Translations under genes and position numbers: made by a program
Shown: in pieces, positions 1-64,000 of the stretch
Layout of the letters: each line of letters begins with the position of its first letter
Position numbering within the stretch: position 1 is the first letter of the stretch
Notes under the pieces: generated by a model
Told to the model about the DNA's origin: nothing
The model's input: only the letters and a program-made list of their open reading frames with translations
The model's database searches: none
From: Fimbriosthenelais zetlandica
Taxonomy: Eukaryota
Length of the DNA: 64,000 bases
NCBI GenBank assembly: GCA_977030845.1
Contig: OZ365109.1
Span: forward strand, 6,696,001-6,760,000
Reading direction: 5' to 3'

Positions 1-971
1 TTTAGCCTCACGCCCTTACACCATGCCTGCATGAGGGGAAATGTACCGGTCAGTTTCTTCCAACAATTTTCAATGAATATACCTAATAAATTTGATAAAA
101 TTGGAATGTGACGTTCATCCCTACATAGCCTATAATACATTATGTGTATTCTATATTGAGGTCTCGTGTACTACCAGAAAATAAAGGTTCTACGAAGTTT
201 ATAATTATATGAACCAAACGAGATCTATTTATGAAGCATATAAGACTTAATTATTGTCTCTCGTTTTGAGAAAATTCATGTACCTGTTCTGATTGCAGAT
301 TGTTGCTTCTTTGGTTGACAAAGGCGCAAACCGTTCAGCATTAGACCACAAGCAAAGAAGCATTGATAACATTGCGGCACTTAATGAACATGGGGCAATC
401 CTTGAATACCTTGGCTCCGGGTCACTTGTGGCATCGACAAGGGTAAGATAAATCATCCACTTTTTCTCCAAAATTGAATGATTTAATGATAGATAGATGT
501 GCAATATATAATTATGGAACATTAATATACTTGTATATACTTTTGTATTCTCCAGTCTTTCGTTCAGGCACATATTGCGCCACTCATGGACTCGTTTAGT
601 GAGGAAGAAATAAATCGTCAGTTAAACCTGGGACAGGATATTAAACAATACATAAGGCGTATATGTAAGCTAGCTTCCGCCTAATATTATATTTTGTAAT
701 AATTATAAATTTGTAATCTTTCAAATTGACTATGATTATAGGCCTATGGGATATACGAGTTTTGTAATATCTCTCGGTTACTAATTCGGCATTTATTTCT
801 ATAGGAATATCTCTTACGTCTCATAATACGTCTCATATCATGTTACTTGCATTTAAAATCATTATGTTGTTCTCTTTTGCAGTAAGAGACTTGAATTCAG
901 ACATCAACACCTTCCTGTTTGATGTTCTACATGCCGGACCAGTCATGGAAGAAACAGAGTCAGAAAGTTAA
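1..971 (+). CDS. 3' end of an ankyrin-repeat protein gene (5' part lies upstream of the window); exons 1-48, 299-442, 556-664, 883-971
   Basis: Spliced translation FSLTPLHHACMRGNVP|IVASLVDKGANRSALDHKQRSIDNIAALNEHGAILEYLGSGSLVASTR|SFVQAHIAPLMDSF...IRRI|LRDLNSDINTFLFDVLHAGPVMEETESES*. It has a canonical TPLH-A---G----V--L---GA ankyrin repeat, GT-AG introns and consistent phases (0,0,1). Confidence 0.8.
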
Positions 972-2146
972 GGTGCGGGAGGGGCGTAGGTTGCTGACTA
1001 TATTACATCTTGGTCGACCAGCGGGTCATCGGTCTTCATTTGTAATTTACAATAGAGCGGTATCAAGGTTAAACCTTAAACTTGTAGGGCCTATATACAT
1101 ACCTCACAATTTTATCACGGTCGGATTTAGAGGATATATATATCTCGTGGATCAGCAGGAGGACCCGATTGAGTAGCTCAGTTGGAGAATTATTTATAGT
1201 TGACTGGAGGCTGGCTGCAGAGTTCTGGTGTGGATGCATGCTTTGGTTCCTAATCAAGGGGCGTTGGCTAGGAGTAGGTGAGAAGGGCCAATCTAGCTGG
1301 AGATCCATACTGAAGAGTTCATGTTGAAGATTTATCTGAGACAAAGATGCGCTCTCCTTTTACACCTGAGATAGCATGCGGTCAGCTACTATATTTAACT
1401 CTTGAATGACTCCACTGATTATCACGACATCGGCGCACACACCGATGGAGACGGTTGCCACCGAGTGGTTGTACCCGGGGGGTTGTACATAACCAACGAT
1501 GACTAACCAACGAGCTTCTTTCTATAACTCGTTGGTCTAACGGTCCAAATTATGGTTTTAGTTGCATATTACTAAGAGATCCGTTTTGCTTCAGGGATTC
1601 AGAAAAATGAATTGATTTTTGCATGCTTCAGGAATTTATTGAACAATTAGAAAAGTCATCTTCTCCTTGTAAATTACATAACGTTTAATTAAGGGCTGCT
1701 GATACAAGATGGCAACCAAATCGAATGGGCTGAGATTCTCTCAACAAACCATAACCACCTGACTATAAATACATCAAAAAACCAAGGCAAGATCATCGCT
1801 AATAAAAGGAATCTTGAAATATGTAGGGCAGACTCAGACTTTATGTCAATAGGGAAGGCATTGATTTAGTTAACACATTTGATTATTTAGGTGTTAGGCT
1901 GGACAGAACTTTACAATTTAACGATGCCATTAAAAACTTAATTAAATTAAGAAGTAATTATATTTATTTATACTCTCTCCTGAGGACGTCCCTTACTAGC
2001 TGTGTTGAGAAAGATTATAAGGGTCTAGTACTACCACTTATTCATTAGGGTATATGTAACCAAGCAAAACGTAGCGTTGTTAACGTCATTTTCGTCATGA
2101 TATAAAGACAAAATGTCCCAAGGAGGTACCTCGAGAGGTATACCAG

Positions 2147-2213
2147 CGGCCTGTTTCAGAACAACCGTTACCAATGCTAAGTCTATGAGAAATCTGTGCA
2201 CTGAAACGGGCCC
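2147..2213. mobile_element. 67-bp PIF/Harbinger-like mini-MITE (gggcctgtttcag...ctgaaacaggccc family, CAG target site)
   Basis: Inverted termini cggcctgtttcag / ctgaaacgggccc; same length as, and similar to, the copy at 8567-8633; left flank CAG. Confidence 0.65.
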
Positions 2214-3069
2214 CGGGGCACAAGTTTTGGTTGCCTAAAGGTACATCCTGCAGCCTGCATATTTTTATCAGCCCGTGAACCTGTGTCCTTATAACACCTG
2301 CGTGCAAGAGAAGGGGTATAATTTGGATATCACACACATAATCTTGAGTCTAAATGTATAAATTTATTCTAGTATTCTATGTTATTAGAATGTAAATAAA
2401 ATATGTAAATAAAATTTGTGAATTCTTATGTCTTATCAAGAAATTGTCAAGTCGTATAATATGCGAATATATAAGCTTTAATATACTCGCATATATACAG
2501 CTTGACAATCACTTAAGGGATTTTGCAAACCATAAACCCGCACGCTGGATTTTACTGTCAGTTAAGCCTTGTCTGCACTGCCACGACAAAAACCTGTCGT
2601 GAGGGTCACGACAGTGTCGTCACTGTCTGTCGTGACAGACGATACGAGGCTATGAGAGTGAAGCAGGCTTTTTGTTAGCCTAAGTAAAGATTATCATTTT
2701 TACATGCATAATATAGGCCGATATTTGTAATCTTTACGGATAAGATTGTTTGACACAGTGACCTTTTTGCTCACTGATATACGGTGAGAATGATATAGAA
2801 ATTTGTGTGCACTATAATATTAAATACTCAACTGGGCACAAACTACTTTCCGGACTAAGGCTATAGATCTATACAAATATTATTTGGGTAAGGTGTTTCT
2901 GTATGTCCTCTCATGTATAGAGTCCATTAGATTGTATTAATACTTTCACTCAATCATTAATTCTTTAGACTGCAATATAATAATACAAATATTACAAATG
3001 TGTATCAAACAGCAATAAACGAAGTTGATAATAGATTGTTAATACTGGATGCTTATACGTTTTAACAGA

Positions 3070-6000
3070 ATGGCAGGAAGGAGATATGGCGAGTCAGTCC
3101 AAGATTATCCCGCACCTTTCACGAAGGTCCCAATAGTGTCAGGACCTAAAAAGGCGGGCATGTTGACAGATCAACAACTAAAACAATTTTTTGAAGAGGT
3201 ATATCTTAGCCTACTTCTTTATTCCAGGTTCTAATAATTTTAGATAAATATTGGTCATTTTTTAGCTGATCCACTCAAAACATGTCATGAGTCTCTAACT
3301 TATTAATATTCATTGTCATTTTTTTTCAGATCCGCTCAGATTTAGAACCATTATTTTAGCTTTTATGCGATCGGTATAGATATTTGTTCATAATATTTTC
3401 TTGCAAACACATCCTGAATTATACATTATGTATCAAACAAAAAATAAAAACATTTGCAGGGGTATGTGGTGGTGAGAGACTTTTTTCACCGTCAAGAACT
3501 GGAACCCTGTTTAGAAGCTGTGGAGAAAATGGTGGATGATCTGGCACACAAACTGGAAGCTGCTGGCAAGATCAGCAACCTCCACGAGAAGGAGGGAGTC
3601 TTCAGTAGGCTGACCAAATTAGAGGAAGACTTCCCTGGCGCCAGTATTCTTCTCTTCAAACAGGGACAACTGCCCAAGGTTTCTACACGCGTAGCCCACC
3701 AAAATATTTAAACATCTTTACAGTGTCACCCTGTACTGTAGCCTACATGCATATAGCTTGTTCGAGAGTGAAGTGATCATAATTTGAATATATATGCAGT
3801 AACATGTACATGAATTTGGTGCAGAATTTCACTGACGCAATAGTTGGAGAAAATTGAGATTTCAAATGGTTAAAATCAACATCATTTTAATGATAGGAAT
3901 TCATGGATTTGTGGAGCAATGAACGGCTCCTAAATATGGTAGAGCAGCTGATAGGGCCGGAAATAGCTGGACATCCGGTGTGGAACCTGAGAGTCAAACC
4001 ACCAGTCAAGGACCCCGCACTGGACACGATGACAGTTCCCTGGCATCAAGGTTTGAAAATAAGGCCTAACATTTTACATATTTTAACAGGATATGATCTA
4101 GAAATAAAGTTATTAAAATTATAATAAAAGAATCAAGAAAGAGATACGGATCAAAATTCTTATTGCAGATTCAGCATATTTTTCTGAAGATTCATATGAT
4201 CATATGGTTGTCACCACATGGATACCTTTTCTTGACACTCATGAGGAAAATGGTGGCATGCAGGTCGGAATAACTTCATTTCCTAAAATGTTCATGTTTA
4301 ATTACTATGAAATGGTATCATCGGTATTGCTTTAGAATCCCAATTTTATATAAATAAACCGGCCCTTTTTGCTTAAAGTTTAAACTTTGTTTATTAGGTG
4401 GTGAAAGGTGGTCAGCGCAAAGGTCGCGTCGCAAGACATACTTGTTGCGTGGATGACACATGGTTTGTGTCACTCTCGGAAGAAGACATGGAAACATCAC
4501 TTGGTGAATCTAATTTCCCAATTCAATCCATATATCATTAAGGCCTACTCTTTCAATTGAAAGCTAGCATAATGTCTCCATATATTTTAGAAGATACAAG
4601 CTAAATTTGTGGCCAATATAATAAATATAAATTATACATTTTCCTACAGATGTGGACGTGAAGAAGGATACTGTGATGTGTAATGTCCCATTTGGGGGAT
4701 TTCTGTTATTTAATAACTTGACCCCTCATAGGAGGTATGTAATATGTCTCATTATAGGAAATTATGTTCATTACAAGAGTCCTATACATAATCCTGGGCT
4801 AAGTCCAATTTTAATAGATACATATATCATGTAGGTACGTGTACATACCATTAATTCTTATTTCTTTCATACGAATGTTTGGATTTTCGTTGAAAGATTT
4901 ACATTTAGCACTATGGCTATATATGGTTTGACATGGCTATGGTTAACCAAAATATACTTTGGCAGCACCATGGTTTTAATATGACTTAGTATTGCCAAAG
5001 TACTTTGGCAACAAGAACTAGGGTTTAACATTGCTATGCTTATTACCAAGTACTTTGGCACCAAAGGCGATGGTTTAACATGGCTATATGGTTATTACCA
5101 AAGTACTGTGGTATCAATTAAGAACTCATGTTTTACATTTCTCTATTATATATAAGTGCATGTTAGTGCTTTGTTATTACCAATAAGAACCATGATTGCT
5201 TTAGATTGATTCACCATTACCAATTACTTTATCATAAGGACATCATTTTATATAGTAATATTATTAGACCCTTGGTAGAAGGTTAGGCGAACCATGATTT
5301 ACCATAGCTTAATCTAAAATGAATGCATGCACTCACCTGACTCCATCGGGAATTTCCATGCAGTGCCCCACGATGTTTCTTCCTGTAGTTGTTAGAGGTA
5401 TCCATACACTCGATCAGTACACGGCATTTTGGCGACTTTTCTCTGCTTCTAGAGGCCTCATAGCTCGAAATTTTGTTGCCTATACCTCCATCTTGCCCAG
5501 TAGTTTTGGCGCCATTTGAGCAGGAAATGAAACTAGGTCACTTCCGGCTACTAACCTTCTGATTGGTACGTTGGCAATAGTATTCTGCCCATCGGCTACC
5601 AAAGTCTATTCCTATTGGTGCTTTGGAGAGTCTGTTAGTCTTTTCGAGGCAAAGTACGTACTTTGGCGGCAGCCACTTGGGTGGCCAAGGGGGCTGTGCA
5701 CATTCCAAATTCATGTTATTTTCTATTTTTACATTTATCTTTTGGACTTTCCAGTATGCCGAATGTGTCTGATAAAGTGCGATGGAGCGTTGATCTCAGA
5801 TGGCAGTCTCCAAAGGAGAAGTGGGGATTTTACAACATCGCTCCTGGCGTCTCCATGCGATCTGCCGCTGAACCTAACATCAAGCCTGACTGGGAGAAGT
5901 TCCTGGCAATTAACAGGAAAGAAGTGTGGCAGAAACGTTTTTATAAGCAGGTAGGTAGTAGGCCTACGATGTTAGCTAATAATGTTATTGTAGATCGTAA

Positions 6001-6943
6001 TGGATATCATTTTTATATCAAATTGGCTATTAATAATTATTAGTGTTCATTATGAAAATATAATATATAACTCTGACATAGTTATATATTATATCAATTA
6101 TTAATAATTATATAAAATATAACAAACCCATCCCGAAGAATTGTGACACTTGTCAAATACATTTTGGATTTTTACATAGGTAGGCCTATACTGTTATAGC
6201 CTAGAAGTATTTGATACAGTATATTTTACATTACGCGCATGAGAATTGATTTCTTGTTTCCGGTTACATTTCAAAAGAGGGTAGGTAGGTCGGGTTTTAA
6301 TTTATTTCTAAATAAATTTCTATGGACCTTTCGACAGGGTCGGTAGGCTTTAAAAAGGTTATTTCTTTATTTACGCACTAAATTACCTAACAAAATTCTG
6401 ATGTTGCGTGTGCATAGTCACCAATAGACAAATTGCCCTCTAGATCACTTTTCTGTCTTATGATTTGTGGCACAAACAGGTAACTCCACCATGAAATGTA
6501 AATTATTTCTACGAAAAAGGTGATTTGGGGCGGGCGGTCTTTCCATTTCAATATCACAAAAGAAATCATCAGGGTCGGGGATTTTGGTGAGTCTGGTAAG
6601 GTCGGAGGAAAAATAATTTATTTCTGCCAACATGACAGAAATCTCTAGGTCGGGTTGTTTTCATAGGGTAGGGCGGGTAACCGGAAACAAGAAATCAATT
6701 CCGATGCGCCTTCCGTATGGTATTGTAGGAGATATTCTATAATTTCCACATAATGTCGCACATGATTTTGTTATAATTATACCGGTACTCATATCAAGTA
6801 AGCAATAGGCGTACAAAAATTTTCTCTTTCAGGTTCCTAAATATGACCCTTTTGACACAACTGTAACTGGCCCATGGATTGGACGCTGGGAAATTGTAAA
6901 TGAGAATCGCCATACACAAGCCTTTGTTAATGCTCTCAAATGA
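3070..6943 (+). CDS. Phytanoyl-CoA dioxygenase (PhyH)-family 2OG-Fe(II) oxygenase, 364 aa; exons 3070-3198, 3460-3678, 3897-4050, 4169-4263, 4398-4503, 4650-4734, 5755-5950, 6833-6943
   Basis: All 7 introns are GT-AG with matching phases; 1095 nt ORF. PhyH hallmarks: LTDQQLKQFFEEGYVVVRDFF, facial triad WHQD...PHRS, TWIPFLD--EENGGMQVVKGG, and distal R in SDKVRWSVDLRW. Confidence 0.93.
4911..5112. repeat. Degenerate tandem repeat in PhyH intron 6 (units containing ccaaagtactttggca / ggtttaacatggctat)
   Basis: About 4 degenerate units visible; related motifs (tctgattggtactttg, ccaaagtactttggca) recur at 5558-5690 and 16130-16415. Confidence 0.5.
6234..6710. mobile_element. Non-autonomous DNA element (MITE) in PhyH intron 7, 33-bp TIRs
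   Basis: Left gcgcatgagaattgatttcttgtttccggttac matches the reverse complement of right gtaaccggaaacaagaaatcaattccgatgcgc with 2 mismatches. Flanks tta / ctt suggest a decayed TTAA-type target (Kolobok-like; superfamily uncertain). Confidence 0.7.
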
Positions 6944-7127
6944 GCATCAAATGTCACATGTCATACGAGTTGGACCTACAATCTTCAGTTTATTTTCAGA
7001 ATTAAAGTCTGATAGTTATTTCCTGAGATTGACAAATTAAACAATATTATATCTCGTGGTTTATGCCACTACAATGCTATGTGGTTAGTTGATAGGCCAC
7101 ATACAAATCAAGACCGATAGGTGACTA

Positions 7128-7299
7128 CACACCCCAACCAAAAGTTTGGACCGCTTTCCATCCATAGGTCTACAGCATAAAGATCAAGTTGAACTTATGA
7201 AGCTATGAAAATTTGTGAGAACTTCTTCATAAGTTCAACTTGATCTTTATGCTGTAGACCTATGGATGGAAAGCGGTCCAAACTTTTGGTAGGGGTGTG
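7128..7299. mobile_element. Tc1/mariner-like foldback MITE: 75-bp arms, 22-bp spacer, TA target duplication
   Basis: Arm 7128-7202 is the reverse complement of 7225-7299 with 1 mismatch; TA at 7126-7127 and 7300-7301; terminus CACACCCC-ACCAAAAGTTTGGAC resembles Tc1-type TIRs. Confidence 0.85.
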
Positions 7300-7932
7300 T
7301 ATATGCCAGTAATAAACTCGAGGCAACGTCATTATAAGCGTGAATTATATTTCAAAATTTACGGTGTCTTTTTGTGTCAATAATCTTGTAAACTGACCAT
7401 GGTGTGCTAAGTATATTACTTATGACACGGGTTTGAATTGTGGAGCTTGACTGTGTTTATCAGAGTGACCCATTGTACTAAGCCAACGAAGCAAAAAAAA
7501 GAACCTTCGCTTAAGCGTTTGCATCCAATTCTGGGTCTGGTTTTTCTATGGACAAAGCTACATCTAGCCTACGAGTTTCTGCGCGACACTGCCGTCGTTA
7601 CACTTTGCATCAACTTGCAAAGTGTACAAAGAACTTGTGTTATATTCTAGTTTTCTCCTAATATTAATTTTCCCTCAAAAGGTCTATTACCATCTGTTCT
7701 CCTACAGTGTATGTACAAGCCTGTAACCTTACATCATATGAGCATGACTCATTCTTTAAACCTTGTTTTGTCTTGTGCCCTAAAAAAAAGAAAGACTATA
7801 TGCACAGGCCAGTAGTGCTTGGACTGTACTCCTATGTGTTTGTTCCTTCATCGCTCCGTATATACTCAATAGGATAATTAATCATTAAGAGACATATTAA
7901 TCCAAAATATAACACTTGCTCATAGAAATTTG

Positions 7933-8049
7933 TCAACAAGGGTCAACGAGAGGGCCAACTATCGTGAAAAGCTATCGTAAGCTGGCACAGACACGGTCCT
8001 TGTGCTAGGTTTTCACGATAGTTGGCCCTAGCTCGTTGACCCTCGTTGA
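7933..8049. mobile_element. Small foldback/MITE with ~38-bp inverted arms
   Basis: tcaacaagggtcaacgagagggccaactatcgtgaaaa vs reverse complement of ttttcacgatagttggccctagctcgttgaccctcgttga. Confidence 0.6.
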
Positions 8050-8164
8050 ATATATTATATTAAGAGATTTCTGCAAGCTTCGCTAACTTTATGAGTATAT
8101 AAAGGACAGGAGACATGTTCCTTTGTCATCTTCATCCACCTGATTAGGTATTGCTTCTGTTTAT

Positions 8165-9564
8165 TTAGACTTCATAAACCACTGCGTAGGAGGAATGCTT
8201 GATGCAATACATATTGATGGAAGGTGGATGAGCGTGATTATTATTTACATAGAGGAAACCACCCAAATTGTCGGTTGTTGGCAGTGGTATCCAAACTGAG
8301 ATGTCTCTAATTGAGGTTGAACCACTGTCATCCCAGATTTTTTTCTGCTGAATACATCCTTCCACCAATGTCTTAAGCACGCACCTAAACTTTTCATCTA
8401 GGTCAGGTCCAGGTTTGTCCAACCTGTGATCAGGATAGAACACGTCACCAACGTACTGATAATCTGAAATAAAACAAATTATATAATTCTAATATATGCT
8501 AATATATATTATATGCTTACAATTATGCTTTGCTTGAGGCTTGTGACTATGTTTAGCCTACTCCAGGGGCCTGTTTCAGAACAACCATTAGCAATGGTAA
8601 GTCTATGGGGAATTTCTACGCTGAAACAGGCCCCAGGTCTTCGATTGAAGGCCCCAGTGAGGGTTTACTACATGTCTATACATCTACACGATATGTCTAA
8701 CCTTTTGGACAAATTGGCCTCCAGGCTGATCCGTCGTGAATATTTGTCCCAGCTGTGTCATCCCAGATAAATGTGAAGCCATCAGCTGGAGCAAGGGCAC
8801 CATTGCCAACAACTGATTCTTTGAAGGCCATAATTGGTTCGCTAAGTTCGTCATGGTTTGGCTGTCCCCGCTGACCCACTACCTTCCACTCCTTAGATGG
8901 AAGACTTGGCTCATAGCAGATGAAATCCTTGCTGATTGAGAAATGATATAAAATGTTTAATTGTTCATTCCGCCCTGGGCTGCATCAGGGGCCTGTTTCA
9001 AAACAACCAATAGCAATGGTAAGTCTGTAAAAGGGCGCGCATGTCCCCCCCCCCGTTTTCAGATTCCTGGGGGGGGGACATGAAATTGATACCGCAGCAT
9101 GAGAGTTCCTCCGAAATAGTGCCCTTAACATAATAAATGATCTTATAAAATAAATATTCCCGCGGATTCCCCCAGACTTGTGCACTTACCTTGCCGTTCC
9201 AAATCTGTCCGACCACACGCGATGACCCGTTCCTGCTTCGTTAGTATAGGCTTTCAACATAGTATCCTGTTTGTATACAACATAGAATACCAGTATGTGA
9301 TTTACATTGTAAAATAATAGCAACAAAATTAATCATAAATTAACATTGTCCACAAAGGTATTCTATACATTGAAGTTTCATACACTGATGATTTCGAAAA
9401 ATATGACCTACTCTATTAACTATTTGGCACATCTAATTTCCAGGTCCTAACCCAACAATGTAAGAAACTTTCACAATTATACGGTCAAAAGAAATATTAA
9501 ATATTATTACAGCGTAAGTGGATGCTGAAAGCATGCCGAAAATGAGGACGAAGGCTATCCACAT
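8165..9564 (-). CDS. Paralog A: secreted Vps62/DUF946 (beta-tripod-like) three-repeat protein, 219 aa; exons 9564-9511, 9266-9190, 8931-8702, 8463-8165
   Basis: Spliced: MWIAFVLIFGMLSASTYA|DTMLKAYTNEAGTGHRVWSDRFGTAS KDFICYEP...GFTFIWDDTAGTNIHDGSAWRPICPKDYQYVGDVFY...KIWDDSGSTSIRDISVW...GGFLY...YCIKHSSYAVVYEV*. GT-AG introns with phases 0,2,1. Hydrophobic 18-aa N-terminus ends in an STYA cleavage-like site. Confidence 0.85.
8567..8633. mobile_element. 67-bp PIF/Harbinger-like mini-MITE in paralog A intron 3, CAG target duplication
   Basis: cag|gggcctgtttcag...ctgaaacaggccc|cag; perfect 13-bp TIRs and 3-bp CAG duplication. Confidence 0.8.
8989..9026 (+). mobile_element. Solo left end of the gggcctgtttcag MITE family
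   Basis: cag|gggcctgtttcaaaacaaccaatagcaatggtaagtct; no matching right end nearby. Confidence 0.6.
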
Positions 9565-10055
9565 TGTGAATATTAAGAATGATGTGCAAAATCTAGCAGC
9601 GCTGACAGACGAATATTGAGCTGCTGCAAATATCGAGCTACATATGTATGTATTGTATACTAAATACGTAAATTATGTAGAGTGGATCATGAGTGATCCA
9701 ACTTGGAGGTGGGGGGGGGGTATATTTCCGATAATTAACCCGTCGAAGAGAAAGAAAAAATATTCATACACCAATTGTGAAATTGTCATACTGTTTGGAT
9801 TTGTGTTATCCGTTTTACAATAAATTTATGATTTAGGAACCCCATTTCCTAGCATCATTTCTGGGAGATGGATATCGATTTTAAGAGAAATGCCATTTAC
9901 ATACCCACCCACTTTAATTTTCCATTCAGGCTAGTTATTTGAGATAATTATGGTGAGAAAAATGAAGCATGTTAAGGATGGATATCATATCTTAGATGAC
10001 CCGGGACCATTCCCGACAGTGACAGGTGCCATTAATTCACTCTACGCATGCCTAT

Positions 10056-10308
10056 TGGCCCGTGTCCACGAGGCGACAAAATACACATTTTTTGTAGCTG
10101 AGCGCCAAAAATGCTGTCGCTGGCTTTTGTAGCTGTATGAAAAAGACACAAATTATTGATGAACAAAATGATTACCAATAGAAAGTCGCTACGTGAGCCT
10201 GATTTCTCAGCGAATTAGTGCTTAATTAGGTCGGCGCCAATGTTAGGGTCATCAAAAGTTAATTAGGTCATGTCGCTGACAATTTTGTCGCCTCGTGGAC
10301 AAGGTCCA
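10056..10308 (+). mobile_element. 253-bp PIF/Harbinger-like MITE, copy 1 (between paralogs A and B)
   Basis: TIR tggcccgtgtccacgaggcgacaaaa; near-identical to 10901-11153 and 15766-16018; flanks tat/taa; right TIR has 2 substitutions. Confidence 0.88.
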
Positions 10309-10594
10309 TAAACAATTAAAAAGATATATGAACGAGCCCATGGCAAGTTTTGAGCCATGTATCAATGACCCACATATTATATTTACATGTATACTATTAA
10401 GAAACCTACCCCTGAAAATGATACCAATACGGTTAAATATTGATAAGAAATGTTATAATGCAAAATCACAATGTTATCAAACAACGTAGGCCTACGTCGG
10501 GGAAAAGACCACCTGTCGGCCCCTCTCTATACATAACTCAGGGTCAGATTTCGACGCAGCAGGCCTTATATTCAGACTGAAACCGTGTTTCATA

Positions 10595-12851
10595 ATGGAA
10601 TGGTTTTGCATCTTGGTATTGACCCCGCTAATGGTAGGTATTTAGAAAAGTAATTCAAGCATTAATCCTTAAAGATTTATTTTCAAGCAAAATTAGTTAG
10701 TATGCATGAATATTATAATCAAACCGCATATAGCCGCATAGCCGCCATCTTAATTTCTCTATAAATTATGCTCATTTCTATGAAGAGTGGATGGCTGGGT
10801 GTGAAGGCAGAAGCTGAATTAGAAGCAAGAAGTACTGTCGGCGACAAAGCTGAATTTGTGTGGTGGGACAAGGGCGGATTGTCAGGGTAAGTCTGCATTA
10901 TGGCCCGTGTCCACGAGGCGACAAAATACACATTTTTTGTAGCTGAGCGCCAAAAATGCTGTCGCTGGCTTTTGTAGCTGTATGAAAAAGACACAAATTA
11001 TTGATGAACAAAATGATTACCAATAGAAAGTCGCTACGTGAGCCTGATTTCTCAGCGAATTAGTGCTTAATTAGGTCGGCGCCAATGTTAGGGTCATCAA
11101 AAGTTAATTAGGTCATGTCGCTGACTATTTTGTCGCCTCGTGGACACGGGCCATTAGGCTTTCCATATTAAATGTGTGTTTCTCATGACCAGCCCGTCGC
11201 TAAATTTAGCACCCGCCATATGAACCCCACTTCAATGCAACCGTTTATTACCCTGACCCTTGACCTACAAATTCAGGCACAGCTTTCTGGGTAGAAAAGA
11301 AATGTTTCTCTTTTTGGGGGAGAATGATGTTATAGGGTATATATGGTGGGAACATATTACAAATATACGTACGATTTCGTCGTCCTTAATACATGTGGAA
11401 AATATAGGCTACTTGATGCTCCGAATGGAAGGGGTGGGCGGTGTAGGGGGGGGCGGTGATCGGTGATGCAAATTATTAATAGGACCTACTTGGTGTTCAA
11501 TATACGATATCTCAATTTCAACAATCTTTTCACACCACTTTTCAATGTTGCAGCGAGGACTTTATATGCTATGAAGCTCGTCGTGAAACGCCTGAATGGT
11601 TTGTATTGGGCCATCGTGGCCAACAGAACCATGATCAACTCCAAGGTCCAATATTGGGATTCAGGGAAAAGGTAGAAAACACGGCGTTGATGATGCCCTT
11701 TGGCTTTCAATGGATATGGGATGATCGAAGGAGCATCATGGATGAGGATGGTAGCGTGTGGGGAGTCACTTGTGGCACAGGTGACATTCAATTAGGCCTA
11801 TCTGAAATTATATTGTTAACTTAAGTCTAATAATTATTTTTCTCCATCTGACGCTCGTTTCAGCGTAAAAAATTCCGATAGACTTAGCATCGCTAATGGT
11901 TGTTCTGAAACAGGCCCCAGATCGAATGTGTCTGTTTGGCGGGCCTGGGGGGGGGACTCTGAATTAAAGTGGGTACCTATGCTCGATCCCTACTTTCAAA
12001 ACCCGACCCTTTTCAAGGATTTTACCCTAAAAAGATACCCCTTTTCTTCAAAAACAAGGAGATTTTACCCGTCCAAAACCACCCCTCAAAGCAAATCAAG
12101 GAGAACATACCGTCGTCCGTGCCAACTATATGAAATATGTTATAACACAATGAAAAATATGCACTGTAAAATAAAAATGCATCATACAAGCCACAAGGAG
12201 CTATACCTATCAAACTTTTGAGAAATTTCCTGTTCTCTTTATTGGAATTTTTTCTTCAAGGAGGACAATCTGAAAAAGTACCCCTTTTTCTCGAATATCA
12301 AGGTCCTTGATATTAGCAGTAAAAGTACCCGCTTCTCCTGGAAAATGGGAACGAGCATAGGTATACAGCCTACCCACTTTAATTCCGAGTGCCCCCCCCC
12401 CCGGGTTGGCGGGTGGTTTGTCCCTTCACGACCCCATAGACCTAAATGGAAGAACAATGATAATGATAAACTTTCACTTGATGTTTTCTTAATGTGTTGT
12501 GGCTTACAAATGTCACATGCAGACAGTAAGATTGATCATTTCCCTCCAACAGGGTATGTTTCTCTCGGTGACTTGTTCTATGCGGCTAACAGAATCGATT
12601 ATCCAGGCGCCGATCTATACTACAAATCACGATGTGTGAGGGAGGATCTGACTGAGGTTTGTCAACTAGACAAAAGAATCTGGCATGATGGTGGCTCTTT
12701 TGCGAAGTATGATGTCTCAGTCTGGGAATCACTGGCATCTTCTAATGGGATTGGCGGATTTTTGTATGCCAATGCTATACATGCCAAACCGCCAGACGTG
12801 ACAGCTTATTGCCTCAAGAAATCATCTTATGACTTAATTGACGAGTTATAA
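10595..12851 (+). CDS. Paralog B: secreted Vps62/DUF946 (beta-tripod-like) three-repeat protein, ~221 aa; exons 10595-10633, 10786-10886, 11554-11780, 12553-12851
   Basis: Spliced: MEWFCILVLTPLM|SGWLGVKAEAELEARSTVGDKAEFVWWDKGGLSGEDFICYEA...FQWIWDDRRSIMDEDGSVWGVTCGTGYVSLGDLFY...RIWHDGGSFAKYDVSVW...GGFLY...YCLKKSSYDLIDEL*. Phases 0,2,1 as in A and C. Exon 1 (donor G|GTAGGT, AAG acceptor) is inferred by analogy; exons 2-4 are firm. Confidence 0.82.
10901..11153 (+). mobile_element. 253-bp PIF/Harbinger-like MITE, copy 2 (paralog B intron 2)
   Basis: 26-bp TIRs; TTA target duplication (10898-10900, 11154-11156); starts 14 bp after the splice donor. Confidence 0.92.
11879..11917 (+). mobile_element. 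Solo right end of the gggcctgtttcag MITE family
   Basis: acttagcatcgctaatggttgttctgaaacaggccc|cag. Confidence 0.6.
11944..12404. mobile_element. ~460-bp non-autonomous DNA element with CC(G)n-started TIRs (EnSpm/CACTA-like, uncertain) in paralog B intron 3
   Basis: Left cctgggggggggactctgaattaaagtgggtacctatgctcg vs right cgagcataggta...tacccactttaattccgagtgcccccccccccgg. An inverted, internally deleted fragment of the same family lies at 14411-14522. Confidence 0.65.
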
Positions 12852-13371
12852 ATGACGACCAGTAGCCTACTGTTAGATAGTGGTCAATAAAGTGTCTAAA
12901 ACTTCTATTACCTACGTAAGCCTATTCTTATTCCCATAATAAATTAAGCCTAAGCAATAAATGATTGAAAGAATCACAATAAATGTATAGGGCCTATCCT
13001 TAAACGAAAAGCCTTCCCAAGACTGACCTGGCGGCTCAATAGATAGCTTATTAATAGACAAACTTTATGTACTAGTCCCATCCCGATATTCGTCTCCATA
13101 TATGGAAGAAATGGCGCTCGGAAATTCATAGTGACCGGATAGTGACTGAATAATAATGTTTAGACCAGGCAGCTGCCATATTGCTTGTCAACGGTTCCCG
13201 CCATTTCCCCTTGGTGGCGCTGCAGTGAGTGCTTGGAAGTGCTTGGAAATCGCAAGCAAGATATCTCGTTAAAATCTCAAATTTTCAGCTGAGGGTTCTC
13301 CCGCTCACAGGGGCTTATTCCGTGCCCATTAAAGACCTTCCATGGGTTCCCTGTTACTGAGAGATCAGTGA

Positions 13372-13880
13372 AAGATCGGCGACATATATGCGACAGATCT
13401 GTGACAGGTCAGCAACACATCTTTCACAGATCAGCGACATGTCTATGACAGACCAGCGAGAGATCTGTGACATGTCAGCGACAGATCTATGACAGACCAG
13501 CGACAGATCTGTGACATATCAGCGATATATCTGTGACAGATCAGCGACACATCTGTGACAGACCGGCGACAGATCTGTGACAGATCAGCGACAGATCTGT
13601 GACAGACCAGCAATACATCTGTGACAGACCAGCAATACATCTGTGACAGACCAGAGACAGATCTGTGACAGACCAGCGACACATCTGTGACAGACCATCA
13701 ACAGATCTGGCGAGAGATCTGTGACATACCAGCGACAGATCTGGCGAGAGATCTGTGACATACCATCGACAGATCTGTGACATACCAGCGACAGACCTGT
13801 GACAGATCAGCGACAGATCTGTGACAGATCAGCGACATATAAGCAACAGTTCTATCAGCAAAACATCTGTGACAGATCTA
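13372..13880. repeat. Degenerate ~22-bp minisatellite (consensus gacagatctgtgacagaccagc)
   Basis: About 20 tandem imperfect units visible directly between paralogs B and C. Confidence 0.9.
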
Positions 13881-14373
13881 TCATGCCACTGTCGCCACAG
13901 TTGACAGATGGGTACTTGCGACCAAGTTTGCTGCGCTCCCCCCCCCCCCCCCCCCCCCGCCCACCTCTTAGAACACCTTGGACTCCAGTTTAAAATGGTC
14001 ACCCCAATCAAATCCTAGGATATGTACCTGAGATTGTCCTTAATTTCCTTTCTCTTTTATTTCATTTCTGTTCCGATGGGATAATATATCCAGGGAGGGG
14101 GGGGGGGGCTAGGTGGGGGGGGGGGGGGGGGGGGGGTTGAGCCCACTTCACGGAAACCCATTCCAGATTCCCCCCATGTTTGGGCAATACGCACCCCCCC
14201 CCCCCCCCCCCCCCATGAATAATCCTGGCTACGGGCCTGCATTGTACGCATTGTCCTTATTTCGAAATAAACCCTGGAACCGGAAAGACCTCTCGTAGCC
14301 TCTTCCTCTTTACTGGCCCCCTCGAGCTAAACCTATAGCTGTGCCAATGATACCCCGGTATCCTTCCAGCACA

Positions 14374-14409
14374 ACTTAGCATTGCTAATGCTTGTTCTGA
14401 AACAGGCCC
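14374..14409 (+). mobile_element. Solo right end of the gggcctgtttcag MITE family
   Basis: acttagcattgctaatgcttgttctgaaacaggccc|cag. Confidence 0.6.
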
Positions 14410-15036
14410 CAGGAAATGTCTCAGAAATATGATAGGTATAGCTCCTTGTAGCTTGTATGACGAATTTTTATGGGGGGAAAGGTACGGTACGGTACCAACT
14501 TTAATTCAGAGTGCCCCCGGGGCACATTGGTCCCTCAAAAGCGGTGATCTCCTATAGGGAAATAATGACCATTTTTCGCAGCAACGTCCAAAGGGGACTA
14601 AAGTAAAATTTCAACCGGCCTTATCATAGTGGGAAAATAAGCACCTGGCTCAATGAACAATCATTTGTTAGGAAATCAACATTTAAATTGTTTCGGTGCA
14701 CGTTGGATTGGAGAAGGACAAACGTCTCTCTTCTCCATCGTCTCCTTCGCCTTTTTACAGACAGATTTTTCCTCCGCCTCTTTACAAACAGACCGTAAGT
14801 AGTAGACATCACTCTGTCTTTAAATTTCATTGTTCAAATTAAAATGTATTTATTCAAATGTATGTCAATGCAAACATACATACAGAATTTGCTGGTAATT
14901 AAAGACACGTGTATAGGCATGTCTGGTATATTCCATGATTGTGGAAATAATTTAATCTTTGATTTTGTATCTTCTTATTCTATTTAAAACTAGGCCTACT
15001 TGTTAAATTTAAACCGGAGGACGAACCAAGGACGGC

Positions 15037-17045
15037 ATGGCACCCATGTCTCTGAAATTGATTGCCAGCATATGCATGCTTGTAAGTTATATACCGATAT
15101 ACAGTCATGTATACACTAGCGTTACTGTCATGTACTCAGACAAAGATACATGGAAAAAGTTAAGATTCTATAATTATAATTATTTTTGCCTAATCAAAAT
15201 ATTACCAGATTTTCCTTCATCTAGGCTGCATCTGTTTTGTGAAAAGTGCAATTTTAAAGGTCTTGGGTACATGACATTATGTATTACACTCCGACACGCT
15301 CATCTGTTGTGATATAAATATGGAATACAACTCGATATTGATCTGCTTGAGCATGGGTCGCACTCGGGGTGAAAACATGTAGATTATCTGCATGTTTTCA
15401 CCCCCTCTGCTCTCACAGATCAACGTATCGTTGTATGCCATATAAGTATTGATAATAACTTAATAATATAAATTAGTTCGGCTAATCAAGATGAAATATA
15501 TCAGGAAAAAATGGGCAATCCATATAATGGTGAATTTATTTTTCATCCTTGTCAAGTGCATATATGCAACACCGACCTCTGCTGCCGATACACCAGCGCT
15601 CGTGGCTCAAAAGTCAGATGCTACAAAAGCTGAGAGGGTGTGGTGGGATAAAGGAGGATTTTCCAGGTATACAATATGATAATAAATATTTTATTAAACA
15701 AGTCAATCTGTGAGACCTGAGCAAAACATGCTTTTAGGGTCTAAAGTGTGTGATCCACACTATAATGGCCCGTGTCCACGAGGCGACAAAATACACATTT
15801 TTTGTAGCTGAGCGCCAAAAATGCTGTCGCTGGCTTTTGTAGCTGTATGAAAAAGACACAAATTATTGATGAACAAAATGATTACCAATAGAAAGTCGCT
15901 ACGTGAGCCTGATTTCTCAGCGAATTAGTGCTTAATTAGGTCGGCGCCAATGTTAGGGTCATCACAAGTTAATTAGGTCATGTCGCTGACAATTTTGTCG
16001 CCTCGTGGACACGGGCCATAATGTAGTCTTTGTATGCGGACAGAGGGCAGCTAGGAGGGATCCCACCGTGACCCAGGGGCCTAGTGGTGATCATGATCAA
16101 CTATGATCATGAAGCTGATCCACTTTTCTAATCTGATTGGTACTTTGTCAATAGCTTTTAATAGTCTTATACTTTGGCAGCAGCATCGCGAAGGTCTTAT
16201 TGACAAAGTACCATACCCAGTTTTACTGTATTCTGATTTGTACTTTGTCAATAGAATTTAATATTAAGTACTTTGATAGCAGCGTCTGAAAACTCTTATT
16301 GTCAAAGTACCAATCAGAATCCTTGTTACAAAAAATTGGTCACCAATTTAGTCTATTCTGATTGGTTCTTTGGCTGTTAAACTGGCAAAGGCTATTGACA
16401 AAGTACTTTGGCACAAGCCATTGCCTTAAATTTAATATTTCGGGCTTTCTCTTCTTTCACACAGGCATGACTTCGTCTGTTATGCGCCTCATCGTGAGAG
16501 CACCGACTGGAATGTTCTTGGACACAGAGGTCAAGGAAATCATGATCCACTGGAGAATTTTATCTATTCATTCAAAGACAAAAATGGCTCAGCGTTTGCT
16601 ATGCCTCTTAGTTTTTCAATGATATGGGATGACCGTGGCAGCATTATGAATGAAGATGGAGGTGTATGGCGGGCCCATTGTCCTCAAGGTATTTGGGATT
16701 GATATGCCTATTTCGTTTTATTACCGCCTTGTGCTGATTGTTATGTTTTTAGTGCTGTCCCTCGTGGTGTCTGCCCGTCTGTCTGTCATACTTGATCTAT
16801 TTTAACCTTATCGTTTGACCTACTTTTAACATTGGGTTGACCTACTTTTCAAGTTGGTCAAACTATAAGTAGGCCAAGGTTATGTTTGACCTACTTTGTT
16901 CATACTTTTGATCCTGACGTCGTTTGACATACTTTTAACTGGCCTGACCTTGCTTGACCTACTATTCACAAATTACCTACCTACAAAGTAGGTCAGACAT
17001 GGTCAGTGGTCAAAAGTTCAGAGGTCACAATTGAGAGAGAGAGAA

Positions 17046-17117
<72 letters not shown>

Positions 17118-17587
17118 TGGCAGAGAGAGAAAGAATGAATTTAATGAACAAAAAAGCGGCCAAACACCAACAAAATACCAAACACATAAAAATCAATTTA
17201 GACCTATAGCCTAGTGCGATGAGAGGATCCTAACCTAACGTTAGCCTATTACATGTATTGACATTATATACATCAGTAAATTTTTCAGAATTTGTTGCTC
17301 TTGGAGACTTCTTCTATAAGGCTAATCGAATTGACAGACCAGGCAATGATCTCTTCAACAAAGTAAGGTGTGTGATGGACAAGTATGCGGAAGTATGCTC
17401 ATTTTGCGAAACTAAAATATGGGATGATTCAAGATCATTTGCCAATAATGATGTTTCTGTTTGGGCTTCATGTCCCTCTGAAAACGGAACATGTATTGGA
17501 GGTTTCTTATATGCTCATAAGGAACACGAGAGCCCTCCAGATATAAAGCCTTACTGTCTCAAAAAGGACGCTTTTGAAGAAAATTAA
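15037..17587 (+). CDS. Paralog C: secreted Vps62/DUF946 (beta-tripod-like) three-repeat protein, ~225 aa; exons 15037-15081, 15557-15666, 16465-16688, 17289-17587
   Basis: Spliced: MAPMSLKLIASICML|CIYATPTSAADTPALVAQKSDATKAERVWWDKGGFSRHDFVCYAP...FSMIWDDRGSIMNEDGGVWRAHCPQEFVALGDFFY...KIWDDSRSFANNDVSVW...GGFLY...YCLKKDAFEEN*. Phases 0,2,1; the last coding exon is 299 nt as in A and B. Confidence 0.85.
15766..16018 (+). mobile_element. 253-bp PIF/Harbinger-like MITE, copy 3 (paralog C intron 2)
   Basis: Same TIRs; TAA target duplication (15763-15765, 16019-16021). Confidence 0.92.
16718..17030. repeat. TGACC-rich interspersed element, possibly Helentron-associated (HINE/Pearl-like)
   Basis: Begins ttattaccgcc...gtctgtctgtc and contains many tgacctact motifs; family assignment rests on general resemblance only. 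Confidence 0.35.
17033..17113. repeat. (GA)n microsatellite
   Basis: ~80 bp of interrupted GA repeats in paralog C intron 3. Confidence 0.95.
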
Positions 17588-18983
17588 AGCCTCAATAAAA
17601 TCAATTTGATACCAAACAATCGTGAAATAAAATAATTCTTTAGGCCTATTACGTTAAGGCCTATAGTGTAACTGATAGGCTAGCTTACCATCCAGAAATA
17701 TGAGAGTGCATGAGGAGTAATCCCTTGTTTGTATAAGGAAGAGCTGGAGCTGGAGCGACTGGAGCGCCACTGTGCGGATTGTGATGGGACAGTGTTCTCC
17801 ACACTTTGACTAGAGGCTTTATGGTAAGAAGAAACAACCCTAGGCATGTTCTCCACAATTTGACTAGAGGCTTTTATTATGGTAAGAAGAAACAACCCTG
17901 GCCATACTTACCCGGGGAAAAGTGGAACACAGGGCAAAGAAAACGGTATAAGTGCTGCCATCTACCATTGACCACTCCTGTAGCATTGAGTTACTCCTTT
18001 CTTGGTGGGAATCACCATTTCAGAGAATTACCATTTGTATTTTTCTTGGGAATTTTACATTTTTAGCTGCAGGCCTAAATTTGTAAAATTTGGCTTTCAT
18101 AAATCATTTTAAAAGGCCAACTATATAATTATTGAAGCACATAGCCTACATGTCTACAGGCTACTTGCTATCCCACACCATGGCAGTAGATCATAAGTAG
18201 TGAGGAGAAGGGAAATACCGGTAGTCTGAGATTGAAAGTTAAACCACAGACATAGAGGTAGATCTATCTCTATGTCTATGGTTAAAACAAGTCATTCGAC
18301 CAGGTTGGGGAAATACTTTAGAAAGCAAGAACAAGTCCGTGCTTGGTTTTTGGTTGTAGGCACATAATAGAATGATGTGAACCTGGCACAATATTCTACA
18401 TCTATCTAAGTACATGTACAACTAGAATCCGTCATTGATACCAGGTATTTAATTAATTGACCTTCTACAGCTCTGGGGAGGGAAGGAGAATTTATTACAT
18501 TGTATTCACATATTTTTATTCACAGTCTCAAATGTGTCCTTTATATTGTATGAACAAAAATACCAATTCAGGCATAACTCTGATAAATGATGTTCACTGC
18601 AAAGTGGCCGAAGGCCCTTGTCTTCTTCAAAAAATGACATGACGAACTGAACAGCAGTCTAATAGATATGGGGGACTAAAAATGAAATTGCCCAATGCTA
18701 TAACTATATATGTAATCGAATTTTCTCAAACTAAACTTAATCACATCTAGCCACGAATCTCCCTTTTTGAACTATAGTTTAACCAATATATTACATACAG
18801 TATGTTACCATGGATTTCGGTAAAGGTTATAACATAAGCACCATTGTTGAATCATGATCTGATCTTTAGCTAGCCTCTTCAGATTGACTTCCATTAAATA
18901 TTTTACTGCAGTAGGCCTATATCATGGTTACTTAGAACTCCCTTGCAAGCAAGTTATATTTATATTTAGGCTATAGGACAAGA

Positions 18984-19128
18984 CCCCCATTGCATAATTT
19001 CTTATCTTATCTTATCTTTAAAATCTTATCTTAAATGTGTCGTCCCCCATTGGATTTGCATTGGCTACGAGACCTTTAAGATAAGATCTTAAAGATAAGA
19101 TAAGATCGTAACTTATGCAATGGCCCCC
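18984..19128. mobile_element. Foldback/MITE with atctt/aagat internal repeats
   Basis: cccccattgcataa...atcttatctta vs taagataagat...ttatgcaatggccccc form imperfect inverted arms. Confidence 0.65.
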
Positions 19129-19291
19129 TTGGGAGAAGGGTGCTGTATGTAAATCATTTTAGTCCATATTTATTTCTCCACGCACAGTCTTTATTTCCTT
19201 ACATTGTTAGCTATGATTCAGATTGTATATTTGTATGGACGTAAATCTCCGGAATAAAAGCATTGAATTGAATATAGAGGAATTATCGCAC

Positions 19292-19501
19292 CTTTCTGCC
19301 GCGCCTGCCATTTCTCCATCATGGCTGATCGGTCGAGTAACTGTTCGAGATCTGTAGGACTGAGGACCTTAAGCTTCTTGGAGTTGGAGACATCGAGTTG
19401 AACATCGTGGTCCGAAGACGCGAGCAGCTCGCGTTACAAGTGATCAGAGTTCATCAGTGACATCTTACCAGCGAAGTTTTCAATGCCACTCTTATACCGA
19501 C
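19292..19501 (-). pseudogene. Orphan 210-nt exon similar to the C-terminal region of HELLS/LSH (SNF2-family helicase), with an in-frame TAA
   Basis: Bounded by cacag| and |gtgcga, phase 1-1. Translates GRYKSGIENFAGKMSLMNSDHL*RELLASSDHDVQLDVSNSKKLKVLSPTDLEQLLDRSAMMEKWQARQK; resembles (from memory) human HELLS NHFKGG...ELMELLKSRDY...KVISDKDLELLLDRS. Stop at 19434-19436. Confidence 0.65.
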
Positions 19502-20060
19502 CTGTGGTGAGCAATTCATAAACCCAAGTTACAACATCATTCTAAGTCAAGTAATACCAGCTGAAAATGCATGGTCCTTGAGAACATTTAGCGTTTTACT
19601 GTTGATTGATTTATAATTCTCAGCTCTTTATATTTTGATATAGCAATACATCCCAAACTGTTAACCAGCCTAGAAGTTAGATAGAAGAATTTCACATTGA
19701 TTTCTTTATTAGCCTATTGTTTTGTTACTGTTCTCTGTGATTAGGCTATACAGCAAAAAAAAGACCACAATTTACCTGGAAATATTACATGAGATAGCCT
19801 ATATACCCGGTAGGCCTACAATTGAATGTTTACATGTTGACTTTTTTGTGACAAAGTATCTGTAAAAAGATGATCTGGAAAGATCAACATATTTAAATCC
19901 CATCCAAAAAATAGGTTAGATCTAGTCTATCCGCAAAATATTTTTCTAGGCCCTAGGCCTACAACCATCCATTTCGTAGGCCTACGAGTTCGAGTCAAGA
20001 CATCCCAATTGCCAATAGATCAAAAAAATATGCTTGTTAGGGGTTACTCCTATTTCTTGT

Positions 20061-20301
20061 GGGTTGTAACGGGGTCCCCCTTTTGTCAGTTGTCAGTTGT
20101 CAGTTGTCAGTAAAATTCTGCCTTATTTGTCGGTATCAGTAACATATTTGGCTCATTTGTCGCTTGTCGCTAGACAAAAATGACCATGTCGGCAAAAAAG
20201 AAATAAAAAAATACCTCCCAAATGTCGCTTGTCGGTAATTATTTAAAGGCCCTTTGTCGCCCTTTGTCGCCTGTCAGTAGGCCTAAACCCCGTTATAACC
20301 C
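20061..20301. mobile_element. MITE-like element upstream of NEDD4 with short TIRs and ttgtcag/ttgtcgc subterminal repeats
   Basis: gggttgtaacgggg vs reverse complement of ccccgttataaccc; internal (ttgtcag)4 and repeated ttgtcg. Confidence 0.55.
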
Positions 20302-20865
20302 TCTTTCTAGGGCCCTTTTCAGATTTGGCCACATCACTATAAATCATTCCTTTATTCATCCATTCTGAGGTTGTTGAATAACATTCATTGGCCTTGTTTA
20401 GGCTACTGTCCAGTAGGTAGTGAAGTAGCCTAGTGTGCAGTGCCAGTGTCTGACTGTGTCATAGGCCTCTATCATCTATCATCAGTATGGAGTGACTCAT
20501 ACACGCCTATGACGTCCATCACTCTTGCGTAATATAGGCCGATCTTACGCAATGTGAAAAAACAGTTGCCGAGAGGGGAAATTTATCCTTTGCCACGTTC
20601 CACAAACTATACTGTACGTATATGGAATTGGCAAAAATCAGTATAATGTCCTATTAAACCCTATTTCAAGCCTATGTTCCCACCCAAGAAAGTCCCTGGA
20701 ACTCTTCAGTACGAAGTCATGAAAAAAGCCTTACAAGTTACATCCGGGTTCCAGGAAAATTAAATAGGTCATTGGACATGCGCTCTGTAGACCACAACAG
20801 AGACTGTGATAAAAGCAGTAAGACAAGAGGAGCAAGAAACCACCATCTAGTGTATTATTATTTTT

Positions 20866-42196
<21,331 letters not shown>

Positions 42197-45100
42197 CGAG
42201 GTCCAGCTGAACCTAACCCTACTGTTCTACCACGACATAATTTTTTATCGTGTCCTCTCTAGAAATATGCCAACCAACCCCACCTCCTCTGTCTCAGACA
42301 CATTTACATATACATCTCTCATATATCTGTCTCTCGCTTTGTATCTTTCTCTCTTTCTGTCGCTCTGTCTGTCAGTCCCTCCTCTCTCTCTCTCCCCCCC
42401 TCTCTTTCCTCCGTCTTTTTCCTGCATATTTCTCGCCTTTTCTATGATTCTCCATCATTCTTGTCCCTTCCGCTTCATAATTCTTGCCTTCTCTCTGCCC
42501 CTTCATGCATTCCCTCTCACTCTATCCTTAATCTATCCATTTGTCTTTGAGGGGAAAATTATAATCTTGAAAGCAAGCTGGTCATCACTTATTATTATAG
42601 CATACTAATACAACTTTACTACTGCAGTTTCTAGACGTTCATTGATATGAAAGTAAAAACTCATGCAATTGTAATTATCATTACCCAATATATATAGTGG
42701 CAGCACCGAGGTCCACTCTTTGTATAACCCCAATGGTCATTAAGTTTATTATAGATGTATAAATATGTAGAATAGTTAGGCCCAATGAGACATGCAAGTG
42801 TTGGTTGGCTTCAGACTACTCTTTATCTTAGACTCCCTCTTTTTTGTGATATATCTAACTCATTTTCTGTCTGAAGTTTCATATAAATTGAAAGTTTTAA
42901 AATAATTTACATTGTACGTTCGATAGTTCTATAAAAGGAAAATAATCATTAATAAGAAGAATAGGTGTATAGCAAATTACAAGCTAGATTTGATCTTTAG
43001 CCTCCAGAGTTCTCTATGTTATGATTTGGCTAAGACCTGCAATCATCCTACTGAAGAAAAGCGAAGCCATTAAAGTATATTAGTTTGTGGTCTCTGACAT
43101 TTTCAATTGTTAAGAATGAAGCCGAGAGTATTGTTTAAGTGTTGTTTAAGATTTTGGCCATGTCATAGCATACAGATCTATTGGTGCTTGAATGGTCTGA
43201 TCCATTATTTTCAATCTAGATAAATACGCCAGCCCAAAGAAGAATGAATGAATGCACGTGTGCTTGAATTAGGAGTGTGGGATGTAAAAGAGGAAAGCAA
43301 TATGTACTATGGTAATCCATGCTTATTACCAGTTTGGGAGTAGATTTTTAAGCGCCAGTACTCGGTCCTGAATATGTAAAACCTCTGTGTATATATAATG
43401 AAAGATTCCCTTGTAATCTGTAATTAAATGAAAGACAAATAGTGAGTGGCATTTTAATCCATGTACAGACTCTTTGTAATCACAGTGCTAACAATAATCC
43501 TAGTTAATACGATGATGCTGGTGGGCAGGAATTAACCTGTTTATTACCAGTGCCTCAATGGACGACGCTGGGCTTAGCCATTAACAGGGTCTGTTAGAAC
43601 TTGCTTGAACTTGATAACACCTGAAGAAAAACCCTTCGCTGAATGATGCTCTGATAAATTTAGACGCACAAGTATCTGGGTTAAACGTTAATTATTATTT
43701 TGGCGTCAACACTATAATATTTTTGTGCACAGGGATTTCATTTCTCTACTTTATAGGGAAACCTGTGATTTGTATTAGTTCTTAACATGAGACTATTTCT
43801 TCTATTATTGTTGTGCTTAGATTGTAGAATTTTTTTTTATTGCTTTGAAAATGGATTCATAGGTCTATATTAGATCATGTTTAATTATTTCGGCACTAGA
43901 AAATTTCTCGTTTTAAATGTTCTATTCTCAACATATTTCACATGTTAGTGGAATTTGGGCATTTTTTCGGAATTAGTTTATGTTATTACAACCCATGACA
44001 AATTCTGCAATTAAATCTACAATGATAGCTTTATCATGTTGTAATGAGTTGGTAGGGGGAACAATCCTGCTTTGTGATAAATAGTTTATTGTTGAATGGA
44101 AATTTTCAAATTTTCACTGGTCAAACCGATTGGAAATATATGAATTTTTTAAAATCCTGAACTTAGAAGGATAGAAAGAATGACATGGAGCAAAGATTTG
44201 TGGTTCTGGCTGGACAGGTGCTAGTATAAGTCTTACATCAAATCAAGCTCTGTCCTTACCTCCTGTCTAGATGAGATAGAAGTCCCCGGCGTCTCTACTT
44301 TTATCATCAGACTGCCCTAAACATCATCAGACTGTCCCCTAACTCACCCATCCCCTCTCCCCCACAAAAATCACCCCCCACCCACTCCACCCACCACACT
44401 TAGTATTGTACCATTTGTATGTATATAACATGTATTACCAGATTGGCCACCCCGTGGTATGTGAATATTTGCATACACCAATTTTCTTTTCCTATATTTT
44501 TTTTAAAATTTTTCTTCTCTTTAAAGGTCTCTGTTGTATGATTTTAATGGAAATAATCTGGCATTACTATGTGCGACATATTTTTATGGGTATTAAATAC
44601 GGATCATTGTATGGAGTATATTTAAATGGGTGTTATTTAATCATGTTGGTGGTGATTATTCTTCGCGTTGTGACTATTTTTTCAGTTTACACATATTCCT
44701 TGATTTCATCAAATGTGATGTGTGGATTATGAGATTAAGTTTACTAGGGAAGCATTAAATAATAGTGGACCCTTGGGGGGTTTATAATTGAAAACCCCAG
44801 GTAGGATCATTCATTTTACCGTAATGATTTTCCCTATCGTACCAGAATGTGACGGAAGCAGTATCTTTTACATAAGACTTAAAATGTTGTTTATTGTAGG
44901 CACGTAATTTCATTTCAAAAGTGACCTCCATTCTACCTAGGTCACTCAGCTTGATATTGTCTAATTCGGTGGGTCATTTTTGCTGTAAATATTATACAAA
45001 CCAACATATATCAGTTGATAAACTGGAGCTTTTACATAATAAGGACCCAGTCATCTTACATCAAAAATATTTACAATAATGGGATCTAACCGATGTCTTT

Positions 45101-48100
45101 TTTTCTGAAATCTTGGTGTATTATATGAAATTATTATTAGATGTACGGGAATCATAATTTACCCATGTATTTCTAAAGAATTTCTCATAATAAATTTTGG
45201 AAATAAATATGTAGGTTGAAAATAAACAAAATAAAGACCATTCTATATATTATGATGACAATTTACTGCTTACGATTTGGGATGCATAGCTCCGCTCGAG
45301 GAATGTTCCTCGTAGATGTATACTTTCCCGTGGGAGTTGTTTGAATTAGAATGAATTATTTAAAATCAAATTATTCAACAAGTACATTTATGTGTCTAAT
45401 AATGATGTGTGAAATGATCATAGTTTGAACTTGCATGTTTGATGTAAGCTGACTATCATTTATAATGGAAATGTAATTTGCTGTGAACATCGTTTTTGTC
45501 CCGTATAGACCCCGTCTCTCCTTGCACGAATCGCTCTCATAAATTTCAAGATAAAACCAAGGTCCAATCCACCCTATTATATCTACCCCTTTGAGTGTAC
45601 TCATAAAACCTGAGTTTCCTTCTCTAGCTAGATGGATTTTGATATGTGTCAACAATTGACATTTTGGGATACCTTGTACAAGAAAGAACCCAAAATATTA
45701 ATTGTTATTGACGTTTATAGTAAAATGATTTATAACAAACGAGATTTTCAGCGTATTTTGTCTTTTCTTCCGTCATTTTCTAATTCAAACATTTGGTCAA
45801 TTTTTTCCATGACCTCTAGATTTTCAACGAATTATTCAGTTTTCAATCTTTGTGCCTAAACGTACGCTTTTGCAGACGTTAAGAAGTCCAAACCCATATT
45901 TTTTTGTTTCAATACGAAAATCAGGAGTAGGAACTCTAGGACCTACGTAAGCAACGCGGCAGCACCATGAGTAGACTGCCAGTTATAGCTCAGGCATTTT
46001 ATTTCCAACCCTTCGATATTTTCATTCAATTAGTTTGTATTATAGGCTTCTGAATGAACTGCCACTGTAGCCATCTGAGAATTCAAAACCAAAAAGCAAA
46101 TCTTCCAAGTCACAACTTGATTTATTTGTAAATAGGGACATACAAAATACCATTATTGCAAATTGACAATAAATAACCACAGGCTAGTAGTATATAAGCA
46201 TTATCAATGACACGGCATCACCTGGCCAAAGATTCCTTAATTATTCCCTCGCGTGATGATTAGTATACAAACAAGCCTACAGAGGGCGGTCGGATCTGTG
46301 TGACTTAATCGTGTCACACAAGATGAAGTAGAGTGGTGTCCCACATATTTTTCTTATACTGTGTTCATACCTCTTTAAATCCAGTATACATGTTAAAAAA
46401 ACCTATTGGAGTAACTTGATAAAATTACAACCGTGACCCTCCATTAATGTTTTGACGTATTTTTCCTTTACATAAATCGGTGTAGATATTTCTATCCAAA
46501 TTTGACTTTCAACAAAACCAGGGAAAATCAACATGAAAATGTCATTTACAAAAAAAGAAACGTGATCAAGCAGAAATAAGTGTAGTGGATGTATTTCAAG
46601 GGCATAAAATTGCATCAGCATCATTTACAATTTCCCTACAGACGGCCACTTTTCTACCCTCAAAATTACACAACAAAACTGACTGCAAATTACTACAAAA
46701 ATCAACCCTGGAAAAATTAACAGAATTGTTTTCACACAAACACGCATATCTAAGGGGAATTGTGATAACCTTATACATAATGGTGAACAGGATTTTAAAA
46801 ATCTGTCCAAATATTTCATCTTAATCATCGGCTATAATTTATAATAAATTCCACTTGACAGCAATTTATAAACATCTTTCCAAGAATCTATTTCCGAAAA
46901 AGATTGAATAACAGCCAAAATCAAGTAACTTATTAGAAATGTGCAAGATACAATTGGAGAAGAAATAAAGCATTCTCAAGGCTTTTCATCTGTCTTGAAA
47001 CATTATCAATCGCTTAATGTATCTACCATGTAAAACTGCAGTTAAATTTACAAAAACCGATGTCCGGACTTAAGCAGGAATCCCCGACTAGCCTCATTGA
47101 AAAATCCATGTATAATTAAACAGATTTAATGGGGATATGGAAAAATATTGGGAGTGATCATTCTGCTAGTAGCTAGTGACGATAGTCTACAGCCTTTGTG
47201 TCGAGAGTTTAAACAATAGGTGTGGGTGGGTAGGAAATAATATAGGAAAGAGAGGACAGCGTTTTTCTACCTATCTATAGTACATGTTGCGTCCCCTGTG
47301 TGGCGCCACCATCGTATGGTTTGATATTCGTTTACCAATATATGGGGCGTTTCGACAATATCTACACCTAAATCCACAAGTCCCATTCACCTAATGATTA
47401 CCATCTTGGACATGCCATACCTGTCCCACGAATGCCCCACATCCCCAATAGAAACCTTTGTGTGCCATATATAAGCCAGTCATGTATTAGCCAATACCGC
47501 ACACAACGATTTAACCCCTCCAACCAGCCAAGTGCTAAATCGAATCACATTTACAGGTAATAAAATATACACGGCCTGGTTCATGTGTTACCTTTATATT
47601 AACATCTGCTGGGTTTTTTATGGTAACATATCAAAATTCGTCTTGAAAATCCACCACCAATAAATTTAAATTGACTGTTTTACAGGATCGCATATCTGAT
47701 GTTGTAGAAAATCGCACTCATTCCTTGCCATGTTTAGTTCAGGATGCCTTTTTTCAGCACTACTTTCCAATGGGGGACGATACCATCAATTTAAATACAC
47801 ATGGGGATGAGGCATTACATGATGGTGAATAAGTTTTTCATTCTATAATCCGGATTATTTTAAGTAGTGCTGATCATTAGCCAATATCAGACAGGTAGAA
47901 AATATTCTTATATCAGTAAAATCAATAGGGCAGACATAGAGGGAATAATAGTACTACACACGCAAAAGAAAACTTCGCCAAACAGTGATTCATCCCTAAA
48001 GCAACTCACAATATTAGAATATCTTCATGTTCCGATTTTCTTTTTACAAATCATTCACAAATTCACTAGCTTTGGACGAGCTAACACTTTTGGAAAACCT

Positions 48101-49889
48101 TGTGGGGTTAGCTCTTCTGTGGTATAAGAACCTAAGTCAAAATTTTATATATATACGTATCACCGCTTATGATAATTTTTGTCTGTGGTTTCTTTACATT
48201 AGAATATATAATAACGTGAACAGGCCAATACATATATAGATATAGTACATATATATTTATACATTATACTTTTGTTTCCTCCTGAGCCAGTTTCACCCAG
48301 TTTTAAATAATCCTAGTCAACCTTCAATGCCCACCTAAGTTATCCATGCACTACGCCTTTGGGCGTATTGATATCTTTGTAAACTAATAATGTATACAAT
48401 TGTCCTAGGCGTTAATTTTTGACTTAACTTACAACTCACCCACACAGTTATGTCCACAAAAAAATTGCCCCACCAAATGTACACTAAAATGATTAGGAAC
48501 ACCCCCATCACACACAGTCAGTTCAGTAGTTTGCTCCATGGAAATGATATCAGAAGTAGATGCGAACCTGTAGTACAGTTCTACTCATTACCACTAACTT
48601 AAATAATCTGAAGACTATCAGCGCGTTCTGAAGACATGAATGAATGATTTCCTGAAGACACCATGAGGAGTGAATGAATTGATTGATGGTTATTATAACA
48701 GGTCTGCCACTTGGAGAGTTGAATACCCAACTGTCACACAATAGATTATCTAACATTCAACTGGCCAACACAATAGTTTCGTCTCCTGCTCGACCTCCTC
48801 CTCCTCCTCTTTTCCAAAAAAACCTCCTTCAAATCACTACCCTGTAGCTTATCCTTTACCCATGAAAGAGTTATCTGGTACATCAAAAATAATTGTACTA
48901 CCACGAGGTTTTGTTCATTCAAAACTTCTATTTTCCTGGCCTTAAGACCTTTTAGATGTTCCATTACAAAACAGACATGTTAACCTCCAAGTGGGACAGG
49001 AACTTGGCCCCCTGCTCCTCCCATAGTCAGACCACCACCCACCCCCAGGAACTGCTGCCTCCGAGTGACGGTCACTGAAAAGTGTCCACGAGGATCCAAC
49101 CAAAGTTCACAGCCTACAGTTCCACATACACAAAGGTCCAACAAGCGAACAGCACATCATCACCACCTCACGTCTAAAGTGGACCAGTGGGCAGGTGCCC
49201 CTCCACAAGCTAACCAACCATGCTTGTGTGATATTCAGAACGGCCAGCCTTGGAGAGAACCAAGTTGAAGGAGCATTTTAAGCCGCATAATTATGATGGG
49301 CTTTACATTTTGCATTCATTGGAAAAAGGCGCATGTATAGATGCATTGTTCAGCATGTGAAAATGATAACCACCCTTGCTTTAAAATTAACTAAAGCCGT
49401 TGGAATAAGACAAACTCTTTGTTTGAAATGATCAGTGAGAAAACGCTTCCCTTTCAGAAACCCCCGAGTACCCTCTCCAGAGCGTGCAAGGCATTGCCAC
49501 TGGTCGTGTACCAACTTCCTATTGATTATATACATCCGACACGCATCCTACAACACGAAAAACCCAAATGGGGCCCACAAACAACAAAATAACTTCTTGA
49601 AAGTGTCACTTTCCTGTTGCGTTTCCTTTCCTAAGATGAAATAGTGTGCTAGCCATTTCTTTTGAGTCGAGACTAATAATGTTCTGCAGTAATGGATATG
49701 CTTTGTTTTTGGTGATACAGATAAAATATCCTCCCTTGATGGAAAACCAGGTGTCATTTTGTCAACCTGTGACTGTTACCCTTTTGCTTGACCAACAAGC
49801 GACACTTCCTCATGGGAGCCAGTGGGCAAAAAAGCAGTAGGAGTAATTTTTGAAGTAGACAAGAGATGATTTAGTGATTTATCAACATA

Positions 49890-52800
49890 TCAACTCTTCC
49901 AGAGGGCCGAGTTTTGTGCAAGGCTGCGTGGGGGGATCATGTCCAGGAGGTATTGTCGCTGGAGCTCGGCCTTGGAGGACATGACTGTTTGGAAGGGGAA
50001 GGCGAGGCGAGGGTTAAACTGTAGTGACATGGGGTTGACACCACGTAGCTGGGCCTGGTGAGCTTGGATCAGGTTCTGATGTTGGCGGATCTGCTCCGTG
50101 GTCGGTTTAAGCGTCGTGGAGAGGTTCATAGGTGAGGCTGAATGAGCAGCAGCTATTTGAGCCAAATGGTGATGAGAACTGAGACCCCCACCATGGGACG
50201 AGGTATGGGCTGCCTGAACCGCCTGTGCTGCAGCCTGAGCCGCGGCAGCTGCCGCAGCTTTCTCTCGGTCTCGATCTCTCTCACGTTGTTGCTGCTCACG
50301 TTGTTGCTGCTGTTGTTGCTGCTGTTGCTGTTGCTGCATGCGTTGCTCAATCTCCTGCTCCTGCTGCAGGGCTTTGACAAAGGCTGATTTGAGGCGGTTG
50401 GTGTGCTCCTGCTTGAGCGCCTTCTTCTGGTTGGTTGTCACACAGGTCTCGCAGATGACATTCTTCGATCCAGGTTTGTCCCGTTTCCAAACGGGAGTGA
50501 AGTCGGTGCCACATTGTACACATACAAATGGATTGAACACATACTTAACATCAGGTTTGATGTCCCCTTTAGAGCGAGCGTCCGTCTCAGTGATATGCTT
50601 GACCACTTCTTCCAGTCCCACCAACAGGATGAACTCGTTACCCAGTAGACTAGGGATGAAGTTCATCTCTGGCGGGGGTGGTTTGGGTGGAGGGATTTGG
50701 AGCAGAGTTTTCTCAAGTTGTTTCCGCAGGGCAAGCTTGGCTGCTGCCTGTCGCTGAGCAGGCGTCTGCTCTGGCTGTGTTGGGGCGGTCTGCTGGTGAG
50801 AGTGGGACGAAGAATGGTGCGAAGAATGGGAAGAGTGAGATTGGATGGGTATGGACCCATGGAAGTTACTGGACGTAACCGAGCCACCTGAACTGTTGGA
50901 GCTGCTGCTTCGGATGTGATGAGAACCTACATGATTAGAGTTGCGATGGGCCATGATCAGAGGTGGTGGGCCTTGTCCGTGAGAGCTGGAGCCGGAATGG
51001 GACCGATGATGGGAACTGGTCTGTCCACGCATTAATTGCATCATCTGTGCTTGCTGCTTGCTGTGCATTGGGATCTGACTATTGTTACCGCCCCGCACTA
51101 ACGGAGGTGGACCATGCTGTCCACGTGGCAGCTGGTTCTTCACGGCTGTATTTGGTGGTTGTGTTGGTGGTGTCACGTGATTCTGTTCCTGTAGATGAAC
51201 CATCACTTGGCTCTGGCGGATCTTCTTCAGCAAGACTAACTTTGCCTCTTCGTTCCTCAGCTCTTCCTGTAAAGCACGGATGAGTTTCCGTCGCTCCTTG
51301 GTTTTATCAGAACTAGAAAGCTTGGTGGTTTTGCGCCCATTTTCATTCTCATCATCGGATAACATTATGACATCCCCAGTTGGGGAACCTGGCTTAGCTG
51401 ATAAGTCCATGGGTGCACTAAGGTCCATCGGACACTCTGTGTTTTCTTTATCACTATCTGAGCCCTTCTCACTGCCAGCATCACCGTTGGCATGGACTAT
51501 TTCAGGCTCTCCTGTCTTTTTCTCACTTTTTTTGTTATCTGTGGCCACATTGTCTTTAGCTACAGAACTCTTGTCTTTAGAGCGAGTCACACGTACATTA
51601 ATCTCTGGGGCAATGCTCTCATTACTTTCCTCAGAGACATCTTTGTCCTCCGTTTTATCTGATTTGTCCTCCGTTTTGTCGGATTTGTCCTCAGTTTTAT
51701 CTGATTTGTCCTCAGTTTTATCTGATTTGTCCTCAGTTTTATCTGATTTGACCTCAGTTTTATCTGATTTGACCTCAGTTTTATCTGATTTGTCTTCAGC
51801 CATATCTGATTTGTCCACAGTTTTATCTGATTTGTCCTCAGTTTTATCTGATTTGTCCTCAGTTTTATCTGATTTGTCCTCAGTATTATCTGATTTGTCC
51901 TCAGTTATATCTGATTTCTCCTCAGTTTTGTCTGATTTCTCATCAGTCTTGTCAGAGTCTTTCCCTGAAGTCAGATTATCATTATTGTCAGCTGATTCTA
52001 TGCCAGGCTCCTCGGGATCAGCTTCAGGGTCAGCCTTGGATTCCTCATTCTCCTCTGGCTTTTCTGAGAGAACAGGAGCCTCGGATTCCTCCTCCTCTGA
52101 TCCACTAGTGCCATTCTCAGCTGGTTTCTTGGCATTCACTTCATCAGGTTTATGATCATCTTCCTTCTGATCGCTACCCTCAGAGTCGGAGGCACGTAGT
52201 CTGTAAAGAGAATGGTAGATCTAGTGTCAAGAAAAGCATAGGCCTACATTATATAACTCCATCACAATTTTTCACTAAATGAGTCTAAAATCGCAAAAAT
52301 GTATTTTGAGTTAGTTGCAGATTCATATAGATCAGATCACGAGCGTTCCAATGTTGTATAGCACAATACGATGTGAAAAATATTTATATTTTTAATAAAA
52401 TAAAAGTAGTGGCAGCAGAAAACTAGAGAAATTTCAGACAATTTTCTGTCCAACTGGGAGAAATCTTGAACAAATCACGCTCAAGGGTGAACTCTTCTCA
52501 ATTTCACTCACAAAAAGAGTAAAAACTTTGTATCCTGGCTTTAATTGCGAAAATGCTAAGAGAAATAGGTGGTACAAGTACAACGCTGTCAGGCCTGTAG
52601 CTCCGAATCGCCCTGCGCGACTTTTGGCTTATTTAGTGAAAACACATCACAATTGTCATGTGTTTAAGACCTACAATATTTTACAGAAACCTGAATTAGT
52701 GCCGTTTACAGTTACTAAACATAGTCATTTTGTCCATGATTAATTAAATGTAGATAGTTCTGAACATTTCAGCCCAGATGACTCACCGTTTTTGTGAATT

Positions 52801-53579
52801 TTCTTCACTTTCTGACAACTTTTCATCTTCTGTGATTTCGTCATCAAGTTTTCGTTTCTGACCCTTGAGATCAGATTTCTTTTTCTCCACTTCACTGTCA
52901 GATCTGTAAACAAAGGGTGATAACATAGAATCGAGATGATCAAAATCGTGTTTGAAATTCTAATAAAAATGCCTTACAGCATTACAGGATTTCCCGCAGT
53001 TCATGAAAACAGAGTTTTCCCTGAGTAAGCCCTTAAATTCCAGGAGATTTCAGTCATATGTTAATGAAGCATTATGTGGCAGGCATGGGATTGTACGCGT
53101 GAATCTCCGAAAGGTTGAAATTCCCTGAGTTTTCCTTCATTTTTTTCAGTTTTTATCAAATTCCCCGAGTTTTCCCTATCTGGAAAAAGTGAAACTCCTT
53201 TTCCATTTTTCCCCGGTTTCCAGAATCACTGGGAACCCAGCATTAGATGGCGTCATGTTCGAAAGTCTGCTGCTGCCATCTAGTGCATCTTTCTAACACC
53301 ACACACCAGGAAGACTGCTTTTATCATTTCTACATTGAAGCCTTTAAGGACCCGGCATATTTTCTGGACGAACAAGACATTTTTAAACAGTTTTTTTTCT
53401 AACAGATGACATTTTTAAATGTCACAGGACCCAGGCCATTATCATGTTCAAGAATCTTTCACAAATTTAAGGAGCAGTGGGTGATAGCAGTTATTTACTT
53501 ACTCCATCTTATTCTCAGTGAGCACAGAATTCTCCTTGATTTCTGTCGAATCAAGCTTCTCCTCTTGTTTGTCCGACAT
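49890..53579 (-). CDS. GATAD2: GATAD2/p66 transcriptional repressor (NuRD subunit), 834 aa; coding exons 53579-53503, 52903-52787, 52200-49890
   Basis: MSDKQEEK start in good context (gccatcATG); GT-AG introns in phase 2,2. CR1 coiled coil RRKLIRALQEELRNEEAKLVLLKKIRQSQ; QRQAAAKLALRKQLEKTLLQIPPPKPPPPEMNFIPS; CR2 GATA-type finger CVQCGTDFTPVWK...ICETC (50442-50522); KALKQEHTNRLKSAFVKALQQEQEIEQR; C-terminal QRQYLLDMIPPRSL. Confidence 0.95.
51642..51956 (-). repeat. Coding 21-bp tandem repeat, ~15 units, encoding (EDKSDKT)n in GATAD2
   Basis: Plus-strand unit tttgtcctcagttttatctga is repeated with variants; translation DKTEDKS repeated. Confidence 0.95.
52985..53238 (-). mobile_element. hAT-like MITE, inverted copy of the 37352/39639 family, in GATAD2 coding intron 1
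   Basis: Ends cactgggaaccc; contains gttgaaattccctgagttttcc, the reverse complement of the family core. Confidence 0.7.
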
Positions 53580-56500
53580 GATGGCGATTGCTGGCGCTAG
53601 TCCCTACCTGGAAGACACAAAAAATAGTCAACATTTAGTAATTTAAATCAAATTCGTGAATAATTTACAATTCAACATGAATTTAAATCAAATTCGTGAA
53701 TGATTGATTTAGTTATTTACAATCACAATACACATTTTGTTCTACATAAATCCCAACAGTGTCATTTCAAAATATTTACCATACAATGCGATACATTTAT
53801 CATGGCATACGGGTTAATCATAATTGTGGTATTGTCATCATTTTTTCCTTAATCAAACCAAACATAACAACAGAGGAACCAACTCTGGTCAAGTCAAGTA
53901 CAGGTTCTGAGATGGGCGATCTGAGGTCATTTCTGAAAATGTAAAGCCAAGGAACCATAAAATGGATTTCTTGTCGATCACCCTTCCCCAACCCCACCTT
54001 CCATCGACCCACTTAACTAGATTCCATGGCAGCACTCATGAATAATCAAATAAATGCTTACTCCACCCGTTGCCATGGTAACCAGAACAAATAGTAAGTA
54101 TTACCTCAACAAAATACCAATCACAAAGGAAGTACTATCCGTCATTATATCTAAGTTGGTTGCTTTGAGATTTCACAGAATGGTGATAGAAGTTAATGGA
54201 GGCGAGACTAATGGGCGGAGTCTATCATAACAAGGGGGCCACGTATATATATCGAGAATGGCATTCGTCCAAACAAACCCAGACCATTAGATTTTAACCA
54301 TAGATGACTAACACAAATCATTAAAAAACATGTTGAATGTCACTGGTACTCATGTGTGGAACTAAATTAGTCCCGCAAACATAATAAGTTTCATGCCAAT
54401 GTACATGTATTACCGTAAGTAATAATCTAATCCAATACTAACTGTTACTATCATCATGGTACATTTCGCTTAATGATATCCCCAAGCTGATACCTCAGGA
54501 TGTCCTTTACTCCCCTACCCATTCCTTCTTGTCTGTGCAGTAGTGAAGCACAATAACGCACACAAATATTCACACACACTAACTCACACACACACACACA
54601 CGCCTTATTTATGGATCATAAAGCATTGTGGGTAGACGCAGGATAAAACACACAAGCCTCGTTTTGTGTCTGCTAATAATAGAATGGGTCCCCAACCCCC
54701 TCCCTAGTCCGACCCCTCCCCCCCCCCCCCCCGCCAACCACCACCACCTTTCCACCATTTCTCCGAGTGGGCGGGGAGGATAAAACTCGATGTAGGTTGT
54801 AGCACTAATTTGTTAACAAAACCCATAAATGCATGAATATTGTATCCATCTAAACGAGCAAATAATGGCAGAATGATCTCTCTTTGTTAGTTCATTGGAA
54901 AATCTCGAATTGCCCGCAAGTAGGAAAATACCAAAAGGTTTGAGTAATGAATTAATGCGCAACAACTCACAGGCATTAAAGATTGAGATCCATCCAAGAT
55001 GGCTTGGGAAATATTTTAGATCTGTGTATGGTTTCATTCAAGTTTTGAGAGCATGCATTCGCCACTCACTGGGAGGGGAGGGGGTAGGAGGTGTTAGGTT
55101 GGGTAAAGAGCAGGAAGCCAGTAAATTCATTTCCTAGACTAAATAAAACATTAGCCTGCAATAGGAAAGTGTAGCATATTCTTTTATAAACAAATGTTGG
55201 TGTATCCAGGGTTTGGTGGGGGGGGGGGGGGGGGGGGGGGAGGTAGGGTGGGGTGGGCGGAGAGATTGTGGGAAGGCGGGGGAGGGGGCTGAGAGTAGTG
55301 GGGGTTAGTAACAATAGCAGTACTGGTGCCTGGTGACATTTTCTTACCAGCAAATGTATGATTCATCCTGGAAGCCATTCCTCATAGCCTCCAGCCTCTC
55401 CCCCTCAAATCCAACCCATCTACCTATCTAATTAGGGCTTCATTCTTACCCTGGTAGGCACACATAATAATCGGGGAGGGGATTTAGTCCGGGGGCTGGG
55501 TGGGGGTGTCCACACGATCAAGGGTATCACTGCTCAAAGCTTGTATAATTAGGACATGATATCAACATAGCCTGTTAACATCCATCTGTATAAATTCCCT
55601 GCTGTCGGATTTCAATATATTTCCCAAATTAATTATGTACTCTTTTGGCAAATGGCAATGTCTACAAGCTTACTATAAGCCAGGCAGGGGTCCATCATCT
55701 CAAACTAGAAATCACGCACCGCAGTATCATGGCATAGATGATTAAACTTGTATTGATATCAGAAATAATTATCTATTTTGTTCAACAGTATTGAGGCTAA
55801 ACTTATCTCTTTCCCAATCCCTATCTGGAGTTGAGTTCCATCACTTGTTGCACTCTATGATAAAGATCTAGATGGACATGTAGCATCTTGTACAGCAGCA
55901 GCTACGGGCATTATTATGCAAAGATGCTATGAGGAAGATGTTCTAACCTTATAAGGCTGGCAATGAAAACTCAAAGCATAACAATCTTAGTCTATTATCA
56001 TAACCAGTCTATAACTATGCATAGTTGACCAAGTCTCCGACATAAGGTCGGAAATCTATATCCGATAAGGCAGATAACAATGGCCTAAGGGACAAATCTA
56101 CTCAAGGGACATGTTTGCAGCCATTTTGGTTATGACAGCTAAACACAAGCATCCGAGTCGATACCTATTTTCACACCAGAAGTGTGAGGGCCCATCTATT
56201 GTGATTCAACACTTCCCTTCCCTTCTCCCCACCCCTCCCCCACCCCCACCAAGACCACAAGCATTTTCATTGCTTCCAAGCATTGCCAACCTCTCCAGCA
56301 AGCATCAGCACTCTTTCCCTCTCTCTCACACACACACGCACCCAGCCTCGCCATAGCTTTCTTTGTCTTATGGCTTTCTTCGTCAGTTTTTATTACAATT
56401 ATTAATATCTGTAGGCAATGGCAGAGGGAGAGAATTGAGAGACAGAGTGTGGCACTGGAGCTGCTGATGCTGCTCACTCTGAGACAGACCCGACTCAGGA

Positions 56501-59500
56501 CTTTCTTTTCTTCACACCAAATATCTTCAACTTTTCACCAACCATGCCATTTGGTCTTGGGAATAGACAATGTACATTTAACCGAGCAGATAATCCCTTG
56601 CCTTTTCTCAGTCAAATTGCATTCATAATTAATCAAAATGATATAGATCTACAGGTCTATAGACCACAGTCCATCTTTGATTCACCCAGGGCTTATTAAC
56701 AGGACAGAAGTTAATGGCTTCCATATAATTTACTTCAGATTCATGTTGTGAAGGCCTTGGAAGAGAAGACCTCCTGACCTCCTGTGAAAAAAACCCACGA
56801 AATACCTCCTTCACTTGGGGAACACTTTGGTTATGGAATCCAAAGAGGCCTACCGGCGGTTTCAGTGGATCAGAACTTCCGATAAGCATGATGCCAACTT
56901 AGGTGTGGGTCTTGCGTTGTTATGGGAACTAGAAATGTTTCAAGTTGACTGAGATTTGTTTCAACTTTTCCATTCAACCCCAGCTTCTCAATGAATCAAT
57001 AAATGATCAATCGGTATCAATCACAAATCACCAATCAATCAATCCATCAATAGACAGTAAGCTGGTGATGTCCAAATGGTGCCTTACTACAGGTTTGTAC
57101 AAAGTGTAAGATAAGATCAGCATTCCAATGTGAAGGAATGTGTGAATATGGATTATGTCAACGAACACAGGTGTGAAAGGTGTCAAGTCCAAGGACTTCC
57201 CTCCTGGAATGACACAAGTTGACCACAGGATAACAGTATTTACTAAGTTTTCACACTAGTTAGTTAGTATTAACATAGACCTAGAATTTATGTCTATGGT
57301 ATTAAACAGTGGCTTTTAGTCTTACATTTACATCATTACATGTATACATACATTTCACCAAGCAGATCACTATTAGCCGCTTTTGGCTGGTTGAAATTGT
57401 TTCTAAATTTGGGCACATTTTAGGGTCCAAGTTCAATTAATATCATATGTCTTATTCACAAGATATTGATATTCTTGCACCGACATGTGTAGACATGTAA
57501 GTGAACTGAAAGTTATTGAGTAGAGTGGTAATATAGTTTAAGGTGGGTGAGTTATTGTTTTCCTGTATGAAGACTTGTGGCTTCTTGTTGAGTGACTGTG
57601 GCATGACCTGATAATGTTTTCAACCATTGTACAACCCAAGGCCAGAGCAGTGCTATACCGTAACTCCAGCACTGATCTTGCTTATATCGTACCATGACCT
57701 CCTCCTCCTCTTCCTTTAAACCCCCACCCCCACCCCTCAACCCCCCCCCACCCCACCTAACACATCCACACACTCCCATGACACACACATACAGAGTCCC
57801 AACTCACACACACCCCACTCTGACTACTGCCAGTTACACAACCCATCCATCCATCTGTCCCTCTAGTCGACCCACCCACCTGGCCCTGCGTCCCCCCTCC
57901 CACCCACTCACTACTCCTGGCTATTCCATCAAATCATTCACTCCCACTTACTATCTTACACACAGCTATTCCACCAAGCGTGCTTACCCCCTGACATCCC
58001 ACCCGACCCCCTCCCACCCCACCCTTCCCCCAACTCCTCCCTCCCCCATGGGCAGGCTCCCACGCACACAGCAGCGCCAACTCACACACGCTACCTACCC
58101 ATTCACTCACACACTATCAGCTGGTGCTTGGGTACCAAAACATTCTTGCCATATTATCATATTAACCCTTGTGGTCCCGGGAGGTGGCGTGCGTGTGCTT
58201 GTGCGACCAGACAAGGAATCACCATGCGTTCCGTTAAGTGTAACCCTTAGCATCCCATGGCCCTAGACCCTGCAGGAGTGGTGCGGTGGTGGCCTTGGGG
58301 GGTGGTGGAGGTGGTGGTGGTGGAGGTGGGTCGGAGGGTGGTATATGTATGCCAACACGTTACTCATACAATCTATGTGTATGTTGGTATATGTGTATGT
58401 GTGCAGCAGGCATTGAGGATTAGCAGTATGGCCTCCTCCTCCTCCTGGTCCTCACCTCAACCTGGCTTCATTATGTGATCCTCCCACATGTCTATTAGAC
58501 AAGGCCTACTATACCAGACTCCCAACGAAGATAGACAGACACACAGAGGCAAACAGATAGAAACAATACCTGCTATATATATATATACATGTATAGCCCA
58601 GACAAGGATAGGGCATAATCAAGGGCAGTCTCTACACCAGACTCTTAGCAAAAGAAAGATCGGACAGGTCAAAGACAGACAGGATAGGGAAAAGGCAGAC
58701 AGGTCAAAGACAGACAAATAGAAAGACATGTGGATAGGGAAAAGGCAGACAGGGAATAGATACTCTGATAGGAAACACTCATGATTTCAGAAGGAGAACG
58801 AAATGAAGGCCAAAAGAGCAAATACAGAATCAGAGGCACAAATGGACCTAAGATGTTAGAACGAAATTAGAACGAGACGATTTATCAGCGCAAGCCCATC
58901 CTCCACTCCCTCCCACCGCCCCTTCCCAACGACCTAAAGCAAATCAGATAGCAAGACAAAAGATACAACCTCTGCCACCACCAGAGTATCAGCATTAACA
59001 TCAGCATGAACAAGAACATACTTAAAGGCTTTTAAAGTTTCCATCTGACCCCTCCCACTTTTTATGACATCCTAAACCAAGACCAACCCAAATCCCATTA
59101 TTATACGGTCGTATCGCCACCAAAATGGTGTAACCAGGGTACAAAGGTTGGGTATAATAAGTTGTGAGGCCGGGGGCGGAGGTAGAAGAAGAGCAAGTAC
59201 AGGGACCTTCTTCGAAACCCGGATGAATATATTCTGACATTAATGTGTTTTTTGACCACTGCACACTGACACTTTACATCGAACCGCCCGATGTAAAATC
59301 CCCCGACCTATTATCGACTATTATGAACAATTCAGTATTTAAGGTGGGGCATTTCAAACAGTAGGGATGATGATACCCCCGCCCCCCTCCCCCACCAACC
59401 CAGTTCCAAATGTCACCCTTCGAGAACCTGACCCCCTCCCCCCCCGCACCCCAACCCACACCCCCCCCCCCCCCATCCCCCTTCAAAATTTACATATCAA

Positions 59501-61570
59501 TAGTAATGGTGACCCATTCCACACCCGAGCCCAACCAGCGGCCCGGACTTTCACTACACAAAAAGCACTAGCCCGACCCCCTTTAGTAACCCCCCTCCAC
59601 ACCCCCCAAAATCACATAGAAGGGCGGTGCTGGTTGTGTGGGGCGCTTGTGCCAAATGGTCACCCCCGCCTTCTCACCCCTTTAGCACTAGAGCCCCCTC
59701 CGGTACTGGCGTGAGCGGCCATGTTTGTGGTTTCTAAGCGTCTCTATGGCGTCTCCTCGCTAATCAGCCTCCCTCACTTCATCCCATGGTGTAACACTAT
59801 TCCCTCTCATTGACTCCCAATAACTCTAAAAGCAAACTAAAATCCATCACCAAATCACAAAGCGATCAAAAATCATTTTTAAAAAACACACAAAACAAGC
59901 CCCATCGCTGATTACGAATACATTGAAAATCACAAATTCATATCACAAAGAGATCACAAGTCAACAAAGCCAAATTTCCAATCATTCTGACCCCAAATTG
60001 AAAGCATCACATATTATGTACACAGAGTACATATCATTATAATAATATAGGAAAAACTCAGCCAGAGACCTTATAAATTCGTCTACTGAACCAAATCATA
60101 CTGCCTCATATCAGAGACTCTCTGGGCACATATCTATAGCCCCCAAAACGAATCACTTATCATTTTAAAATTAACCAGGTCTGCTAAGCACCAGGGTCAC
60201 TAAATGATCCCGAGGTCGGAGGATGGAAAAAACTTCAAAATTACAATCTGTTCACCAAGTAATTAAAACCGGAGCAGGCTGATATGACCAGTACCCCATA
60301 ATTTCATTCAATCTGGTACTGGAAGGGCGTGAACAAATCACAGAGGTGCCTTTGACCCTTCTCCCACAGGCACAACACAGGGATGTCAAATCTGTGACCG
60401 AGCATGGAGCAAAGTATCACCGCCCCTGACATCTCCACTACAATAAACAGTTGCCATCACTGCCACAATAGGCACAATATGAATCGCCAGATTTACAAGC
60501 AATCAGCCTTAAATCAATTATTGCCCGCCAATATAAATCCACCACAGCGATCATAAAAAGGGGTCTAAGTAAGAGAAACACAATGTTCAGTGGTGATCCC
60601 GCGTTTTAAAACATCACCCATAGGGGCGGCCATATTGAGAGTGGGGGTTTGTTTTTTGGAAATAATTTAAGGGGGAATATATGGATGAAATAAATAAATT
60701 GACACAAGCCATCGCCAAGGGATGTAGGAAATAAATATTATTTTATCCTCATATTGGGGTGAAATAGACAGATAGGAATTTCGGGCCCGTATTGACATGA
60801 AATAAATAAAATATTCCATCTCTTTTTTTAAATAAAAAAATTGCGAAACAAACACCCCCGCCCCCGATATTCTAATGGTCGCCCACTTAACTGATAAAGG
60901 GCCATTAAAAGTAAAAGTTTCTAGACGTCTTTACAAATTGTGATACCAATAATGCCTGATATTAACCCCTTTCTCATCGCTCCTCGCTGATTCAAAATCC
61001 TTTCACGTATGAAATATCCATGCCTATTTATTCCAACCTGGCATATAGATCCCAAGAATTCCTGGATCTATCTACAGGGGTATTATACCAGTCCTGATGC
61101 CAGGCATGAAAAATGTGGACATATCAAAGGTAAAAGCGGGAGGGGGTGTGTTTTACACCCACCCCAGACATACAGACATGGGGCGTATTGAGGTTAGAAA
61201 CCAGTACAAGCAGCAACCTGGAGGGTTGAGTGGAAATGGGGGATTCTTCTTCTCCACCTTCTACGACTCGGCCTTGGCATACTTGGTGGTATATCAGGAG
61301 GAAAAGCTATTTTTGTCAATGCCCGAGTGGGGGACAGACCGGCTGAGCTGGAGGAGGTGGAGGAGGAGGGGGGTATAACATATCTTGATCCTTCCCTATA
61401 GGTTTACTGGGTCAAGAGGAACAAGTCTGAAATGCTTCATTGGTTCTTTCGTCCCAATGATCCGGACAGGAGATCCGTGTATGGGGAATGTCGGCCAGTA
61501 GATACCTCTCCGGTTCCTGTTCATTTTAATGCATTTAATTTTTCATGTCCCTATATCTGAAACTGTCTTA

Positions 61571-61803
61571 AGCGCCTTCTACACTATACCGATTTATGAT
61601 CTGATCCGATCAAAATCTAACATGCAAGATCTGCTCCCAAATTGCATCAGATCTGACATGTCAGATCACATGCACATTGTACACCAATAATGATCTGATC
61701 TTCATACACATTATGCCGATTTCTAATCTTACTTCAACTTGATCTGATCAGATCGTTAAGATCATGAAATCGGGCCCCAGATCGGTGTAGTGTAGAAGGC
61801 GCT
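61571..61803. mobile_element. PIF/Harbinger-like MITE, ~23-bp TIRs, TTA target duplication
   Basis: tta|agcgccttctacactataccgat...atcggtgtagtgtagaaggcgct|tta; interior rich in gatctgatc. Confidence 0.8.
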
Positions 61804-61806
61804 TTA

Positions 61807-61972
61807 AGCCTCTACTGCACTGCTGCGATTTTGCTTGCGACACTACTGCGACAAAGTTGATATTTAAAGGCCTTGGACACTTGGACCACAACATATTAAT
61901 TTTATTGCGACACAAGCATCACCTTTGTCGCAGTAATGTCGCAAGCAAAATCGCAGCAGTGGAGTACAGGCT
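61807..61972. mobile_element. Second PIF/Harbinger-like MITE, ~50-bp TIRs, TTA target duplication
   Basis: tta|agcctctactgcactgctgcgattttgcttgcgacactactgcgacaaag...ctttgtcgcagtaatgtcgcaagcaaaatcgcagcagtggagtacaggct|tta. Confidence 0.85.
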
Positions 61973-63214
61973 TTAGTCCAAGTCATGATACTATTTACTA
62001 CATGACTCTCTGTCTCCCTTCGGCATAAATGTATAGGGTGAGTCTATAAGTTTCTATTTGGTGATCAGGCCAATGAGTAATGTTCAAGTCAACAAATGAA
62101 TGGGGACCTGTGGTGTAACACCGTGAAAGGGTCAGTAGGTTATTACCAAAGAACTGGAAATCATATCTAGCGGATCCAGGAAAAGTAGTATAGTATATTA
62201 GTCAAGGTAAGGTACAAACTGTATAAGAGTCTAAAACTTAAAAGGTCCCCTCTCAGGTGAGAGATCCACTAGGGACATCCTCCACGGCAGACTGCCTTCC
62301 AGTTAGAAAAACTTTCAAGACTCATATTTAGTAAACCAAGGGAGGATGACTTCCATGAAATCAGACAGGTGTGAGAGTAACATAAGTTGATATCTCTCCA
62401 CTCCGGGCCCACAAATAACTTTATACTTAGCTCCCGGCGGATCCGATTACAAAACTACACATATTAAGACAGACTAGACTAAGATGAGTCAAATATATAT
62501 AATATATATGATGATAGTAATGTATTCTTGAAATCTATTCAAACAGGAATTCAGTTGACCAAAGTCTTGGAATCATTCTGAGAACGTCACATTACTATTA
62601 CATGAAAGGGATGATACCTCTGATCGAGGGACTACCACAAAATACATCAACCTCTGTCCCAGTAATTGATATAAAGTTTTAATGAAAAAAAATTGTTCTT
62701 GTCGTAAAAGATGTATTGCGAAGAAAAAGCTATTTATAAGAATTAGTCGGTTTCTTTATACGATCTATTCTTTTATGTTAATCCCAAAATTCGAGACTTG
62801 CAAAATATTCACTGGTCATTTGGCCATAATACCAAACTGCCATATATATTATTAAAATTCCGTTTTCAAATTCAAATATCAAAAATCAGAGTAACTGAAA
62901 TGCAGATGGCAATAAAAATCAATAATGTCCAGTGATTGGTGGTTAGTGAGTGGGAATGATGAGCCCTGGGGAAGTGGCGGTGGTTTAATAAATACTCGTC
63001 ATCAGCACTATCCCCTACCGATCCACACCGATCAATAATCCCTTATGTACTTTTGTCATCGAAGAGCAGGCCTTATAAGGCAAACAAGACAGGAGACTGG
63101 AATACATGAAGCTGTCAGGAGCTGGAGAAGAAAGTGGGGGAAGAAGGTCCAAGAGATGTTCAGGGGATGCGGGGGGGAAACACGGACCAAATTACGTGTA
63201 TTGGGTGCTGGTAG

Positions 63215-63378
63215 NNNNNNNNNNNNNNNNNNNNNNNNNNNNNNNNNNNNNNNNNNNNNNNNNNNNNNNNNNNNNNNNNNNNNNNNNNNNNNNNNNNNNN
63301 NNNNNNNNNNNNNNNNNNNNNNNNNNNNNNNNNNNNNNNNNNNNNNNNNNNNNNNNNNNNNNNNNNNNNNNNNNNNNN
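63215..63378. other. Assembly gap (164 N)
   Basis: Run of N. Confidence 1.
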
Positions 63379-64000
63379 AATAAATTGATCTCTATCATTT
63401 GGAATTTCTTGGGTAACTGGCGGAAAGAGGTGCAACATAGGCAAGATCTCCGTTTCGGTTGAACTGCACATCAATTGACCTGTCTGACACTAAAACCAAA
63501 ACTCTACAACAGAATAAATTTTGACTATTGTATATTTTAAGGCCATGGCTGTACCAAAGTGGCACTTTTAAGGCAACAATGAAGTCAATGTAGCTTAGTG
63601 AGAACGGTCGTCTAATAAGCTTGGGGCATGTTCTCAGGCCATTTTAGCCCTGGGCCCTCAACTAAATGCAAGCCCCCGGCCCTAGTAGCAGCTTTTCTGG
63701 TAAGTTTAGTTAGACAATATAAAGGTCCACTAAACACTGAGTCTGCTATGGTAGTATGATTTAGCAGCAGGTCGCTGAGAGCCTCTGGCCTGTCACAGGG
63801 CTTACTTCAGCTCTATAACTATTGGTGTTACTACAATGAGGATATCATCATTGATTTGTCAAGCTTCAGGCTTAAATGACAGTAACAAAAATGACAGTAA
63901 CAATTGTCGTAGAATAACAACATTCTGAGACAAGGCAATAGTTTATGAACCGTAAAAAAATGCATGGTGAACAATACAAGTATTTTTGTATTATTACTAT

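What the first reader, a model, noticed from the sequence alone, without database searches (positions are those of the whole stretch)
8165..17587. Cluster of three secreted, stand-alone Vps62/DUF946 (beta-tripod-like) proteins
Seen in sequence: three ~220-aa paralogs, fragmented in the ORF track by introns. Each has an N-terminal hydrophobic signal-like peptide followed only by three internal repeats of [VI]W-x-D-x-x-[GS]-x(3-4)-D-x-x-x-[WY]...[LV]G...C[VL]. In C these are VWWDKGGFSRHDFVCY / IWDDRGSIMNEDGGVW / IWDDSRSFANNDVSVW. Established (recalled, not searched): this repeat typifies Pfam Vps62/DUF946 and the three-fold beta-tripod domain of the MACPF insecticidal toxin GNIP1Aa, thought to be the targeting module. 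Inference: here the module is secreted on its own, with no pore-forming domain fused or encoded in the window. That points to an undescribed animal family of extracellular ligand-binding proteins (lectin-like immune recognition, mucus/shell-matrix component, or the binding subunit of a two-component toxin).
Basis: partly seen in the sequence, partly recalled or inferred. Interest (0 to 1): 0.82.

Follow-up and report, generated by a model that had tools for sequence, protein, structure and literature searches.

The report
Secreted beta-tripod protein gene cluster
Three neighbouring genes in an invertebrate (probably annelid worm) genome encode small, probably secreted proteins made only of the 'beta-tripod' binding module known from a bacterial insect-killing toxin; the family assignment is solid, but what they bind is untested.

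Summary
Window 8165-17587 carries three intact paralogous genes (A on the minus strand, B and C on the plus strand). Each has GT-AG introns and encodes a 219-232 aa protein with three ~64-residue repeats. Their exons match Pfam Vps62 (PF06101) collinearly. A profile built only from the window's last exons finds one solved structure, the C-terminal beta-tripod domain of the toxin GNIP1Aa (6FBM, E 3.9e-8). A full-length relative (34-37% identical) folds with pLDDT 93.8 and matches that domain at Z 23.4.

Only gene C has its signal peptide in the first coding exon. For A and B I predict separate mini-exons that encode it. A related species has the same head-to-head A/B pair with the same mini-exons. 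Non-synonymous differences are about 0.30 per site, while synonymous sites are saturated, so the genes are constrained. No pore-forming domain is fused or linked. No RNA data could be listed.

Best reading: a small lophotrochozoan subfamily of secreted, cysteine-bearing, single-domain beta-tripod proteins that act as extracellular target-binding modules. The ligand and role are unknown. This is a new member of a known domain family and of moderate interest. Stand-alone forms exist in bacteria, and a protein-atlas cluster pairs this domain with aerolysin-type domains, with chordates the commonest recorded phylum.

The parts
9511..9564 (-). Gene A, predicted mini-exon 1a. Encodes an 18-aa signal-like peptide (MWIAFVLIFGMLSASTYA) with a phase-0 donor GTAATA.
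   Evidence: Found by a scan for ATG + hydrophobic stretch + phase-0 GT; model built. The A-orthologue in L007 has an analogous mini-exon (MKFLLVILLLPVSAFA|GTGAGT). Prediction only; no RNA.
9190..9266 (-). Gene A, exon 1b. Holds the first half of repeat 1 (..VWSDRFGTA). Phase-0 acceptor, phase-2 donor AG|GTAAGT.
   Evidence: Read from the sequence. Same donor phase as B and C. Orthologous exon in L007 (..VWWDRFGTAA) seen.
8702..8931 (-). Gene A, exon 2. Second half of repeat 1 and first half of repeat 2.
   Evidence: PF06101 profile positions 56-131, 13.9 bits. 80.6 bits to family profile A3.
8165..8463 (-). Gene A, exon 3. End of repeat 2, all of repeat 3, and the stop codon.
   Evidence: 92.1 bits to family profile A3.
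10595..10633 (+). Gene B, predicted mini-exon 1a (MEWFCILVLTPLM, donor GTAGGT, phase 0).
   Evidence: The B-orthologue in L007 needs an upstream exon, because its exon 1b has no in-frame ATG and a stop lies just upstream. It has a matching candidate (MFRTPSLCLLLLLGGAL|GTGAGT). Prediction only.
10786..10886 (+). Gene B, exon 1b. First half of repeat 1 (..VWWDKGGLSG). An in-frame ATG at 10768 would give a version without a signal peptide.
11554..11780 (+). Gene B, exon 2.
   Evidence: PF06101 19.8 bits, profile positions 57-125.
12553..12851 (+). Gene B, exon 3 with stop codon.
   Evidence: PF06101 23.3 bits and 25.3 bits in the genome search, both above the 22.1-bit cut-off.
15491..15666 (+). 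Gene C, exon 1. Hydrophobic N-terminus (MKYIRKKWAIHIMVNLFFILVKCIYA..) plus the first half of repeat 1.
   Evidence: Kyte-Doolittle 9-residue maximum 2.78.
16465..16688 (+). Gene C, exon 2.
   Evidence: PF06101 20.8 bits, profile positions 56-131.
17289..17587 (+). Gene C, exon 3 with stop codon.
   Evidence: PF06101 18.8 bits, profile positions 148-224.

Best explanation
The cluster is three old tandem duplicates of one gene. A and B sit head to head, and C lies 2.6 kb downstream of B. Each encodes a small protein (about 200 residues once the N-terminal peptide is removed) consisting of a single beta-tripod domain. That domain is three pseudo-symmetric beta repeats, the same module that forms the C-terminal target-recognition domain of the MACPF toxin GNIP1Aa and that Pfam files under Vps62/DUF946.

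Shown here: the genes, their intactness and constraint, the family and fold assignment, and the absence of any fused or linked pore-forming domain.

Inferred: a cleavable signal peptide sends the proteins into the secretory pathway, and four subfamily-conserved cysteines form disulfides.

Further inferred, from what the domain is reported to do in toxins and in plant VPS13 proteins: outside the cell the protein docks onto a surface ligand (a membrane lipid, glycoconjugate or protein). It would then act as a soluble recognition or adaptor factor, most plausibly in defence or interactions with other organisms. The ligand and the physiological role are unknown.
For: Gene structure and constraint:
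- Canonical splice sites and open frames in all three genes.
- A related species' contig (L007) holds the orthologous head-to-head A/B pair with the same exon phases and mini signal-peptide exons.
- pN is 0.29-0.32, while pS is 0.77-0.92, which is saturated.
- In the tree, A and its orthologue pair at 99/98 support, and the cysteine-type subfamily forms one branch at 93/94.

Family and fold:
- Collinear PF06101 hits on the exons. Full-length relatives score 46-65 bits on profile positions 30-234.
- The window-only exon-3 profile hits 6fbm_A alone, E 3.9e-8. The family profile hits 6fbm residues 331-495, E 3.3e-41.
- AlphaFold model of relative P0006 has pLDDT 93.8. Foldseek to 6FBM gives E 2.9e-13. 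VIA-align gives Z 23.4, rmsd 2.9 A over 195 residues on 6FBM residues 313-516, and Z about 14 to the pleurotolysin B C-terminal domain.

Secretion:
- Hydrophobic N-termini in A, B, C and both orthologues, with no other hydrophobic segment.
- Relatives P0004, P0006 and P0020 start with typical signal peptides. P0006 and P0020 come from a metatranscriptome-labelled source.
- The N-terminal helix (residues 3-25) sits apart from the beta domain in the model.

Binding role:
- The beta-tripod is described as an additional target-recognition domain (PMC8624791), and as involved in surface-receptor recognition and protein or lipid interactions (PMC10683392).
- Relatives fuse it to MACPF, Toxin_10, aerolysin/ETX, ricin lectin or fascin domains.
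Against: - No RNA evidence: no sequencing run could be listed. Expression, the splice pattern and the two mini-exons are therefore predictions.
- No signal-peptide predictor was available.
- The fold was predicted for a 34-37% identical relative, not for the window proteins, because spliced sequences had no reference to submit.
- The canonical D-x-G-S/T-G-x3-D motif is degenerate in all nine repeats, so any binding chemistry that depends on it may differ.
- Nothing tested here addresses a ligand.
- The mature A and B proteins have five cysteines, an odd number that two internal disulfides do not explain.
Confidence: 0.6

Rival explanations
1. The proteins are the targeting subunits of a two-component pore-forming toxin or immune effector. 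A secreted beta-tripod would bind the target membrane and recruit a separately encoded pore former (MACPF or aerolysin/ETX-like), much as aegerolysin recruits pleurotolysin B.
For: - The same domain is the targeting part of GNIP1Aa.
- It resembles the PlyB C-terminal domain (Z about 14).
- Relatives fuse it to MACPF, Toxin_10 or aerolysin/ETX domains.
- The genome has one MACPF match and three ETX_MTX2-like ORFs.
Against: - No pore-forming gene lies in the window or near it. MACPF is 45 Mb away and the ETX_MTX2-like ORFs are on other contigs.
- No aegerolysin or Toxin_10 match was found, though those two searches rang in no control genome, so this is weak evidence.
- The three ETX_MTX2-like ORFs show no signal peptide, which fits poorly with a secreted partner.
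- No beta-tripod exon lies next to them.
Confidence: 0.12
2. The proteins are structural or adhesive components of an extracellular material such as mucus, tube, cuticle or egg coat, and not recognition factors.
For: - Small, secreted and cysteine-bearing.
- A modest multigene family (5-6 loci).
- The odd fifth cysteine could make intermolecular cross-links.
Against: - No low-complexity or repetitive matrix-type sequence.
- The domain's reported roles are recognition and binding.
- The gene copy number is small.
Confidence: 0.1
3. The proteins work inside the cell in vesicle or vacuole sorting, as the Pfam name Vps62 suggests.
For: The Pfam family is named after yeast Vps62.
Against: - Only profile positions about 30-234 of 541 are matched, and the proteins end there.
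- The link between the beta-tripod and Vps62 is described as a spurious alignment error (PMC7613979, citing Zaitseva 2019).
- The N-terminus looks like a signal peptide, and no membrane anchor is present.
Confidence: 0.05
4. The genes are not functional animal genes: they are decaying copies, or bacterial contamination of the assembly.
For: - The nearest multi-domain relatives come from environmental metagenomes. The named ones are bacterial: Neolewinella, Pseudomonas and Desulfococcaceae, and Riflebacteria.
- There is no RNA evidence.
Against: - Spliceosomal GT-AG introns in conserved phases.
- The genes are flanked by animal genes on a large contig; a p66/GATAD2 gene lies in the same window.
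- Orthologues sit in the same arrangement in a second species.
- All frames are open although synonymous sites are saturated.
Confidence: 0.03

Closest known systems
C-terminal beta-tripod domain of GNIP1Aa (Mpf3Aa1), Chromobacterium piscinae, PDB 6FBM
   Same: - Homologous by sequence: the window-only profile gives E 3.9e-8 and the family profile gives E 3.3e-41 on residues 331-495.
- Same fold in the model of a relative: Z 23.4, 195 residues, rmsd 2.9 A, chain residues 313-516.
- Three repeats with the W-x-D ... D ... W frame.
   Different: - GNIP1Aa carries an N-terminal MACPF pore-forming domain; the window proteins have none.
- The G-S/T-G part of the repeat motif is replaced in the window proteins.
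- They carry subfamily-specific cysteines and come from an animal gene with introns.
Bacterial and fungal single-domain 'Vps62-related' / DUF946 proteins (Pfam PF06101)
   Same: The architecture is the same: a signal peptide plus one beta-tripod of about 200 residues. Examples are a Riflebacteria protein of 228 aa and AlphaFold DB entries of 197-260 aa, one named 'Secreted protein'.
   Different: - About 25-34% identity.
- They keep the canonical G-S-G-A motif and lack the conserved cysteine set.
- The tree separates the cysteine-type (animal-type) group at 93/94 support.
- None of these has a tested function either.
Pleurotolysin B C-terminal domain (PDB 4OEJ, 4OV8, 9DO6)
   Same: A related three-lobed beta fold: Z about 14, about 155 residues aligned, chain residues 342-519.
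   Different: - Only 14-15% identity, and no sequence-level match.
- It is part of a MACPF protein.
- That it works together with the aegerolysin PlyA/OlyA is my recollection and the entry titles, not something tested here.
Beta-tripod domains of plant VPS13M1/M2 and plant DUF946 proteins
   Same: Same Pfam/InterPro family (IPR009291), with a proposed role in protein or lipid interaction and localisation (PMC10683392; PMC7613979).
   Different: These are intracellular domains inserted in giant lipid-transfer proteins, or in 500-600 aa plant proteins. They are not small secreted proteins.
ESM Atlas cluster with Vps62 plus Aerolysin/ETX_MTX2 domains (about 590 aa; commonest recorded phylum Chordata)
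   Same: It has a beta-tripod of the same shape (TM 0.78 over 190 residues), and most of its members with a recorded taxon are eukaryotes.
   Different: - There the domain is fused to a pore-forming module; here it stands alone.
- The taxon labels rest on few members, and I did not examine the sequences.

Membership tests
Beta-tripod / Pfam PF06101 (Vps62, DUF946) domain family | Significant match to the PF06101 profile | tested here: met
   B exon 3 alone scores 23.3 bits and 25.3 bits, above the 22.1-bit cut-off. The exon 2 and exon 3 pieces of all three genes hit collinear profile parts (about 56-131 and 147-224) at 11-21 bits each. The whole spliced proteins could not be submitted. Full-length relatives that align end to end score 46-65 bits.
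Beta-tripod / Pfam PF06101 (Vps62, DUF946) domain family | Three tandem repeats of about 60 residues | tested here: met
   Motif copies lie at 35/99/163 (A), 38/101/165 (B) and 50/112/177 (C). HMMER aligns the exon-3 profile to three successive parts of 6FBM.
Beta-tripod / Pfam PF06101 (Vps62, DUF946) domain family | Repeat consensus D-x-G-S/T-G-x3-D (as quoted in PMC8624791 from Zaitseva 2019) | tested here: inconclusive
   Read by eye from the models. All nine repeats keep the two aspartates at the right spacing. Position 3 is G in 5 of 9 repeats, position 4 is S/T in 5 of 9, and position 5 is never G (it is F, I, L or T). Relatives P0004 and P0006 depart from the consensus in a similar way. 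I read this as subfamily divergence of a consensus, not as exclusion, because the profile and fold evidence is strong.
Beta-tripod / Pfam PF06101 (Vps62, DUF946) domain family | Sequence homology to the structurally defined beta-tripod of GNIP1Aa | tested here: met
   6fbm_A is the only PDB hit of the window-only profile (E 3.9e-8). It is the top hit of the family profile (E 3.3e-41, residues 331-495).
Beta-tripod / Pfam PF06101 (Vps62, DUF946) domain family | Three-fold pseudo-symmetric beta fold | tested here: met
   Met for a proxy only. Relative P0006 is 34-37% identical to A, B and C over 189-194 residues. Its model has pLDDT 93.8 and matches 6FBM residues 313-516 at Z 23.4. The window proteins themselves were not folded.
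Yeast-type Vps62 (vacuolar sorting protein) | Match over the full-length Vps62 profile (541 positions) | tested here: not met
   Only profile positions about 30-234 are covered, and the proteins end there. Not filed as a Vps62 orthologue.
MACPF-beta-tripod toxins (GNIP1Aa type) or binary pore-forming toxins | A pore-forming domain fused to the beta-tripod or encoded next to it | tested here: not met
   No MACPF, aegerolysin, Toxin_10 or ETX_MTX2 match lies in the window. MACPF is at C1:51.7 Mb, and the ETX_MTX2 matches are on contigs C25, C27 and C37. The exon-by-exon search is insensitive, and two of these searches rang in no control genome.
Secreted proteins | Cleavable N-terminal signal peptide | tested here: inconclusive
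   Hydrophobic N-termini are present (Kyte-Doolittle 9-residue maxima 2.6-2.9), with small residues before the likely cleavage points. No signal-peptide predictor was available and there are no protein data. For A and B the peptide lies in predicted mini-exons.

The most novel reading that the evidence does not exclude
A and B have stayed head to head (start codons about 1 kb apart here, about 0.5 kb apart in the related species) although synonymous sites are saturated. Each mature protein has an unpaired fifth cysteine at the same position. They could therefore be co-expressed from a shared promoter region and form a disulfide-linked heterodimer. Such a dimer might act as a soluble pattern-recognition factor, or as the targeting half of a pore-forming system whose other half is encoded elsewhere. 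The subfamily's nearest named non-animal relatives are bacterial, so an old bacterial origin is also not excluded.
Probability: 0.12. Interest if true: 0.7.

Novelty: new member of a known kind. Interest (0 to 1): 0.4.

Why it matters
The beta-tripod is known as the aiming part of an insecticidal pore-former and as an accessory domain in plant, fungal and bacterial proteins. In none of these has its ligand been identified as far as the papers read here show. A small, soluble, naturally stand-alone animal version would be a convenient object for finding out what the module binds. It would also add a candidate recognition protein to the poorly known defence repertoire of annelid-like animals. 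On its own it is an annotation-level result: a known domain in an uncommon host and a simple architecture.

Tried and rejected
- RNA evidence: two searches for sequencing runs (gene C region, kind rna; A-B region, kind any) listed none. Read laying was therefore never used.
- Earlier scan notes: nothing near the window and nothing under the words tried.
- tblastn with the exon-1 peptides did not find A's first exon. It was found by reading the sequence.
- dN/dS could not be computed because synonymous sites are saturated. Only the pN versus pS contrast is reported.
- Aegerolysin and Toxin_10 genome searches found nothing, but they also rang in no control genome, so they are weak negatives.
- Cluster look-ups gave almost no organism names. 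AlphaFold DB rows came without organisms. The taxonomic range and a horizontal-transfer test therefore stay open.
- The paper defining the fold (PMC6386698) is not held. Its content is cited only through other papers.
- The spliced A, B and C proteins have no reference and were not typed in. Whole-protein Pfam scoring, structure prediction and complex prediction for the window proteins themselves were left out, and a relative served as proxy.
- Considered and rejected: a yeast Vps62 orthologue (only the first 40% of the profile matches), contamination, and pseudogenes (introns, synteny, open frames).

Full report
**What is there**

The window is eukaryotic DNA of 36-45% G+C and is part of a 447-Mb assembly. 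Between 8165 and 17587 lie three paralogous genes. Reading the frames and splice sites gave these models:

| Gene | Strand | Exons | Protein |
|---|---|---|---|
| C | + | 15491-15666, 16465-16688, 17289-17587 | 232 aa |
| B | + | (10595-10633), 10786-10886, 11554-11780, 12553-12851 | 221 aa |
| A | - | (9564-9511), 9266-9190, 8931-8702, 8463-8165 | 219 aa |

Exons in brackets are predicted mini-exons. All introns are GT-AG, and the intron phases are the same in the three genes: phase 2 inside repeat 1 and phase 1 inside repeat 2. Exons of different paralogues match at E 1e-15 to 1e-30. A regular expression for the repeat finds six hits in the six-frame translation of the 64-kb window, all in these genes. 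In the spliced proteins the motif occurs three times, about 64 residues apart.

**The N-termini**

Only C has a hydrophobic N-terminus in the same exon as repeat 1. The ATG-initiated frame of B's first-repeat exon is not hydrophobic. A's first-repeat exon was missed by tblastn and found by eye at 9266-9190 (..VWSDRFGTA, with a phase-2 donor AG|GTAAGT as in B and C).

For A, a short ORF 245 bp upstream encodes an 18-residue hydrophobic peptide ending in ..STYA. It is followed by a phase-0 GT that fits the phase-0 acceptor of exon 1b. B has a similar candidate at 10595-10633.

Independent support comes from contig L007, from another species. It carries the orthologous head-to-head pair. There the first-repeat exons have no usable in-frame ATG, so an upstream exon is required. 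Each is preceded by a short hydrophobic mini-exon, 16 or 17 residues long, with a GTGAGT donor in phase 0. These mini-exons remain predictions, because no sequencing run could be listed for this DNA.

**Are the genes alive?**

All frames are open. Between the window genes and their L007 counterparts, and between B and C, non-synonymous differences are 0.29-0.32 per site. Synonymous differences are 0.77-0.92, which is saturated. The copies are therefore old and under purifying selection.

A maximum-likelihood tree pairs A with its L007 orthologue (99/98 support). It groups the window's A, B and C, two further paralogues of this genome (C1:44.80 Mb and C10:30.13 Mb) and L007's B in one clade (99/98). 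A profile search of the genome finds one more exon-like piece on C11, so there are five or six loci in all.

**What family**

- Each exon 2 and exon 3 piece hits Pfam Vps62 (PF06101) on collinear parts of the profile. B's last exon alone passes the curated cut-off.
- A profile made only from the three last exons of the window finds exactly one solved structure, GNIP1Aa (6FBM), at E 3.9e-8. The alignment also shows the internal repeats.
- A search of 1.84 billion representative proteins with that profile gave only 281 hits at E <= 0.001.
- The best full-length hits are 200-250 aa proteins with signal peptides. Two come from a metatranscriptome-labelled source, two from run assemblies, and one is an 'unnamed protein product' of the annelid Owenia fusiformis. 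All carry PF06101.
- A family profile that includes the window exons hits 6FBM residues 331-495 at E 3.3e-41.
- Relative P0006 is 34-37% identical to A, B and C over the whole domain. It folds with pLDDT 93.8. The model matches the C-terminal domain of 6FBM (Foldseek E 2.9e-13; Z 23.4, 195 residues, rmsd 2.9 A, chain 313-516). The next best match is the C-terminal domain of pleurotolysin B at Z about 14.

The beta-tripod assignment is therefore well supported. The fold evidence is by proxy, since the spliced window proteins could not be submitted.

**What distinguishes this subfamily**

The alignment shows four cysteines shared by the window proteins and their closest relatives: in ..C-P.. of repeat 2, in R-C-V, eight or nine residues later, and in Y-C-L-K near the C-terminus. 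About 14 of the 169 hits scanned carry the cysteine pattern of the last repeat. The group forms one branch at 93/94 support against the other single-domain sequences sampled.

A, B and both L007 orthologues have a fifth cysteine in repeat 1. C has eight cysteines.

The published repeat consensus D-x-G-S/T-G-x3-D (PMC8624791) is only partly kept. The two aspartates are in place in all nine repeats, but the last glycine is always replaced.

**Host organism**

The neighbouring p66/GATAD2 gene (49890-52139, minus strand; P66_CC and GATA domains) is most similar, among named proteins, to that of the annelid Ridgeia piscesae (65% identity over 99% of the queried region). Nemertean, mollusc and brachiopod proteins follow. 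The window is therefore from a lophotrochozoan, probably an annelid.

**Context**

No MACPF, aegerolysin, Toxin_10 or ETX_MTX2 match lies in or near the window. The only MACPF match is 45 Mb away. Three ETX_MTX2-like intronless ORFs lie on other contigs and show no signal peptide. The exon-wise searches are insensitive, and two of them rang in no control genome, so this is a weak negative for the genome but a fair one for the window.

**How it probably works**

Papers describe the beta-tripod as an accessory target-recognition domain of GNIP1Aa (PMC8624791). They also describe it as a module for receptor recognition or protein and lipid interaction, and as widespread in plants and fungi (PMC10683392). 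PMC7613979 adds that the link to yeast Vps62 is a spurious alignment error.

Relatives found here attach the domain to MACPF, Toxin_10, aerolysin/ETX, ricin-lectin, fascin and other domains, or repeat it in tandem. This is the behaviour of a portable binding module.

My best reading is a secreted, disulfide-stabilised, single-domain binder of a surface ligand, probably used in defence or other interactions with foreign cells. The steps from 'beta-tripod' to 'secreted' to 'binds a surface ligand' are inference.

Rival readings, listed with their odds in the Rival explanations section:
- the binding half of a two-part pore former
- an extracellular matrix or mucus component
- an intracellular sorting role
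- dead or foreign DNA

**Novelty**

The domain family, its fold and its stand-alone secreted architecture are all known from bacteria and fungi. An atlas cluster also pairs Vps62 with aerolysin-type domains, with Chordata its commonest recorded phylum. I found no paper on the domain in animals in the held library, and animal members are essentially unannotated. I rate it a new member of a known kind, of moderate interest. The conserved head-to-head A/B pair and the odd cysteine are the only features that hint at something more.

Noticed in passing
window 10049-10309, 10894-11154, 15759-16019: Three copies of a 261-nt interspersed repeat, 97-98% identical and all in the same orientation. They lie in the A-B intergenic region, in the intron after B's first-repeat exon (exon 1b), and in C's intron 1. 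Probably a young SINE- or MITE-like element. It explains the recurring 'MSFSYSYKSQRQHFW..' ORFs in the ORF list.
   Followed up: partly
window 13314-13852: A minisatellite with an 11/22-nt period between genes B and C. It gives the 'CHRSVADLSQICR'-type pseudo-ORFs. Just downstream (about 13900-14250) lie proline/glycine-coding homopolymer-like runs.
   Followed up: no
window 17006-17196: A dinucleotide-type microsatellite inside intron 2 of gene C, seen as (SL)n and (ER)n pseudo-ORFs.
   Followed up: no
window 49890-52139 (-): A large single coding exon of a p66/GATAD2-type transcriptional repressor (P66_CC and GATA zinc-finger domains), with a long acidic 'DKSDKTE' repeat near its N-terminus. 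The best named match is the annelid Ridgeia piscesae.
   Followed up: partly
window 30001-32000: A 2-kb bin with unusually high G+C (0.565) and strong negative GC skew (-0.44) compared with its neighbours.
   Followed up: no
G000:C25:28748309-28748929, C27:20742878-20743429, C37:17624201-17624782 (loci L008-L010): Three intronless ORFs (197-293 aa) match the ETX_MTX2 (aerolysin-like) family above its cut-off. They have no extra domain and no obvious signal peptide.
   Followed up: partly
G000:C11:36434824-36435015 (+): A further beta-tripod exon-2-like piece (53 bits to the family profile) with an in-frame TGA. It may be a decayed copy.
   Followed up: no
protein P0026 (Owenia fusiformis, 186 aa): The only named animal homologue starts directly at repeat 1 without a signal peptide. 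If Owenia shares the mini-exon layout seen here, its gene model may lack the first exon.
   Followed up: no
window 63215-63378: A run of 164 N (assembly gap or masked stretch), left untouched.
   Followed up: no
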